Virus record (IMG/VR): IMGVR_UViG_2690316296_000007
Coordinates: 1 to 41,346 of that record
DNA: 41,346 nt
DNA from: a virus
Lineage: Duplodnaviria; Heunggongvirae; Uroviricota; Caudoviricetes
Strand: one strand, 5' to 3'
Shown: positions 1-41,346 of the stretch, in pieces
Layout: the number at the start of each line of letters is the position of its first letter
Position numbering within the stretch: the stretch's first letter is position 1
Position numbers and translations under genes: made by a program
The notes under the pieces: generated by a model
Told to the model about the DNA's origin: nothing
The model's database searches: none
Seen by the model: the letters and a program-made list of their open reading frames with translations, nothing else

Positions 1-301
1 CTATTGCTGGGTAAGATCATTACGACTTGCATAGCCAATGAAGATAAATGTGACGACAAACGGCGCAGCAGTCTTCTTTTCCTTCATACTTTCCCCACCC
101 AGCATGCATACCTTCTACCATAACTGTAGTGAATGTCTGTTATGAGCGAGAAGCGGAAGTTCGTAATTATTATCAGTACAGTGCACCACTAATTATTTTC
201 ACACTGAAAGCATTAAGGTGTGAAGAGGGTTTTTATGCTTGATTTAATTATAAAATTGCAGGAAAGTGACCTTGTATCAGCTGATGATGAGTGAGTAAAA
301 A

Positions 302-1681
302 ATGTGGGAAGATAAGTATATTTGTCATAAATGCGTGAACGATAAATATGTCATGCAGCATATAATAAAAACTGGAAATAATTTTCAGATTTGCTCTTAC
401 TGCAAAAGGAAGCGTAAAAACATCCACCTCAAATATATTCTCAAGATGATGAATGAGGTTTTTGAGTACTACTATGATATATATGAGGATATCTATGATT
501 CCGGGCGCGGTGATAGCGCGCAGGATGTCATCTACGGAGAACTGGGCGTCGAATGGGACGTAGCTGAAGATATTTATGAATTTCTTTGTGATGAATATAA
601 TCCGCATAACGATTATGACTACATCCGGTATAATGACGGGTTTCTTTATCGGCACATAAATCACTATAGCGGAGAGCTTGCGCATACCTGGAGTAAAGCC
701 ACTGACTCCCTTATGAAAGAAACACGATATTTTAACCGTGAAGTTAATGATTTCCTAGATTCACTTTTCAGTGATATCGATAAACTAAAAAACAGAGACA
801 GTAATTCACCGATAAAAACTCTGACTGATGAGGTTCATCTTTTTCGTGCAAGGGTTTTTGAGGACCAAGAGGAAGTAAAGCAAGCCTTGGAGCATCCCGA
901 GAAAAATTTTGGACCTCCCCCAACAACTTTGGCTCGCTCGGGCCGTATGAACGCACAGGGGATTTCAGTATTTTACGGTGCAACCTCAGTGAATTTGGCA
1001 ATTGCTGAAGTAAGGCCGCCCGTCGGCAGTATTGTAGTAACGGCCTGTTTTGTACCGTTACGCGAGCTAAAAGTGCTGGACATTTCTGCCCTTGACTCGA
1101 TTAGTTTCGGCTCAGGTAGTAAATTTGATCCTCAGACTCGCAAAACCAGTGAGCGCGCGATTTTTTTCAGTACGCTTTCCCGTAAGTTGACGCTTCCTAC
1201 TTTTGGAAAAAGGCAGGACAGTGATTACCTCATCACCCAAGTGGTTGCCGATTACCTAGGTGACCGAAATAAATTTAAGCTTGATGGTGTCAGCTTTAAA
1301 TCTACCCAGGTAGATGCCAACGGTGAGGATGCTGAGACAGGATATAATGTCGTTCTGTTTAATAAGTCTTCCGGCGTCAGGCATGCCGCAGATAAATCTC
1401 GCCGATATAATGTTGAGATGTATGAACACATCGAAGATGACCAGTATGCTTTTGTTCCGGAAATTCAGTTGATAGTTGAGGAACAAATAAAACCGAGACA
1501 TATGGGTTCATTTTCATCCTCGCATGACAAAAATGATGCACTACTGTTGAAAACCAACAGTATGACTTATCATAAAATTACTGGTGTAAAATACCAAACA
1601 AGTGAGACGGAGATTCATCAGGGAGATAGCGTTCGAAAACAAGAGCCACCTCAGAAATTCGATGACCTGATTGACTTCTGA
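302..1681 (+). CDS. RES-domain protein with N-terminal zinc-ribbon-like extension (candidate NAD-targeting toxin/defence effector)
   Basis: 459-aa ORF; N-terminus has two CxxC pairs (CHKC ... CSYC); central segment HLFRARVF ... SGRMNAQGISVFYGATSVNLAIAEV fits the RES-domain pattern (conserved Arg, then GRxN...Y...A..E); AT-rich relative to the structural genes. Confidence 0.6.
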   Translation: MWEDKYICHKCVNDKYVMQHIIKTGNNFQICSYCKRKRKNIHLKYILKMMNEVFEYYYDIYEDIYDSGRGDSAQDVIYGELGVEWDVAEDIYEFLCDEYNPHNDYDYIRYNDGFLYRHINHYSGELAHTWSKATDSLMKETRYFNREVNDFLDSLFSDIDKLKNRDSNSPIKTLTDEVHLFRARVFEDQEEVKQALEHPEKNFGPPPTTLARSGRMNAQGISVFYGATSVNLAIAEVRPPVGSIVVTACFVPLRELKVLDISALDSISFGSGSKFDPQTRKTSERAIFFSTLSRKLTLPTFGKRQDSDYLITQVVADYLGDRNKFKLDGVSFKSTQVDANGEDAETGYNVVLFNKSSGVRHAADKSRRYNVEMYEHIEDDQYAFVPEIQLIVEEQIKPRHMGSFSSSHDKNDALLLKTNSMTYHKITGVKYQTSETEIHQGDSVRKQEPPQKFDDLIDF

Positions 1682-1905
1682 TCATCCGTTATATCAGGGT
1701 AAACTATTATTAAAGATGATGTGAGGGCAGTTAAGGAAGGAATTCACCCGGTATCGCGTTACTGGCGTCCCTTGATACCAAGCGGGCAGATTGCTGAACA
1801 GACACGTCTGTTTGAGCGAGGAGTTGGCTTTGTAGAATGCTTCAAGAGATAAAAACGCCTTATTTACGCAACTTGCTGCGAAAGGACCATGGCTTTGCTA
1901 GCTTC

Positions 1906-1945
1906 GGCACAGAGCGGACTGTCAGATTAGGCTTTACTCTGTGCC
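1906..1945. repeat. Hairpin motif copy 1 (GGCACAGAGCGGAC core; 9-bp inverted repeat ggcacagag/ctctgtgcc)
   Basis: Shares a 14-nt core with the copy at 3104..3127; sits in a GC-rich island between AT-rich cassettes. Confidence 0.4.
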
Positions 1946-2335
1946 ATAGATATGTAAGCTCACACCAGAGCTCATACAACTTCTTGCGGCATTTCCGGCC
2001 ATTCAGGATTTGCAGGATCCACACGACTGACCAGAACGCTGTAGCGTTCCCATGCCTCCAGTCGACTGCGCTCCTCATCTGTTGCCATATTCAGCCTGAC
2101 AGCGCGCTCCAGCGGCAAAATCACGGATTCAGCATCTGCTAGAAGTCTGGCTTTCCGATAGCCCATTTAAAGGATAACTTCCAAAGCAGTGGCAACTAAC
2201 ACTATTTATATCATGAGCAAGGCTTTTCCAGTTTTCATGCTCTCAGGGCATAAAAGTATCAACTATTTCTAATCCATGCCGATACTAACAAAAATACCAC
2301 CATAAAATATAATTAAGAAAATGTTAAGGATCTAC

Positions 2336-3010
2336 ATGAAAAGCTATTTAAAAGGTGTTTGGGAATACTTCGCGAGTCACATGTTGTTTATGTATCTCGG
2401 CTCAGTCTCTTTTGCATGGATTGATATCTGGTTTTTTAAAAAAATTGAACCATCAACAATTACTGCAACAGTTTCAACAATAACACTTGGACTAGCGATT
2501 TATGCATTAACAAGGGTAAATGAATGGATTAAAAACAAAAAATCAGAAAAGGCTTTCGAGAGAACTACATTGTTCATCGACAGCATGTTTCGATCAAAGG
2601 ACTTAAATCATCAATGTTATCAATCACTTATTTCTATACAGCCAAGAATAAAAAGTGAGAACCCCATACTCTACAAGCATCTCACTACAAGTGGGAGGGA
2701 GTTACTTTCTGAGTCAAAAGATTTACGATTCGAATTAGTTGCAATTCGGGATAGTTTTGGTTTGTGGAAAATCAAACCTAATCATTCAGACCTTCTAAAT
2801 AATCTCATCACCACCTACACTGCTCTTGTTGCACAATTTAATATCATTTATATTTTAATTGATGAATTAGAGCGTGGTGAAAGGGTAGTTTCTGAGTCAT
2901 CATGGGATAGTTATATCGGAATGATGGCAAGCGCTTATTCAAATTACCATGATCAGTTCGAAATATTCAAAGATTGTAGCTACAATGAACTTTTTAAAAT
3001 CATTAAATAA
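2336..3010 (+). CDS. Hypothetical membrane protein (two N-terminal TM helices)
   Basis: ORF 2321..3010; the ATG at 2336 is preceded by AAGGA; hydrophobic stretches SHMLFMYLGSVSFAWIDIWFF and TATVSTITLGLAIYAL; AT-rich. Confidence 0.45.
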   Translation: MKSYLKGVWEYFASHMLFMYLGSVSFAWIDIWFFKKIEPSTITATVSTITLGLAIYALTRVNEWIKNKKSEKAFERTTLFIDSMFRSKDLNHQCYQSLISIQPRIKSENPILYKHLTTSGRELLSESKDLRFELVAIRDSFGLWKIKPNHSDLLNNLITTYTALVAQFNIIYILIDELERGERVVSESSWDSYIGMMASAYSNYHDQFEIFKDCSYNELFKIIK

Positions 3011-3103
3011 TAATTGTCGTGTATTGCGATCATATCACCAGCGATACCCATGACATTATGGTGACCTGCTCTCCATTGATTAACACATTGTGATGTCAGT
3101 AAC

Positions 3104-3127
3104 GTCCGCTCCTGGCACAGAGCGGAC
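3104..3127. repeat. Hairpin motif copy 2 (gtccgctc-ctggcaca-gagcggac), between convergent cargo genes
   Basis: Perfect 8-bp stem; tccgctcctggcaca is shared with the copy at 4646..4668; may act as a bidirectional terminator. Confidence 0.45.
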
Positions 3128-3203
3128 GATATCACTGAGCTGAAGGTCCGCTGAGAGCGAGGAGCAGAAGTTATATTAAAAATTAATTAGCACGTTGATT
3201 TAA

Positions 3204-4502
3204 TCACCATGAAGGATAATTAGGTTTTTTTCCTCTTAAAAGAGATACTTTGTCAATTATCTCAACAGAAGCAGTTCTATAATCCTCCTGCTGAAGTAGG
3301 TGAACTGCATAATCTCTCAATTCTTGCAAAGTGGAAAAGCCGTTACTTTCGATGAGTATTATAATTATCTTAATATACTTAAAGATTTGTTCAGAGGATT
3401 CGTTCGCGTTGACGTTAAGTTCGTAAAAATCTTTACCATCATGAACAAGCTTGTTTCTTACGTCAGTATATAACTCGTCATAAACTTCTAGGTTTTTCTT
3501 AAATTTGATTAGTGAGTTATTACATGTAAGTGCTGCAATGTAGGTCCTTTGCTTCCATCCTTTCCAATTTGGGTCAATATTAGCAAGACCATCAAGTGCA
3601 AAGACTAGGTTTAGAAATTGTGATTCCGCGCCAATTGAATAAAAAGATTGCCTACATGCCCTAACTACGGAGCTAACTAATTTTGAAAGTTCATTTTCAA
3701 CGACTCCATCGTAGATAGAAGATAAATATTGCAACCCAGGGTAATACAAGCTGTCAACCTGAGGGCCTAGCCAATTATTACTCACAGCAAGGGGTCTTGA
3801 TATTCCACTTATCTTAATTGGTTTAAGATGAGTCCTCTCACGAGGAATGATTTCTACATCATAAAATCCGTCAGAGCGTTGACCTGCAGGATTAGGGGTA
3901 TATTCCATACGTGTAAATGAGCTGTGAGAAAATCTGACTAAATCAAGCGCATATTCAGCTATAGATAAACACATGTTTATAACATGGTTGTTATGATCAA
4001 TGCTTGAATTAAGTTTTAATAAATCAATATATGGTAGGTCACAGTTAAACTGTATATACGAACCATCTTGCTCTGATAATCGCTTATGTGACTCTTCATC
4101 AAATTGTCTTCCGCAATAAAAAATATACTTTCCGATCTCGATGGTTTCCTGAATGAAAATCTTCTCAATCGGCACAATAACTATGCACTCCATATTTTTG
4201 TTTTTACCCTCTAATTCAGCTAATTCTAGGTTAGAGCTTCTTGATTTAGCTAACTCTATTTCTACCCACTCAAAGCATATTGAGAAGTCTTCTAGAATTT
4301 CGATACTGCTTTTTTGATAACTATCCTTGGTATATTTAAATGTAATGCCATCTCCTTCAGGATAGGCACTGGCCCAATATCCCATATCTCTTAACTTTTT
4401 TAGAGATGTTGAGATATCGTCGACTTTATTAATAAAATCCTCTTTTCGCCATAAAACATTGCCAGTGTAGTTTTCGTACGGTGGTATTAAACGAGCTTTC
4501 AT
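3204..4502 (-). CDS. Hypothetical 432-aa cargo protein with Rx4H (HEPN-like) motif; candidate abortive-infection effector
   Basis: Long AT-rich ORF with AAGGAAG 6 nt upstream of the ATG; C-terminal region contains RNKLVHDG (R-x4-H); flanked by the repeated hairpin motif. Confidence 0.5.
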   Translation of the reverse strand: MKARLIPPYENYTGNVLWRKEDFINKVDDISTSLKKLRDMGYWASAYPEGDGITFKYTKDSYQKSSIEILEDFSICFEWVEIELAKSRSSNLELAELEGKNKNMECIVIVPIEKIFIQETIEIGKYIFYCGRQFDEESHKRLSEQDGSYIQFNCDLPYIDLLKLNSSIDHNNHVINMCLSIAEYALDLVRFSHSSFTRMEYTPNPAGQRSDGFYDVEIIPRERTHLKPIKISGISRPLAVSNNWLGPQVDSLYYPGLQYLSSIYDGVVENELSKLVSSVVRACRQSFYSIGAESQFLNLVFALDGLANIDPNWKGWKQRTYIAALTCNNSLIKFKKNLEVYDELYTDVRNKLVHDGKDFYELNVNANESSEQIFKYIKIIIILIESNGFSTLQELRDYAVHLLQQEDYRTASVEIIDKVSLLRGKKPNYPSW

Positions 4503-4645
4503 ATAACTTCCTTATTATCCAAGAGGATGTGACTGAAATTTTTATCAGACTTATCTACAATAATATAAATTGACATGAAAAATCTACTCAACAATTAACC
4601 GTTATGATTTGCTTGCGACGACTAAAACATGCCGATGGGTCGCAT

Positions 4646-4668
4646 CCGCTCCTGGCACATAGCAGTCC
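4646..4668. repeat. Hairpin motif copy 3 (ccgctcctggcacatagcagtcc), degenerate
   Basis: About 19 of 24 positions identical to copy 2; lies between the pin 3' end and the 3204..4502 gene. Confidence 0.4.
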
Positions 4669-4834
4669 GAGAGACAGTGGCGTAAAGTCATGGAGGATCG
4701 GTGGGAGGAGGCGCTAATCCTTTCATACAAAAAATATGTAAAATCAATAACGGCTGTAAATCATTCAATACTCGCACTATCGGAAGTTCACCAGCCAACC
4801 GCAGCACGTTCTTGCATACGACGAGCCTGCGGTT

Positions 4835-5389
4835 TCATTTATCTCCGACCGGAAACATCTTATACAGTGTCGATACACCAACATCATAGATGATCGCTAC
4901 CTTCTGGCGAGGAATTCCTGCTGCAATTAATCGTCCGGCCTGCTCCCATTGTTCTGGTGTAAGTTTGGGGCGACGTCCACCAATTCGTCCCTGTGCGCGA
5001 GCAGCTTCCAGTCCAGCTTTTGTTCGTTCAACAATCAGTTCACGCTCCATTTCAGCCAGGGCACCCATCACATGAAAGAAAAAGCGCCCCATTGGGGTAC
5101 TGGTATCAATTGAATCCGTCAGACTACGAAAGTTGATGCCTCGTTCGCGCAACTCCTCCACCAGCACGACAAGATGCCGCATACTGCGCCCCAGTCGGTC
5201 CAGTTTCCAGACCACCAGCGTGTCACCTGCCGATAATGTCCTGAGCAGCTTTTTCAGTCCTGGTCTGTCGGACTTTGTACCGCTTATCTTGTCTTCAAAA
5301 ATCAGCTCACATCCTGCACAGTTCAGCGCATTACGTTGTAGATCGGTATTCTGGTCATTTGTTGATACACGTACATAGCCAATAAGCAT
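4835..5389 (-). CDS. pin: Serine-recombinase DNA invertase (Pin/Gin/Hin/Cin family)
   Basis: N-terminus MLIGYVRVSTNDQNTDLQ with the catalytic Ser in the YVRVS context, resolvase-like core, C-terminal HTH; start moved to the ATG at 5389 (track ORF extends to 5425). Confidence 0.9.
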   Translation of the reverse strand: MLIGYVRVSTNDQNTDLQRNALNCAGCELIFEDKISGTKSDRPGLKKLLRTLSAGDTLVVWKLDRLGRSMRHLVVLVEELRERGINFRSLTDSIDTSTPMGRFFFHVMGALAEMERELIVERTKAGLEAARAQGRIGGRRPKLTPEQWEQAGRLIAAGIPRQKVAIIYDVGVSTLYKMFPVGDK

Positions 5390-5415
5390 GTTAAATCCCC
5401 CTGGTAAAAGCAGGA

Positions 5416-5952
5416 ATGATGCCATTTGCTTGTTATTTCTTCATTTTCATAAACGTTGGTTTGGGAGAAGGTTCGGCATTACCCGTTGGTGTGCCTGTTC
5501 CGTGGCCTTCAGCCACTCCGCCAACAGGCTGGCTGAAATGCAATGGTGCGCCTTTTTCTGCCGAAGAGTATCCGGAACTGGCAAAAGTTTATCCGACAAA
5601 TAAATTGCCAGATTTACGCGGTGAGTTTATTCGTGGCTGGGATGATGAACGTGGTGTGGATAGTGGGCGAACTCTGCTTTCAGCGCAAGGAGATGCTATT
5701 CGAAACATTACTGGCGGTTTTGGTCAGTTGCGCGTAAACAGCGAAATAAATGCAATTGTTGATGTTCAAAGTGTGAGTGGTGCTTTTTACGGAGGTACCT
5801 CAGTCCGGAATAACATCAACGTATCTATGACATACGCTAATGACCGAAAAATCCGACAAGATGTTCACTTCTCGGCGGCAAATGTTGTTCCAACAGCAAA
5901 TGAAAATCGTCCACGTAACATCGCCTTTAATTATATTGTGAGGGCCGCATGA
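5416..5952 (+). CDS. Alternative tail-fibre C-terminal cassette (Sv'-like), silent in the present orientation
   Basis: Encodes NVGLGEGSALPVGVPVPWPSATPPTGWLKCNGAPFSAEEYPELAKVYP, typical of the variable fibre tip in invertible segments; the crossover site lies just inside its 5' end; no independent expression expected. Confidence 0.7.
   Translation: MMPFACYFFIFINVGLGEGSALPVGVPVPWPSATPPTGWLKCNGAPFSAEEYPELAKVYPTNKLPDLRGEFIRGWDDERGVDSGRTLLSAQGDAIRNITGGFGQLRVNSEINAIVDVQSVSGAFYGGTSVRNNINVSMTYANDRKIRQDVHFSAANVVPTANENRPRNIAFNYIVRAA
5449..5474. repeat. Invertase crossover site 1 (gix/hix-like)
   Basis: ataaacgttggtttgggagaaggttc; its reverse complement matches the site at 7301..7325 in a ~20-nt core (ttctcccaaacca[a/c]cgttt). 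Confidence 0.7.
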
Positions 5953-6554
5953 TGAATAAAGCTGTATTAAATAGTGAACTCATTGCCATAAAAACGGGAG
6001 ACATTATCATTTATAATTATGATGGTGAAACGCGTGAATATATTTCTACATCAACTGAATATCTCGCTGTCGGCGTCGGTATCCCGGCATGTTCTTGTTT
6101 GGATGCACCAGGTACACATAAAGCTGGTTATGCAATCTGTCGCTCTGTAGATTTAAATTCATGGGAATATGTGCCAGATCATCGCGGTGAAATCGTCTAT
6201 AGCACCGAAACAGGAGAATCGAAAGAAATCACAGCTCCGGGTGATTATCCTGAAAATACAACCACTATCGCCCCGTTAACGCCATACGATGAATGGAATG
6301 GTGAGAAATGGGTGACAGATACCGAGGCACAGCACGGCGCAGCAGTAGATGCAGCAGAAGCACAGCGCCAGTCGCTGATTGATACTGCAATGGCCTCCAT
6401 CAGTCTGATTCAACTGAAATTACAGGCCGGACGGAAGCTGACGCAGGCAGAAACAACCCGCCTTAACGCTGTGCTGGATTACATTGACGCGGTGACGGCA
6501 ACAGATACCAGCACAGCGCCGGATGTCATCTGGCCTGAACTGCCGGAGGCGTAG
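5949..6554 (+). CDS. Tail fibre assembly protein (partner of the silent cassette)
   Basis: 201-aa ORF directly after the alternative fibre tip; conserved Tfa-type C-terminus (DYIDAVTATDTSTAPDVIWPELPEA). Confidence 0.8.
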   Translation: MMNKAVLNSELIAIKTGDIIIYNYDGETREYISTSTEYLAVGVGIPACSCLDAPGTHKAGYAICRSVDLNSWEYVPDHRGEIVYSTETGESKEITAPGDYPENTTTIAPLTPYDEWNGEKWVTDTEAQHGAAVDAAEAQRQSLIDTAMASISLIQLKLQAGRKLTQAETTRLNAVLDYIDAVTATDTSTAPDVIWPELPEA

Positions 6555-6963
6555 GCCATTCAATATCTGGCGCACCGGAAGTATCGATCAGCTCCAGTGC
6601 GTCCAGATAATCCAGCCACAAATTATATTGCGCCAGTTCATCACCTTTCAGACGACCAATAGCGGCTTTACCGGGCCATTGCTTACTGTTCATGTATTCG
6701 TTGGCCTGATTAAGCAATAATTGCCTTTCTGATTCTGCCTGCTGAATAAGTTCTTCATGTGATGGTGGAGGTATTAGTGCCCATGTGGGTAATCCATTTT
6801 TTCCTGCAACACGAATTTTGTCATCTGGAGGCGTATTGATTGCAAATTCATTATAAACATCATCACTGACAGCCAGAGCATCATCTGGCCATGAATTTGC
6901 ATTAATGTAATCATCCTTAAGTGCAGGATTCACAAAAATGTTTAAAGATGGACTATAAAACAT
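6526..6963 (-). CDS. Tail fibre assembly protein (partner of the expressed fibre tip)
   Basis: 145-aa ORF directly after the fibre gene; Tfa-type C-terminus (DYLDALELIDTSGAPDIEWPTPP). Confidence 0.8.
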   Translation of the reverse strand: MFYSPSLNIFVNPALKDDYINANSWPDDALAVSDDVYNEFAINTPPDDKIRVAGKNGLPTWALIPPPSHEELIQQAESERQLLLNQANEYMNSKQWPGKAAIGRLKGDELAQYNLWLDYLDALELIDTSGAPDIEWPTPPAVQAR

Positions 6964-6964
6964 A

Positions 6965-7603
6965 TTACACCCCTATAGCGATATAACGACCTAATACAGC
7001 GTTTGCAGCAGTCGCTATGCTTGAAAAACCGCGGAACTGATTTGATGTAATTGCAGAAGCCGACAGGATTCCTGCGCCTGAAGGTGTATGCCCCACATGA
7101 CTAACTATCATTCCATAACATGCTGACGGAAAGGCAAAAGGAAAATCGTTAAGATATCCGGCATCTTCACCACCAGACCCACCAAATCTCGCCTGCCCCC
7201 ACTGAATAATCAGTGTTCTCCGGGAACCTGAAATAATTAACGGGATCGTTACATACCCATTCAGGCCAATGACACCAGATGCAGTGCCAGCCAGAGATAA
7301 TTCTCCCAAACCAAGGTTTTCGAGAGCCGTTTTCACCGTGCCATCCGATTTGATATCGCCAAACGGATTTTTGCGGCTTAACAGCAGCGCACGAAGCGCG
7401 GTAAGCAACTGGTCGTGCCGCCCCTTCTCCAGGCTGGCACCGGATGCCTCCACCACGCTGCAGAGCTCTTCCTGCAACATGTCAAAGTAGTCATCATCCA
7501 GATCGGTGGCAGGCGTGCCGGTCTGGGGGTTACCACGGGTAAAACCGTTCTTACCCGCGCCGAACTTATCCTTCTGCGCGGTTTTCGTGTCTATACGATG
7601 CAT
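6965..7603 (-). CDS. Side tail fibre protein (constant N-terminal part fused to the currently expressed variable C-terminus)
   Basis: 212 aa; GGAGT Shine-Dalgarno; the crossover site encodes LENLGLGE at about residue 95, the fusion point; size and layout like e14 StfP. Confidence 0.8.
   Translation of the reverse strand: MHRIDTKTAQKDKFGAGKNGFTRGNPQTGTPATDLDDDYFDMLQEELCSVVEASGASLEKGRHDQLLTALRALLLSRKNPFGDIKSDGTVKTALENLGLGELSLAGTASGVIGLNGYVTIPLIISGSRRTLIIQWGQARFGGSGGEDAGYLNDFPFAFPSACYGMIVSHVGHTPSGAGILSASAITSNQFRGFSSIATAANAVLGRYIAIGV
7301..7325. repeat. Invertase crossover site 2, inside the tail fibre gene
   Basis: attctcccaaaccaaggttttcgag; inverted relative to site 1. Confidence 0.7.
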
Positions 7604-7606
7604 GGA

Positions 7607-8191
7607 TTACTCCGGATATTTAAAAATTACGTAGGTATGCGACGGGCAGAGTTTGTTAAGCACGCACTCGACAACGGTGTCCCCCCAGATACGCAGTGCG
7701 GAATCACAGGGATCGCCACATGTCATCCAGGTGGTGTTGGTGGCGGCTGGCATGTTGACCTGCCAGTAATACCGCCATTCCGGCGCATTCACAGCGTCAG
7801 TACAGGCCGATGAGCAGGTGAACGTGCTTTTGTCGTATCGCGTGATGGCGGCATCTGGTCTGCCCAGGGCAGCAAGCTGTGCAAGATAAAAATCCTCGTT
7901 GATGCCACCCGCCAGGTTAACCTTCGCATCCAGCCGTTGCTGACGCTGGCGAAGGGTCTGTGTCCCTGCGGGATTACATTCATCCGGCAGGCCGCACAGA
8001 CGCTCCCAGCGATTTATCAGTTCGGTGGTGGTGCGCGGATCCAGCTCCCGCATCAGGGCATCCGCACGCTGATGAACACGAGTTAATGACGGTGCCGCAC
8101 CGGCAATCGCCGGATCGCTGGCTGACCACGCCGGACCGGGCGGCAGCAGCGCCGACAACAGACGGATGTAATCATCGTTTGTCACGTCCAT
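7607..8191 (-). CDS. Tail/baseplate protein (YmfQ / Mu gp48-like)
   Basis: 194-aa ORF between the baseplate J-like gene and the fibre gene; family call by position and recalled sequence character. Confidence 0.7.
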
Positions 8192-9240
8192 GAAATCGTC
8201 CCCAGAACTGCCAGCTCATTTTTTGCAATGGAGATATTGTCCGCTGGTGCAAGCAACTGATGGCTGTATTCCCCGTTCGCACCGGAAATCGCTTCACTGA
8301 TACGCGACACCTTCAGTTCTCCCTGCGGATAACCATCACGCAGCAGGAACGAACGCAACTCGGCGGTGATGGCAGCCCGTATTTCGGGTGTGTCCGGCGT
8401 CACGCGGATATGAAAATCCACAGTATGCGCCACCGGCCTGAACACATACAAATCAGAGCCTGCCACCGGGGCCAGTGGCCCGATATGTTGTCTTGCCGCC
8501 GTTTCCGTTGATTCTTCCGGAATGGGATTAATCAGGTCACTGCCGGCAATCATCACACCGACAGTCCCCGTTCCCATCCAGTGACGGTATGTCCATGCGC
8601 GGGTAATGCCGGGCACTTCTTTAGCCCAGACGACATAGTCCCCGTCAGCCCCGCCCTGCGGCGTCCAGTAATACCGCTCAATGACGCGGGCGCGCCACGT
8701 TTCCAGATCTTCAGTATCGAATCCGCCAGTCAGGGTATCTGCCACACCGGAAGACGGCAGACCATTCACCGGCGTGACCAGGATTAATGCCGTACCGTCG
8801 TCAGCGTTACCGACCGCGCCTGCAGTTGAGCAGGCGATCGGCACGCGCAGGACTCCACCTGAGCTGGTTGCATCAGAAGTTGCCGTGTACTGAACCAGGT
8901 CATCGCGCTGAATAACACTCCCGGCGGTCACCTTCAGGCCATCGCTGACACCTTCCCAGCGCATATACCCGCTGGCAGACGTGGCCCCCTTGCGCGGACA
9001 CCGTTTCATCGCAGCATGTCGCGCCAGCCAGGACTCATCGCACAGGTCAGGCAGCATGTTCATTGCCAGATAATCGATGTAACCGTAAACCGTATGCAGC
9101 GCCGCCGCATACACCTTTGCCCGCACGTCTTCATCCATGCGCCGGAGCGTGTCGCTGACGTCCAGCCTGGCGAATAAATCGTTACGGAGCATACTGATAT
9201 TTTCTGCCAGCGTCGGGCGCTGAAATTCACTGTTCGCCAT
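8182..9240 (-). CDS. Baseplate J-like protein (Mu gp47-like)
   Basis: 352-aa ORF in the conserved baseplate gene order. Confidence 0.75.
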
Positions 9241-9655
9241 GCGTTATCGCACTCCACAGATCATCAAAAGAAATCATTACCGGTCCGTCACGACGCCAGA
9301 GAGTGATACTGTTACCCAGTTCATTAATCCCGGTGCGGCGGATATCCAGATCAATACGGGACACCACGCCGTCATCAGTCATCCATTGCAGGCATTCGCG
9401 GATATATCCCCTTACCGTCTGCACCAGCTGATTGGTCAGTTTGCTGCGCTGAAGCAGCCACAGTCGGGAGCCGTAACGGTCATTCTGTACCGCAGGCCAG
9501 GTATCCCCCCACCATCCCATCGGGACGTCGGCATTGTCATCAGGCTCCGCCCGCCGCCAGGTGAACAGGGAAATCACCACGGCGCGGGTCAGCGGATCCA
9601 GCGGTGCGCTGGCGCAGGTGCGTTTACCGTTCACCGTCAGCCACAGTTCCATCAT
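9227..9655 (-). CDS. Baseplate protein (Mu gp46-like)
   Basis: 142-aa ORF overlapping its neighbours; position in Mu-like order. Confidence 0.65.
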   Translation of the reverse strand: MMELWLTVNGKRTCASAPLDPLTRAVVISLFTWRRAEPDDNADVPMGWWGDTWPAVQNDRYGSRLWLLQRSKLTNQLVQTVRGYIRECLQWMTDDGVVSRIDLDIRRTGINELGNSITLWRRDGPVMISFDDLWSAITHGEQ

Positions 9656-10200
9656 GCCTCCATCGCTTTATCAGGTTTGTCGGTGTTACTACCCTGACCG
9701 TTCTCTCTGTGACGATGCCCGTTATAGGCAAGCCGCATCGCTGACATGGTGGTGCCGCCGGAGTCGCACAGGTCTTTCACCTGTCCGGTCACTTCCAGAT
9801 CCATTTCAAAACGTGCTTCAGGTGCATTGCGAAACGTGATCGTTTTCCCTGCACCGTCCACCACGATCCCCTCCCGGGTCAGCGTCACGGACTGCCCCTG
9901 ATCGTCATAGACAGCCACCTCCCCCGTCTGCAGCCCTTTCAGGCGGTAGCGCCGGTCCGACACCGTAACAACCACCGCATGAGAACGGTCGCCATCCGGA
10001 AACAACACCACCGCTTCCGCACCGCTGTTTGCCCTTGCGGTAAAACCGTAGGGTTCAAGATGTTCAACCCCGGCTTTGGGTTCACCGGCAATCAGGGACA
10101 CATCCACGGTCTGACATTTCGTGGCGGCACTGATGCTTTTCACCACTGCCCGCCCAATCAGGCCGAGAAGTTGTCGCTGCATGGCTTCAATCGTCCTCAT
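9652..10200 (-). CDS. Baseplate assembly/spike protein (Mu gp45 / gpV-like)
   Basis: 182-aa ORF; position in Mu-like order. Confidence 0.7.
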   Translation of the reverse strand: MRTIEAMQRQLLGLIGRAVVKSISAATKCQTVDVSLIAGEPKAGVEHLEPYGFTARANSGAEAVVLFPDGDRSHAVVVTVSDRRYRLKGLQTGEVAVYDDQGQSVTLTREGIVVDGAGKTITFRNAPEARFEMDLEVTGQVKDLCDSGGTTMSAMRLAYNGHRHRENGQGSNTDKPDKAMEA

Positions 10201-11279
10201 CAGAACGGGTCCTCCTGTACTCTGGCTTTTTTCTTTTTCCGCGCGCCGGGGGCTTCGGGTTCAGGCAGATAAGCATCAGGTGGGCCGACACGGATTTCCG
10301 TCAGGGTGCCATTCTGGTCCTGAGTAAACGTGACTTCCGAGACAAGCAGTTCGGTATTGTCGAAACCACAGACCGGATCGAAGACAATCACCCGCTGGTT
10401 GGGCTGCCACAGCGTACCGTTACCCTGTCGCCAGCCCTGCACCACATAGGTGGTTTCATCCGTCCGCGCCGCCCGTTGTCGGGCTTCAAAGTCAGCACGC
10501 GCAATACAGCCTGCCCCCGTAGCCTGCCCTGTCTGCCTGATATACATCGGACGGTAACGGGCAATAAATGCATCCTCTGTGCGGGCCCGCAGCGCGGTGG
10601 TGGTGGCCTCACCGAAATCATCGTCGTTTCCGGCACGCTGCCCCGCCACCTGGTAAACTGAAAACCGCTCCCGGATACTCTTCTCCGTATCACAGGAAAG
10701 GATGTTTTCCCCAAGTACCAGCGCGGTATGTGCCCGCGTTGAGCCAATACCACCAATCACCAGCCTGCCGTGCGGGTCGTCATAAGCCAGCGCCTGCTGC
10801 TGACCGAGTATTTTGTTGATCACCTCGATCACCGTTTCACCGTGATCAGGCTGGACATCCGGAATAACACCCGACGGCGCATCGCTGTTCACCACCTCAA
10901 TGCCGAAAGGCGCAGCAAGCGCCTGCGCAATCTGTACCAGCGATCGTCCGTTAAACTGTGTCGGTTCGGCTGCACAGTCAATCAGGTCAGCAGTCAGACT
11001 ACGTCCGGCAATACCGGTGCTGACCGAACGGGCATCGTAACGAACGGGGGTCGCCTCCACCCAGCCGGTGATCACCAGCTCATCACCAATCAGCACTTCC
11101 ACTTTTGAACCATTTTTAATGCGCGGCTGAAGCGTGGTGATACCCTCATCTCCCGGCCACTGGCGGGTGATCTCCACGCTGAAATCCCGCGCCAGCCGTT
11201 CAATACCGGCACCGATGCGCACCGATGTCCAGCCATTCCACTCTCGGCCATTTACCCGTAGCGTGACGTTATCGTTCAT
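10200..11279 (-). CDS. Baseplate hub / tail protein (Mu P / gpD-like)
   Basis: 359-aa ORF following the DNA circulation gene. Confidence 0.7.
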   Translation of the reverse strand: MNDNVTLRVNGREWNGWTSVRIGAGIERLARDFSVEITRQWPGDEGITTLQPRIKNGSKVEVLIGDELVITGWVEATPVRYDARSVSTGIAGRSLTADLIDCAAEPTQFNGRSLVQIAQALAAPFGIEVVNSDAPSGVIPDVQPDHGETVIEVINKILGQQQALAYDDPHGRLVIGGIGSTRAHTALVLGENILSCDTEKSIRERFSVYQVAGQRAGNDDDFGEATTTALRARTEDAFIARYRPMYIRQTGQATGAGCIARADFEARQRAARTDETTYVVQGWRQGNGTLWQPNQRVIVFDPVCGFDNTELLVSEVTFTQDQNGTLTEIRVGPPDAYLPEPEAPGARKKKKARVQEDPF

Positions 11280-12604
11280 TGCACTGGCACCTTCAGAGGG
11301 ATCACCGGCACAAAGCCGGGATGCGTAATGGCATTACGCCGGATAATGTCCGCGTCACGCGCCGCGTTATCAAACCAGGTCGCCGCCAGCACCAGCGCGG
11401 GTAAAACCTCATCCGGCGTGCGCTGAATGATCCGTGCAGACTGTTCAAGGCGCGTGTTGATATCCGCATTCAGATCTGCTTTCACCCGGCGCAGCGCCAG
11501 AAACAGCGCATCACTGGTTGTACGGGACAACTCCTTATCAGTTGCCGTATTCAGTGTGTCGCGAATGTCAGTCAGTTCTTCCCACGTCGGCAGGTCAACC
11601 GTGCTTTTCACCGCCGGAGCATTGTTCAGTGCCGGATGCGTGACGGAAGGCCAGCCAGTGCTCTGCGCGGGTGTTGTTGCCTGCCCCACTGCGGCATTCT
11701 GCATCACCGCGGAAGTTGTTGGCGCAGGCAATCGGGTGACGGCATACGCCGCTTCGCTGATTGCGGTCGTACGAAGGATGCTGGCAACCACGTTACGCTG
11801 CTGCGTCGCCGTGGCGGTGGTTTTACTGTCCGTTTTCCAGACGCCGCGCGGTTGCAGATCGCTGCCGAGGCTGACACCGGAAAGCGTTTTGATCATGGTG
11901 ACCAGGTCGCTGGCGTTACCATAAAGGCGTTTCCCGGTACGCCACATTTTCTGCACCTGCTCAACGAAATTTTTGCCTGACGATGGCGGCGGCAGAAGTA
12001 CCGAGATATCCCCCTGCAACAGCCTGGCGGCATCCGATACGGCAGAATCCACCACTTTCATCGCATCAGAAACATACCCCAGCATTGTGCCGGCATTACC
12101 GACGACGTCGTTCTGCACAAAATCCGCCACGCCATCGATACTGAAACCACTGAAGCTGTCACTGATGCAGTCATCCAGTGCAGAACAGGATGACATCAGC
12201 GTCTGCGCCGTCGCCGCACCTGAAGTGGGATAAGAGAGTTCTCCCGCTTCGACAAACTTCAGGTCAAAGCGGACAATACGCCCTTCACTCTTCGATGTGC
12301 TGACCCGAACTTCCCCGTCAACACAGACTTTCAGCTCACCGTAAGTCGGATGGACAAGCGTGCCGGGACCGGGTTTATTCAGCGCGTCAATCAGGCGATC
12401 GCGCTGGTCAAAGCAGTCATCTCCCACCACATAAGCCGTGATGGACGGGCGGAAAGTGACTTTTCCCAGATCTTCGGTATAGGGTTTGTCGCGGTTCGGA
12501 TATTCGTGTGTTTCCACACGACGGCCGGTTCCCGCACTTTCTTCTTCAACCTTAAACGGCACACCTCGAAATGACGCATCCTGAAGCCTGTCTTTCCACG
12601 TCAT
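11276..12604 (-). CDS. DNA circulation protein (Mu N-like)
   Basis: ORF 11276..12610; the ATG at 12604 is preceded by GGAGTG; lies between tape measure and baseplate hub as in Mu-like tails. Confidence 0.65.
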   Translation of the reverse strand: MTWKDRLQDASFRGVPFKVEEESAGTGRRVETHEYPNRDKPYTEDLGKVTFRPSITAYVVGDDCFDQRDRLIDALNKPGPGTLVHPTYGELKVCVDGEVRVSTSKSEGRIVRFDLKFVEAGELSYPTSGAATAQTLMSSCSALDDCISDSFSGFSIDGVADFVQNDVVGNAGTMLGYVSDAMKVVDSAVSDAARLLQGDISVLLPPPSSGKNFVEQVQKMWRTGKRLYGNASDLVTMIKTLSGVSLGSDLQPRGVWKTDSKTTATATQQRNVVASILRTTAISEAAYAVTRLPAPTTSAVMQNAAVGQATTPAQSTGWPSVTHPALNNAPAVKSTVDLPTWEELTDIRDTLNTATDKELSRTTSDALFLALRRVKADLNADINTRLEQSARIIQRTPDEVLPALVLAATWFDNAARDADIIRRNAITHPGFVPVIPLKVPVQ

Positions 12605-12614
12605 ATACACTCCG

Positions 12615-12645
12615 AAAATAAAAAAGCCACCTATTAGAAGGTGGC
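12615..12645 (-). terminator. Rho-independent terminator after the tail-operon moron
   Basis: 7-bp stem GCCACCT/AGGTGGC with a 6-nt loop, followed on the minus strand by TTTTTTATTTT. Confidence 0.55.
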
Positions 12646-12665
12646 CTTGTAATGAATTTTATTAA

Positions 12666-13196
12666 TTAGCGAGTCAGAAACAACGAATCTTTATACTTTT
12701 GCTGTTGTTCATTTAAATACTTAGCTGTTTCATCGCTGGCAAATGGAAATATTACCGTATTTTTAGGCATGGTAATTTCTTTTTTGTCCAGCGTCAGAGT
12801 AAACATAGGAACATACTGAGCAGAGTAACGCACCGCAGAAACGAGCTCTAGTTTAGACTCTTCAATAACACTTAAATTATCCAGGCTAACTTTCTCTTCA
12901 TCTTTTTTCTTTGACGCATTTAAAGTTTTTATTACTTTATTTAATTTCTCCTGAAAATCCTCCTTAAAGTTTTCAGGATTGCCGTCGACAACAAGAATCT
13001 GTTCGCCCTGATTATCTGGAAAAATAATCTTTGCACTTATCAATTTATTTTCTTTATAAACATCACCAAGTTTTATGGCTCCTCCAGATAACTGAATAAT
13101 ATGTTCATCTTTAAAGGAGATGTTGCCAGAGATTATGAGAGATGAAAAAATAGCCGCTGCTCCAAGAATTACACTTGCTGTGATATAGCCTTTCAT
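12666..13196 (-). CDS. Moron: predicted secreted/periplasmic protein, unknown function
   Basis: AT-rich 176-aa ORF between tape measure and DNA circulation genes; signal-peptide-like N-terminus MKGYITASVILGAAAIFSSLIISG; lysine-rich; own terminator. Confidence 0.55.
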   Translation of the reverse strand: MKGYITASVILGAAAIFSSLIISGNISFKDEHIIQLSGGAIKLGDVYKENKLISAKIIFPDNQGEQILVVDGNPENFKEDFQEKLNKVIKTLNASKKKDEEKVSLDNLSVIEESKLELVSAVRYSAQYVPMFTLTLDKKEITMPKNTVIFPFASDETAKYLNEQQQKYKDSLFLTR

Positions 13197-13287
13197 TTTT
13201 CGCCTATTAACATTTTTCTAAATGTGCATTAATTCTATCACTCTATTTATGACTTACAACCAGCAATACATGTGAGGGGAATCCTAG

Positions 13288-15120
13288 CTACCAAAATCGG
13301 GTATAGCCAACATCGTGATTTATATCAATGCCACTGGAGCGTGTTTCCGTAACCCGCATACCTGGTGGCATATTTATAAATGATACCTTGATCTCACCAT
13401 CAACTTTTGGCGCGGTAGCTTTATTAATCATGAAGGGATTCGAGCCTGTGGCATCGGAGGCGTTGTTTGACTGAGCCGGATCTACCGCCGGATAAGGTGT
13501 GTATCCCCGCGCCGGTATTCCCGTCCCATAAGCATCATAAGCACCCGCGCCCCACTGCGCAGAGTTAATGGCATCGACCGTGTCACCGGAACTGTCGGTA
13601 AACCACTCAATAATTGGCTTCAGCTTGTCCCACATATCCTGAAACCACTTAACAACCGGCCCCCAGTTATTGATCACCATCCCCAGCGGCGACCAGGCAA
13701 AAACTTTCTTAAGGAGTTCCCAGCCAGCCTCAAAATAAGGACTAATGGTTTCCCAGAGCTTCTTGAAATAAGGTCCGACAACATCCCAGTTGGTGATAAT
13801 TAATCCCGCAGCCAGGGCTATCGCCGTCGCAATCATGCCAATCGGCGTCATCGACATGATCCTGCTGACAATGCTGATGGCACTGCCCACGCCCATCAAT
13901 CCCAGTTTCAGAATCGCAAGACCGGCAGCAAGCCCGACGACGCCGCGAATAACCCGGGGATTTTCATCCGCAAACTTCGTGAATTTCTCCCCCAACTCCC
14001 CCAGCCACTGCGTGATGTTCTTAGCGTCACCAGAAAATGCGCCGCCAATAGCCGCAAGGCCGTTAGTTGCGGTCCCCGTCATTGCCTCCCACAGGTTGGA
14101 CAGCGTACCAAGCTGAGCCTGAACACGTTTATTCAGGCTGGCCTGTTTATTCATCTTCTGCTGGATCTGATCGTAGCCATCCTTTCCTTTATCGATCAGC
14201 GCATTGACCACCTGAAGGGTTTCGGCATCATCACCAAATATTGCCTTAAGTACACCGGTTCGCTTAACGTCGGTCAGTTTTCGCAGCTTTGCCAGTTGCC
14301 TGAACATGTTATCAAGACCACCAAAACTCCCTTTGCCATCAGTAAAATCGAGCTGTACCCCGAGTTTCTGGCGGGCCATGATTTTATTGACGTCCCTGAT
14401 TTTCTTAACGCTTAATCCGGACTGGATAACTTTTCGCAGGGCATTACCTGCCGACTCCCCGTTCATCCCCATCTGATCCATCATGACACTGATGGGGGCA
14501 AGACTCTGTGCAGCCTGAAGACCGTCCTTATTCACCATCTTCAGAACAGAGCTGGTTTTAGTGAAGAATGACAGCATGTTGGTGTCGTCAACGCCCAGAT
14601 AAAACGCCTTCTGAATTGTGTCGAACAGCCCCATCATGTCTTCTGAGGCCGTTCCGGTAGCATCCTGCATCTTTGCGGCAAACTCGGCAGCCGCTTCCGG
14701 TGTTTTTTTCAGTTGTACCGCAAGATAAGCTGTCGCTTTACCCACACCACCCAGAATGTTTTCTGCCGGGATCCCCTGACGCACCAGCATCTGCATCATG
14801 TTCTGGAAATCAGCCGTTGTACCGGGTAGCTGGTTACCCAGGCCAATAGCCAGTTTATTGATGTCCTGAAAGCTCTTTCCAACCTCGCCGTTCGCATCCA
14901 TCATGGCGACTTTCAGCCCGGTAGCGGCGTTTTCCTGATCGGCATAAGATTTCAGGGAAAGCGTCAGCCCCGCTGCCAGTCCGCCACCAAGCGCCAGCCC
15001 ACCCTGTGACGCTTCTTCCGCCTGGCGTTTAAATCCCCGGATTTTCTTTTGCATTTTCGACAGCGCGGGAGAAAGCCTGTCGACACCGGTGATCAACGCC
15101 TTAAGCTCAAATTCAGCCAT
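13288..15120 (-). CDS. Tail tape measure protein
   Basis: 610 aa, Ala/Gly-rich with hydrophobic segments, immediately after the chaperone pair. Confidence 0.85.
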   Translation of the reverse strand: MAEFELKALITGVDRLSPALSKMQKKIRGFKRQAEEASQGGLALGGGLAAGLTLSLKSYADQENAATGLKVAMMDANGEVGKSFQDINKLAIGLGNQLPGTTADFQNMMQMLVRQGIPAENILGGVGKATAYLAVQLKKTPEAAAEFAAKMQDATGTASEDMMGLFDTIQKAFYLGVDDTNMLSFFTKTSSVLKMVNKDGLQAAQSLAPISVMMDQMGMNGESAGNALRKVIQSGLSVKKIRDVNKIMARQKLGVQLDFTDGKGSFGGLDNMFRQLAKLRKLTDVKRTGVLKAIFGDDAETLQVVNALIDKGKDGYDQIQQKMNKQASLNKRVQAQLGTLSNLWEAMTGTATNGLAAIGGAFSGDAKNITQWLGELGEKFTKFADENPRVIRGVVGLAAGLAILKLGLMGVGSAISIVSRIMSMTPIGMIATAIALAAGLIITNWDVVGPYFKKLWETISPYFEAGWELLKKVFAWSPLGMVINNWGPVVKWFQDMWDKLKPIIEWFTDSSGDTVDAINSAQWGAGAYDAYGTGIPARGYTPYPAVDPAQSNNASDATGSNPFMINKATAPKVDGEIKVSFINMPPGMRVTETRSSGIDINHDVGYTRFW

Positions 15121-15531
15121 GTGTGCGTTTCTCCTGCTCTATCCTGTTTGCCTGACTGACCAGCAAGGGAATTTCACTGATCGGCATATTCAGCAATTCG
15201 AAGGGATTAATGCGCCAGTAGCTGGCGCAGTCAAAGAAGCGATCAGTGAGGTATTCAGCCGTCAGGCCTGGAGGAAAAAACCAGCCACAAGCCACGCCGC
15301 TGCATTCAGGTCTGCCGGAGACATCTGGTCGACAGAGCTTTGCGGCACTTTCGCCAGCCGCACAATGTATTTCGACACCACATGCGCCAGAAGTCTGACG
15401 GACTCATCCTGATTCATCTGGTAGGGATACCCCAGCTCGCGGACATCCTTCCCGGTGGGTTCATCAAACTCCAGTACGGAGAGTGTCTCACCATGAGCGA
15501 TAATCGGTTTCTTTAACTCAAGCTCTTTCAT
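15113..15531 (-). CDS. Tail assembly chaperone (G-like product 15262..15531) and -1 frameshift extension (GT-like, to 15113)
   Basis: Two overlapping ORFs in frames 0 and -1 between tube and tape measure; slippery heptamer T_TTT_TTC in the overlap. Confidence 0.6.
15274..15280 (-). promoter_or_regulatory. Programmed -1 frameshift slippery site (U UUU UUC)
   Basis: Heptamer in X_XXY_YYZ register at the end of the chaperone ORF; shifted frame continues ...GFFPPGLTAEYL... Confidence 0.5.
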
Positions 15532-15887
15532 TACTGGTAATCCCCTTCTTCACCGTGGAACTCAAGATCAACCGTGCCTTCTTCGGCATTATGGTTCGCT
15601 TCTCCGTGCAGCCAGGCGGACGACAATACATAGACCTGACCGTTCGCCAGCTCGGCAGTGATGGTCATCTCATCAGACGAGGTGATTTTGCTCACCGGAA
15701 AATTCTTCGGCACCTTGAAGGTCCCTTTGACATAAGGCGCACGGTGAGTTTCCTTGCGGTCCACTGAACCGTCCAGGCCGATGATGTCATCATTGACCGT
15801 CCTGTTCATGGGCACCTCAATGCCGCCGGTCAGCGATAGCTGCTGACCGTCAATTTTGAAATAACAGGTTCCCCCGATACGGGCCAT
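15531..15887 (-). CDS. Tail tube protein
   Basis: 118-aa ORF immediately after the sheath gene (TAATG overlap). Confidence 0.75.
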   Translation of the reverse strand: MARIGGTCYFKIDGQQLSLTGGIEVPMNRTVNDDIIGLDGSVDRKETHRAPYVKGTFKVPKNFPVSKITSSDEMTITAELANGQVYVLSSAWLHGEANHNAEEGTVDLEFHGEEGDYQ

Positions 15888-17383
15888 TATGCAGACTCCT
15901 CTGAATACTGAAGACGGAACTGGTTAACCACGGCAAAAACACGCAACTGGTTAACATAGTCAGGCGGGAACAGCGTGTTCAGGCGGTTCGGATCGCTGGC
16001 ATCACGCTCAACAACCAAGTACTGCTTAAACAGTTCGTAGTTTTCCACGATCCCCGCACACTCAAGCTGACGGTAGGTTGCCAGCAGTTCCCCTTTGATT
16101 ACCGCCGGGGTGACAATCGCCTGACCGGGACCAAAGCGGGTACCGTCGCTGGCAAGCTTGTGACGCCCGTACTTACTGGTAATGACGGATTTCAGTTTGC
16201 GCAGTACATACGCACTGGTATGCAGCGTCTCGCTGTCGAGGTAGCTGTTATCCGCAACCCCGTAAGCATTTTTCCTGTACGTGGTGACATCACGCTGAAT
16301 GCGCAGCCCCCCGCTTTCGACATACGCCGTTGCCACGCCATGAGACAGCAGGGTCTGCTGCTCGGTCATCGTGAACCGTTTCCCCTTCGGCGCAGGCAGC
16401 ATACCCACCAGCTCACCGGTCTGCGTGGGACGTGCCGGATCGTTGCGGATAAACACCGCTGCGCGGGCGGTACGGCTTGCCGCCAGCTCGTCGGCAGGCG
16501 TCTGGGTCTCTTTTTCGTACCCCGCTAGGGTGATGTGCTGCTGGTTAAACTGGTCACCTGCGTTCACCAGTTCTGACAGTGTGCCGGTCTTTGCCGTATA
16601 CACATGACCATACAGCTGACGCGCATAGCTCCAGCGACCGCTGGTATCGTTCATCTCGGTCACCAGCGTGTTAACGGAGGCCGTGTCGTTGAACGGCAGA
16701 CCGATATAATCAAACGGCTCATCCGCCATTGCAGCCACCGCGCCGGTGAGAACCGGAGCGCCCGTTCCGGCGGTCCCCGTCGCCACGGCAATCTGTACGC
16801 CCGCTGGCAGCACTTCACCCCCACCGAAGCCGTAGTAATTGAGGCTGACAGGAATTTCATTCCCGCAAAGCCCCTTATGACGCGCGGTCAGCGTGACAAC
16901 ACCAGCCGAAGATGAAGCTGTAAACGGCAGAGTCGGAACGGCATTGATGGCATCCTGGATACTGCTGGCAATCGTCGTGACGTTATCGCCGTTGGTCACC
17001 GGAGCCTGCACACGGGTACGTCCCACATAGACATTCACCGTGCCGCTTTCGGTTGCTTCCCCGGTCACCGTCAGCGTAACCGTTGCCGCCGCGCCTGTGG
17101 CTTCCGGAACGGCAATCACATACAGCTCGCCAAACGGGTCAGTCTGGCGATAAGCCTCGACCATACGCGCCAGCTGACTTCCCGCACCACAAATCTGGCG
17201 TGCATAGTCTGCCGACGGCATCAGCACCAGGCTGTTGGCAACAATCTCTGCACCGTTATTGGCATGACCAATCAGCAGCGATGCTCCGCTGTCCTGTGCA
17301 GTATTCGCCGCCGAGTTATCCATTTCCGCATAAAACAGCGGAACCAGCGTATTCGACGGAATGGTGTTAAAGCTTATCGTCAT
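15887..17383 (-). CDS. Contractile tail sheath protein
   Basis: 498-aa ORF with sheath-like character, upstream of tube. Confidence 0.85.
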   Translation of the reverse strand: MTISFNTIPSNTLVPLFYAEMDNSAANTAQDSGASLLIGHANNGAEIVANSLVLMPSADYARQICGAGSQLARMVEAYRQTDPFGELYVIAVPEATGAAATVTLTVTGEATESGTVNVYVGRTRVQAPVTNGDNVTTIASSIQDAINAVPTLPFTASSSAGVVTLTARHKGLCGNEIPVSLNYYGFGGGEVLPAGVQIAVATGTAGTGAPVLTGAVAAMADEPFDYIGLPFNDTASVNTLVTEMNDTSGRWSYARQLYGHVYTAKTGTLSELVNAGDQFNQQHITLAGYEKETQTPADELAASRTARAAVFIRNDPARPTQTGELVGMLPAPKGKRFTMTEQQTLLSHGVATAYVESGGLRIQRDVTTYRKNAYGVADNSYLDSETLHTSAYVLRKLKSVITSKYGRHKLASDGTRFGPGQAIVTPAVIKGELLATYRQLECAGIVENYELFKQYLVVERDASDPNRLNTLFPPDYVNQLRVFAVVNQFRLQYSEESA

Positions 17384-17537
17384 CGGTGTTCACCTTTTTA
17401 TTCACGCGCCGGATATCACCCGCGGCTTCACGGCGCAGCCAGTAGTTGTTCTCGTCAACATTTCGCCCTTCGGCGGGCAAAAGGTCGCCGCGGGCAGGGT
17501 CAGGCACTGACCGCCCTTTAACAGGTTTCACAAACAT
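17367..17537 (-). CDS. Small conserved tail-module protein (Mu-like DUF2635-type), 56 aa
   Basis: Hand-translated ORF MFVKPVKGRSVPDPARGDLLPAEGRNVDENNYWLRREAAGDI..., not in the supplied track; overlaps the sheath start; no clear Shine-Dalgarno. Confidence 0.4.
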   Translation of the reverse strand: MFVKPVKGRSVPDPARGDLLPAEGRNVDENNYWLRREAAGDIRRVNKKVNTDDDKL

Positions 17538-17545
17538 GATGATTC

Positions 17546-18106
17546 TCAGGAAGGAAGGGTTATTTCGGTGTGATGTTCGATATCGCCGTCAGGCCCGTTA
17601 CCGGGATCGAGATAATCAACATCAATCGCCAGCGTTCGCAGTTCATCTAGACTGTTCAGGTCATCCTGCTGGCGGGTATCGTCTTCAGTCAGCTCGCTGA
17701 TGACCGAAAAATCGAACTGATAAATCAGCTCATGACGATTCAGATCCAGCAGCGTACCGCCGTCATAGGTAATCGGGTTACCGCACGCTTCCGGGTTCCA
17801 GCCCAGCAGAGCCTTAAAGAGCATCTGCCGGACATCGTCCACCACATCATACGAGGCAAACTGACCGCGCTCATCACGCCCGTTACTCAGTATGACAACC
17901 ACGGAGAAGCCCTCTTTCAGCTCCTGCCAGTAGTCGGTCTGGCTTTTGTTTTCTCCCGGAGAGTCATCACCCGGTACCACATATGCCGCCGGGAGCTTCA
18001 GCTTTCCGACCTCCGGCAGATTTTTGAACTGGGCCGCGCCTGCAACCCGGTTTTCAAAATACGGACAGCGGGCACGCAGTGCAGCAATAACAGGCGTCAG
18101 TTTCAT
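17546..18106 (-). CDS. Tail-module virion protein (Mu gp37-like)
   Basis: 186-aa ORF between the head-completion genes and sheath. Confidence 0.6.
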   Translation of the reverse strand: MKLTPVIAALRARCPYFENRVAGAAQFKNLPEVGKLKLPAAYVVPGDDSPGENKSQTDYWQELKEGFSVVVILSNGRDERGQFASYDVVDDVRQMLFKALLGWNPEACGNPITYDGGTLLDLNRHELIYQFDFSVISELTEDDTRQQDDLNSLDELRTLAIDVDYLDPGNGPDGDIEHHTEITLPS

Positions 18107-18609
18107 CTGTGTCGTCGCTCCGGCTTCAGTGATTTACGCAATTCCCGCGCCAGAAAATAGCGTGTCCAGCTGCGGTTCTTTTCAAGAGTTTCCACCATGA
18201 AGTTATTACGTGGAGCCAGTCGCCAGCCGCTGCCACCGGATGCACCACGATGATGGCTGCGACGACGCTTTGCCCCTCGCCTCACGCCATAGAACAAAAA
18301 AGCCGGATAAAAATCACCGGTGATACGGCGGTTTCCCTCTCCATTACGCTGGTTAGGGGCTATACGTGCCATAAAACCAGGGCGATGTTTACTGGCTCTC
18401 GGCACCATGTAACCAATCGAACGAGCCAGGCGTCCGGTCTGATAACCGGGGTTTTCACCCGGTGCCGACCGCGCACGGCGCATCACCAGCCGACGGGCAT
18501 CACGCATATGACGCTGCCCAATCGTGATAAACGCCCGCCGGACACGGGCGCGGTTAAAGCGCATCTCCGCGGGCTGCTGAACATCAACGTGAAAAAAGGG
18601 AGTCGCCAT
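18103..18609 (-). CDS. Virion morphogenesis / tail completion protein
   Basis: 168-aa basic protein in the head-tail joining region. Confidence 0.55.
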   Translation of the reverse strand: MATPFFHVDVQQPAEMRFNRARVRRAFITIGQRHMRDARRLVMRRARSAPGENPGYQTGRLARSIGYMVPRASKHRPGFMARIAPNQRNGEGNRRITGDFYPAFLFYGVRRGAKRRRSHHRGASGGSGWRLAPRNNFMVETLEKNRSWTRYFLARELRKSLKPERRHR

Positions 18610-18994
18610 TGCTGCCTCCGTGACTCTGCGTAAATTCGCCCAGTTCCGTACACTCCAGCAGCAGAAAGCGCCGCGCCCCGTTCAGATCGCGCTGACGTTT
18701 CACCCGGTACACACTGTCACCGCAGACCACCTCATAATCAGCGGTGATCCCCCGGCGGTAGCGAATGGTGATGTAATGGGTGATGGCGTCCCCGGTCTGC
18801 GCGGTTTCCTGCCAGGTGGTGGCACTGGTCTGGATAACCTTCGCCCATGTCCGGAACGTAACCGGGTATTGAGACTCCACGCCAAAGTTACCCGCGGGCA
18901 TATCCACCCGCTGGCGGATCAGGACGCGTTTATTCAGTTCACCGGGGTCCGGCAGAATGTAGGTTGCGCTGGTCTGCGCCTGACGAATTTTCAT
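18584..18994 (-). CDS. Head-tail adaptor / head closure protein
   Basis: 136-aa ORF downstream of the connector gene. Confidence 0.55.
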   Translation of the reverse strand: MKIRQAQTSATYILPDPGELNKRVLIRQRVDMPAGNFGVESQYPVTFRTWAKVIQTSATTWQETAQTGDAITHYITIRYRRGITADYEVVCGDSVYRVKRQRDLNGARRFLLLECTELGEFTQSHGGSNGDSLFSR

Positions 18995-19314
18995 TGCGGA
19001 AAGTACCTGTACGGGCCGACAAGCCAGCCAAAACTCTGCGGCATGTCGAGTTTCTCCACCTCCGTAACCGACGAGCGGTTTTCGTAAAAATGGCTGATAA
19101 GCATCAGCATCCCCAGACGAATATCATCCGGCAGGTGCAGCCCGTCCGGATCGCTGTCCGGAATGGTTTCATCCGGTGCATAGAGCTTCCGGTTCAGATA
19201 CGTTTCCGTCCGCTTTTGTGCCGCACAGGCCAGCAGTTGCAGATGGCGGTCATCAGCATCGAAATCCTCATCCAGCCGGAGTTGGGCTTTAATCTCTTCC
19301 ATTGTCAGAAGCAT
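18991..19314 (-). CDS. Head-tail connector protein (gp6-like)
   Basis: 107-aa acidic ORF after the capsid gene. Confidence 0.6.
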   Translation of the reverse strand: MLLTMEEIKAQLRLDEDFDADDRHLQLLACAAQKRTETYLNRKLYAPDETIPDSDPDGLHLPDDIRLGMLMLISHFYENRSSVTEVEKLDMPQSFGWLVGPYRYFPQ

Positions 19315-19316
19315 AC

Positions 19317-19517
19317 TCAGCCCTCTTTACTGGTCGTGGCTTTCTTCTCTTTTGCCGCTTTACTGCTTTTTGCACTGATTCCGCGCTCTGCTAACCCGGC
19401 CTGAAGTGCAATCTCCTGCACCCGGGCAGGAAGCGCCCCGTCGTCATACTCACCGGCCCGAATGACCTCTACACGCATACCGTCCGGTGACCATTTCAGA
19501 TCTTGTTTCAGGATCAT
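19317..19517 (-). CDS. Small hypothetical head-module protein
   Basis: 66-aa ORF between capsid and connector genes. Confidence 0.4.
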   Translation of the reverse strand: MILKQDLKWSPDGMRVEVIRAGEYDDGALPARVQEIALQAGLAERGISAKSSKAAKEKKATTSKEG

Positions 19518-19566
19518 GATTCTTCACCCGTCAGAACAGGGGGCGCGGTTCCGCGCCCCTGAGTGA

Positions 19567-20772
19567 TTACGCCGCTGCAATCTTCAGCAGTTTGATGGCC
19601 TGCGAATCGACCAGCATCCCGCCGGTGCGCTTGGTGGTATAAAAACCGACAAACGGTTTATTGGTGTACGGGTCACGCAGAATGCGGGTGCCGATACGGT
19701 CAACGATGGTGTAACCCCGTTTGAAGTTACCAAATGCAATGGCTTTCGCATCAGCGGCGATATCCGGCATCTGTTCGTTTTCAGCGATACCGTAACCCGC
19801 CAGAGAGGACGGCTGCCCCAGTTCCAGCCCCGGACGCCACAGATAGTTACCCTCGCTGTCTTTAAGCAGACGGATGGCAAACAGGCTGTTGTTGTTCATC
19901 ATGAATTTCGCGCCAGTGCGGTGTGCCTTACGCAGCGTGTAAATCAGTTTGATAATGGCGTCTGCGGTCACCGCCGTCGCTTCGCCGGATACAATATGCT
20001 GAAGTTTGCCGAACGCCCGGACCTTATCGGTTTCATCAGTGGATTCATACGCCAGGAACCCTTTCGGCTTCTTGGTACCATCGCCGGTGGTAAAGGCAAT
20101 TTCTTCCTGTTCGGCAAATTCGGTTGCCAGCTCGCTGTTGATCCATGCTTCCACGTTGAAAAAGGCATCATCCAGCATTTTCTGGGTGGCCTGCGGGTTA
20201 CCGTAGATTTCCCCCATGAAAGGTTCAATCAGGCCCAGTTTTGAGGTGGCAGTCTGGGAGCGCGCGTCAGTCTCGCCAACCCATCCGGAAGCCGTGCCGC
20301 CCAGATTCACCAGTTTTTTGTAGTCGGAACCACCAACGGTGATCACCGTGGCTTCCTGGCGCATCACCACTTCATCTTTCAGCAGGGTGAGAATGTTGCG
20401 ATCCAGTGCTTCCGGCACGGCATAGCCGCCGTCTTCATCGGTGCCCACCTGTAATGCCTTGCGCTCCAGATCGCGCAGACCATCTTCACGGCCTTTACGC
20501 AGGAAGCCCACAAACGCTTCTTTATGCTCGGTGGCCAGTTTATTTTGCGCACCACCTGCCGGACGTTTCAGCTCAAGCAGCTCTTTTTCAAGATCGCTTT
20601 TGAGGTTTTCCAGCTCGCTGAGTTTCCCGTTCAGGGTTTCCACCTGCCCGGCAAGTTTGCCTTTTTCCTGCTCAATCGCATCCACGCGCTTGTCGTTCTT
20701 TGCTTTGAAGTCGTCAAACTTCTGCTGCAGCTCCTGCGCGACCTGTTCGACATCTTTAATATCAACCGCCAT
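19567..20772 (-). CDS. Major capsid protein (HK97 fold, with N-terminal delta/scaffold domain)
   Basis: 401 aa; N-terminal coiled coil (KFDDFKAKNDKRVDAIEQEKGKLAGQVETLNGKLSELENLK) followed by a capsid body. Confidence 0.9.
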   Translation of the reverse strand: MAVDIKDVEQVAQELQQKFDDFKAKNDKRVDAIEQEKGKLAGQVETLNGKLSELENLKSDLEKELLELKRPAGGAQNKLATEHKEAFVGFLRKGREDGLRDLERKALQVGTDEDGGYAVPEALDRNILTLLKDEVVMRQEATVITVGGSDYKKLVNLGGTASGWVGETDARSQTATSKLGLIEPFMGEIYGNPQATQKMLDDAFFNVEAWINSELATEFAEQEEIAFTTGDGTKKPKGFLAYESTDETDKVRAFGKLQHIVSGEATAVTADAIIKLIYTLRKAHRTGAKFMMNNNSLFAIRLLKDSEGNYLWRPGLELGQPSSLAGYGIAENEQMPDIAADAKAIAFGNFKRGYTIVDRIGTRILRDPYTNKPFVGFYTTKRTGGMLVDSQAIKLLKIAAA

Positions 20773-20786
20773 CGTATTTCTCCTGA

Positions 20787-21473
20787 TTAGAAGTTCAGAT
20801 TTTTCAGTGCATTCAGTGCAGAGCCCACATCCTCAGCGTCGCACAGGGACAGTGCGCCATAGCCCCCGGCCATGAATGCTTTGGCCTGGGTACGGGAGAG
20901 TCCGACATCACGCAGGACTCTTTCGATTTTTTTCTGTTCGGGGATTTCCCCGCGGGCCAGTGCGTTCTTGACGTCGCTGATCCGCGCCTCGTCGTTAGAC
21001 GGGAACGTCACCAGGCTGACTTCCCAGAGGTCGATTTCTTTCAGCAGAAAGGCTTCTTTGCTCCGGTCGTATTCCCAGTCTTTCAGGACGTACCCAATAG
21101 AAAGGCCGGTTAACGAACCGGCCTTCATGTGTGCATGTGCGCGTTTTGCGAGGGGATCATCATCAATAAGCAACCGTCCCCTGACGTAAAGCCCGACATC
21201 GTCTTCCTTCATTTCGGTGTAAACACCGATGGGCTCATCCATGCGGTGCTGCCAGAGCAGCGCAGGTAAAGCTTTTCTGTCACTCCACGCCCGCAGGGAA
21301 GCAGCAAATGCCCCGGACATCACCACATCATCGTGGCTGTCCTTTACACCAAAGACGGAGCCATATCCTTCAAACTCACCGGAGTCACTGACAGATTTCA
21401 GACTCAGCGGTACATCAAGACGTTGTTTCGTCTGCATTGGCGTTATCCTTCTGCTTACCGGCTTTACTGCCAT
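20787..21473 (-). CDS. Prohead protease (HK97 family)
   Basis: 228-aa ORF between portal and capsid; true start may be the internal Met at 21437. Confidence 0.8.
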   Translation of the reverse strand: MAVKPVSRRITPMQTKQRLDVPLSLKSVSDSGEFEGYGSVFGVKDSHDDVVMSGAFAASLRAWSDRKALPALLWQHRMDEPIGVYTEMKEDDVGLYVRGRLLIDDDPLAKRAHAHMKAGSLTGLSIGYVLKDWEYDRSKEAFLLKEIDLWEVSLVTFPSNDEARISDVKNALARGEIPEQKKIERVLRDVGLSRTQAKAFMAGGYGALSLCDAEDVGSALNALKNLNF

Positions 21474-22656
21474 CGGAGGGTTTCGTGGTCATATTCATCG
21501 GTGTGAGATAGACATCCCCACCGGGACGCGGATTCATATCTTCCAGGTCGCGGCAGTCATTGGGAGAGTAAATTCCCCAGTTGATCCCGGTGGCGTAGGC
21601 TTCAAAACGGGACTTCATATCCCCGCGCAATAACGCCCCGGCGTTAAATTTGGCGTAATAAACGCCCTGCTTACTTTTTCGAACCAGTCCGGTGTTGATC
21701 CGCTGCTCGATGCGGGTCAGATACGGCACCAGTGAATAGTTGATAAATCCCAGCCCCAGCTCTTCGATATTGTTGAAGGTGGCGCGATCGGTGTTCTGCA
21801 CCATGTGCAACGGCACCCGGAACAGACGACAGATTTCTTCAAGCTGAAACTTGCGGGTTTCCAGGAACTGGCTGTCCTCGGCGTTCAGCGCCATCGACTT
21901 CCAGTCCAGCCCCATCTCAAGGATCATCGGGCGGTGAGCATTGCCAAGCCCGGTGTGACGCTCCTCAAAATCTTTCTTCAGGCGCTCATAAGCCTGATCT
22001 GACAGCGTCTGCTCTGTACGCAACACACCCGACGTCACCGCGCCATTGCTGAACAGTCTGGCCCCGTGCTCTTCGGTCGCTGCCGCCAGCGATATTGCCT
22101 CGCGGGCATAGGCGATGGGATTCAGCCCCACCAGTCCGTCCAGCGTCAGCGTGCGCACATGCCAGATATCCTCCTGGCTCAGTACATCCGTGGAGCCATC
22201 CGGGAATGTGACCTGATAGACCGGCTCCCAGCTACTGTTAAGCTTCGGTACCACACAGCCGGGATCGACGGGCAGCAGTTCAGCCACTTCGCCAAATGCT
22301 TTCACTTTGTAGGCGTAAAAGTTTCCCCGCAGGCACAGACTGGTGACCACCAGCTCCCAGAACTCCTGCGGCGTCATATAGCCATTGGGATGCGTGGAGA
22401 TCAGCTTATGCAGACGTTCGCCAGTGGCTCTCTGCTTCAGGCTGCCGTTCAGGTGATACAGATTGCAGGGCAACATCCCGACCGACTCTGCCAGCACTCT
22501 GACGCAGGAAAAAACCGCCGTCAGTCGCATGGCCCGCTGACTGCTGATCTGCTTTCCGGTATAGGTGTCGTAGGACAACCCGATGGCATCCGCCAGCTCT
22601 GCTGGCGTGGTCACCGGTGCGTCACTTTTTCGTTGAAATAATCCCGAAAAGAACAC
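21415..22656 (-). CDS. Portal protein (HK97 family)
   Basis: 413-aa ORF following terminase large subunit. Confidence 0.9.
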   Translation of the reverse strand: MFFSGLFQRKSDAPVTTPAELADAIGLSYDTYTGKQISSQRAMRLTAVFSCVRVLAESVGMLPCNLYHLNGSLKQRATGERLHKLISTHPNGYMTPQEFWELVVTSLCLRGNFYAYKVKAFGEVAELLPVDPGCVVPKLNSSWEPVYQVTFPDGSTDVLSQEDIWHVRTLTLDGLVGLNPIAYAREAISLAAATEEHGARLFSNGAVTSGVLRTEQTLSDQAYERLKKDFEERHTGLGNAHRPMILEMGLDWKSMALNAEDSQFLETRKFQLEEICRLFRVPLHMVQNTDRATFNNIEELGLGFINYSLVPYLTRIEQRINTGLVRKSKQGVYYAKFNAGALLRGDMKSRFEAYATGINWGIYSPNDCRDLEDMNPRPGGDVYLTPMNMTTKPSDGSKAGKQKDNANADETTS

Positions 22657-22838
22657 TATTTACCTCCACCAACAGACGGCTGTGTACGGTCGAGATATCG
22701 CGCCACCAGCCACGACCAGAACAGGCACAACGCCCCGGCAACAACAAACCCCGCCGGGGGATAAATCAGCCAGGCACCATACGCCAGCAAAAGCGCCCCC
22801 AGCACGCCCACCAGAGGCGCGAGAATCAGCATGATCAT
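22656..22838 (-). CDS. Small hypothetical membrane protein
   Basis: 60-aa hydrophobic ORF between TerL and portal. Confidence 0.35.
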
Positions 22839-22849
22839 AATTACCTCAG

Positions 22850-24583
22850 TTAAAGCGAGCGGATCCCATAGGACTCAATGTGGTCAGACAGCGTGTCTTC
22901 TTTCTCGTACAGCATGGCTCTGCCAACCGCCATAATCAGCGCAACTGCACCGTCAATTTTGTTTTCCGCCTGCTCTTTGACGGGCTTCACCACATCATCG
23001 TTACCCGGAATGGTTTTGCCGACCACGTTGCCGATACACCAGGTCATGATGGGATTGCCATCATGATGAAAGCGCCCCGATTCAATTGCCGCTTCCAGCT
23101 CTTTCATCGGGTCGGACATGTTGGTGTAGTTCTGAATGATAGTGATGGGGTTCAGGTCTTCATCAGCAAGGTCATGTGACAACCCGGTCGCCCCGAAGGG
23201 GTCGATGGGTGACTCACTGACCGGGCTGATTTTGTTCGCTGCTTTGGCCTCTTCGAGGATGTAGCGATAATCCACCTCTGCACCATCGGTAACGGTCAGG
23301 ACGCCCATTTCCACCCATTTCTGAAAGCGTTCGGCTGTCCGGCGATCTTCATTTTTCTCGACGCTGTACACCGTGTCATACGGTACCCAGAAACGCGGGG
23401 CTACACTGTAGTAATGCGTTTTACCGTCAATCTCGCGGGTATAAAGTCGCGCCATGCTGTTCATATCCAGCTTACGCGCCAGGTCAAAGGCCAGAATGCA
23501 CGGCTGCCCCTCGAACTGCTCAAGGGTAAGTGATTTATCCTCGCAGCTCTGCCAGCTCACCAGGTTGAAATACGCCGAACGCGCCGACACCCAGATATTG
23601 AGGTGTTTTGTTTTAAAGACGTTTGCCAGACGGGCGTTATTTTTCGCACGCTGTTGCTGACTTAACAAAAACTCACGGTAAACCGACACCCCGATATTCG
23701 GGTTAGCTTTTTCCAGCACCTGTGGGTCGGTCCAGTCGTCACCTTCGTCAACGGTATAGATGATCCCGAACAGTTCATCGTTGGGTACCGACCCGTTGAG
23801 CATCTCGATAACTTCCCGCCGCTTGTCGTAGCACGGCCCCTCAATGTTGTACCCGGCAGTAGTAATGGCCCACATCAGTGGCTGACGTCGCGCCCCCATC
23901 CCGGTAAGCATCGTGGTGTAAAGCGCATCGGTGGCGTGCTCGTGATATTCATCCACCACCGCACAGTGGGGTGATGATCCATCACCGGGGTTACCGATCA
24001 GCGGTTCAAACCGCGCGCCATCCTCCGGACGGTTCATGTTTGAGGCGTTAACCTCAATCCCGAACGCTTCCGTCAGCATGGGTGTGCGTTTACACATCAG
24101 TCGCGCCGGGCGAAAGACTTCCCACGCCTGTTTCTCTGTCGTGGCACCGGAATACACTTCCGCGCCAAACTCGTTATCACAGGCAAAACAATACAGGGCG
24201 ACACCGGCAGAGATTGCCGATTTGCCGTTCTTACGGGGAATTTCGGTATACACCTCCCGGAAGCGGCGCAGCCGGGTACCTTTATTGACCCAGCCAAACG
24301 CACAGCAGATCACAAAGAGCTGCCACGGCTCCAGCGTGATGGGCATCCTCTTGAATGCCCACTCCCCCTTGGTGTGCGGCAACAGTTGAATAAATTTGGC
24401 GGCCCGTTCAGCCAGGTCCTTGTCGAAGCGGTAACGAAACGACTTACTTTTTTCCGCCATCAGGTCATCAAGATGGCGCTGGCAGGCCTGAATCACAAAC
24501 TGGCAGGCCACAATCTTTCCGCGCACGACATCACGGGCATACTGATTGGCAGCATTTACGTTGGGGTAAGATTTCCGGCTCAT
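22850..24583 (-). CDS. Terminase large subunit
   Basis: 577-aa ORF with ATPase and nuclease character, overlapping the TerS stop. Confidence 0.9.
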
Positions 24584-25074
24584 GACTCGATGATTTTCAG
24601 AAACGGGTTAGTGGCTTTCTTCTGCCCCGCCAGGCCAATCAGACGCTGGCGGCTGCTGGGGTCGAGTCCGAGCATTGCCCCCGTGCTGCTCATCTCGGAC
24701 TCCTGTTCTTTTTTGGCGGTCAGCTCCGGATTTTTGACCCTGCCGCCCATTGCACCGGTGATGGTGTTGCCCTGTATGGCAATATTTTTCACGGCACGTC
24801 GCCAGAACTCATAGGCCACGCACCACCGCTCAAGCACCGCGAGGTCAGTCACGCACAGCAGGCCCTGACCGCAGAGTTCTTTGGTTGTCAGTTGCCACAT
24901 GATCGTGGCGAGAGGGAGATCTTCTTCAGCGAACCACTCCGGTGGCTCAACACCTTTGATGGGCGTAAAAACAGGTTCATCTTTGTTCAGGGCTCGCTTG
25001 CCAGGGTTTCCGGCCAGCGCCTTGCGCGCCGTTGGCTTGGGGCGACGCCCGGAACGCCCCGCCGTTCCAGCCAT
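24580..25074 (-). CDS. Terminase small subunit (P27 family)
   Basis: N-terminus [30 protein letters not shown]; the ATG at 25074 is preferred over the track's GTG at 25083. Confidence 0.8.
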
Positions 25075-25083
25075 ATGCGGCAC

Positions 25084-25199
25084 TCCTGGTTAAATTTCAT
25101 TTTTCGCGGGTATAAAAAAACGATGGGGCGGGCAGTCCGGAAGACGTCAGGCTGCAGGGATTTGACCCGCCCCTCCCCTCAGACAGTTGAGAATTATTA
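25084..25199. promoter_or_regulatory. Candidate cos region / terminator between HNH and TerS
   Basis: GGGGCGGG ... CCCGCCCC inverted repeat (25125..25173) followed on the minus strand by a T7 run; HK97-type packaging places cos between the HNH and TerS genes. Confidence 0.3.
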
Positions 25200-25550
25200 T
25201 CACTTTAACCGTTCACGGGCCGTCTTCGCCTTATGACACGGCCAGCACAGACTCTGCAGATTACTGTCAGCATCAGTGCCGCCATGCGCTTTAGGGATGA
25301 TGTGGTCAACAGTTTTCGCCTCACGCACCACACCAGCACGCAGACATAACTGACACAGACCTTTGTCACGCTTCAGAACACGCGCGCGGATACTGTCCCA
25401 CTTCGAACCGTAGCCGCGCTGATGACGGGATTGTCCAGGTTTGTATTGCTTCCAGCCTTCGCTTTTGTGGCTTTCGCAGTAGCCTGACGGGTCAGTAGTG
25501 GTATGGCGGCAGCCGCGAACACGGCAGGCTTTTGGGGTTCGTAGGGGCAT
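25200..25550 (-). CDS. HNH endonuclease (terminase-associated)
   Basis: Cys-rich zinc-finger motifs plus DHIIPKAHGGTDADSNLQSLCWPCH; start at the ATG at 25550, preceded by AAGAGGA. Confidence 0.85.
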   Translation of the reverse strand: MPLRTPKACRVRGCRHTTTDPSGYCESHKSEGWKQYKPGQSRHQRGYGSKWDSIRARVLKRDKGLCQLCLRAGVVREAKTVDHIIPKAHGGTDADSNLQSLCWPCHKAKTARERLK

Positions 25551-25700
25551 TGCATAATCCTCTTGGATGGTTCGCGTACGATACGTGGCATCCTTCTCAG
25601 AATCGAATCGCACTCCATTCCGGTTTTGCCATAAACGATCTTTTATGCTTCGCTGGATGTAGTTGATAGTTGTTGAAACTCAATGAACAGGAGTTCACAA

Positions 25701-26036
25701 ATGAATAGTTATGAATGGGAATGGCTTTTGAACAAAGATGACACCCTATACTTTTTCCCCGTAGGCCATTCTGTAGAAGGTAATTACAAAATTCACTTTG
25801 AGTTGAGCGGTAGTTGTAACCTTAGAGTCTCTGATGCTGAATGGCATGGTAAACCTGTACTGCTGTTCGAATACTTCGATGAAGATGATGACCGCCCTGC
25901 AATAATCGAAATATTAGAAACAACCACTACAACTGTGGAGGCGATGATCGCACATCTGAATAGTATCGATAGTATTTACCATGAACCGATTTACAAAGCT
26001 GTTTACGAGTGGGCTGTAAAGTTTTTCTATCGATGA
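25701..26036 (+). CDS. Hypothetical acidic cargo protein
   Basis: AT-rich plus-strand ORF opposite to the late operon; CAGGAG before the ATG at 25701; acidic stretch FEYFDEDDDRPAIIEILE. Confidence 0.5.
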   Translation: MNSYEWEWLLNKDDTLYFFPVGHSVEGNYKIHFELSGSCNLRVSDAEWHGKPVLLFEYFDEDDDRPAIIEILETTTTTVEAMIAHLNSIDSIYHEPIYKAVYEWAVKFFYR

Positions 26037-26079
26037 TACTTCGTTATCTTTCTGGCATTCACAATACCTTTACATATTA

Positions 26080-26706
26080 ATGACATGCCAGCACAATACT
26101 GTCACTTACAACCGTTCGGATTACCTAGAGAAAAGTATGATTCAGGATTTACTGATCGAAGCAATTAGTCACGATAGGATGCATAAAAAGTTAAATGAAC
26201 TGAATGGCTACTTCTACAATCGCAAACATGAAACACAAATACGTGATGAGTTAGTTGTTATACTCAATCAAATCAGCACACTAACTGCTTTAAGTGAGCA
26301 TCCAAAACTCGGTATCGGCGCTGTTGACATATCACTTTATAACCAGTCGATATTAACGTCTGAACATAATGGCAATGTTGCAACCATCGAGATAAAACAC
26401 CATTACCCAAAGGATTTACTTTATCGGCAAGTTCAAGAAGACATCATTTCCGATATTTCAAGAGTAATAGTTTCACCAACTACACATTTTATCCATATAA
26501 TCCAGCAAAGAACCAGGATTAATACTCCTTCTTTTGGCCAAGTGAAATTCCTTGAACGTGATGCAAGTGATATCAGCACTTATGTGCAATACCTTGAAGA
26601 GCTAAGTTCATTTCCCAGTAATTTTCATAAAAAAAGTATATGTATTGAGGTACTTGGTGAAATTATGTCGACATATACCTTTAACGTATATTCATTTGAC
26701 AACTGA
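26080..26706 (+). CDS. Hypothetical cargo protein with possible PD-(D/E)xK nuclease signature
   Basis: AT-rich ORF (alternative start 26137); GAVDISLY ... TIEIKHH fits the D ... ExK spacing. Confidence 0.45.
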   Translation: MTCQHNTVTYNRSDYLEKSMIQDLLIEAISHDRMHKKLNELNGYFYNRKHETQIRDELVVILNQISTLTALSEHPKLGIGAVDISLYNQSILTSEHNGNVATIEIKHHYPKDLLYRQVQEDIISDISRVIVSPTTHFIHIIQQRTRINTPSFGQVKFLERDASDISTYVQYLEELSSFPSNFHKKSICIEVLGEIMSTYTFNVYSFDN

Positions 26707-26727
26707 TCAATTTGACAATTTTATTGC

Positions 26728-26985
26728 TTAATGGTTAGTTCTCTCTGCATCTATTTTACGAATATCAGCTTTATCCCGATTGCAGTTAGCCAGTGCAGAC
26801 AACAGGCTCACATTCAGCTCCAGGCTGGCACCATACGTCAGCGGATTGGGTATAAACGGTACAGGAGTATCAGAAGTCAGGCTGGCTGGCAGTGGTGCCA
26901 CCGGAGCGCTCACGTAAACCGTTCGCGAATTTCCGCAACCGGTCAGCAGCGGCAGCAGGCACAGGACGTGAAGCACAATCATCAT
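26728..26985 (-). CDS. Rz1-like outer-membrane lipoprotein (o-spanin)
   Basis: ORF in another frame overlapping the 3' end of Rz; lipobox LLTGC; Pro-rich. Confidence 0.6.
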   Translation of the reverse strand: MMIVLHVLCLLPLLTGCGNSRTVYVSAPVAPLPASLTSDTPVPFIPNPLTYGASLELNVSLLSALANCNRDKADIRKIDAERTNH

Positions 26986-27262
26986 CCGCAACAGCCACTT
27001 TGATATCTTCCTGGGTTCTCTGTGACTCCAGTGCGATCTGCTGTTTTGCATGCTGGTTAACCTCTATAACTGTATTGACGATTTGCAGTGATTGCAGGAC
27101 GTTACGGGTAATGGCTGTTGCAGATTCAACATTTTGTACAGCCTCATCAGCACGTTTCTTTTCGTGCTGATATTTGCTGTAGTAGTGGTTGGCAGACCAG
27201 ATGAAAGAACCGATGACAGTAAAGAAGAATGCAGCGATAACCAGCTTATAGCTCAACTTCAT
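26870..27262 (-). CDS. Rz-like i-spanin
   Basis: 130-aa ORF after the endolysin; N-terminal TM helix then a charged helical region. Confidence 0.7.
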   Translation of the reverse strand: MKLSYKLVIAAFFFTVIGSFIWSANHYYSKYQHEKKRADEAVQNVESATAITRNVLQSLQIVNTVIEVNQHAKQQIALESQRTQEDIKVAVADDDCASRPVPAAAADRLRKFANGLRERSGGTTASQPDF

Positions 27263-27722
27263 TTACCCCCCCACCAGCCTCTTTAAACCGGGAAATCAGG
27301 TCACCGATTTTATGTTCATACTGACCGTAACCTGCACCAGGTAACGACGCCCAGATATTGCTGCAACGATCGATAGCCTGACGGATATCACCGCGATCAA
27401 TCATCGGTAAAGCGCCACGCTCTTTAATCTGCTGCAATGCCACTGCGTCCTGGCTTTTGGGGGAGAAGTCTTTCAAACCAAGCTGTTTACGGTAAGCATC
27501 CCACCAGCGTGAAAGAAGCTGATAACGTCCGGCGGCTGTTGATTTGAGTTTGGGGTTTAACGTGACAAGTTTGCGAGGGTGATCAGAGTAATCAGTAAAC
27601 AGTTCGCCGCCAACAATAACATCATAACCGTGATTACGTGTCGGTTGTCGCCCGTTATCCGTTCCTTCTGACCAAGCCACCATATCAAGGAAAGCTTTAC
27701 GCTGGGGATTTAGCACCTGCAT
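27246..27722 (-). CDS. R: Endolysin (lambda R-like lytic transglycosylase)
   Basis: NPQRKAFLDMVAWSEGTDNGRQPTRNHGYDVIVGGELFTDYSDHPRKLVTLNPKLKSTAAGRYQLLSRWWDAYRKQLGL closely matches lambda R as recalled. Confidence 0.9.
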   Translation of the reverse strand: MQVLNPQRKAFLDMVAWSEGTDNGRQPTRNHGYDVIVGGELFTDYSDHPRKLVTLNPKLKSTAAGRYQLLSRWWDAYRKQLGLKDFSPKSQDAVALQQIKERGALPMIDRGDIRQAIDRCSNIWASLPGAGYGQYEHKIGDLISRFKEAGGGVNEVEL

Positions 27723-27725
27723 AAA

Positions 27726-28052
27726 TTACTCCTTAGAACCACCAAACTTATTACCGATTACTCTCATTGCAGCCCCACGAATAGCATCGACACCGATCAA
27801 CCCAACGCCACCACCAATGGCAACAGAAAGAGATTTAGGCCATCCGACATACTCAAGAGCGGATGCAAAAGTCAGCGTCAGAGCACCACAGAGCAAAATC
27901 TCGAGCGTTTTTCGTTTCCAGCCCCCACCACCGCCAAAATATGCAATGCGCAAGCCAGCCATAACAATCGACATAATCACTGCGCCCAGCGGTGTGTCTC
28001 CACGCCACCAGCTCTGGACCAACTCCAACCAAGTATTTGGGTTATGAGGCAT
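27726..28052 (-). CDS. Holin (three predicted TM segments)
   Basis: 108-aa ORF immediately upstream of the endolysin; hydrophobic segments with a charged C-terminus. Confidence 0.65.
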   Translation of the reverse strand: MPHNPNTWLELVQSWWRGDTPLGAVIMSIVMAGLRIAYFGGGGGWKRKTLEILLCGALTLTFASALEYVGWPKSLSVAIGGGVGLIGVDAIRGAAMRVIGNKFGGSKE

Positions 28053-28204
28053 TTGTAGTTATCTCTCACCTCGCTGATACAGCAGGTGCAAATTGAGGGA
28101 ACATCATGTACCGCAAATCAGAAGCGGAAACGTCAAAGAAGCCGAACCAATGGATAACTGCGGAATAGGCCAGAACCAACGAATCCCCAGCCCCAGAAAC
28201 GACA

Positions 28205-28225
28205 AAACCCGCTCGACGCGGGTTT
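28205..28225 (-). terminator. Terminator-like hairpin upstream of the holin (possible tR')
   Basis: AAACCCGC-TCGAC-GCGGGTTT, followed on the minus strand by a U-rich stretch. Confidence 0.3.
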
Positions 28226-28270
28226 AAGCTGTGTGGCGAAGTAACCACTCTTAACACGATACAATACTTT

Positions 28271-28299
28271 TTGCGTACGCGTTAGCATTTGATTAGAAT
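28271..28299 (+). promoter_or_regulatory. Sigma70-type promoter for the Q-S cargo cassette
   Basis: TTGCGT - 17 bp - TAGAAT, then AGGTGA Shine-Dalgarno before the ATG at 28332. Confidence 0.45.
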
Positions 28300-28331
28300 C
28301 CAATCATCAGAAAGCTAGGTGAAGGTTCAAA

Positions 28332-29153
28332 ATGAATTTTTCTTACACAAAACAGGATGGTCATACCAAACGCTGCCTTGTCAGAGCATTCAATGTTAAT
28401 ACAGCAACAACAGATATACTCTTCGACCAAATTTCAAATTCTGGTAAATTTATTGTTGACACTGTTTTTAAAATAAACAATGAACAACATTTAATACTGA
28501 AAGAGTTTTCTACAAATAATAAAAGTCATTACTTACACTTTGCATTATATAATCCAAAAGAACAAGTATCGATCACACCAAAAATAAAAACCGCAAGCGA
28601 TCTTCTTGATGTTGAAAACCTTGACAATTTGCACGCTTTTTTATATGTAAAAGAAAATAAAATTGCATCTCTAATGCAAATATCAACAAATTGGTGTGAA
28701 ATTAAAATCGCTAAAATATTCGAGCAATTTGGTATAAAAATAACACCATCAGCAATTTTGCAAAAAAATGTCATTCAACGAATTAAAGATGATAAACTTA
28801 GGGCTTTGCATCTTAATATTAGCGTTGATGCTTCTAATTTTGTGAAAACGCCCAGCTTTATAGACTCTATTTTTCAGAAAGAACCCAAACTTAAAGCTAG
28901 AGGTATTTCAGGACATTTAACTCTTGATGCAAAAGGAAATGCTGAACTAGCACAATCTATTGAAACCAACCCTAGTGGTTGGATAAATGATTTGGATTCT
29001 GATTTTTATATAGAAACAAAAAAAGGAGAGAAAATAACTAGTGACGACATTAAGTTAACAAAAGTTTATTATACAGTCCCTTATGGTTCAAAATCTATTA
29101 ATTCAAAATATGCGAAAGAAATTCTAGAGGACTTTGCTCAAAAAGAGCTATAA
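28332..29153 (+). CDS. Cargo protein A, 273 aa, soluble, unknown function
   Basis: AT-rich ORF with strong Shine-Dalgarno, antisense to the late operon; no recognisable motif. Confidence 0.55.
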   Translation: MNFSYTKQDGHTKRCLVRAFNVNTATTDILFDQISNSGKFIVDTVFKINNEQHLILKEFSTNNKSHYLHFALYNPKEQVSITPKIKTASDLLDVENLDNLHAFLYVKENKIASLMQISTNWCEIKIAKIFEQFGIKITPSAILQKNVIQRIKDDKLRALHLNISVDASNFVKTPSFIDSIFQKEPKLKARGISGHLTLDAKGNAELAQSIETNPSGWINDLDSDFYIETKKGEKITSDDIKLTKVYYTVPYGSKSINSKYAKEILEDFAQKEL

Positions 29154-29176
29154 TATACTAAAAAAAGGAGGCTAAC

Positions 29177-29662
29177 ATGTTAAAATCACTCAATTACTCA
29201 GGTATATCATTAACTTTGTTAAACATTTTAGCCTCAGTATTATTTTCAATTTTCCTCACACATACTTTAACGAACAATACTGACGCATTAAATTTGGTCG
29301 CCAATGTATTTTCTATCCTATCTGGTTTTCTTTTGTTGGTTATCACAATGTCTGGTGAAAACTCTACTCTGATGAACAACTTAAGCAAATTAGACGCTGC
29401 AAATCAAGAAATACGTTTCCTCATGCGTTTTAACAAATATTATGCTTTATTCTTGTTATATATTTTAACATTAGCTTTAATTTTTGTTTTTTATTTAATA
29501 TCCAAGGATAAAGAAAACACATCTCAATACTTCATTCTGTTTAAGAAGTCAATTGGTTACATTATCTCTTTTTTAACTTGTTTTTCTTTTATACAATCAA
29601 CATTCATCCCACTAAAAATAAAAGAATTATTTAAAGAGAAAAGACAACTTAATAAAAAATAG
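29177..29662 (+). CDS. Cargo protein B, 161 aa, four predicted TM helices
   Basis: AAGGAGG Shine-Dalgarno; four hydrophobic segments; ends at the terminator. Confidence 0.55.
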   Translation: MLKSLNYSGISLTLLNILASVLFSIFLTHTLTNNTDALNLVANVFSILSGFLLLVITMSGENSTLMNNLSKLDAANQEIRFLMRFNKYYALFLLYILTLALIFVFYLISKDKENTSQYFILFKKSIGYIISFLTCFSFIQSTFIPLKIKELFKEKRQLNKK

Positions 29663-29684
29663 GCCGCATAGCGGCCATTTTTTT
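29662..29684. terminator. Bidirectional rho-independent terminator
   Basis: GGCCGC-ATA-GCGGCC hairpin with T7 run on the plus strand and T6 run on the minus strand; overlaps the stops of cargo protein B and Q. Confidence 0.6.
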
Positions 29685-30046
29685 CATGTTAACAAAATAC
29701 TTAAACAGCCATCGATGAATCCCATTGCAGTCTGTAATTCTTTTCGGATGGTACCATCAGAACACTTCTGCTTCTTTGCGATAGTTCTTAATGAGATGCC
29801 GATAATAAAATGAGCAATAACCAACTCATACTCTTCGGGCTTATATTTACGCAATCGCGCAACACAGCTGTCAATCATGATTCCTTCATCATCATCGCAT
29901 TGTTGGCGTGTTTTCTTTCCATGAGGTAGTAAACCTTTAAACCCTGCAGCAACAGGCTGCCAGTCCACACCACTGTTATCTGCTGCAGCCCATGCTCCCC
30001 AGCGGTCCAAAACTTCATACATATCACGCATCAACTTTCTCCACAA
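29684..30046 (-). CDS. Late-gene antiterminator Q (QuuD/QuuQ-like)
   Basis: VLDRWGAWAA ... DWQPVAAGFKGLL ... CDDDEGIMIDSCVARL ... CSDGTIRKELQTAMGFIDG resembles E. coli prophage Q proteins as recalled. Confidence 0.8.
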   Translation of the reverse strand: MWRKLMRDMYEVLDRWGAWAAADNSGVDWQPVAAGFKGLLPHGKKTRQQCDDDEGIMIDSCVARLRKYKPEEYELVIAHFIIGISLRTIAKKQKCSDGTIRKELQTAMGFIDGCLSILLT

Positions 30047-30048
30047 AA

Positions 30049-31044
30049 TCAGGCCAGCACACCAATTGCCAGTGCACGATCGATAAAACGAAATATCAGC
30101 TCCAGCTGGGAGCCATACTTCTCTTCAAATGCCACGGTATCCGCATGCAGCTCGTCGTGATGCTTTCTGCACAAAGGCAACACAAAGAGGTCATGCGCTT
30201 TTGTACCCATTCCCCCCTGACCGTGGCCTATCAGGTGGTGGGGATCATCAGCAGGCTTTCCACAACATGCACACAGCTGCGTCTTAACCCAGCGCGTGTA
30301 CTTTTCATTAACCCAGCGGCGACGTTTTGGGCGTAACATAAAAGACTCCGGCGACTCCGGATCCACTTCCAGCGCCAGCACTTTTTTCGCTTTATCCTGG
30401 ATGATGCTGGTGGCAGGAACCGAAGGCACAAGGTCACTTTCCCGGGTAACAGACGGCACAACAGGCTTCGGTAATCTAAGTGCCTTACGGGCTGCACTTT
30501 CCGGTAAGGCATCCGCCAGGTCATTACGAATCAGCCACCAGCACAGTTCCGGCATTGTCACAACGTGACTGTCATCAAAACCGAGATCCCGACGCACAAC
30601 AGACAACACCCAGCGGACACAGTTATCCGTTGCCATTGATTCCAGCCGTTCCGTGAACTGATCGCGCAGCTGGTTATCGCAGTGCCAGCACAGACGGATT
30701 GCGCCCGGAGCGTGTCGCATTGTGGTCATGTTCTCGCTGTGCCAGTCGGAATGAGGCCACTGGCAGCCTTTTTCACGAAGTAACCAGCTTTCAAGACATT
30801 CCACGCCACCAGCACGACGGATCACTGCCTCATTGCGGAACACGGCCCGAACGGCAGGATCATCCGCCAGCGGTTGTGATGCCGCCGGAACGGCACCACT
30901 GGCGAAAGATGAATAACATTCCGGCTCAGGCTCCAGCAGGACACGCCCCTGCATAAACAGGGGCATCAGCTCTGAACCTGGCCTGAACAATACGATCCCC
31001 ATACGCGGGGCAATTTCAGGAGTCAGTAGTGCTCTCACGGTCAC
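30049..31044 (-). CDS. DUF968-family protein (YdfU-like)
   Basis: C-terminus CACCGKPADDPHHLIGHGQGGMGTKAHDLFVLPLCRKHHDELH; adjacent to Q as in Qin-type prophages. Confidence 0.65.
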   Translation of the reverse strand: MTVRALLTPEIAPRMGIVLFRPGSELMPLFMQGRVLLEPEPECYSSFASGAVPAASQPLADDPAVRAVFRNEAVIRRAGGVECLESWLLREKGCQWPHSDWHSENMTTMRHAPGAIRLCWHCDNQLRDQFTERLESMATDNCVRWVLSVVRRDLGFDDSHVVTMPELCWWLIRNDLADALPESAARKALRLPKPVVPSVTRESDLVPSVPATSIIQDKAKKVLALEVDPESPESFMLRPKRRRWVNEKYTRWVKTQLCACCGKPADDPHHLIGHGQGGMGTKAHDLFVLPLCRKHHDELHADTVAFEEKYGSQLELIFRFIDRALAIGVLA

Positions 31045-31045
31045 C

Positions 31046-31876
31046 TCAATGAACGGTATCGAGCAGCTTTAACAGCTCAGGGAATCGGGATTCGAAGAAA
31101 TGCGGCTGCGTCTCGCGCGGATTTGCGGGACTGGTGATGTTCTTGCCGAACATGCAGCCTTTCGCTGTCAGCGACCAGAATTTTTTGATGTTGTTAATCG
31201 CGGTACGGCTGTATCGTTCGCGCTGCTCGACGATCCCCAGCTTCACCATCTGGTGATATGCCTGATTAGCTGTCAGGCGGACACCATACTGCTTCAGCAG
31301 TGCACTCAGTGACAGCGTGGGGCGGCTTGAGCCATCAGGCGCGTCAGCAGGAGCATCAATGGCATAGCGCGGTGCCAGATTCGGTAAGCCAACAGCCTCC
31401 TGGAGTTTCTGACAGGCCCCAAGCACTGATGAGTTAGACAGATTTAACTCCCGGCGCATAAAGTCCAGCAGAATCACACCAGCCTGCATCTTGTCAGCAG
31501 CCTGCCCGGATAATTTTTCCGGTGCGCTGGTTACCATGTCGAAAGTGCGGATCACCTTCAGATGGAATGACGGGCTGATCCACATTGCATAGGCATACAC
31601 CAGTTCTTTGCAGACATACGTCCCCTGGTTATTTCCGCCACGAATAACGTTAACTGGCTCTATATTGACCGAGTTGCAAATCTGCAACTCGCTTATTAAA
31701 CGTTCAGTTTGCTCATTGCGGAGCCAGAATGCAGGCTTATGCTTATCCAGAGAACCGGCAGCCCTGTGCAGATCGTTCAGGCTGTAACGTCCATAAGCAT
31801 CACGACGAACTTCAATACCATCAATGACCATCAGATTATTCATACTTCGTTTCTCCTCTTGATCAGGCGGCTGCAC
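31046..31876 (-). CDS. KilA-N domain protein
   Basis: N-terminus MVIDGIEVRRDAYGRYSLNDLHRAAG. Confidence 0.7.
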   Translation of the reverse strand: MQPPDQEEKRSMNNLMVIDGIEVRRDAYGRYSLNDLHRAAGSLDKHKPAFWLRNEQTERLISELQICNSVNIEPVNVIRGGNNQGTYVCKELVYAYAMWISPSFHLKVIRTFDMVTSAPEKLSGQAADKMQAGVILLDFMRRELNLSNSSVLGACQKLQEAVGLPNLAPRYAIDAPADAPDGSSRPTLSLSALLKQYGVRLTANQAYHQMVKLGIVEQRERYSRTAINNIKKFWSLTAKGCMFGKNITSPANPRETQPHFFESRFPELLKLLDTVH

Positions 31877-32252
31877 CCGCCGTTTTCTCGTACTTACTGA
31901 TAGTGATCTCGACCTTCCCTTCCGGGATAACCGGTCCCCACTCCACCAGCATTCTTTTCACCTGGCTGTCGTCTTCCCACACACCCGCGTGGGTCAGGGC
32001 GTCAAACAGTGCCTTGTTATAGTTGTCCAGATCGCGGATCCGGTTATCCGGAGGAAACAACACGATCTCCACTGAAGCAGGTGCCGACGTTGGTTTTGTC
32101 AGACGACGTAACTGCTCAACTATTGCTGCACACGCCGCGCTCTGAAATTTTCGCCCCGCCGCGCTTATCAGGCTCTTACCAGCAAATGCCCCTTTGTTGG
32201 GGTGTCGCCAGTACGTGTTCACGCTGGGAGGGAAAGGAAGGATCAACTTCAT
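31863..32252 (-). CDS. rusA: Holliday-junction resolvase RusA
   Basis: 129 aa; LPFPPSVNTYWRH ... IRDLDNYNKALFDALTHAGVWEDDSQV. Confidence 0.85.
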   Translation of the reverse strand: MKLILPFPPSVNTYWRHPNKGAFAGKSLISAAGRKFQSAACAAIVEQLRRLTKPTSAPASVEIVLFPPDNRIRDLDNYNKALFDALTHAGVWEDDSQVKRMLVEWGPVIPEGKVEITISKYEKTAGAAA

Positions 32253-32575
32253 ACTTTCAGGCCCCTCTCATGTAACCAGTGGGCTGCACGCAGCCTGGCG
32301 TTTTCCTCACCGGCAAGCAGTGAGCGGATAATCCCGACCGCCTCGCTGTCGTCGTCCTTCACCGCGGTATGAAGCGTTATCCCCCGGGCCACGCCACGCT
32401 TTATCGTGATGACGCCTTTTTTCTCCAGTGCGCGAAGATGCTCCACCGCTGCATTCACCGAACGATATCCCAGCATGGTTGCCACCTCCTGATTGGTTGG
32501 CGGGAAGCCACGTTCTTTCTGGTAAGAAATCAGCATATCCAGCACCTGCTGCTGGCATTGAGTTAACGTCGTCAT
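32249..32575 (-). CDS. LexA N-terminal DNA-binding-domain homologue without the S24 protease domain
   Basis: LTQCQQQVLDMLISYQKERGFPPTNQEVATMLGYRSVNAAVEHLRALEKKGVITIKRGVARGITL aligns with the LexA winged-helix domain as recalled; only about 108 aa. Confidence 0.7.
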   Translation of the reverse strand: MTTLTQCQQQVLDMLISYQKERGFPPTNQEVATMLGYRSVNAAVEHLRALEKKGVITIKRGVARGITLHTAVKDDDSEAVGIIRSLLAGEENARLRAAHWLHERGLKV

Positions 32576-32826
32576 TACGCCCCCACGTAATTCCCTGACA
32601 GATACCACTCATCACTCGATACAGCGCGCTTGCTGCTTTTCCGTAAACACTGCTCACGACGCGCCAGAAAATTGTTTCGTTCTGGCTGGGAGTGGCTTTC
32701 ACGGAATGCCGCCATCCACACCGTTGCAGCACGACGGTATAAGCCCCTGGACTCCAGTTCTTCAGCCTGGCGGGTCAGGTACAAAATCTCCCGCGGGTCG
32801 TTAGTGCTGACATAGAAATTGCGCAC
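32575..32826 (-). CDS. Hypothetical early protein
   Basis: 83-aa ORF whose stop overlaps the start of the LexA-like gene (ATGA). Confidence 0.45.
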   Translation of the reverse strand: MRNFYVSTNDPREILYLTRQAEELESRGLYRRAATVWMAAFRESHSQPERNNFLARREQCLRKSSKRAVSSDEWYLSGNYVGA

Positions 32827-32859
32827 AGGTCTGGTTTCACGAACTGGTTGCGGTTCCGC

Positions 32860-33069
32860 CTACTGCGCTCTCTCAGTCAGGCGCGGGAAATGTCTGCGTG
32901 TATCCCCTTCACAACGGTGAGCCACACGCCCACTCTGACGTAACTTGCTTGCTGACTGCAGAACGCGCTGCCGTGAGTAACCTGCAAAAGCATCCGCAAT
33001 GTCTCCGGAAGTACACCCCGGATGGGCTTCAATGTATTTCTGAACTTCATTCAAAAGACTCATGATCAC
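32860..33069 (-). CDS. Hypothetical small early protein
   Basis: 69-aa ORF between the replication gene and 32575..32826. Confidence 0.4.
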   Translation of the reverse strand: MIMSLLNEVQKYIEAHPGCTSGDIADAFAGYSRQRVLQSASKLRQSGRVAHRCEGDTRRHFPRLTERAQ

Positions 33070-34007
33070 CCCCTGAATCCTGCCGGGATCTGGCTGTAGT
33101 CCACGTTGTCGTAACTGGCTTTGAAGTACGGGTCTTCGCGTTTTTCTGTGTACGTGCTGACGGACGGCGATAAGCGCAGGGAAAGCTCATCCCATTTTTC
33201 CCGCAGCTTCGACGGGCTGAGCACGTTACGGCACCAGAACGGATCGCGGCTGACGCGGCTGTACATCTCGCAGATTTGTTTGTGAGTACGACCATCCTGC
33301 ACACACATCAGGCGAATTTCGTTTGCCCAGGCTGTCCAGTTCGGTTCTTTGGGACGAACCACCTCGCCGTCACATTCGGCGGCCTGCTCGTACAGGGCGA
33401 TGATTTTTTTCCAGAGCCACTGTGCGCAGGTCAAATCATCCTGCGTTCCCCACTGGCGCTTTTTAGGGCTGAATACAACCGCATCAGGATGGCGAGTTAA
33501 AAACTCCTGTTCAGCCGTCTGCGTGTCCGGTTGCGAAGCGTCCGGACGAGAAGTTTTTTTATCTGACGGATCATGTTTTGATTTTACTGACGGATCCCCG
33601 CCAGATTCTGACGGGTGAAAACCCGCTTTTTTGCCAGATTTCGACGCATCAAATTTTGACGGGTCAGATTTTGATGCGTCAGATTTTGACGGGTCAGAAT
33701 CTGACAGTTGAGAAAATGCCGCTGCCTGAAGCTTCGCAACGTTAAGCTGATAAACATTCGACGCATTGCGGTTACCCTGGCGACGCGCCTTACGCGTTAA
33801 CCAGCCTTCTGCTTCCAGCCGTGCGATAGCCGTTCTGACGGTACTCATCCCCGCGCCAATCTGACGGGCAATGGTTTCAATTGATGGCCAGCACACACCT
33901 TCGTCATTACTGAAATCAGCCAGGCGGGCCATAATTGCCACGCTGGATAATTTCATGCCTGACGCAGCGCAACCATCCCATACATAGCCGGTTAATTTAG
34001 TGCTCAT
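33066..34007 (-). CDS. Replication initiation protein (O-like, N-terminal winged-helix domain)
   Basis: N-terminus SSVAIMARLADFSNDEGVCWPSIETIARQIGAGMSTVRTAIARLEAEGWL; mid-gene repetitive linker (SDSDPSKSDASKSDPSKFDASKS) coincides with DNA iterons. Confidence 0.7.
   Translation of the reverse strand: MSTKLTGYVWDGCAASGMKLSSVAIMARLADFSNDEGVCWPSIETIARQIGAGMSTVRTAIARLEAEGWLTRKARRQGNRNASNVYQLNVAKLQAAAFSQLSDSDPSKSDASKSDPSKFDASKSGKKAGFHPSESGGDPSVKSKHDPSDKKTSRPDASQPDTQTAEQEFLTRHPDAVVFSPKKRQWGTQDDLTCAQWLWKKIIALYEQAAECDGEVVRPKEPNWTAWANEIRLMCVQDGRTHKQICEMYSRVSRDPFWCRNVLSPSKLREKWDELSLRLSPSVSTYTEKREDPYFKASYDNVDYSQIPAGFRG
33570..33707. repeat. Iteron array (candidate phage origin) inside the replication gene
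   Basis: At least six copies of TCAGA(T/A)T(T/C)TGAC(G/A)-like units, e.g. tcagattttgacgg, tcagattttgatgc, tcagaatctgacag. Confidence 0.6.
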
Positions 34008-34016
34008 GACCGACCT

Positions 34017-34355
34017 CTATTTCCCTGAATTTACAACGAAACTGTTCGAGCGGGCTGAAGCACTCATGCTCATAGCCTTCACGGAGGTAGATAACCCGTT
34101 GTGTTTCCGGCTCCCAACGAATGACTCTGACGGGCACTCCGTAGTGATCTTTGAACCAGCGGTTAACTTGTCGCAAAGGACTGTCTCCTTCTGCCGGTTG
34201 AAATCACCCACAGCCCACTCTGCAAAGCTGTGGGTTACAATTTCCCTGTCACCTAGTACATTTACTGCATAGCAATACTCCACCTTCGCTTTTCCACCCG
34301 GTACAGGAAGCGCAATCAGTTGCGAGCGACGGTAGTGTGTTGTTAAACTGTTCAT
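34017..34355 (-). CDS. Hypothetical early protein (e14 YmfM-like by size and position)
   Basis: 112-aa ORF whose start overlaps the upstream stop (ATGA). Confidence 0.45.
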
Positions 34356-34915
34356 GCGTTAGTTTCTCCACAGTCACGACACGCCACGGCGCCCGGAGCT
34401 GCACACTCGCGGGCGTCACTACTTTCTGAAACGCAAAAGATTTTGTAGACCAGTGCTGCATGCTCCTGCAGCTTCGAAATTGAGAGGTACAGCTCATCGT
34501 TAATTGCTGTCTTCTCATGCGGTTCCACTACACCGTCTTCAATTGCTGAACGAATCTGTTTTGAATAACTGCCGATCTGTTCAATGACTTCCAGCAGGCG
34601 TTGGTTGATATCGGCGTTGTCCACATCCTCGACGTCAGGAAGAGACACAAAGACGCCATTTGCAGACTGCGCCACAGCATCAGCAATGAAGTGAGTGCCA
34701 CCAGCACGCTGTAAAACCATTGCCCATCCCAGCGGGAAAATCTGATCGCCATCTGCACGAAGGCGGTTGAATAAAGCGTTTTCTGTTACATCAAGCCAGT
34801 CAGCCGCTTCAGCGTAACCACCCGGCAACGCCGCGATAGTTTTTCTGACAGCTTTCACGTACCACTCAGGCTGTTTTTCTATTTTCCAGTGATGCTTACC
34901 CACGGTTAGCCTCAT
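34352..34915 (-). CDS. Early regulator-like protein (e14 YmfL / CII-position gene)
   Basis: 187-aa ORF directly after cro in the pR operon. Confidence 0.5.
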
Positions 34916-34946
34916 CGTTCTGTGGTTAAAAATTGAAAGTGTTCTG

Positions 34947-35147
34947 CTAATCTTTCGGATAGATATCCGGTCTTAAGTCAGATTTCGTAATTGCACCTGA
35001 CGTGCATTGCTCAAGTTTTTTAGCCAGCACAAAACTGGCTTTTTTATAGCCATTGAAAACCAGCCGTAAATAGCCAGGTGTTGAGCCAACTTTTCCGGCC
35101 AACTCGCCCTGCTGTTCTTTGGTTAAAGAGTCCCAATACGCTTTCAT
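34947..35147 (-). CDS. Cro-like repressor (YdaS-type HTH)
   Basis: 66 aa; GGAGGT Shine-Dalgarno; GELAGKVGSTPGYLRLVFNGYKK ... ELRPD-type HTH; divergent from cI. Confidence 0.7.
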   Translation of the reverse strand: MKAYWDSLTKEQQGELAGKVGSTPGYLRLVFNGYKKASFVLAKKLEQCTSGAITKSDLRPDIYPKD

Positions 35148-35150
35148 ACA

Positions 35151-35222
35151 ATATGTACCTCCAGTGTACATATTACATGATTGAAATGAACCTTCAAGAT
35201 ACTTGTACCTTAACGGTACAAG
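35151..35222. promoter_or_regulatory. OR-like operator region with pR/pRM
   Basis: Palindromes ATATGTACC-tccag-tGTACATAT (35151..35173) and CTTGTACC-ttaac-GGTACAAG (35202..35222). Confidence 0.6.
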
Positions 35223-35237
35223 GGTTTTAATTTCGTT

Positions 35238-35912
35238 ATGAAAACAATCCATGACATCCGGCGGTCTAACGCCAGAAAACTGAGAGATGGTGTTGGCGGG
35301 AATTCTTCCTTTGCCACTATGATTGATCGCGAGCCAACCCAGACCAGCAGGTTTATGGGAGATGGTGCTACTAAAAATATCGGTGACAGCATGGCACGAC
35401 ACATCGAAAAATGTTTCGACCTGCCTGTCGGATGGCTCGATCAAGAACACCAGACAACGAACATCACAAAAAAACCTGATGTTTCAATCACTAATAAACA
35501 AATCACATTAGTCCCTGTCATATCATGGGTACAGGCCGGAGCATGGAAAGAAGTTGGATATTCTGAGGTTGATTTGAGCACAGCAGAAACGTATCCCTGC
35601 CCTGTACCCTGTGGGGAAATGACTTATATCTTGCGGGTGATAGGTGATTCAATGATTGATGAGTACCGCCCGGGAGACATGATTTTTGTCGATCCTGAAG
35701 TACCTGCCTGCCACGGTGACGACGTTATTGCATTGATGCACGATACAGGCGAAACCACCTTCAAAAGGTTGATAGAAGATGGGACACAGCGTTATCTCAA
35801 AGCGTTAAACCCAAACTGGCCTGAGCCTTACATTAAGATCAACGGTAATTGCTCTATAATTGGTACAGTGATTTTCTCAGGAAAACCAAGAAGATACAAA
35901 ATCAAAGCCTAA
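35238..35912 (+). CDS. CI-like prophage repressor (HTH plus S24 LexA-like peptidase domain)
   Basis: 224 aa; C-terminal GDSM ... YRPGD motifs; e14 CohE-like size. Confidence 0.85.
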   Translation: MKTIHDIRRSNARKLRDGVGGNSSFATMIDREPTQTSRFMGDGATKNIGDSMARHIEKCFDLPVGWLDQEHQTTNITKKPDVSITNKQITLVPVISWVQAGAWKEVGYSEVDLSTAETYPCPVPCGEMTYILRVIGDSMIDEYRPGDMIFVDPEVPACHGDDVIALMHDTGETTFKRLIEDGTQRYLKALNPNWPEPYIKINGNCSIIGTVIFSGKPRRYKIKA

Positions 35913-35924
35913 TCAATGTTTATG

Positions 35925-35947
35925 AACCTGCTTCGGCAGGTTTTTTT
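35925..35947 (+). terminator. Rho-independent terminator after cI
   Basis: AACCTGC-TTCG-GCAGGTT followed by T7. Confidence 0.6.
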
Positions 35948-35951
35948 ATAC

Positions 35952-35990
35952 TTGACAATGTACCTTTGAGATACATAATGTACCCAAGCG
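35952..35990 (+). promoter_or_regulatory. pL-like promoter with OL-like operator half-sites
   Basis: TTGACA - 16 bp - CATAAT; ATGTACC occurs twice overlapping the promoter, the same half-site as in OR. Confidence 0.5.
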
Positions 35991-36146
35991 AAACAACGAA
36001 CAGGCAGGACGCCCACGAAGTAGCCGCCTGGGGCATATGAAGTCCAGGATGATTCGTTAGCAACAAAAAAGCGCCCTACAGGACGCTTAGCTCTTTAACA
36101 ATCTGGTCCCCATCAACAAGTAACTGATAACTTGAGGAGATGTGAA

Positions 36147-36353
36147 ATGCACAAAACAGAACCCAAAATCGTCGCGCCTGGCTACACAGATGAGGAAATT
36201 TATGAGTGGATGACAAAGAAGCTGGCAGCTATAAACCAGCTTCGTGAAGTGCTGTCTTATCGACAGGAAACAATAGACTCCTTAAAAAAACTGGATCAGG
36301 AAATCACGGTTTTATCACAGGATGTTACTTTAGATATTGTGCAGACAAATTAG
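36147..36353 (+). CDS. Small hypothetical protein, first gene after pL
   Basis: 68 aa from the ATG at 36147 with GAGGAG Shine-Dalgarno; helical, no Arg-rich N-like motif. Confidence 0.45.
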   Translation: MHKTEPKIVAPGYTDEEIYEWMTKKLAAINQLREVLSYRQETIDSLKKLDQEITVLSQDVTLDIVQTN

Positions 36354-36759
36354 GATCCCATTCATTTTCGTCAAAATCATCAAAGTGATGAATTTGTGAT
36401 CTCCAGTCTCGATAATCTAAAAATTTCTGGGCGGTTACGCTTATTTTATCAAGTGTGAGTTCATCCTGAATTGAAAGAAGAAGTTCATCAAATTTCATCT
36501 CATTAATCTGTTTTGGCATCCAGTGATGCTTCATCAGAATAAGGTGAACCAGAGCCTTTTTCCCATTCAACTGATTATAGGGAGTGCCGAATTTCTTCCG
36601 GTGCTCATGTAAGACAAGGTCCAAAAGAGTAAGTAATGTTGCCCTTGATTCAACTTTGCTTATTTCGACTGATGACACTACCCCACTGATTTCAATGCCC
36701 CGATACTTTCCAACATTTTCACAGTGGGATTTGTACAGCGTATAGATATTACCGGACAT
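36325..36759 (-). CDS. Hypothetical 144-aa protein antisense to the pL operon (candidate exclusion/accessory gene)
   Basis: AT-rich ORF convergent with 36147..36353 (29-nt overlap); direct repeats GTTGTTGGGGA(T/A)AAC just upstream at 36775..36823. Confidence 0.5.
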   Translation of the reverse strand: MSGNIYTLYKSHCENVGKYRGIEISGVVSSVEISKVESRATLLTLLDLVLHEHRKKFGTPYNQLNGKKALVHLILMKHHWMPKQINEMKFDELLLSIQDELTLDKISVTAQKFLDYRDWRSQIHHFDDFDENEWDPNLSAQYLK

Positions 36760-36779
36760 TTCTTTTCCTTTTGCGTTGT

Positions 36780-37210
36780 TGGGGATAACCAGATTAACCG
36801 AATCCTTGTTGTTGGGGAATAACTAGGTCCACCTCGCCTGATGTGGCTAAAAGCAGGCACATAACAGCTAAGTATTTTCAACCAGAGAGAATCCTTAGCG
36901 TTGTGGTGAATGCGGCTCAGCGCACGCGGGTTAAGGTTGAGGCTGACAGTCGACCTTCTGTGGATACCCACCCGCCTGGTGTGCAACCTTCGCTAGGCAC
37001 CGGGAGGCACCCGGCACCACAACTTTATGCTGTGTGTAGTCCTGGCGGTACCAGTTTGTACCCTTGCTTCCGGCTGGTACCGTCCTTTTTACAAAACAGA
37101 GAAGAGCATCACCGGACGACGGGCTCATAACCCAATCCATCCGGGCGGCTGCCACCGCAGGTGTTCTTCTCTGTTTTGTGGAGAAACTAACCGCCCCTAC
37201 GGGGGCATTT
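36780..37210. other. GC-rich structured non-coding island (candidate ncRNA or regulatory RNA element)
   Basis: No convincing ORF; 15-bp perfect stem ACAAAACAGAGAAGA/TCTTCTCTGTTTTGT (37091..37179), nested CGGTACCAG/CTGGTACCG repeat (37047..37082), GCCCC-TAC-GGGGC hairpin then ATTTAT (37193..37209). Confidence 0.3.
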
Positions 37211-37303
37211 ATGGAAATGTAATTGACTCAATAATCGCCGGACGGTGAGGGCTTCCTTTTACCCGAATTCAGCGCGGTGCAGCGCATATACGTGGAGAAC
37301 AAA

Positions 37304-37840
37304 ATGTCATTTATTAAAACTTTTTCCGGGAAGCATTTTTATTATGACAGGATAAATAAAGACGACATCGTTATTAACGATATCGCGGTTTCCCTTTCAA
37401 ATATCTGTCGCTTTGCAGGACATCTTTCACACTTCTACAGTGTCGCCCAACATGCGGTGCTTTGCAGCCAGCTGGTGCCGCAGGAATTTGCTTTTGAAGC
37501 TTTAATGCATGATGCAACAGAAGCATATTGCCAGGACATCCCCGCACCACTGAAACGACTTCTTCCTGACTATAAACGGATGGAAGAAAAAATAGACGCC
37601 GTAATCCGTGAGAAATACGGGTTACCTCCTGTTATGAGCACGCCAGTGAAATATGCCGATCTCATTATGCTGGCAACCGAACGCCGCGATCTCGGGCTTG
37701 ATGATGGCTCTTTCTGGCCTGTGCTGGAAGGTATCCCGGCAACAGAGATGTTCAACGTGATTCCACTGGCTCCAGGCCATGCCTACGGGATGTTTATGGA
37801 ACGCTTTAACGAATTATCGGAGTTACGCAAATGCGCATGA
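37304..37840 (+). CDS. HD-domain phosphohydrolase (YfbR-like)
   Basis: HLSHFYSVAQHAVLCSQL ... EALMHDATEAYCQDIP (H..H / HD motifs); GGAGAA Shine-Dalgarno before the ATG at 37304. Confidence 0.7.
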   Translation: MSFIKTFSGKHFYYDRINKDDIVINDIAVSLSNICRFAGHLSHFYSVAQHAVLCSQLVPQEFAFEALMHDATEAYCQDIPAPLKRLLPDYKRMEEKIDAVIREKYGLPPVMSTPVKYADLIMLATERRDLGLDDGSFWPVLEGIPATEMFNVIPLAPGHAYGMFMERFNELSELRKCA

Positions 37841-38193
37841 ATGTTTTCGAAATGGAAGGGTTTCTTCGTGGGAGATGTGTACCGCGAGATCTGAAAGTGA
37901 ATGAAACGGATGCTGAATACCTGGTGCGTAAATTCGATGCGCTTGAAGCTAAATGTGCAGCACAGGAAAACAAAGTAATACCAGTGTCAACTGAACTGCC
38001 ACCAGCAAATGAAAGTGTTTTGTTATTCGATGCTAACGGAGAAGGCTGGCTAATTGGCTGGCGTTCTCTCTGGTACACCTGGGGACAAAAAGAAACCGGA
38101 GAATGGCAGTGGACATTTCAGGTCGGGGACCTTGAAAACGTCAATATCACTCACTGGGCAGTAATGCCAAAAGCACCGGAGGCTGGAGCATAA
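37831..38193 (+). CDS. DUF551-like phage protein
   Basis: 120-aa ORF with W-rich C-terminus (WLIGWRSLWYTWGQ ... HWAVMPKAPE). Confidence 0.6.
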   Translation: MRMNVFEMEGFLRGRCVPRDLKVNETDAEYLVRKFDALEAKCAAQENKVIPVSTELPPANESVLLFDANGEGWLIGWRSLWYTWGQKETGEWQWTFQVGDLENVNITHWAVMPKAPEAGA

Positions 38194-38498
38194 TGACCAC
38201 TTTTACCGACAAAGAACTGATTAAAGAAATTAAAGAGCGTATCAGCAGCCTTGACGTGCGAGACGATATTGAGCGCCGTGCTTATGAAATCGCACTCCTA
38301 TCTCTGGAAGTAGAACCAGATGAACGCGAAGCTTATGAATTATTCATGGAAAAGCGTTTTGGTGACTTAGTAGATCGTCGGAGAGCAAAAAACGGCGATA
38401 ACGAATACATGGCATGGGATATGACTCTCGGTTGGATCGTCTGGCAGCAACGAGCTGGTATCCATTTCTCAACAATGTCACAGCAAGAGGTGAAATAA
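38193..38498 (+). CDS. Hypothetical early protein
   Basis: 101-aa ORF translationally coupled to its neighbours. Confidence 0.45.
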   Translation: MTTFTDKELIKEIKERISSLDVRDDIERRAYEIALLSLEVEPDEREAYELFMEKRFGDLVDRRRAKNGDNEYMAWDMTLGWIVWQQRAGIHFSTMSQQEVK

Positions 38499-38848
38499 TG
38501 GAGCCATACAGCCTCACACTCGATGAGGCCTGTCATTTTCTCAAGATATCCAGACCGACTGCCATTAACTGGATACGCACAGGGCGTCTTCAGGCAACAC
38601 GCAAAGATCCCACTAAGAATAAATCTCCTTACCTCACAACACGACAAGCCTGCATTGCGGCTCTTCAGTCTCCGCTGCATACTGTCCAGGTGAGCGCGGG
38701 TGATGGCATAACAGAGGAAAGAAAATGTCACTCTTCCGCAGAGGTGAAATATGGTACGCCAGTTTCACATTGCCGAACGGTAAAAGATTTAAACAGTCTC
38801 TTGGAACAAAGGACAAAAGGCAGGCGACAGAACTCCATGACAAGCTAA
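38498..38848 (+). CDS. Excisionase-like DNA-binding protein (AlpA/Xis type)
   Basis: [29 protein letters not shown]; ATG at 38498 preceded by AAGAGG; the 3' portion overlaps the integrase start, so the true stop is uncertain. Confidence 0.55.
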
Positions 38849-39888
38849 AGGCTGAAGCATGGCGGGTCAGCAAACTTGGTGAAATACCTGATATAACGTT
38901 CGAGGAAGCGTGTGTCAGGTGGCTTGAAGAGAAAGCACATAAAAAATCACTGGACGATGACAAAAGCCGGATCGGATTCTGGCTTCAACATTTCGCAGGA
39001 ATGCAACTAAGAGACATTACTGAATCAAAAATTTATTCAGCAATGCAGAAAATGACGAACCGGCGTCATGAGGAAAACTGGAAACTCAGGGCAGAAGCAT
39101 GCAGAAAAAAAGGGAAACCTGTTCCAGAATACACGCCAAAACCAGCGTCCGTTGCAACGAAGGCTACGCATCTTTCATTTATAAAGGCCCTACTAAGAGC
39201 CGCAGAGCGTGAATGGAAAATGCTGGATAAGGCACCAATTATTAAAGTGCCTCAACCAAAGAATAAACGGATCCGCTGGCTGGAGCCCCATGAAGCACAA
39301 AGGCTGATTGATGAATGTCCGGAGCCATTAAAGTCTGTTGTTGAATTTGCACTGGCAACAGGCTTAAGACGCTCGAACATCATCAACCTTGAATGGCAAC
39401 AAATAGATATGCAGCGCCGGGTGGCATGGATAAACCCGGAAGAGAGTAAATCAAACCGCGCAATTGGCGTTGCGCTGAATGATACTGCATGTCGCGTATT
39501 GAAAAAACAAATCGGGAATCATCACCGTTGGGTATTTGTGTACAAGGAAAGCTGTACCAAACCAGACGGAACGAAAGCGCCAACAGTAAGGAAGATGCGG
39601 TATGACGCAAACACAGCCTGGAAAGCGGCGCTGAGACGGGCTGGTATTGATGATTTCAGATTTCACGACTTGAGACACACCTGGGCAAGTTGGCTGGTTC
39701 AAGCCGGAGTCCCGTTGTCAGTGTTACAGGAAATGGGAGGCTGGGAGTCTATCGAAATGGTTCGTCGATATGCTCACCTTGCACCTAATCACCTTACCGA
39801 ACACGCACGGCAAATAGACTCGATCCTGAACCCATCGGTCCCAAATTTGTCCCAGTCAAAAAATAAGGAAGGTACTAATGATGTGTAA
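38725..39888 (+). CDS. Tyrosine integrase
   Basis: 387 aa; N-terminal arm-binding region ([22 protein letters not shown]); C-terminal [39 protein letters not shown] with catalytic Tyr. Confidence 0.9.
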
Positions 39889-39902
39889 CTTATTGATTTT
39901 AA

Positions 39903-39978
39903 TGGTGCCGATAATAGGAGTCGAACCTACGACCTTCGCATTACGAATGCGCTGCTCTACCAACTGAGCTATATCGGC
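39903..39978 (-). tRNA. thrW: tRNA-Thr (anticodon CGU)
   Basis: 76-nt cloverleaf GCCGATATAGCTCAGTTGGTAGAGCAGCGCATTCGTAATGCGAAGGTCGTAGGTTCGACTCCTATTATCGGCACCA; anticodon loop TT-CGT-AA; 3' CCA end faces the integrase. Confidence 0.9.
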
Positions 39979-40092
39979 CCTGAAAGGACATGTTCACGAA
40001 CGTGAATCACGGTGGACAAGGTTAAAACTAACCGGGCGATGCGTCAATGGCCTTGTGAATCAAATGGCTACTTTTGCATCACCCGGTTTTAT

Positions 40093-41346
40093 TTACGCAC
40101 GAATGGTGTAATCACCAATGCCGATCCACTTGTAAGTGGTCAGTGCTTCCAGCCCCATTGGGCCACGCGCGTGGAGTTTTTGTGTGCTTACCGCCACTTC
40201 CGCACCCAGACCAAACTGGCCGCCGTCGGTAAAACGCGTAGAGGCGTTAACGTAAACAGCGGACGAATCCACTTCGTTAACAAAACGCTGGGCGTTGCGC
40301 ATATCGCGGGTCAGGATCGCATCGGAGTGTTGTGTGCCGTGTTCACGAATATGGGCGATGGCATCGTCAAGATCGCTGACGATTTTGACGTTCAAATCTA
40401 ATGACAGAAACTCATCGTCATACTCTTCGGCTTTAACAGCAACCACCTTCGCAGGGCCTGCCTGCAACTGCGCCAGTGCAGCTGCATCTGCGTGTAATGT
40501 CACGCCGCTTTCCGCCATTTGTTTGCTTAATGCGGGCAGGAAGCTATCGGCGATGTTTTTATTCACCAGCAACGTTTCAACCGTATTACATGTGCTCGGA
40601 CGCTGAGTTTTCGCGTTGACGATCACTTTTAATGCTTCAGCGATCTCTACACTTTCATCAACGTAAATATGGCATACGCCTATACCACCTGTGATCACCG
40701 GGATTGTCGACTGTTCACGGCACAGTTTATGCAAACCAGCGCCACCACGCGGGATCAGCATGTCGATGTATTTATCCATACGCAGCATTTCACTGACCAG
40801 CGCACGGTCAGGATTATCAATCGCCTGCACGGCACCCGCCGGTAAGCCACAGGATTTCAGGGCGTCCTGAATCACCGCCACCGTTGCCGCGTTAGTGCGA
40901 CAGGTTTCTTTGCCACCACGCAGGATCACCGCATTACCGGTTTTCAGGCACAGCGAAGCGACATCAACCGTCACGTTCGGGCGCGCTTCATAAATCACGC
41001 CAATCACCCCCAGCGGCACGCGACGACGCTCAAGACGCAGGCCGCTGTCCAGTACGCTGCCATCGATTACCTGCCCCACCGGATCGGCGAGGTTACACAC
41101 CTGGCGCACATCATCGGCAATGCCTTTCAGCCGTGCGGGCGTCAGTGCCAGACGGTCAAGCATCGCTTCGCCAAGGCCATTGGCACGCGCGTCAGCAACA
41201 TCCTGGGCGTTAGCGTTGAGGATGATTTCGCTTTGTGCTTCCAGTTCATCGGCGATTTTTTCCAGCACGCGATTTTTTTCGCGGCTGGAGAGTTGCGCTA
41301 ATTTATACGAGGCTTGCTTCGCGGCAATGCCCATTTGTTCCAGCAT
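40093..41346 (-). CDS. proA: Gamma-glutamyl phosphate reductase
   Basis: 417-aa [45 protein letters not shown]... matching enterobacterial ProA as recalled; host gene flanking thrW. Confidence 0.95.

Follow-up and report, generated by a model that had tools for sequence, protein, structure and literature searches.

Which function is encoded by the small gene pair that separates the antiterminator gene Q from the holin gene in a Caudoviricetes genome, and could it be directed against other phages? The window, i.e., the whole stretch of DNA that was analysed (41,346 nucleotides), contains the following genes at this place:

27726-28052, minus strand: lambda-type holin gene (PF05106).
28332-29153, plus strand: gene A, encoding a soluble protein of 273 aa without TM segment and with a predicted RexA-like two-domain fold; proposed sensor/DNA-binding component.
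29177-29662, plus strand: gene B, encoding an inner-membrane protein of 161 aa with four hydrophobic helices; proposed membrane effector.
29684-30046, minus strand: Q21-type antiterminator gene (PF06530, E 1.9e-46), which forms the constant right-hand border of the hotspot described below.

An earlier note on this DNA had described an AT-rich cassette of two genes, encoding a 273-aa soluble protein and a 161-aa four-TM protein, between Q and the holin gene. This description holds: both ORFs have these sizes and places and lie on the same strand, the PF06530 and PF05106 flanks are both on the minus strand, and the GC content of the cassette is 0.27-0.31 compared with about 0.50 in the flanking DNA. 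The Q gene product also matched the solved Q21 chains 6P18 and 6JNX (E 3.5e-4). The gap between the stop codon of A and the start codon of B is about 23 nt, and the predicted pI values are 8.6 for A and 9.65 for B. The four helices of B appear in its AF2 model (pLDDT 70), in agreement with a hydropathy scan. The possibility that A and B are chance ORFs was rejected, since the homologues in either family are full-length, conserved and syntenic.

Expression signals of the cassette

The signals that could drive and limit the expression of the pair are as follows:

28271-28276, plus strand: -35 element TTGCGT of the cassette promoter, inside a block that is invariant among phages with this Q type.
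28294-28299, plus strand: -10 element TAGAAT of the cassette promoter, after a spacer of 17, on the part of the junction that the cargo contributes.
28317-28325, plus strand: Shine-Dalgarno-like sequence AGGTGAAGG of gene A.
29166-29171, plus strand: Shine-Dalgarno sequence AGGAGG of gene B, 5 nt upstream of the ATG.
29662-29685, both strands: bidirectional intrinsic terminator GGCCGCATAGCGGCC, with the hairpin GGCCGC-ATA-GCGGCC at 29662-29676 and a T-run on either strand.

The cassette had been credited with a sigma70-like promoter of its own, TTGCGT-17-TAGAAT, with ribosome-binding sites and with a terminator, and all of them were located. The promoter matches 8 of the 12 consensus positions, is absent from the listing of the consensus scan, and has strong comparative support. 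TTGCGT is invariant in a seven-locus alignment, and of the 99 distinct junctions of other phages that were anchored on this hexamer, 65 show TAnnnT at a distance of exactly 17 nt, the counts for other offsets being 0-10. Occupied sites mostly have a -10 element at this offset (44 of 60), and the empty sites do not (0 of 6). The fold energies of the terminator, from a scan of both strands, are -13.0 and -14.8 kcal/mol, and this predicted element would end transcription of both the cassette and the convergent Q gene. The window copy thus carries a comparatively supported, predicted sigma-70 promoter together with a putative terminator of its own. The ATG chosen for A is supported because all its homologues begin with MNFS. 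An Rfam scan of the region gave no match.

The probable late promoter block and the insertion site

The -35 element of the cassette overlaps a conserved block that is linked to Q and is read as the late promoter region:

28290-28196, minus strand: conserved Q-linked block, probable late promoter region, invariant CTAACGCGTACGCAAAA, with putative hexamers; outside the cassette.
28266-28261, minus strand: putative -10-like element TATTGT in the Q-linked block.
28253-28248, minus strand: second -10-like element TAAGAG, a candidate sigma-dependent pause element.
28225-28196, minus strand: tR'-like hairpin and T-run, from the terminator scan.

This block, which was aligned at seven loci, recurs in about 970 genomes of E. 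coli as well as in many lambdoid phages, and it defines the insertion site. The cassette is situated between the Q stop codon and the block. In empty sites the block adjoins the Q stop codon (34 nt), and phage Stx2a_1447 has its tRNAs and stx2 downstream of it. Because the block abuts Q when the site is empty and precedes stx2 in Stx2a_1447, the cassette lies most probably upstream of the late promoter and outside the late transcript, in a site other than that of stx.

Consequently, two points of the earlier note have to be amended. It had placed the cassette antisense to the late operon: the opposite orientation is correct, but the cassette sits on the Q side of the late promoter block and most probably outside the late transcript. 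It had also equated the site with the one where Shiga toxin genes sit, and this does not hold, since stx2 lies beyond the block in Stx2a_1447 and the insertion sites differ. The genes, flanks, GC content, ribosome-binding sites, terminator and promoter of that description are retained. A virulence or Stx-like cargo within the late transcript was rejected, as such a cargo would have to lie on the other side of the late promoter block.

Distribution and genomic context of the pair

Judged by gene order, A and B are inherited together: B adjoins A in all 14 viral-contig loci holding A (14/14), and the homologues have adjacent locus tags. At 90% identity the A family comprises 68 clusters and the B family 137, and they range over Enterobacterales, Aeromonas and Pasteurellaceae. 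The window copy and most Enterobacterales copies are far from the immunity region, and the slot downstream of cI in the window holds an unrelated 144-aa soluble ORF. In contrast, prophages of Mannheimia and Pasteurella have divergent members in the immunity region, immediately downstream of a cI-like repressor, and so do PhiR11_1 and 2G7b, which are cultured lambda-like coliphages. The DNA homology between PhiR11_1 and lambda reaches as far as the stop codon of cI, disappears across the pair, and returns from the final 9 nt of rexB onwards. By this alignment, PhiR11_1 is a phage in which an A/B pair has been swapped in for rexAB, with flanks that align to lambda. It carries a separate sieB nearby, and its recorded host is E. 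coli MG1655. The source of the PhiR phages is presumably Brenes & Laub 2025.

Predicted fold and sequence tests of protein A

The absence of a recognisable motif in either protein, pointed out before, agrees with scans of A and B against Pfam, NCBIfam, PADLOC and PHROGs, none of which gave a named family. A had no Pfam match at E<=1, its match in PADLOC v2 was at noise level alone (Cas2_IIIb, 0.0075), and it matched phrog_23561 of PHROGs, whose function is unknown.

When the predicted structure of A was compared with 350,542 PDB chains by Foldseek, RexA was the sole match at E<=0.001 (E 2.9e-4, probability 1.00, full-length alignment), the confidence of the model being moderate (pLDDT 79.5, with two stretches at 50-56). 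The model consists of a beta-rich N-terminal domain (about 1-131), a beta/alpha middle part with four helices (about 139-248) and a C-terminal helix (258-272); RexA (8TWQ) has a split globular domain (1-139 plus 248-279) and a dimerisation domain (143-234). The predicted structure shows a RexA/RdgC-type two-domain fold, in which the split globular and central dimerisation domains of RexA can be recognised. RdgC (2OWL) shares fold space with A, at a score below that of RexA. RdgC is a chromosomal housekeeping protein that forms a recombination-associated DNA-binding ring and has an extra tip domain, and we know of no membrane-protein partner for it. Its architecture, i.e., a ring-shaped dimer with base, centre and tip encoded by a stand-alone chromosomal gene, was not found in A.

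The earlier note had suggested profile and structure searches of both proteins, and these gave a predicted RexA-like fold for A and no homology to RexA or RexB at the sequence level. PF15969 (RexA) matched none of the 28 members of the A family, compared with 1e-97 for lambda RexA itself. In hhalign comparisons with shallow profiles (Neff 2-5), the narrow and widened profiles of A reached 0.3% probability against a 24-sequence RexA profile, the A-like protein of PhiR11_1 reached 0.4% against the same profile, and the narrow and widened profiles of B reached 0.1-0.2% against the RexB profile. The A and B profiles gave only noise against PDB sequences, and a deep profile search of 1.84 billion representatives recovered 24 clusters, none of them bridging to RexA. 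The top A-RexA hhalign alignments were roughly co-linear, an observation to which we have given no weight.

The membrane partner, protein B

Four helices are a common shape among membrane proteins. B did not match PF15968 (RexB), and Foldseek detected no significant structural match for it in BFVD. Its sequence matches were sub-threshold only (DUF4064 and SLATT_4), and those in PADLOC v2 were at noise level (JetB, 0.006; a 4TM effector model, 0.09). B is more conserved than A, and its TM2 is nearly invariant (conservation 0.90), with a polar stripe formed by D36, N39, N43, S46, G50 and T57 on one helical face (P about 0.02). This polar TM2 provides a concrete target for mutagenesis of the putative effector.

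Comparison with known Rex systems

RexAB is the oldest known abortive-infection system and, to our knowledge, its trigger in lambda and the route by which RexA activates RexB are still unsolved. The lambda rexA-rexB operon (PF15969/PF15968; RexA structure 8TWQ) has the same order and spacing of two genes as A/B. The hydropathy scan applied to B (161 aa, four TM) also gave four hydrophobic segments for RexB (144 aa), and the pI values are 8.6 for both RexA and A, and 9.3 for RexB compared with 9.65 for B. B has in common with RexB that it is a small basic four-TM protein encoded just downstream of a soluble partner. In addition, the rexAB slot itself is occupied by divergent A/B members, PhiR11_1 being a replacement. 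On the other hand, no sequence similarity of A and B to lambda RexA and RexB is detectable by HMM or profile-profile comparison, the TM2-TM3 loop is about 10 residues longer in B, and the invariant TM2 motif of B (NNxDALNLVANxFSILxGFLLLVIT) is distinct from RexB. The window copy is free-standing between Q and the late promoter block, whereas lambda rexAB belongs to the cI operon, and the GC content of lambda rexAB (0.40-0.43) is much higher than that of A/B.

By January 2026 the number of described Rex-like systems had reached only five (PMC12894663). RexABpp of Pseudomonas putida (PP_5643/PP_5644), a validated system, is found near a cI-like repressor in a host clade different from those of A/B, and RexApp, unlike A, matches RexA at HHpred 98% (PMC12894663). 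The actinobacteriophage pairs Sbash gp30/gp31, CarolAnn gp44/gp43 and Butters gp30/gp31 are prophage-encoded, consist of a soluble RexA-like protein and a membrane protein, and resemble A/B by description. These Rex-like pairs exclude heterotypic phages, and their position relative to the repressor varies; unlike A/B, they belong to Gram-positive hosts. [quoted passage not shown]

Proposed function and alternative explanations

Taken together, the analysis suggests that the most likely identity of the cassette is that of a distant relative, so far unannotated, of the lambda RexA/RexB anti-phage system, and we regard the explanation as a whole, that of a divergent RexAB-like phage-exclusion cassette, as probable rather than certain. 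The architectural analogy with RexA/RexB drawn in the earlier note is strengthened by the divergent pairs in the rexA-rexB slot, with no sequence-level homology detected. Its proposal of an undescribed phage-exclusion or membrane-effector candidate gains support from the rex-slot relatives, the defence hotspot and the absence of a library name.

By analogy with lambda RexAB and P. putida RexABpp, the lysogen would express the cassette, and A, probably a DNA-binding dimer, would sense a product of the infecting phage or a DNA-protein intermediate. A would then activate B, which may oligomerise via its conserved polar TM2 face to form a channel or membrane lesion; the polar stripe lends this step indirect support. 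The membrane would depolarise, ATP would drop and growth would halt, in such a way that the superinfecting phage could not multiply. If this is true, A/B adds a Rex-like family missed by the copies of Pfam, NCBIfam and PADLOC that were searched, and PhiR11_1, with the pair in place of rexAB, is a natural experiment that allows an isogenic comparison of the excluded phages and the trigger.

The roles of the two proteins might be reversed as in Butters gp30/gp31, the RexA-fold protein A being a toxic or antiviral effector (e.g., by DNA clamping) that B keeps sequestered or restrained until infection. This is unlikely, since B is better conserved than A, above all on the polar TM2 face, a pattern expected of an active pore or interface more than of a passive anchor, and since the effector is the membrane protein in four of the five described Rex-like systems. 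Small prophage inner-membrane proteins expressed from moron-type promoters often exclude superinfection, such as SieA, SieB, Cor and T4 Imm. Given its four membrane helices and the lysogen-type expression signals of the cassette, B could act in this way at the envelope, blocking DNA injection or a receptor/transporter without abortive infection, with A as an accessory or regulator. We consider such envelope exclusion improbable, as it leaves unexplained the strict pairing with a 273-aa cytoplasmic RexA-fold protein and the replacement of rexAB in PhiR11_1, a phage that already has its sieB.

A function outside defence would make A a RexA/RdgC-like DNA-binding modulator of the lysis-lysogeny switch or recombination of the prophage, and B an unrelated or accessory protein. 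The fold space shared with RdgC and the family members adjoining cI are consistent with it, as is the effect of lambda RexA, which is reported to bind DNA without RexB and to bias the bistable switch toward lysis (PMC11077077). However, the window copy and most Enterobacterales copies lie in a defence-rich hotspot at a distance from the immunity region, and B is always kept and highly conserved, which makes this function quite improbable. It is highly improbable that the pair is a lysis-timing accessory (antiholin or holin regulator). It does adjoin S, and B is a small membrane protein, but the pair moves with Q and the promoter block rather than with the lysis genes: its neighbours include holins of at least three unrelated families (PF16931, PF05106, PF04971), and it also occurs beside cI in other phages and beside an integrase in Providencia. 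Moreover, it lies on the opposite strand, and its signals suit expression in the lysogen over late expression. A lysis regulator was rejected as a candidate since the pair moves independently of holin type.

The Q/late-promoter junction and its other cargos

Judged by its gene content, the Q/late-promoter junction is a defence hotspot, in which 46 cargo protein clusters were found between Q and the Q-linked block. The cargo includes Kiwa (KwaB E 5e-144), an NsnA/PD-T4-2-like system, a PtuA/GajA-like ATPase with a methyltransferase, and the PADLOC candidates PDC-M53, PDC-S42, PDC-S33 and PDC-S60; many of the clusters, which number at least 46, have no PADLOC match. As evidence for a role of A/B in defence, these neighbours amount to guilt by association. 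No description of the hotspot was found in the literature searched, nor were papers found on the A/B protein accessions, the PHROG id or PDC-M53. The junction is compact and easily searched by a 16-nt motif, which makes it a convenient place to look for new defence candidates.

A broader proposal, to which we assign a small chance, is that the Q21-type Q/late-promoter junction would be a dedicated defence dock with cargo expression tied to the developmental switch. Each cargo would bring only its -10 element and borrow the -35 element TTGCGT from the invariant promoter/Q-loading block of the divergent late promoter, occupancy of this block by RNA polymerase or Q at induction would silence the cargo, and A/B would be one of several families of RexA-fold and membrane-effector pairs moving between the rex slot and the dock. 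If so, the shut-off of the cargo would protect the lytic growth of the prophage from its own abortive-infection module.

Kiwa (KwaA/KwaB) and PDC-M53A/B (SfII_50/SfII_49) share with A/B the insertion site, the orientation and the promoter arrangement, and they are also pairs of a membrane and a soluble protein, but they have no sequence similarity to either A or B. Similarity was likewise not detected between A and the soluble cargo protein of SfII, nor between the latter and that of Stx2a. In Kiwa the small membrane gene comes first, unlike the A-then-B order.

Organization and flanks of the cassette

The cassette consists of gene A, encoding a soluble protein, and gene B, encoding a four-helix membrane protein, and it is flanked as follows:

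27726-28052, minus strand, lambda-type holin gene (Pfam Phage_holin_3_1, E 5.7e-25)
28271-28276 and 28294-28299, cassette promoter, -35 TTGCGT and -10 TAGAAT, spacer of 17 nt
28332-29153, same strand as B, gene A, ORF of 273 aa
29177-29662, same strand as A, gene B, ORF of 161 aa
29684-30046, minus strand, Q gene (Pfam Phage_antitermQ PF06530, E 1.9e-46)

The two ORFs and their Q and holin neighbors described in an earlier note are thus present; Q belongs to the phage 21 type (E 3.5e-4 against the solved Q21 chains). The AT-rich character of the unit was also confirmed (GC 0.26-0.31 within the cassette versus about 0.50 outside), as were its ribosome-binding sites, AGGAGG before B and AGGTGAAGG before A, and its terminator, GGCCGCATAGCGGCC at 29662-29676, which has a T-run on either strand and a terminator score in both directions. 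The promoter hexamers proposed in that note are in place and have comparative support (see below), but TTGCGT-17-TAGAAT is weak relative to the consensus and was not among the promoters listed by a consensus scan.

Insertion site and promoter

Among 5,426 complete genomes of E. coli, about 970 share the first ~100 nt of the interval originally delimited (28199-29690), as do many lambdoid phages; the entire cassette is found in only 5 genomes. This shared region contains a conserved minus-strand block (about 28290 to 28196) with the order CTAACGCGTACGCAAAA, TAT(T/A)GT, TGnTA(A/T)GAG and a hairpin with T-run, invariant in seven aligned loci; no recognizable -35 was found for its TATTGT. In Stx2a_1447, a methylase gene, three tRNA genes and stx2AB lie downstream of the block, which another two-gene cargo separates from Q. 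Q could be placed in 79 viral-contig loci, and in these the block is 34 nt (empty site) to 3.8 kb away from the Q 3' end. In the standard Q regulatory cassette, promoter, sigma-dependent pause element and terminator come directly after the Q gene (10.1101/651190). Taking these three observations together, we read the block as a putative late promoter region plus its terminator. It follows that the cassette would lie between Q and the late promoter, divergent from the latter and convergent with Q, and outside the late transcript, rather than inside the late operon as first proposed. Nor does it occupy the stx site, as had also been claimed: the insertion site is a different one, on the Q side of the block that precedes stx2AB in Stx2a_1447.

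To compare promoters, 120 viral contigs containing TTTTGCGTACGCGTTA were reduced to 99 distinct junctions. TAnnnT occurs exactly 17 nt past TTGCGT in 65 of these 99, and 0-10 times at any other offset, counts that do not represent a formal probability since the junctions are phylogenetically non-independent. The middle bases of the -10 differ (TAAACT, TAGAAT, TACAAT, TATGAT, TATATT and others), and 44 of 60 occupied sites have the hexamer, versus 0 of 6 empty sites. The offset counts and this contrast indicate that the cargo supplies a -10 that works with a -35 inside the block, and they are good comparative evidence that the sigma-70 promoter of the cassette would be functional. Some viral contigs (L099 10804-10933; L118, three copies) carry two or three tandem TTGCGTACGCGTTA blocks about 110 nt apart, with neither a cargo ORF nor TAnnnT at the 17-nt offset.

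Cargos of the hotspot

The site between Q and the block is an insertion hotspot that, in the 79 loci, houses cargo proteins of 46 clusters, arranged in about 30 ways. The A/B pair is the commonest cargo (12 loci), and PADLOC recognized the following others:

Kiwa (KwaB, E 5e-144)
NsnA/PD-T4-2_A
PtuA/GajA/HEC-04-like ATPase with a cytosine methyltransferase
candidates PDC-M53A/B (SfII pair), PDC-S42, PDC-S33 and PDC-S60

In E. coli strain 300033 the hotspot contains a single 1,050-aa metallophosphoesterase-NACHT/STAND protein (PDC-S60, E 3e-97; L011 3671-6823, L140 2241-5423), and the -10 of its cargo promoter, at the 17-nt offset, is a perfect TATAAT. In at least four other cargos (L002 2640-4254; L012 3630-5193; L116/L115; L102), a soluble protein (about 300-340 aa) is likewise paired with a 3-4-TM partner (about 180-190 aa). 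These are PDC-M53A/B of phage SfII, Stx2a_1447_24/23, a 308+182 pair and a 311+186 pair. In the 311+186 pair, the PDC-M53B-type membrane gene goes with a different soluble partner, suggesting that modules have been shuffled.

Proteins A and B

Neither protein matched Pfam or NCBIfam, and neither has a PADLOC model, in agreement with the earlier failure to recognize a motif in them; A falls in phrog_23561, a PHROG of unknown function. Full-length homologues are spread across Enterobacterales and Aeromonas (68 clusters for A and 137 for B at 90% identity), and the two genes are linked, their homologues being adjacent in genomes as judged by consecutive locus tags. A homologue 52% identical to A is located between Q and holin in eight prophages whose holins, endolysins and replication genes differ. 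A deep search of 1.84 billion representative proteins yielded only 24 clusters. The B model shows four long helices (pLDDT 70); helix 2 is the most conserved stretch of the protein (0.90), and its conserved polar residues D36, N39, N43, S46, G50 and T57 lie on a single helical face (P about 0.02).

Two methods were used to compare the AF2 model of A (pLDDT 79.5, pTM 0.70) with PDB structures. With one of them, Foldseek, RexA was the sole match at E<=0.001 (E 2.9e-4 over 291 alignment columns, probability 1.00). We attribute the global TM-score of 0.35 to a differing angle between the two domains; the RexA crystal form is described as closed, with a hinge and a swivel loop. RexA has a split globular domain (1-139 and 248-279) and a dimerization domain (143-234) of four strands and four helices. 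The predicted elements of A fit this layout in their order: the N-domain, up to about 131, is beta-rich, the middle beta/alpha region (~139-248) has four helices, and a helix forms the C terminus (258-272). Against this link stand the sequence comparisons with RexA/RexB proposed in the earlier note, all of which failed: A and its family members did not match PF15969, nor B PF15968, and hhalign probabilities for A with RexA and B with RexB were <1% even with widened profiles. We therefore file A/B as a system of the RexAB kind but keep it outside the RexA and RexB families, whose HMMs do not match and to the second of which B shows no homology.

Divergent relatives in the rexAB position

In prophages of Mannheimia varigena and Pasteurella multocida, the gene immediately downstream of an S24 repressor is A-like (about 20-25% identity to A). 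The repressor faces a cro/YdaS-type gene and replication genes, and a clear B homologue, overlooked by gene callers, follows each A-like gene. The cultured coliphages PhiR11_1 and 2G7b have the order Ren-P-O-cII-Cro, then cI, A-like (31.5% identical), B-like (34%, E 1e-26), N and SieB. The recorded host of PhiR11_1 is E. coli MG1655, and its cI is identical to lambda cI across most of the C-terminal half. In blastn, homology to lambda (95%) reaches the cI stop codon, is absent over the A/B-type pair, and returns at the final 9 nt of rexB and downstream (91.5%):

L142 (PhiR11_1, PV340547) 3403-4872, cassette swap, versus lambda 37225-35834

Thus, an A/B-family pair replaces rexA-rexB in the same slot of this close lambda relative, which provides a ready-made isogenic comparison with lambda rexAB. 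Gene order and spacing in canonical rexA-rexB loci are as in A/B-type pairs. PhiR11_1 presumably comes from Brenes & Laub 2025, reportedly a screen of ECOR prophages.

A third genomic context was observed in Providencia (L021 5001-6429), where A-like (301 aa) and B-like (161 aa) genes lie directly upstream of a tyrosine integrase gene, with neither Q nor cI nearby.

Possible mode of action

By analogy with lambda RexAB and RexABpp, A would sense infection and then switch on B, which may build a channel or lesion, so that the cell would be depolarized, growth halted and the infection aborted. Rival explanations are a Butters-like exchange of the roles of A and B, superinfection exclusion at the envelope level, and a non-defense DNA function of the RexA/RdgC type. 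Regulation of lysis, which the proximity to the holin might evoke, is disfavored, since movement of the pair is not tied to that of the lysis genes. By January 2026, descriptions existed of only five RexAB-like systems (PMC12894663). No name for the A/B family was found in the literature and libraries searched, whose scope did not extend to Brenes & Laub 2025.

Other features of the window

The window contains neither a canonical rexAB nor a further A/B copy. Its other features of interest are:

26080-26706, plus strand, AT-rich ORF of 208 aa (GC 0.34-0.37; phrog_12494, function unknown)
36325-36759, minus strand, soluble ORF of 144 aa with no family match, downstream of a cI-like repressor (35238-35912)
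38725-39888, plus strand, tyrosine integrase gene
39906-39978, minus strand, tRNA gene

The 144-aa ORF occupies the position of lambda rexAB and has the length of RexB, but a RexB-like identity was ruled out because it lacks TM segments and is encoded on the opposite strand. The 208-aa ORF, likewise encoded on the opposite strand and located between Rz/Rz1 and the HNH/terminase genes, is missing in the otherwise near-identical FDAARGOS_1373 prophage. Since related prophages carry other plus-strand genes there (Bor, an acetyltransferase, unknowns), the position looks like a second cargo site. The integrase and tRNA genes are directly side by side, and 38725-39978 is probably the prophage end and attachment site.

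What the first reader, a model, noticed from the sequence alone, without database searches (positions are those of the whole stretch)
29662..29720. Late operon layout: Q stop overlaps a bidirectional terminator, and late transcription must cross the cargo cassette in antisense to reach the holin
The hairpin at 29662..29684 can terminate both the plus-strand cargo transcript and minus-strand transcripts leaving Q. Either pR' lies right at the Q 3' end and Q-modified polymerase reads ~1.4 kb antisense through the cargo genes, or pR'/tR' were displaced to 28200..28330 and the cargo promoter is divergent from pR'. Both predict transcriptional interference between cargo expression and lytic development.
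Basis: inference. Interest (0 to 1): 0.4.

Follow-up and report, generated by a model that had tools for sequence, protein, structure and literature searches.

The report
Defence cassette between Q and pR'
In this E. coli prophage a two-gene, RexAB-like accessory cassette sits, in reverse orientation, between the late-gene activator Q and the late promoter Q acts on, so late transcription starts beyond the cassette and need not cross it; this layout is common (E. coli K-12's DLP12 has it), not an oddity.

Summary
The hairpin is real. GGCCGC-ATA-GCGGCC (29662-29676) has T tracts on both strands and fills the 21-nt gap between the cargo stop (TAG 29660-29662) and the Q stop (TGA 29686-29684).

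The headline claim, that late transcription must cross the cassette antisense, is not supported.

A conserved ~90-bp module on the minus strand (28284-28195) is homologous to the late promoter region of Stx phage Sp5/VT2-Sakai, whose PR' start was mapped by dRNA-seq. It lies 5-40 nt after the Q stop in cassette-free relatives.

Predicted elements (minus strand):
- -10 TATCGT at 28261-28256
- start at about 28250
- terminator hairpin at 28225-28205
- holin ATG at 28052

In an IMG/VR sample, 74 of 104 loci have a 0.5-3 kb insert at this junction, in 30 sequence clusters. The inserts are mostly antisense and low-GC, and include Kiwa.

Cassettes appear to use a conserved -35 (TTGCGT, 28271-28276, + strand) with their own -10, back to back with pR'.

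The window's cargo is a RexA-fold protein plus a 4-TM partner.

A second antisense cassette (25683-26706) does lie inside the late operon. The layout matches DLP12 quuD-nmpC-essD.

The parts
29684..30046 (-). Antiterminator Q. The longest ORF is 120 aa from a TTG start. RefSeq relatives start at the ATG at 30031 (115 aa). Stop TGA is at 29686-29684.
   Evidence: Pfam PF06530 Phage_antitermQ, E 1.9e-46, covering residues 6-118. It is 44% identical to VT2-Sakai/933W Q. It is only weakly similar to Q21 in PDB 6p18 (E 3.5e-4).
29652..29686 (.). Bidirectional intrinsic-terminator-like element. Stem-loop 29662-29676; T tract 29678-29684 on the + strand; A run 29654-29659 (T tract on the - strand). 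It fills the whole gap between the cargo stop and the Q stop.
   Evidence: GC-rich hairpins within about 20 nt of the Q stop recur in roughly 20 of 30 insert clusters.
29177..29662 (+). Cargo B: 161 aa with four hydrophobic segments, RexB-like in size and topology. GC about 0.27.
   Evidence: No significant family hit. No sequence similarity to lambda RexB. It is always paired with cargo A in Enterobacter and Aeromonas.
28332..29153 (+). Cargo A: 273 aa soluble protein with a RexA-like fold.
28271..28299 (+). Predicted cargo promoter. The -35 TTGCGT (28271-28276) lies in the conserved module; a 17-bp spacer follows; the -10 TAGAAT (28294-28299) lies in cassette-specific DNA. Predicted start is about 28306, and the cargo A ATG is at 28332.
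   Evidence: In 15 different cassettes that share the TTGCGTACGC flank, TAnnnT lies exactly 17 bp after TTGCGT in 12 and at 16-18 bp in 14. Background in the same cassettes is 2.3% per position; binomial P about 1e-17. The match is 8 of 12 to consensus, below the scanner's threshold.
28256..28285 (-). Predicted late promoter pR'. The -35-like CTAACG is at 28285-28280, with an 18-bp spacer that holds the palindrome GCGTACGC. The -10 TATCGT is at 28261-28256.
   Evidence: It aligns with the annotated late promoter TTTACG-16-TATCAT of VT2-Sakai. The hexamer has A at position 2 and T at position 6 in 47 of 47 distinct upstream variants, against 12% background.
28195..28253 (-). Late leader. TAAGAGTGGTTACTTCGCCAC is at 28253-28233, with the predicted start at 28251-28248. 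A small hairpin is at 28248-28233. The tR'-like terminator stem-loop is at 28225-28205, with a U tract to about 28195.
   Evidence: It is 80% identical to the first 48 nt of the Sakai PR' transcript. The PR' start and the 258-nt 3' end were mapped by dRNA-seq and Term-seq (PMC7547250; checked on the sequence). The hairpin plus T tract is kept with different stems in 12 variants. The motif is unique in the window.
27726..28052 (-). Holin S, the first late gene, about 200 nt downstream of the predicted pR' start.
   Evidence: PF05106 Phage_holin_3_1, E 5.7e-25.
26728..27722 (-). Endolysin (27246-27722) and Rz/Rz1-like spanin genes (26870-27262 and 26728-27051).
   Evidence: ORFs. The endolysin is annotated as glycoside hydrolase family 24/104 in identical E. 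coli loci. The spanin candidate has a weak DUF2570 match.
25683..26706 (+). Second antisense low-GC two-gene cassette (117 aa and 208 aa). It lies inside the late operon, between the spanin genes and the HNH/terminase genes.
   Evidence: GC 0.32-0.38. No Pfam or PADLOC hit. No terminator-like site at either end. HNH (25200-25613) and the small terminase (24580-25083) are on the minus strand.

Best explanation
The 1.4-kb low-GC cassette (28285-29683) is an exchangeable accessory module inserted between the stop codon of Q and Q's own target, the late promoter region. It is probably an exclusion or defence module: a RexA-fold protein plus a 4-TM partner.

pR' therefore lies on the holin side of the cassette, on the minus strand:
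- -10 TATCGT at 28261-28256
- start at about 28250
- terminator hairpin at 28225-28205
- holin ATG at 28052

The proposed sequence of events is as follows.
1. Q is made from the early rightward operon.
2. Q acts in trans or at a distance on polymerase that starts at this displaced pR'.
3. The modified polymerase reads through tR' into S-R-Rz and onward.
4. Late transcription never has to cross the Q-proximal cassette.

The cassette is a self-contained divergent unit. Its promoter uses a -35 (TTGCGT, 28271-28276) that belongs to the conserved module and lies back to back with pR'. Its -10 (TAGAAT) is its own.

Its 3' end is the 29662-29676 hairpin. That hairpin stops cargo transcripts from running antisense into Q. 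On the other strand it stops early transcripts that leave Q from running antisense into the cargo.

What is shown: the positions, the homology, the conservation statistics, the predicted folds and the RexA-like structure. What is inferred: promoter activity, termination on either strand, Q-dependent read-through and the defence function.
For: 1. Homology to a mapped promoter.
- Window 28285-28195 aligns with the VT2-Sakai late promoter, initial transcribed region and first hairpin.
- In strain Sakai the PR' start was mapped by dRNA-seq and the 3' end by Term-seq 258 nt downstream (PMC7547250).
- On the sequence this puts the start 5-9 nt after the -10 TATCAT.

2. Position in relatives.
- In PhiR49_2 and Stx phage 1720a-02 the module starts about 12 nt after the Q stop.
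- In the window and seven cassette-bearing relatives, homology begins exactly at cTAACGCGTACGC on the holin side, and everything between that point and Q is cassette-specific.

3. Survey of 120 IMG/VR loci that carry the motif.
- 104 have a PF06530-type Q upstream on the same strand.
- In 30 of these the module is adjacent to Q. In 74 there is a 0.5-3 kb insert.
- With the window included, the inserts fall into 30 sequence clusters: 24 antisense only, 3 mixed and 3 co-oriented. GC is 0.29-0.42.

4. The -10 is kept in 47 of 47 distinct upstream variants.

5. A hairpin plus T tract is kept with different stem sequences.

6. The motif occurs once in the window.

7. The layout works in real phages. 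mEp460_4F5 and vB_EcoS-569R4 are phage genome records with a cassette at this site. DLP12 of K-12 has quuD, antisense nmpC, the module, then essD. Its lysis operon is reported to be under Q-type antiterminator control, with its regulatory region just upstream of essD (PMC7918800).

8. The cargo promoter regularity: 12 of 15 cassettes, P about 1e-17.

9. The terminator predictions.

10. The cargo fold, and the fact that the pair also occurs outside prophages.
Against: - No transcript data exist for this prophage, so every promoter and terminator here is a prediction.
- The pR' -35 is poor (CTAACG, 3 of 6, with an 18-bp spacer), and the consensus scanner did not call pR' or the cargo promoter.
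- In Sakai the mapped 3' end is at +258, not at the first hairpin that is homologous to the window's tR'. That hairpin may therefore terminate only partly, or its ~50-nt product may have escaped detection. In the window no second terminator was found before the holin.
- The sigma-dependent pause element was not identified. TACATT in Sakai corresponds to TACTTC here, which lacks the final T.
- The minus-strand T tract of the 29662 hairpin is made of Lys codons of an AT-rich gene. The homologous cassette allele (L009/L056) has a hairpin without good T tracts on either strand. Bidirectional termination may therefore be incidental.
Confidence: 0.8

Rival explanations
1. pR' lies at or inside the 3' end of Q, and Q-modified polymerase reads through the 29662 hairpin and about 1.4 kb antisense across both cargo genes to reach the holin.
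For: In lambda and in cassette-free relatives, pR' directly follows Q (Q cassette description in bioRxiv 10.1101/651190). Q-modified polymerase would ignore the hairpin.
Against: The gap between the Q stop and the cargo stop is 21 nt and is all hairpin. No promoter-like site was called on the minus strand near 29684-29800. The module that accompanies this Q family occurs only at 28233-28253. That module stays on the holin side of the insert in all 74 sampled IMG/VR loci that have one.
Confidence: 0.03
2. The 29662 hairpin is simply the cassette's own terminator. Its apparent activity on the minus strand is a by-product of AT-rich Lys codons and has no role for transcripts that leave Q.
For: The A run 29654-29659 is coding sequence (AAA AAA, Lys-Lys). 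In the homologous allele and in most other cassettes the hairpin lacks a good T tract on the Q-sense strand: 3 or fewer T in 8 in most clusters.
Against: In this window the minus-strand tail has 7 T in 8 and the fold is as stable as on the + strand. In L011/L004 the hairpin has the better T tract on the Q-sense strand. This suggests that stopping transcripts from Q can be selected.
Confidence: 0.3
3. Interference does occur, but from early rather than late transcription. pR-initiated transcripts, antiterminated or leaking through the hairpin, run antisense over the cassette after induction and shut the cargo down.
For: Intrinsic terminators are rarely complete. In lambda, N-modified pR transcripts pass beyond Q (established knowledge). 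In phi80, Q expression lowers the level of the antisense Tai protein (PMC11364771).
Against: No N-like protein was recognised among the early-region ORFs scanned, though the scan was not exhaustive. The hairpin is a strong predicted terminator on the minus strand.
Confidence: 0.2

Closest known systems
DLP12 cryptic prophage of E. coli K-12: quuD, nmpC (antisense porin gene), essD-rrrD-rzpD
   Same: A PF06530-type Q is followed by an antisense accessory gene. Then comes the same module, GGTTTACGTACGTAAAAAATTGGTTATGCTGT-TAAGAGTGGTTACTTCGTCAC...CCCGCCGTCGAGCGGGTTTTT, about 170 nt upstream of the holin. The lysis operon is reported to be under Q-type antiterminator control (PMC7918800).
   Different: The cargo is a porin gene interrupted by IS5, with about 400 bp between its start and the module. 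The DLP12 module has the TTTACG-type upstream half, and the holin belongs to another family.
PR'-tR' late regulatory region of Stx phages Sp5/VT2-Sakai and 933W (source of the StxS small RNA)
   Same: The Q family is the same (44% identity). The -10 position, the initial transcribed sequence TAAGAGTGGTTAC.T.GCCAC and the first GC-rich hairpin with a U tract are homologous. PR' is constitutive and terminated in lysogens (PMC7547250).
   Different: In Sp5 the promoter overlaps the end of Q (17 nt from the Q stop to TAAGAG). Its transcript runs 258 nt to a second terminator and is processed to the 74-nt StxS. The window has homology only to the first 48 nt, lacks the StxS part, and its promoter is 1.4 kb from Q.
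Lambda RexA/RexB exclusion system
   Different: There is no detectable sequence similarity to RexA or RexB and no PADLOC hit. Lambda's rex genes sit in the immunity region and are co-transcribed with cI; this pair sits between Q and pR'. Function was not tested.
Tai/Ati of phage phi80: an antisense defence gene inside the late operon (a 'noncontiguous operon')
   Same: A prophage defence gene lies antisense to late genes. Late transcription driven by Q lowers its expression (PMC11364771).
   Different: Tai lies downstream of pR', upstream of the packaging module, so late transcripts must cross it. The window's Q-proximal cassette lies upstream of pR'. The window's second cassette (25683-26706) occupies the Tai-like position.
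[quoted passage not shown]
   Same: A fixed site between conserved phage genes holds many unrelated, low-GC defence cassettes that are swapped between otherwise similar elements. The site here holds Kiwa, a PDC-S20 KAP NTPase, an ATPase-Toprim (HEC-04-like) protein and NsnA-like proteins.
   Different: The phage family and the site are different. Here one flank of the site is a promoter, and the cassettes appear to share its -35 region.

Membership tests
Q-dependent late regulatory cassette of the Q21/Q933W family (Q, pR' with Q-binding element, sigma-dependent pause, tR', late genes) | Q protein of Pfam PF06530 | tested here: met
   E 1.9e-46, residues 6-118 of 120. PF06530 is named as the Q21/Q933W family in bioRxiv 10.1101/651190.
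Q-dependent late regulatory cassette of the Q21/Q933W family | Late promoter directly follows the Q gene | tested here: not met
   The module is 1.4 kb from the Q stop in the window. It is 5-40 nt away in 30 cassette-free IMG/VR loci. This is a positional variant shared by 74 of 104 sampled loci.
Q-dependent late regulatory cassette of the Q21/Q933W family | Sigma-70 promoter homologous to an experimentally mapped PR' | tested here: met
   Alignment with VT2-Sakai. The mapped start is from PMC7547250. The -10 has A2 and T6 in 47 of 47 variants. Promoter activity itself was not tested.
Q-dependent late regulatory cassette of the Q21/Q933W family | Intrinsic terminator between pR' and the first late gene | tested here: met
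   Hairpin 28225-28205 plus U tract. It is kept with different stems in 12 variants. Efficiency is unknown.
Q-dependent late regulatory cassette of the Q21/Q933W family | Q-binding element between -35 and -10, and a -10-like pause element in the initial transcribed region | tested here: inconclusive
   The spacer holds a palindrome (GCGTACGC here, GCGGTCCGC or TTTACGATCGTAAA in other variants). The Q21 element TGAGCA x2 (PMC6606751) is absent. No clear -10-like hexamer was found in the leader.
Q-dependent late regulatory cassette of the Q21/Q933W family | Q-dependent read-through of tR' | not testable with these tools
   Needs reporter assays or in vitro transcription.
Bidirectional intrinsic terminator | GC-rich stem-loop flanked by an A tract upstream and a T tract downstream, between convergent genes | tested here: met
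Bidirectional intrinsic terminator | RNA 3' ends on both strands at the site | not testable with these tools
   Needs Term-seq or in vitro termination assays.
RexAB-type exclusion system | RexA-like protein | tested here: inconclusive
RexAB-type exclusion system | Adjacent small polytopic membrane partner (RexB-like), in the order A then B | tested here: met
   161 aa with four hydrophobic segments, 24 nt downstream of cargo A. The pairing is kept in Enterobacter and Aeromonas. There is no sequence similarity to RexB.
RexAB-type exclusion system | Excludes superinfecting phage in a lysogen | not testable with these tools
   Needs plaque assays.
Antisense moron inside the late operon (phi80 Tai type) | Cassette lies downstream of pR', so late transcripts must cross it antisense | tested here: not met
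   The 28332-29662 cassette lies upstream of the predicted pR' start at about 28250. By position the criterion is met by the other cassette at 25683-26706.
StxS small RNA | Contains the 74-nt 3' part (StxS-S) with the rpoS-binding seed | tested here: not met
   Only nt 1-48 of the 258-nt Sakai transcript match the window.

The most novel reading that the evidence does not exclude
The junction between Q and pR' of Q933W/QuuD-type lambdoid phages may be a dedicated docking site for antisense defence cassettes.

- Dozens of unrelated cassettes are swapped in by recombination between the Q gene and the promoter module.
- Each cassette completes a hybrid promoter by placing its own -10 exactly 17 bp from a conserved -35. 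That -35 sits back to back with pR', inside the palindrome that may also be the Q-binding site.
- Cassette expression would then be wired to the state of the late switch. It could be driven or insulated by the constitutively firing pR' in lysogens. It could be shut off when Q occupies the shared region during lytic growth.

I found no description of this in the library searched. That library is incomplete.
Probability: 0.4. Interest if true: 0.55.

Novelty: new member of a known kind. Interest (0 to 1): 0.35.

Why it matters
- **Annotation.** In this large family of E. coli, Shigella and Enterobacter prophages, including Stx phages, the late promoter cannot be assumed to abut Q. It should be located by its conserved motif (TAnnnT-N2-TAAGAGTGGTTAC). 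This affects predictions of which accessory genes, toxin genes included, come under Q control.
- **Phage biology.** The site is a rich and easily mined hotspot. An IMG/VR sample gave 30 insert clusters, including Kiwa and several candidate systems, and most are uncharacterised. The RexA-fold/4-TM pair in this window is one of them.
- **Regulation.** If the shared -35 and back-to-back arrangement is functional, it offers a simple testable model. The model would explain how prophages keep defence genes on in lysogens without letting them interfere with, or be disturbed by, late transcription.
- **The finding itself.** The practical message is that the alarming reading, obligatory antisense transcription through the cargo, is wrong.

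Tried and rejected
- **Rfam.** A scan of 27900-30100 at E up to 1 gave only a sub-threshold STnc540 match on the hairpin (17.9 bits against a gathering score of 38). No family covers the late leader.
- **Family searches for the cargo.** Pfam, NCBIfam and PADLOC gave nothing significant for either cargo protein. The only hints were a weak SLATT_4 match (E 0.12) and a 4TM-effector match (E 0.09) for cargo B. PHROGs gave only an unnamed family for cargo A.
- **Comparison with lambda Rex proteins.** hhalign of the cargo A alignment against RexA and BLASTP of cargo B against RexB showed no similarity.
- **Comparison with other cassettes.** phmmer of the window cargo against proteins of 28 other cassettes gave no hits.
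- **Repeats flanking the cassette.** I looked for signs of transposition or site-specific insertion. There were no flanking direct or inverted repeats beyond chance matches. Exchange by homologous recombination in the flanks is therefore the default inference.
- **Phage 21 Q-binding element.** I looked for its TGAGCA direct repeats in the module and did not find them.
- **Pause element.** I tried to place one by eye in the leader and could not do so convincingly.
- **TSS data for the DLP12 copy of the module.** The paper I asked for (PMC4288677) is not held, and a text search found nothing usable.
- **Prior descriptions of a Q-pR' hotspot.** Literature searches found none. The Brenes and Laub prophage-defence paper, which I recall from memory and which may be relevant, is not in the library.
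- **-10 assignment.** I first took TATTGT (28266-28261) as the -10. Alignment with Sakai and the 47-variant comparison moved it to TATCGT (28261-28256).
Full report
**Context**

The window is a lambdoid E. coli prophage whose early-right and late genes run on the minus strand.
- The minus-strand genes near the finding, in order, are RusA, a KilA-N protein, a DUF968 protein (30049-31044), Q (29684-30046, PF06530), holin (27726-28052, PF05106), endolysin, spanins, HNH and the terminase.
- Between Q and the holin lie two plus-strand genes of 273 and 161 aa. Their GC is about 0.23-0.36, against about 0.5 in the flanks.
- The immunity region has an S24 repressor and a CII-like protein. No N-like protein was recognised among the ORFs scanned.

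**The observation**

The hairpin GGCCGC-ATA-GCGGCC (29662-29676) is called as a terminator on both strands.
- The tails are ATTTTTTT on the plus strand and TATTTTTT on the minus strand.
- It folds well below shuffled controls on both strands (-15.2 and -16.7 kcal/mol; 0 of 200 shuffles as good).
- The cargo stop TAG (29660-29662) overlaps the first stem base. The Q stop (complement of 29684-29686) overlaps the last T of the tract.
- The 21-nt convergent gap is therefore entirely terminator.
- One caveat: the minus-strand T tract is encoded by Lys-Lys codons of an AT-rich gene.

**Where the late promoter is**

1. Megablast against phage genomes and E. coli genomes showed conserved flanks around a variable middle.
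2. In two cassette-free phages, PhiR49_2 and Stx phage 1720a-02, the Q stop is followed within about 12 nt by ...GCGGTCCGCAAAAAGTATGTCAGTATGTTAAGAGTGGTTACTTCGCCACACAGCTTAAACCCGCCGCGAGCGGGTTTTTTT.
3. The same sequence lies in the window on the minus strand at 28275-28205, on the holin side of the cassette.
4. An alignment of the window with seven cassette-bearing relatives shows that homology starts exactly at cTAACGCGTACGC (window 28284). Everything from there to Q is cassette-specific.
5. The motif occurs once in the window.

**Homology to a mapped promoter**

- The window's Q is 44% identical to the Q of VT2-Sakai/933W.
- In that phage the annotated late promoter is TTTACG-16-TATCAT. It is followed by GA-TAAGAGTGGTTACATTGCCACGCAGTCGAACCCGCCGATGCGCGGGTTTTTTT.
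- Sy et al. mapped the PR' start in strain Sakai by dRNA-seq, and the 3' end 258 nt downstream by Term-seq (PMC7547250).
- Counting back 258 nt from the second terminator's U tract puts the start in AGAGT, 5-9 nt after TATCAT.
- By alignment, the window's elements on the minus strand are:
  - -35-like CTAACG at 28285-28280
  - an 18-bp spacer
  - -10 TATCGT at 28261-28256
  - start at 28251-28248
  - a small hairpin at 28248-28233
  - the terminator hairpin at 28225-28205, with a U tract to about 28195
  - the holin ATG at 28052
- Only the first 48 nt of the Sakai transcript are homologous. The StxS part is absent.

**How general the layout is**

I scanned IMG/VR for TAAGAGTGGTTACNTNGCCAC.
- In 104 loci a PF06530-type Q lies upstream on the same strand.
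- In 30 of these the Q stop is 5-40 nt from the motif.
- In 74 there is a 0.5-3 kb insert.
- With the window included, the inserts form 30 sequence clusters: 24 with only antisense ORFs, 3 mixed and 3 co-oriented. GC is 0.29-0.42.
- Across 47 distinct upstream variants, the hexamer ending 2 nt before TAAGAG always has A at position 2 and T at position 6. The background rate is 12%. This is the signature of a -10 element.
- The terminator hairpin is kept with different stems: CCCGC/GCGGG, CCCTGCC/GGCGGGG, CCTCGC/GCGGGG and CCCAC/GTGGG.
- E. coli K-12's DLP12 has the same order: quuD, antisense nmpC, the module, then essD. Its lysis operon is reported to be controlled by the Q-type antiterminator through a region just upstream of essD (PMC7918800).
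- mEp460_4F5 and vB_EcoS-569R4 are phage genome records with a cassette at this site.

The layout is therefore ordinary and compatible with lytic growth.

**The cargo side**

- On the plus strand, the conserved module contributes TTGCGT (28271-28276).
- Exactly 17 bp downstream, in cassette-specific DNA, lies TAGAAT (28294-28299). The cargo A ATG is at 28332.
- I took one representative per insert cluster among those sharing the TTGCGTACGC flank, 15 in all.
  - TAnnnT sits at a 17-bp spacing in 12.
  - It sits at 16-18 bp in 14.
  - The per-position background in the same cassettes is 2.3%, giving a binomial P of about 1e-17.
  - The 8 nt between the conserved GTTAG and the -10 differ between cassettes.
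- I infer a hybrid promoter whose -35 is shared and lies 3 bp from the pR' -35-like hexamer. The two predicted starts are about 56 bp apart and divergent.
- The shared region is palindromic in every module type: GCGTACGC, GCGGTCCGC, TTTACGATCGTAAA, TTGTTATAACAA.
- It lies where Q21's binding element lies, between -35 and -10 (PMC6606751). It may therefore be the Q-binding site. This is speculation.

**The Q side**

A GC-rich hairpin lies within about 20 nt of the Q stop in roughly 20 of 30 insert clusters. T tracts vary. The window's hairpin has the best tracts on both strands. In L011/L004 the better tract is on the Q-sense strand. No flanking repeats mark the cassette.

**What the cargo is**

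- Cargo A has no family assignment beyond an unnamed PHROG.
- Its 68 homologue clusters, in Enterobacterales and Aeromonas, are all called hypothetical.
- An AF2 model built on 36 sequences has pLDDT 81 and pTM 0.74.
- Cargo B has four hydrophobic segments, like the 144-aa RexB.
- There is no sequence similarity to RexA or RexB.
- The pair travels together. In Enterobacter prophages it sits antisense between Q and other holin types. In Aeromonas it sits in a non-prophage chromosomal context.
- Other cassettes at the site include Kiwa (KwaA and KwaB, E 2e-83 and 2e-150), a PDC-S20 KAP NTPase, an HEC-04/ATPase-Toprim protein and an NsnA-like protein.
- I therefore read the site as a defence hotspot and the window's cassette as a RexAB-like candidate. 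Function is untested.

**Verdict on the interpretation**

- The title claim is not supported.
- Interference from late transcription does not apply to this cassette.
- It may apply to the second antisense cassette at 25683-26706. That cassette lies between the spanins and HNH/terminase and has no terminators at its ends. This is the position described for Tai in phi80, where Q expression lowered Tai (PMC11364771).

**Remaining uncertainties**

- All promoter and terminator activities are predicted.
- In Sakai the homologous first hairpin is not the mapped 3' end.
- The pause element and the Q-binding site are not identified.
- From memory, lambda Q was reported to act preferentially in cis (Echols and colleagues, 1976; Burt and Brammar, 1982). 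If that applies to this family, moving pR' 1.4 kb away might lower late-gene activation. I did not test this.

Noticed in passing
window 25683-26706 (+ strand): A second low-GC two-gene cassette (117 aa and 208 aa, no Pfam or PADLOC hit) lies antisense inside the late operon, between the spanin genes and HNH/small terminase. It has no terminator-like site at either end. Q-modified late transcription must cross it. This is the position reported for Tai in phi80.
   Followed up: partly
window 28267-28285, and the same place in L001-L009, L010, L131 and the IMG/VR loci: The stretch between the pR' -35 and -10 is palindromic in every module type, but the sequence differs: GCGTACGC, GCGGTCCGC, TTTACGATCGTAAA, TTGTTATAACAA, TTGGAATTCCAA. 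It is always followed by an A run. It could be the Q-binding element, a pair of back-to-back -35 hexamers, or both.
   Followed up: partly
L016/L008 (Kiwa), L021, L090, L096, L120 and other IMG/VR loci: The same Q-pR' junction holds known or candidate defence systems: KwaA/KwaB, a PDC-S20 KAP NTPase, an HEC-04-like ATPase-Toprim protein with a C5 methyltransferase, and an NsnA-like DUF262 protein with a methyltransferase. It also holds many soluble-protein-plus-small-TM-protein pairs with no family assignment.
   Followed up: partly
L133-L136 (Enterobacter prophages), about 60-100 nt upstream of the cargo A homologue: The upstream half of the module (CTAACGCGTACGCAAAA) is kept next to the same cassette. 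The initial transcribed region differs: TATGAGTTGTCACTACGC instead of TAAGAGTGGTTAC. The holins are of other families. The two halves of the module can therefore be recombined.
   Followed up: no
L010 568-590 (VT2-Sakai), equivalent to window 28225-28205: In Sakai a strong-looking hairpin with seven T lies at about +27 to +50 of the PR' transcript, yet the published 3' end is at +258. Either this hairpin terminates poorly or its ~50-nt product was missed. This matters for how tightly the window's holin is kept off in lysogens.
   Followed up: no
window 32249-32608 (- strand): A 119-aa protein with only a LexA DNA-binding domain (PF01726, E 3.7e-19) and no peptidase domain sits in the nin-like region upstream of RusA. 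The same gene order (LexA_DNA_bind, RusA, DUF968, Q) recurs in an Enterobacter prophage (L135).
   Followed up: no
H36/H37 (E. coli Res13 strains), hits: A diverged allele of the same cassette (about 78% identity) carries an IS5 insertion at this locus, as nmpC does in DLP12.
   Followed up: no

Follow-up and report, generated by a model that had tools for sequence, protein, structure and literature searches.

A prophage-encoded mini-LexA protein with a conserved C-terminal tail, modelled as a helical hairpin, in place of the S24 domain

What does a temperate phage of enterobacteria do with the DNA-binding domain of LexA when the protease domain of LexA is missing, and would such a protein act at the SOS operators of the host or at a site belonging to the phage? 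The question was raised by the open reading frame at 32249–32575 of IMG/VR record IMGVR_UViG_2690316296_000007, all 41,346 nucleotides of which were analysed (referred to as the window). An earlier note had described the product, here called mini-LexA, as a phage protein comprising only the LexA DNA-binding domain, which lacks the S24 autocleavage domain and is not RecA-cleavable.

The window was 97–98% identical to Shigella phage SfII and to SfI/SfIV-like phages, confirming the phage origin. A tRNA-Thr(CGU) gene (39903–39978, minus strand) was located between the integrase gene (38725–39888, plus) and a proA-like aldehyde-dehydrogenase ORF (40093–41346, minus), and we take this tRNA gene to be thrW, the attachment site of SfV/SfII-type phages. 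In the left flank, a gene at 302–1681 (plus) codes for a 459-aa RES-domain protein with a weak match to a HEPN/RES N-terminal domain and may serve as a toxin or in defence; the nearby ORFs at 1837–2142, 2321–3010 and 3204–4502 gave no Pfam match. The coordinates assigned to the mini-LexA gene in the earlier note were exact, with the ATG at 32575 and the TGA at 32249–32251 on the minus strand. The stop codon of the upstream PerC-family gene overlaps the start of mini-LexA in the sequence TAATG (32573–32577), and the stop of mini-LexA overlaps the start of rusA in ATGA. As both ends overlap neighboring genes, the gene is part of a compact operon and a chance ORF is excluded. A longer frame of 119 aa from a GTG at 32608 was ruled out, since homologues begin with MTTLT, the Pfam profile begins at Met1, and the Shine-Dalgarno sequence precedes the ATG. 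The features are listed in Table 1.

Table 1. Mini-LexA, its parts and the surrounding genes in the window
Feature	Position	Strand	Basis or remark
Mini-LexA CDS, 108 aa plus stop	32249..32575	minus	ORF and sequence, PF01726, PHROG 362
Shine-Dalgarno sequence GGGGG	32580..32584	minus	read off the sequence
LexA-type winged helix-turn-helix domain, residues 1–68	32372..32575	minus	AlphaFold (pLDDT about 88), Foldseek, phmmer against PDB
Recognition helix SVNAAVEHLRALEK, residues 39–52 (LexA: SPNAAEEHLKALAR)	32420..32461	minus	alignment to LexA
Flexible linker, residues 69–74	32354..32371	minus	pLDDT <50 at 71–74, pTM 0.57, high column entropy
Two-helix hairpin, residues 75–108 (helices 75–87 and 93–102)	32252..32353	minus	pLDDT about 88–90
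rusA	31863..32252	minus	PF05866; directly downstream, ATGA overlap
KilA-N gene	31046–31876	minus	Pfam
DUF968/HNH gene	30049–31044	minus	Pfam
Antiterminator Q	29684–30046	minus	same module (29684..31876)
yfdN/PerC-family gene	32575..33069	minus	upstream in the same operon; in-frame TAA at codon 70
cro	34947–35147	minus	immunity switch
S24-type cI (PF00717)	35238–35912	plus	divergent from cro
Immunity switch gating expression, cro to cI	34947..35912		operators lie between the genes

Residues 1–65 of the protein matched the LexA_DNA_bind profile PF01726 over its entire length (1–65 of 65; E=2.9e-19), and the domain score of 69 bits was above the gathering threshold of 23.7. A phmmer search against PDB detected the N-terminal domain of E. 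coli LexA (1lea) with E=7e-16 and full-length LexA with E about 1e-15. The single-chain AlphaFold model, constructed from 43 homologues (pLDDT 83), was superposed by Foldseek onto 1lea and 3jso with an rmsd of 1.1–1.3 Å over 66–68 residues, at 50–52% identity to E. coli LexA. These results agreed with the proposal that the N-terminal ~70 residues align to the LexA winged helix.

The Pfam search of the 108-aa protein gave no match to PF00717, the S24 profile. The LexA equivalog profile TIGR00498 was covered only at positions 1–91 of 203, with a score of 70.8 bits, below the cut-off of 110.95. A domain bearing the S24 Ser-Lys dyad is thus missing, as had been claimed. The alignment with LexA continues up to the cleavage-site region, where Ala88-Gly89 of mini-LexA corresponds to Ala84-Gly85 of LexA (LLAGE versus VAAGE). 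Gly89 is replaced by Asn in the Citrobacter members and the Ala-Gly motif is missing in other branches; as Gly89 is not conserved, a cleavage-site mimic or a trans-cleavable decoy was ruled out. With neither a protease domain nor a conserved cleavage site, inactivation by the route used for LexA would be impossible. The sequence thereby supports the view that mini-LexA is not RecA-cleavable in the manner of LexA, and the protein is probably a DNA-damage-proof regulator.

One statement of the earlier note was incorrect. The protein does not comprise only the DNA-binding domain, as this domain is followed by a flexible linker and by a conserved hairpin reaching to residue 108. In the AlphaFold model the hairpin stood apart from the winged helix (pTM 0.57). 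The residues L86, L87, A93, A97, W100, L101 and G105 were conserved across branches that are 40–50% identical, and the length of 104–112 aa together with the tail motif was also kept in these branches. When compared with the Citrobacter homologue, dN was 0.29 for the tail, 0.18 for the DNA-binding domain and 0.23 for the whole gene, with synonymous sites saturated. Judging from these sequence comparisons, the tail is under purifying selection. The search for a fold or family of the tail gave no significant match in PDB, Pfam or Foldseek, and a match to HOIL-1L with E=1.9 was discarded as chance level. According to the model, the arrangement of a DNA-binding domain, a flexible linker and a small separate helical module mirrors the architecture of LexA, with the hairpin in the place of S24. 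The hairpin is probably a dimerization module that replaces the S24 domain.

Mini-LexA belongs to PHROG 362, annotated as 'transcriptional repressor', with E=1.4e-59 and residues 1–108 aligned to positions 1–106 of the 106-position profile, so that the tail is included in the family. Among 5426 complete E. coli genomes, 2233 carried the gene, under the NCBI name 'LexA family transcriptional regulator/protein'. It was also present in 63 phage records, among them those of SfV (orf42, 'unknown'), SfII, SfIV, mEp460, the cdtI phage, 2H10, Ayreon, 1720a-02 and the Stx2a/2c/2k phages. The window gene is a member of both the PHROG and the NCBI groups and shows no structural difference from them. The members from SfV (orf42), SfII (SfII_44), mEp460, the cdtI phage, the Stx2a/2c/2k phages and 1720a-02 were 95–100% identical and occupied the same place before rusA. 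The mEp390 member (gp43) was 47% identical to the window protein and was also located before rusA. Full-length relatives were confined to Enterobacterales, and short LexA-domain proteins lacking S24 were common in unrelated phages. Several proteins (P0128, P0129, P0130, P0138, P0139 and P0142) carry two LexA_DNA_bind domains in tandem without S24; having both domains in one chain, these are single-chain pseudo-dimers.

The family is therefore already catalogued and extremely common, and the concept of a phage-encoded truncated LexA has been published. No functional study of the mini-LexA family of PHROG 362 was found in the literature, and the database labels 'transcriptional repressor' and 'SOS-response repressor and protease LexA' arose by the transfer of names. 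Labels such as 'LexA repressor' and 'SOS-response repressor and protease' are misleading for a mini-LexA without the protease domain. What is new here is the conserved hairpin in place of S24, the loss of Glu44 throughout the family, and the SOS-box/DinI operon context of a sister branch, the latter two of which are described below.

The position of the gene provided information on when it is likely to be expressed. The order on the minus strand is cro, a CP76/cII-like gene, a 112-aa ORF, a replication protein gene, the yfdN/PerC-family gene, mini-LexA, rusA, the KilA-N gene, the DUF968/HNH gene and Q. Mini-LexA lies in the lytic operon about 2.6 kb downstream of the immunity locus, and cI is a separate gene. 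The possibility that mini-LexA is the CI/S24 immunity repressor was rejected, as it is off the immunity locus, is not divergent from cro, and has no S24 domain. No convincing promoter or terminator was found between cro and Q, and a bidirectional terminator follows Q at 29662–29676. Because of this operon structure, with mini-LexA between cro and Q and no separate promoter seen, we infer that it is a delayed-early lytic gene of the PR operon, which should be made only after CI cleavage or derepression, or on infection. A corresponding location, directly ahead of rusA or close to it and with DUF968 and Q further downstream, was observed in mEp390, in Enterobacter/Leclercia-type and Cronobacter prophages, in a Klebsiella phage and in Edwardsiella phage EPP-1. 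The module order of KilA-N, DUF968/HNH and Q also recurs in other branches, and rusA is the sole constant neighbor as mini-LexA moves among mosaic phage backgrounds. A PADLOC search for defence systems gave no meaningful match for mini-LexA.

Some further features of the operon region were recorded. The yfdN/PerC-family gene has an in-frame TAA at 32860–32862 (minus strand) where intact copies encode Glu70, and is otherwise about 98% identical to a 164-aa gene of E. coli 1428; this stop codon makes it, in the window, either a pseudogene or a gene split into parts of 69 aa and 83 aa. Two plus-strand moron ORFs of no clear family (28332–29153 and 29177–29662) lie between Q and the lysis genes, and a terminator-like hairpin (28205–28225, minus) is located just upstream of the holin gene.

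The window was then searched for sites to which a LexA-type protein might bind. The matrix for SOS boxes was constructed from the sequences of 20 E. coli operators. No SOS box was found in the window with this matrix; the best score was 11.5 bits, inside a gene and below those of all the training operators. Perfect matches to CTGT-N8-ACAG were absent from the window, and matches with one mismatch numbered 21 against 12.7 expected, a marginal enrichment that was entirely located in coding DNA. Half of 80 near-identical loci lacked an SOS box within 6 kb; in the others, the boxes belonged either to the immunity region or to a moron that separates Q from the holin gene. Searches for inverted repeats in all regulatory gaps of the window, for perfect palindromes with 5-bp arms common to eight loci, and for CTnn-N6-10-nnAG palindromes gave no candidate operator. 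A shared palindrome, AAACT-N11-AGTTT, proved to be a conserved stop/start gene junction. A palindromic operator of the type bound by gp6 of Bacillus phage GIL01, placed at the -35 region of a late promoter, was not found in the intergenic regions of the window by a search that saw only perfect or near-perfect short palindromes.

The survey for SOS boxes also gave several observations in other loci. Near-perfect boxes of 27 bits were located inside the coding sequence of SfII-type cI (L001:12290 in SfII cI, and L007/L009:2069), with a similar near-perfect box at L013:2103. This internal box is kept even though the central bases vary between alleles, and it may point to a LexA-controlled promoter within the gene or to a roadblock; the e14-type cI of the window has no internal SOS box. 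Related prophages also have SOS boxes preceding what look like defence or moron genes. In Klebsiella phage ST846-OXA48phi9.1 (L004:3994), an SOS box precedes a KwaB-like (Kiwa) two-gene cassette. In E. coli 1428, three boxes are situated upstream of a Panacea-domain gene, and another one precedes a DNA methyltransferase gene that lies between Q and the holin gene (L002:598–702 and 13547).

The residues expected to contact DNA were compared with those of LexA. In two papers, which cite earlier work, the contact residues of LexA are given as Ser39, Asn41, Ala42, Glu44 and Glu45. These positions were tabulated for 123 members of the family that have the tail and come from several enterobacterial genera. 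Ser39 and Asn41 were invariant (123 of 123 at both positions), Ala42 was present in 108 and Glu45 in 110 of the members, as in LexA, and the wing residues Arg64-Gly65-Ile66 were essentially invariant and identical to those of LexA. Position 44 was occupied by A, V, T or F, and the Glu of LexA was found in none of the 123. By this list of contacts, the window protein keeps four of the five residues, with Val at position 44. Some branches have changed further: a form with SPNAVALHL has also lost Glu45, and a Citrobacter form has NTITGHL. In the Citrobacter homologue, four of seven recognition-helix positions differ, against an overall divergence of 33%. The near-invariance of four of the five listed contacts together with the conserved wing argues for one conserved target motif. 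Since the gene carries this conserved reading head and no non-coding DNA of its own, the evidence points to a LexA-box-like motif supplied by the host. On the other hand, the loss of Glu44 throughout the family and the further changes in some branches suggest that specificity or affinity may differ from that of LexA and between branches.

A link to the SOS response was observed in the sister branch from Klebsiella and Enterobacter. These proteins belong to PHROG 362 (E=1.6e-39), are 39–42% identical to the window protein and have the same tail. A strong canonical SOS box, scoring 17–29 bits with the matrix of 20 E. coli operators, was located upstream at a fixed offset in 27 of 28 viral loci. 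The box overlaps a promoter that comes after a terminator, at -437 to -690 from the mini-LexA match (L023:4306, L027:4467, L036–L062 and L068). Two promoter classes were distinguished, with and without dinI. The order in the class with dinI is SOS box, DinI, phrog_1813, mini-LexA, phrog_1212, RusA (in some loci), DUF968 and Q, and the identity of DinI was confirmed by Pfam in two loci of this class (L023 and L050). DinI binds RecA filaments and is a modulator of the SOS response. In many of the sister loci, another SOS box was present about 480 bp upstream of the first, before a 109-aa ORF that starts with MGFPSPAKDYAEQ and has no Pfam match; this start resembles a UmuD motif.

In Edwardsiella phage EPP-1, a 25-bit SOS box (L005:4231) overlaps a promoter that is followed by a Rha-family gene, a gene for a 71-aa tail-less LexA domain, DUF968 and a Q-like gene. 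The 71-aa protein is independent and has kept Glu44. The arrangement in EPP-1 may be a LexA-controlled antirepressor module with built-in feedback. As the phages with SOS boxes are interrelated, they represent few independent events, perhaps three. The SOS-box context is evidence on the timing of expression and on the neighborhood, not on binding specificity. The location of mini-LexA in the PR operon of an SOS-inducible prophage and that of the sister branch behind SOS boxes and DinI make a link of mini-LexA to the SOS response plausible.

The protein was compared with three systems that have been described. Host LexA (1lea, 3jso, TIGR00498) shares with mini-LexA the winged helix, Ser39, Asn41, Ala42 and Glu45, the Arg-Gly-Ile wing, the linker after the domain, and similarity up to the region of the cleavage site. 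Unlike LexA, mini-LexA lacks the S24 domain, the catalytic Ser/Lys and a conserved Ala-Gly, falls below the TIGR00498 cut-off, has Glu44 replaced, ends in a 34-residue helical hairpin, and is phage-borne in a lytic early operon. The only characterized truncated LexA of a phage is gp6 of GIL01 (PMC6182141), a 66-aa protein whose expression from an early operon follows SOS derepression; its operator is the palindrome GaCACAnnTGTGaC, distinct from the LexA box, and it serves as the activator of the late promoter P3. Like mini-LexA, gp6 is a LexA_DNA_bind domain without protease (PF01726, E=8e-14, no protease domain) encoded in an early operon of a temperate phage. It differs in being a tail-less protein of a tectivirus with a Gram-positive host, and in that its operator and activator role have been experimentally shown. 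BLASTP gave no alignment between the two proteins at E<=100, and they have the Pfam domain alone in common, suggesting that the LexA domain was captured independently. The N-terminal fragment of cleaved LexA (residues 1–84) corresponds to the LexA DNA-binding domain after its release from the protease domain. This fragment retains weak operator binding, and is reportedly removed by ClpXP via its new C-terminus. The C-terminus of mini-LexA is different and, in the model, structured, and may both stabilize and dimerize the protein.

The reading that we prefer, tentatively and at somewhat less than even chances, is that mini-LexA is a dimeric, RecA-proof surrogate of LexA, produced during the destruction of LexA and active at LexA-type operators. 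The hairpin would dimerize the protein, so that two DNA-binding domains are tethered to a dimer core as in LexA. Synthesis would occur once CI is cleaved or on infection, when host LexA is being destroyed, and the dimer would bind LexA-box-like palindromes of the CTG…CAG type. It would then re-impose or retune repression of the host SOS genes and of SOS-controlled genes in co-resident prophages and morons, and DNA-damage signaling would be unable to remove it from SOS-type operators. Against the surrogate reading stand the replacement of Glu44 in all 123 members, the lack of an SOS box in the window and within 6 kb of half of the 80 near-identical loci, and the non-LexA palindrome and activator role of gp6. 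Mini-LexA might instead be a regulator with a phage-specific palindrome of its own, as is gp6, namely a captured and retuned domain that represses or activates a phage promoter, for example in timing late, moron or antirepressor genes, and for which the host SOS boxes are not the site. The binding of gp6 to GaCACAnnTGTGaC and its activation of P3 are the precedent. The loss of Glu44 in all 123 members, the branch-dependent variation of the recognition helix, most marked in Citrobacter (four of seven positions against 33% overall), and the frequency of short LexA-domain proteins in unrelated phages also agree with a private operator. However, no candidate site was detected in the window or in common among the loci, the gene moves between mosaic backgrounds without flanking non-coding DNA and with rusA as its only constant neighbor, and Ser39, Asn41, Ala42 and Glu45 are conserved across branches. 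We consider a private operator the main alternative, somewhat less likely than the surrogate reading.

Two other explanations were also weighed. The recognition helix and the wing are among the most conserved parts of the protein, as expected for sequence-specific binding, which makes it very unlikely that mini-LexA acts as a non-classical factor through protein contacts or DNA transactions, such as pairing with LexA N-terminal domains on DNA, titration of a host factor, or an accessory role to RusA or DUF968/HNH. Its constant proximity to rusA and DUF968 could speak for such a role; this adjacency is weak evidence, because the nin-type gene order is conserved generally. The tail, which has no known fold match, could likewise be an interaction module. 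As for a decaying, functionless remnant of a full-length LexA or CI-type repressor gene, which is suggested by the alignment running to the cleavage-site region, the conservation data effectively refute it: the length of 104–112 aa and the tail motif are conserved at 40–50% identity, dN is 0.23 at saturated synonymous sites, the gene is translationally coupled to both neighbors, and it is intact in thousands of genomes.

The surrogate reading has a wider form, in which about 40% of E. coli genomes would carry an uncleavable stand-in for LexA that re-silences SOS-controlled genes during lytic growth, and would thus serve as an anti-SOS factor, in competition between prophages or as an anti-defence factor. 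Its targets would be host SOS functions, the SOS-triggered antirepressors of rival prophages, colicins, and SOS-boxed defence morons such as the Kiwa-like and Panacea genes of related prophages, and the Klebsiella/Enterobacter stand-in would work together with DinI. We regard this wider form as unlikely to hold. If mini-LexA has a private operator instead, it would join the accessory regulators of the nin region and be of no more than local interest. If LexA-type operators are occupied by mini-LexA, part of the SOS regulon would be detached from RecA signaling in induced or infected cells by a prophage gene that is very common and that Shigella serotype-converting phages and Stx2 phages carry. 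Such a detachment would bear on the induction of Shiga-toxin phages, prophage competition, SOS mutagenesis, antibiotic tolerance and SOS-boxed defence genes.

Follow-up and report, generated by a model that had tools for sequence, protein, structure and literature searches.

What occupies the head of the early-left operon in this prophage, and do its parts belong together? The window (the whole 41,346-nt stretch of DNA analysed) carries at 36147-37210 a segment that the first-pass annotation placed where lambda has rexAB and read as a single immunity-region accessory module: an antisense 144-aa gene and a GC-rich non-coding island that could encode an sRNA, an antitermination-type RNA element or the RNA partner of the gene. 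Our analysis revealed that the proposed module is two independent things, an accessory gene and a structured RNA. We consider it fairly probable that two unrelated features lie side by side here and that the RNA is a composite, promoter-less non-coding RNA on the pL transcript, working in the manner of dicBF.

Results

The prophage is of the SfIV/SfV/ST64B type, with thrW as its integration site. Lambda rexAB-type genes lie between cI and pL and are co-transcribed with cI. In the window, cI ends at 35912 and is followed by its terminator (35924-35943) and then by pL. Because this terminator and pL lie upstream, the entire segment is downstream of pL, outside the cI-pL interval and the cI transcript, and the rexAB placement was an error of position. 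The features are collected in Table 1. The start coordinate 36147 takes in a 68-aa plus-strand ORF that had been left out of the first description; it converges on the 144-aa gene with an overlap of 29 nt, and its E. albertii counterpart is an 80-aa ORF.

Table 1. Features at the head of the early-left operon, in window positions
Feature	Position	Strand	Remarks
pL promoter	35952-35979	+	TTGACA-16-CATAAT, 11/12 consensus matches; drives the operon that holds the island
Terminator of the 144-aa gene transcript	36069-36088	-	AAGCGTCCTGTAGGGCGCTT then TTTTGTTGCT
Inverted copy of the repeat motif	36100-36119	.	pairs with 36776-36795; 20 nt, 75% complementary, ungapped
68-aa ORF	36147-36353	+	first gene after pL; phrog_1744, E 6e-35
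144-aa gene	36325-36759	-	ECs1072 family; accessory gene (moron) antisense to the early-left operon
Two direct repeats	36775-36789 and 36808-36822 (to 36823)	-	5' UTR of the 144-aa gene
Junction box	36829-36866	.	conserved; common to Cronobacter, Klebsiella and Hafnia phages
P0 hairpin	36867-36899	+	abuts the core; MFE fold; early-operon subtype only
STnc100-class core	36900-37023	+	P1, H1, H3, H4 and pseudoknot; Rfam RF02076
P1	36900-36908 with 37015-37023	+	core helix
H1	36912-36927	+	core helix
Pseudoknot	36933-36939 (AAGGUUG) with 36984-36990 (CAACCUU)	+	core
H3	36974-36998	+	core helix
H4	37000-37014	+	core helix
DicF-like 3' module	37024-37090	+	single-stranded UUUAUGCUGUGUGUAGUCC, then intrinsic terminator T1
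T1 intrinsic terminator	stem 37044-37084, U5 37086-37090	+	-20.5 kcal/mol, z -3.9
Long hairpin LH	37088-37182	+	arms 37091-37115 and 37155-37179; branched tip; directly after T1
Small GC hairpin	37193-37206	+	just 5' of the next gene's leader; no U-run

The antisense 144-aa ORF was correctly recognized: it runs on the minus strand, against pL transcription. Its product matches NCBIfam NF033230 (ECs1072) over its full length with 157.8 bits (E 1.7e-46), above the curated cut-off of 70 bits. Searches of Pfam, NCBIfam, PADLOC and PHROGs with the 144-aa protein returned only families without assigned function, and the literature on ECs1072 consists of one entry in a microarray table. The stretch is AT-rich, as had been noted (GC 0.34-0.42), and the island at 36800-37200 has a GC content of 0.53-0.58.

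The gene has signals of its own. The hairpin that ends its transcript has no U-run when read on the plus strand, and hence is a one-way terminator. The reported direct repeats were found as described: GTTGTTGGGGA(T/A)AAC occurs twice, 33 nt apart, and at least three matches occurred in 0/100 shuffles. In the mRNA sense the repeats are GUUAU(U)CCCCAACAAC, with AAGGA after each unit, the second AAGGA being the SD. E. albertii and the 56%-identical homologue L220 retain the two units; phiES15 and L136 have one copy 5' of unrelated antisense genes. Since the inverted copy of the motif at 36100-36119 pairs with the repeat region, the two arms flank the 68-aa and 144-aa genes, which together form an antisense accessory cassette with a one-way terminator and a duplicated 5'-UTR motif. 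In relatives, the antisense gene has its minus-strand promoter inside the junction box (TTAGCC/TTTGCC-16-TGGTATACT/TGGTATGCT in phiES15 and L136); the corresponding -10 position is ACCTAG in the window and a good extended -10 in the relatives. We expect the 144-aa gene to be active in the lysogen and to meet opposing pL transcription upon induction.

The placement recalls lambda sieB, which is likewise an antisense accessory gene in the pL operon opposing pL, and in the Hafnia phage H110 sieB itself adjoins the same junction box. SieB differs from the 144-aa protein in sequence and fold, the latter being soluble-looking and all-alpha.

The distribution of the gene and the RNA separates the two. 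We counted 421 genomes with the 144-aa gene, 1,874 with the core and 2,777 with T1 and LH among 5,426 complete genomes of E. coli. As the gene is far rarer than the RNA modules, the RNA is not its partner, contrary to one of the original proposals. The gene and the island are adjacent, the repeats lie between them, and E. albertii has the whole block, beginning upstream of the gene and including the island, at about 99% conservation; these observations could speak for a functional pair, whether an RNA partner, a type III toxin-antitoxin-like system or a defence system. Against this, the island of SfII, phiES15 and ST64B has an unrelated antisense gene, or none, next to it, and a 56%-identical homologue of the gene (P0011) has no island beside it. 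ToxIN-like type III toxin-antitoxin systems combine tandem RNA repeats, a terminator and a same-strand toxin gene of the ToxN/AbiE kind. Here, the gene and the RNA are divergent on opposite strands, the repeats number just two, are 15 nt each and are part of the gene's own 5' UTR, and Pfam and PADLOC searches gave zero matches. A functional pair is thus highly improbable.

On the plus strand, the GC-rich island (36867-37206) is an sRNA-type, structured non-coding RNA and not a decayed gene. The plus strand of 36860-37215 folds at z -6.25 relative to shuffles, compared with z -2.66 for the minus strand. RNAalifold recovered P1, H1 and H4. MAFFT failed to align the variable H2/H3/pseudoknot region, and for this reason we used alignment-free permutation tests of self-versus-cross complementarity on 44 diverged relatives (<80% identity). 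The observed complementarity was reached in 0/5000 permutations for H1, 0/5000 for H3 and 0/2000 for the pseudoknot, and H3 alone has 42 different stem sequences among the relatives. The stem of P0 differs in sequence in ST64B and phiES15, with pairing preserved. The suggestion of a structured RNA or sRNA is thus borne out by covarying helices, by an Rfam match to the STnc100 family and by an sRNA-like terminator.

A decayed protein-coding gene, which the first-pass annotation had named as the finding that would count against an RNA, has some annotation in its favour. PGAP places a "frameshifted hypothetical protein" pseudogene at ~36903-37222, SfII has an intact 113-codon ORF (SfII_35) over the same DNA, and a Salmonella phage record names the region YfdP. 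No frame is open through the invariant 20-mer of the core in 14 variants, however, and the SfII frame closes within 36-84 nt in ST64B, phiES15 and others; variation in the helices is compensatory, and translations of the island ORFs have no Pfam or NCBIfam match. With no conserved ORF in the island or conserved frame across relatives, we rejected this reading, which is scarcely credible, and the early impression that the island lacks a credible ORF holds.

The covariance-model search that had been proposed as a check identified the core. Rfam RF02076 (STnc100) matches 36870-37092 with 44.0 bits (E 8e-8 for a 1.7-kb search, 1.9e-6 for the whole window), 3 bits under the family's gathering score of 47. 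The sister variants in early operons score 34-48 bits against the same model, L137 passing at 47.8. We collected 209 related elements; the exact invariant 20-mer CACCGGGAGGCACCCGGCACCA stands at 37000-37019, where 0 were expected by chance. The island and STnc100/EcOnc27/PasD have in common the core elements GUGGUGAAU, H1 (U(A/C)AGC loop, bulged A), H3, an H4 of sequence CACCGGGAGGCACCCGG and a P1 whose 3' strand is CACCA(C/U), and in both the core is followed by a variable linker and a Rho-independent terminator. The island aligns to the Rfam model over its full length, and T1, after a short linker, aligns to the model's terminator. Judged by sequence and predicted structure, the core of the island is a promoter-less variant of this known prophage sRNA family.

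The variant differs from the canonical copies in its setting. Canonical STnc100 copies form independent genes that have a promoter of their own and occupy a late-region accessory-gene site downstream of PR'/stx, whereas the island subtype lies in the early-left operon, has the extra P0 and a different H1 sequence, and lacks a promoter. No promoter of its own was found for the island in a promoter scan, in a survey of relatives or by eye, and a sigma-70 promoter lies directly upstream in 0/31 early-operon variants versus 60/150 canonical copies. A comparison of SfII, ST64B, mEp460, phiES15 and E. albertii showed that the core is always positioned between pL (or an accessory gene) and the first early-left gene. 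A terminator is present in 25/31 early-operon variants; in the other six, which have none, the core lies 20-60 nt 5' of an RBS. The canonical members EcOnc27 (PMC4104026, PMC12711010), STnc100_4 (PMC5331693) and PasD (10.64898/2026.05.13.724894) are expressed, Hfq-bound sRNAs detectable by Northern blotting.

The part that follows the core resembles DicF. Positions 37023-37090 align to the 53-nt DicF, terminator included, with 48/58 positions identical and a score of 61.5. Shuffles scored 35.7 +/- 4.3, 0/2000 reaching 61.5 (~6 sd), and 132 other (canonical) terminator modules scored 28.3 +/- 8.6, all lower (~3.9 sd). The Rfam DicF model (RF00039) gives 15.7 bits (E 3.2) at 37031-37085, below its gathering score of 48, while K-12 DicF itself scores 76.7 bits. 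The single-stranded linker is a candidate seed and RNase E site. T1, the true intrinsic terminator of the island, had gone unnoticed.

The K-12 dicF-dicB spacer in turn resembles the core: it scores 34.4 bits against RF02076 (E 2e-5), has a 28-bp closing helix and shows a compensatory CCUGG/CCAGG change in H4. By sequence comparison, the spacer is the same kind of core, and the dicF-dicB region is built from the same modules. Three DicF species have been published: one of 190 nt whose 5' end is made by RNase III, one of 53 nt that begins at an RNase E cut and ends at the terminator, and one of 72 nt whose 3' end is generated by RNase III (10.1101/2023.04.14.536235; PMC5069750). The annotated coordinates put the 3' end of the 72-nt form inside the 28-bp closing helix of the spacer core. 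In the island, the distance from the P1 5' end to the T1 end is 191 nt, which matches the 190-nt form. In the other terminator-less variants, DicF was not found adjoining the core at the Rfam gathering score.

Directly after T1, LH folds at -61.1 kcal/mol (z -7.3). The hairpin had been recognized, but its stem is longer than the 15 bp first given: 20 bp are perfect, and 23 bp pair with the extension. A G-C pair of LH is an A-U pair in ST64B, a compensatory change, and L094 has the same architecture in unrelated sequence. LH is a candidate RNase III site. The lambda pL transcript has RNase III sites in the N leader and in sib. LH shares with these sites a long near-perfect hairpin of at least 20 bp between leader and coding region; it has no sequence relationship to them, and its cleavage is putative. 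The second hairpin, which had been called terminator-like (37193..37209), has another origin. It lacks a U-run, other hairpins occupy its position in relatives, and the terminator of the region is T1. Positions 37193-37320 match the K-12 yfdQ-yfdR spacer with 94.5% identity and also match the Stx2c phage L002 (4455-4582). The small hairpin is therefore the yfdQ-yfdR intergenic hairpin of K-12-type prophages and marks a recombination junction at which yfdP and yfdQ are missing.

Transcription from pL has to pass T1 on its way to xis and int, and these phages have no recognisable N protein. The core lies upstream of the terminators, and a put-like RNA that carries RNA polymerase through T1 and later terminators would fit the antitermination-type element proposed earlier. 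HK022 put is a ~70-nt two-stem RNA directly after pL or pR. The core is not adjacent to the transcription start, the island beginning ~900 nt after pL; it has no sequence similarity to HK022 putL or putR, and a BLAST search against the HK022 immunity region gave no match. The candidate was rejected after putL had been reconstructed from the HK022 genome and PMC9378689 and proved dissimilar to the island. In addition, transcripts of canonical copies that have a promoter end at the following terminator and accumulate as discrete sRNAs (PMC4104026); antitermination by them would be lethal because lysis genes lie downstream. A conserved 67-nt element directly 3' of pL (35992-36058) is a better candidate for that role than the core. 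We therefore regard a put-like function of the core as very unlikely.

Discussion

The island is embedded in an early operon and has long helices on its flanks. In both the island and the dicBF operon of Qin, the sRNA, which is predicted in the former, is promoter-less and embedded in a repressor-controlled operon of the early-left type, an intrinsic terminator provides its 3' end, and helix-closed structured domains flank it. The order of modules differs: core, DicF-like module and long hairpin in the island, versus another structured domain, DicF and a core with a long P1 in Qin. The downstream genes are yfdR...int in the former and dicB in the latter. Since K-12 DicF is made by termination and RNase III/E processing, we infer the same biogenesis for the island.

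Once repression is relieved or leaky, transcription from pL would end at T1 or continue past it. RNase III would cut the long helices flanking the sRNA module and RNase E the AU-rich linker. Two products would be released, a long one of ~190 nt comprising core and module and a short one of ~65 nt; each would act in trans as an sRNA of the Hfq type, using the linker or the T1 loop, and cleavage of LH would separate the leader from the downstream yfdR...xis-int message. The targets of DicF, ftsZ, xylR and pykA, should not be assumed for the island, because its linker and loop differ from the DicF seeds. The duplex energy of the island with the ftsZ leader was no better than that of shuffles, as was that of DicF itself in this crude test, and within the prophage the linker had only chance-level complementary matches.

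The island could instead be mainly a cis-acting leader, any sRNA being a by-product. The pseudoknotted core would sense a protein, a ligand or the state of the ribosome or RNA polymerase, and would set passage through T1 or translation of the first early-left gene, gating yfdR...xis-int. In every case the core stands in sense orientation where the early-left block begins, and it lacks its own promoter. In the six terminator-less variants, where it is closed by a helix of at least 20 bp shortly before the RBS, a leader is the better fit, and in K-12 a core with a long closing helix likewise lies upstream of dicB. Bona fide STnc100 elements also occur in chromosomes ~30 nt upstream of KdgM-family porin genes, and the core is ~99% identical between E. 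coli and E. albertii, versus 72% for the neighbouring protein, which exceeds the usual conservation of an sRNA body. However, we found no covarying anti-terminator: for the core against the terminator arms, 84-126/3000 permutations equalled or exceeded the observed value, with a tiny effect, and complementarity between linker and terminator was below random (positive control, 0/3000). With covariation marginal or negative in this test, a riboswitch-style anti-terminator was rejected. The 3' part of the core does not vary, while terminators of different variants have no sequence relationship, and canonical copies accumulate as discrete Hfq-bound sRNAs (PMC4104026, PMC5331693). We consider a mainly cis-acting leader rather unlikely, and favor a dicBF-like source of sRNA.

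A broader idea, which we put forward tentatively and hold to be doubtful, is that the core is a reusable RNA domain that goes beyond an sRNA body, either a cassette for processing or stability or a sensor that binds a protein or ligand; P1 and H4, stacked on each other, are similar to the acceptor/T minihelix of tRNA. If so, prophages would attach the core to interchangeable 3' sRNA modules (those of DicF, PasD, EcOnc27 and the island) and would also place it in the leaders of early-left, lysis and KdgM/NanS genes. DicF would then be one product of a processed scaffold, in which the core times the release of the attached sRNA and of the downstream genes.

This study also provides insights into the organization of the early-left region. 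The site in the pL operon beside the island is a hotspot for accessory genes, occupied by ECs1072, sieB or other antisense genes depending on the phage, and is a sensible place to search for exclusion or defence genes expressed in the lysogen. The joining of an STnc100-class core with a module of the DicF type brings together two sRNA families that have been studied separately, and the position of the 72-nt 3' end in the closing helix of the K-12 core offers a structural explanation for the long-known processing of DicF by RNase III. In about a third to half of complete E. coli genomes, an early-left operon of a prophage has these RNA modules at its head, where annotation pipelines label them as hypothetical or frameshifted proteins. 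If the dicBF-like working is correct, they would form a class of prophage sRNAs that are specific to induction, have diverged seeds and may reprogram the host during lytic growth.

Results

The region lies in an SfIV/SfV/ST64B-like lambdoid prophage that adjoins tRNA-Thr(CGT) and proA. Since cI, its terminator and pL all precede it, the entire 36147-37210 segment is downstream of pL, inside an early-left operon that extends to yfdR, yfdS, yfdT, xis and int. The place of rexAB in lambda, to which the first-pass annotation had assigned it, is a different one.

Features of the pL-proximal region and database coding calls over the island
Feature	Position	Strand	Remark
cI	35238-35912	+	
cI terminator	35924-35943		
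pL promoter	35952-35979		11/12 consensus matches
67-nt structured element	35992-36058	+	immediately 3' of pL
Intrinsic terminator	36069-36088	-	would end 144-aa gene transcript
Inverted copy of direct-repeat motif	36100-36119		
68-aa ORF	36147-36353	+	phrog_1744
144-aa ORF	36325-36759	-	
Two direct repeats	36775-36789, 36808-36822		
Junction box, 38 nt	36829-36866		common to Cronobacter, Klebsiella, Hafnia phages
Intrinsic terminator T1	37044-37090		-20.5 kcal/mol, z -3.9
CDS call, window	36903-37222		PGAP frameshifted pseudogene
CDS call, SfII (L005)	3083-3421		SfII_35
CDS call, mEp460 (L004)	3060-3613		gp36/gp37

The 67-nt element recurs at 98.5% identity in SfII, ~190 nt 3' of pL, and at 87% identity in ST64B, where two stems show compensatory changes; the flanking sequences are unrelated. 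It is a candidate pL-leader RNA at a put-like position, and comparison with HK022 putL found no similarity. The stretch 36069-36101 comprises a hairpin followed by an rrn-type boxA (GCTCTTTAACAA in the window, CGCTCTTTAACAA in E. albertii); read on the minus strand, this hairpin forms the terminator for the 144-aa gene. C4 antisense RNA and IsrK, which are adjacent near the replication/antirepressor region of four compared relatives (L002 413-601, L003 409-597, L004 823-1011, L221 3464-3652), are both absent from the window.

The GC-rich island is a structured sRNA-type RNA, which was one of the options named in the first-pass annotation. Against shuffles, its fold gave z -6.25 on the plus strand and z -2.66 on the minus strand. 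The covariance-model search returned Rfam STnc100 (RF02076) at 36870-37092 (+) over the full model length, with 44.0 bits (E 8e-8), 3 below the gathering score of 47. A search of viral and bacterial contigs with the invariant 20-mer CCGGGAGGCACCCGGCACCA yielded 209 related elements, which form 93 clusters at 85% identity. Because MAFFT was unable to align their variable middle, we asked whether helix arms are more complementary within one sequence than across sequences, using 44 representatives below 80% identity. The observed complementarity was reached by no permutation for H3, whose stem takes 42 different sequences (0/5000), for H1 (0/5000) or a pseudoknot between the segment after H1 and the H3 loop (0/2000), and by 12/5000 for the outer helix P1. 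The pseudoknot pairs AAGGUUG (36933-36939) with CAACCUU (36984-36990) in the window, and AAGGCUGG with UCAGCCUU in phiES15. RNAalifold independently recovered P1, H1 including its A bulge, and H4.

The core is followed by UUUAUGCUGUGUGUAGUCC, a single-stranded stretch that early-operon variants conserve, and by T1, which the first-pass annotation overlooked; the terminator claim of that annotation was wrong. The long hairpin (LH) that it described exists and begins at the T1 U-run, but with a stem of 23 bp rather than 15 (-61.1 kcal/mol, z -7.3). ST64B retains LH with a compensatory G-C to A-U change, and in L094 an unrelated sequence forms the same arrangement: terminator, long hairpin, GGAGAUAC, small hairpin. 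From the small hairpin (37193-37206) onwards, the window sequence (37193-37320) matches the spacer between yfdQ and yfdR in K-12 CPS-53 and in Stx2c phages; the window phage has lost yfdP and yfdQ through a join at this hairpin. Both genes are also missing in SfII and SfIV, and the junction hairpin resembles the one after the long hairpin in phages retaining them.

The alternative that the island is a decayed protein gene, which the first-pass annotation had set against an RNA, was examined in 14 variants and ruled out, as no reading frame is kept open through the invariant motif. The protein annotations over island DNA, among them 'YfdP' in phage As1, are therefore artefacts. A mini-ORF of 10-14 codons that lacks an SD, (G/A)UG GAG A(A/U)..., starts at the LH 3' end (window 37177-37222); equivalents are present in ST64B, L172, L155 and L094, and in several variants the next gene's SD is overlapped by the mini-ORF stop codon.

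Canonical STnc100 copies form stand-alone genes in the late region, in the vicinity of stx, nanS-p and the holin gene; 60 of 150 unique copies carry a strict sigma-70 promoter directly 5', and in 122 a terminator lies within 200 nt. They are Hfq-bound sRNAs, including EcOnc27, STnc100_1-11 and PasD (PMC4104026, PMC5331693, PMC12711010, 10.64898/2026.05.13.724894). In contrast, the window type is promoter-less within the early-left operon (promoter directly 5' in 0/31 unique copies), with a different H1 sequence (GCGGCUCAGCGCACGC) and an additional 5' hairpin, P0. It always lies in sense orientation, after pL (or after an antisense accessory gene) and before the first early-left gene, as in SfII, ST64B, phiES15 and E. 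albertii and, in a more diverged form, in mEp460; one such variant (L137) scored 47.8 bits, above the gathering score. In some prophages (L031, L071, L211, L166, L025) two STnc100-type genes stand in tandem, and each has a separate promoter and terminator.

The 144-aa protein belongs over its full length to NCBIfam NF033230 ('ECs1072 family phage-associated protein', E 1.7e-46), belongs also to phrog_5286, and has no match in Pfam or PADLOC. A profile search gave 76 representative homologues, all stand-alone and ~148 aa long. Given the inverted motif copy, the repeats flank a two-gene cassette of the 68-aa and 144-aa ORFs. The order in E. albertii is identical: cI, small ORF, antisense ECs1072 gene, island, then yfdP. 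A 56%-identical homologue lies antisense in another early-left operon without the island and keeps both 5'-UTR repeat units, each ending ACAAGGA, one overlapping the SD; by motif similarity, the paired units resemble paired CsrA sites. In phiES15 and L136, one motif copy precedes unrelated antisense genes, and the junction box provides an extended -10 promoter (minus strand), at whose -10 position the window has ACCTAG. Beside the ECs1072 homologue in L220, the opposite strand of a non-coding stretch (4457-4950) resembles the structured leader 5' of K-12 dicF, which suggests a Qin-like operon into which the accessory gene was inserted.

Among 5,426 complete E. coli genomes searched at high nucleotide identity, the 144-aa gene occurred in 421, P0 plus core in 1,874 and T1 plus LH in 2,777. 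These differing counts do not support the proposal that the island is the RNA partner of the antisense gene.

Discussion

A weak Rfam DicF match to the linker and T1 (15.7 bits) led us to compare the K-12 Qin prophage. Its 174-nt dicF-dicB spacer (L222 2936-3112) is itself an STnc100-like core of the early-operon type (RF02076, 34.4 bits, E 2e-5), with a compensatory CCUGG/CCAGG change in H4, the pseudoknot conserved and a closing helix of 28 bp. Window 37023-37090 is identical to DicF at 48/58 positions; the alignment scored 61.5, whereas shuffles gave 35.7 +/- 4.3 and the terminator modules of 132 other STnc100 elements 28.3 +/- 8.6, and the top scorers were all early-operon variants. DicF is known as a 53-nt species (5' end by RNase E, 3' end at the terminator), a 190-nt species (with RNase III producing its 5' end) and a 72-nt species (3' end by RNase III, on read-through transcripts), and an internal promoter was not found (10.1101/2023.04.14.536235; PMC5069750). 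Going by annotated coordinates, the 3' end of the 72-nt species lies within the closing helix of the core. In the window, the stretch that runs from the P1 5' end (36900) to the T1 end (37090) measures 191 nt. DicF is the closest functional relative of the island RNA; our literature search found no paper linking STnc100 and DicF.

Beyond its observed structure, homology, architecture and distribution, we infer the nucleases, Hfq dependence and targets of this RNA. The island would act as the DicF region does in the dicBF operon, silent under cI repression of pL and transcribed from pL upon derepression or leakage. Transcripts would stop at T1, or RNase III would cut the long helices on either side (P0/P1 and LH), and RNase E would trim them within the AU-rich linker. 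The products would be ~190-nt and ~65-nt forms, both Hfq-type sRNAs with a seed unlike that of DicF, and LH cleavage would also detach the downstream message from the leader. No target was found within the prophage, and an ftsZ test did not discriminate.

The main rival, that the conserved core has a cis-acting leader function, is improbable but keeps some weight because of two observations. Six early-operon variants lack the terminator, their core being closed by a helix of at least 20 bp, 20-60 nt before the RBS. Also, bona fide STnc100 copies (78-96 bits) lie ~30 nt 5' of KdgM-family porin genes on Raoultella, Klebsiella and Kosakonia chromosomes (L167 3064-3310; L134; L159). No covarying anti-terminator was found. 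The KdgM-adjacent copies, taken together with the link to nanS-p in Stx phages, hint at a leader origin of the STnc100 family.

The first-pass observation was largely real and its interpretation partly right. The island RNA is a new promoter-less variant, very widespread, of a known sRNA superfamily.
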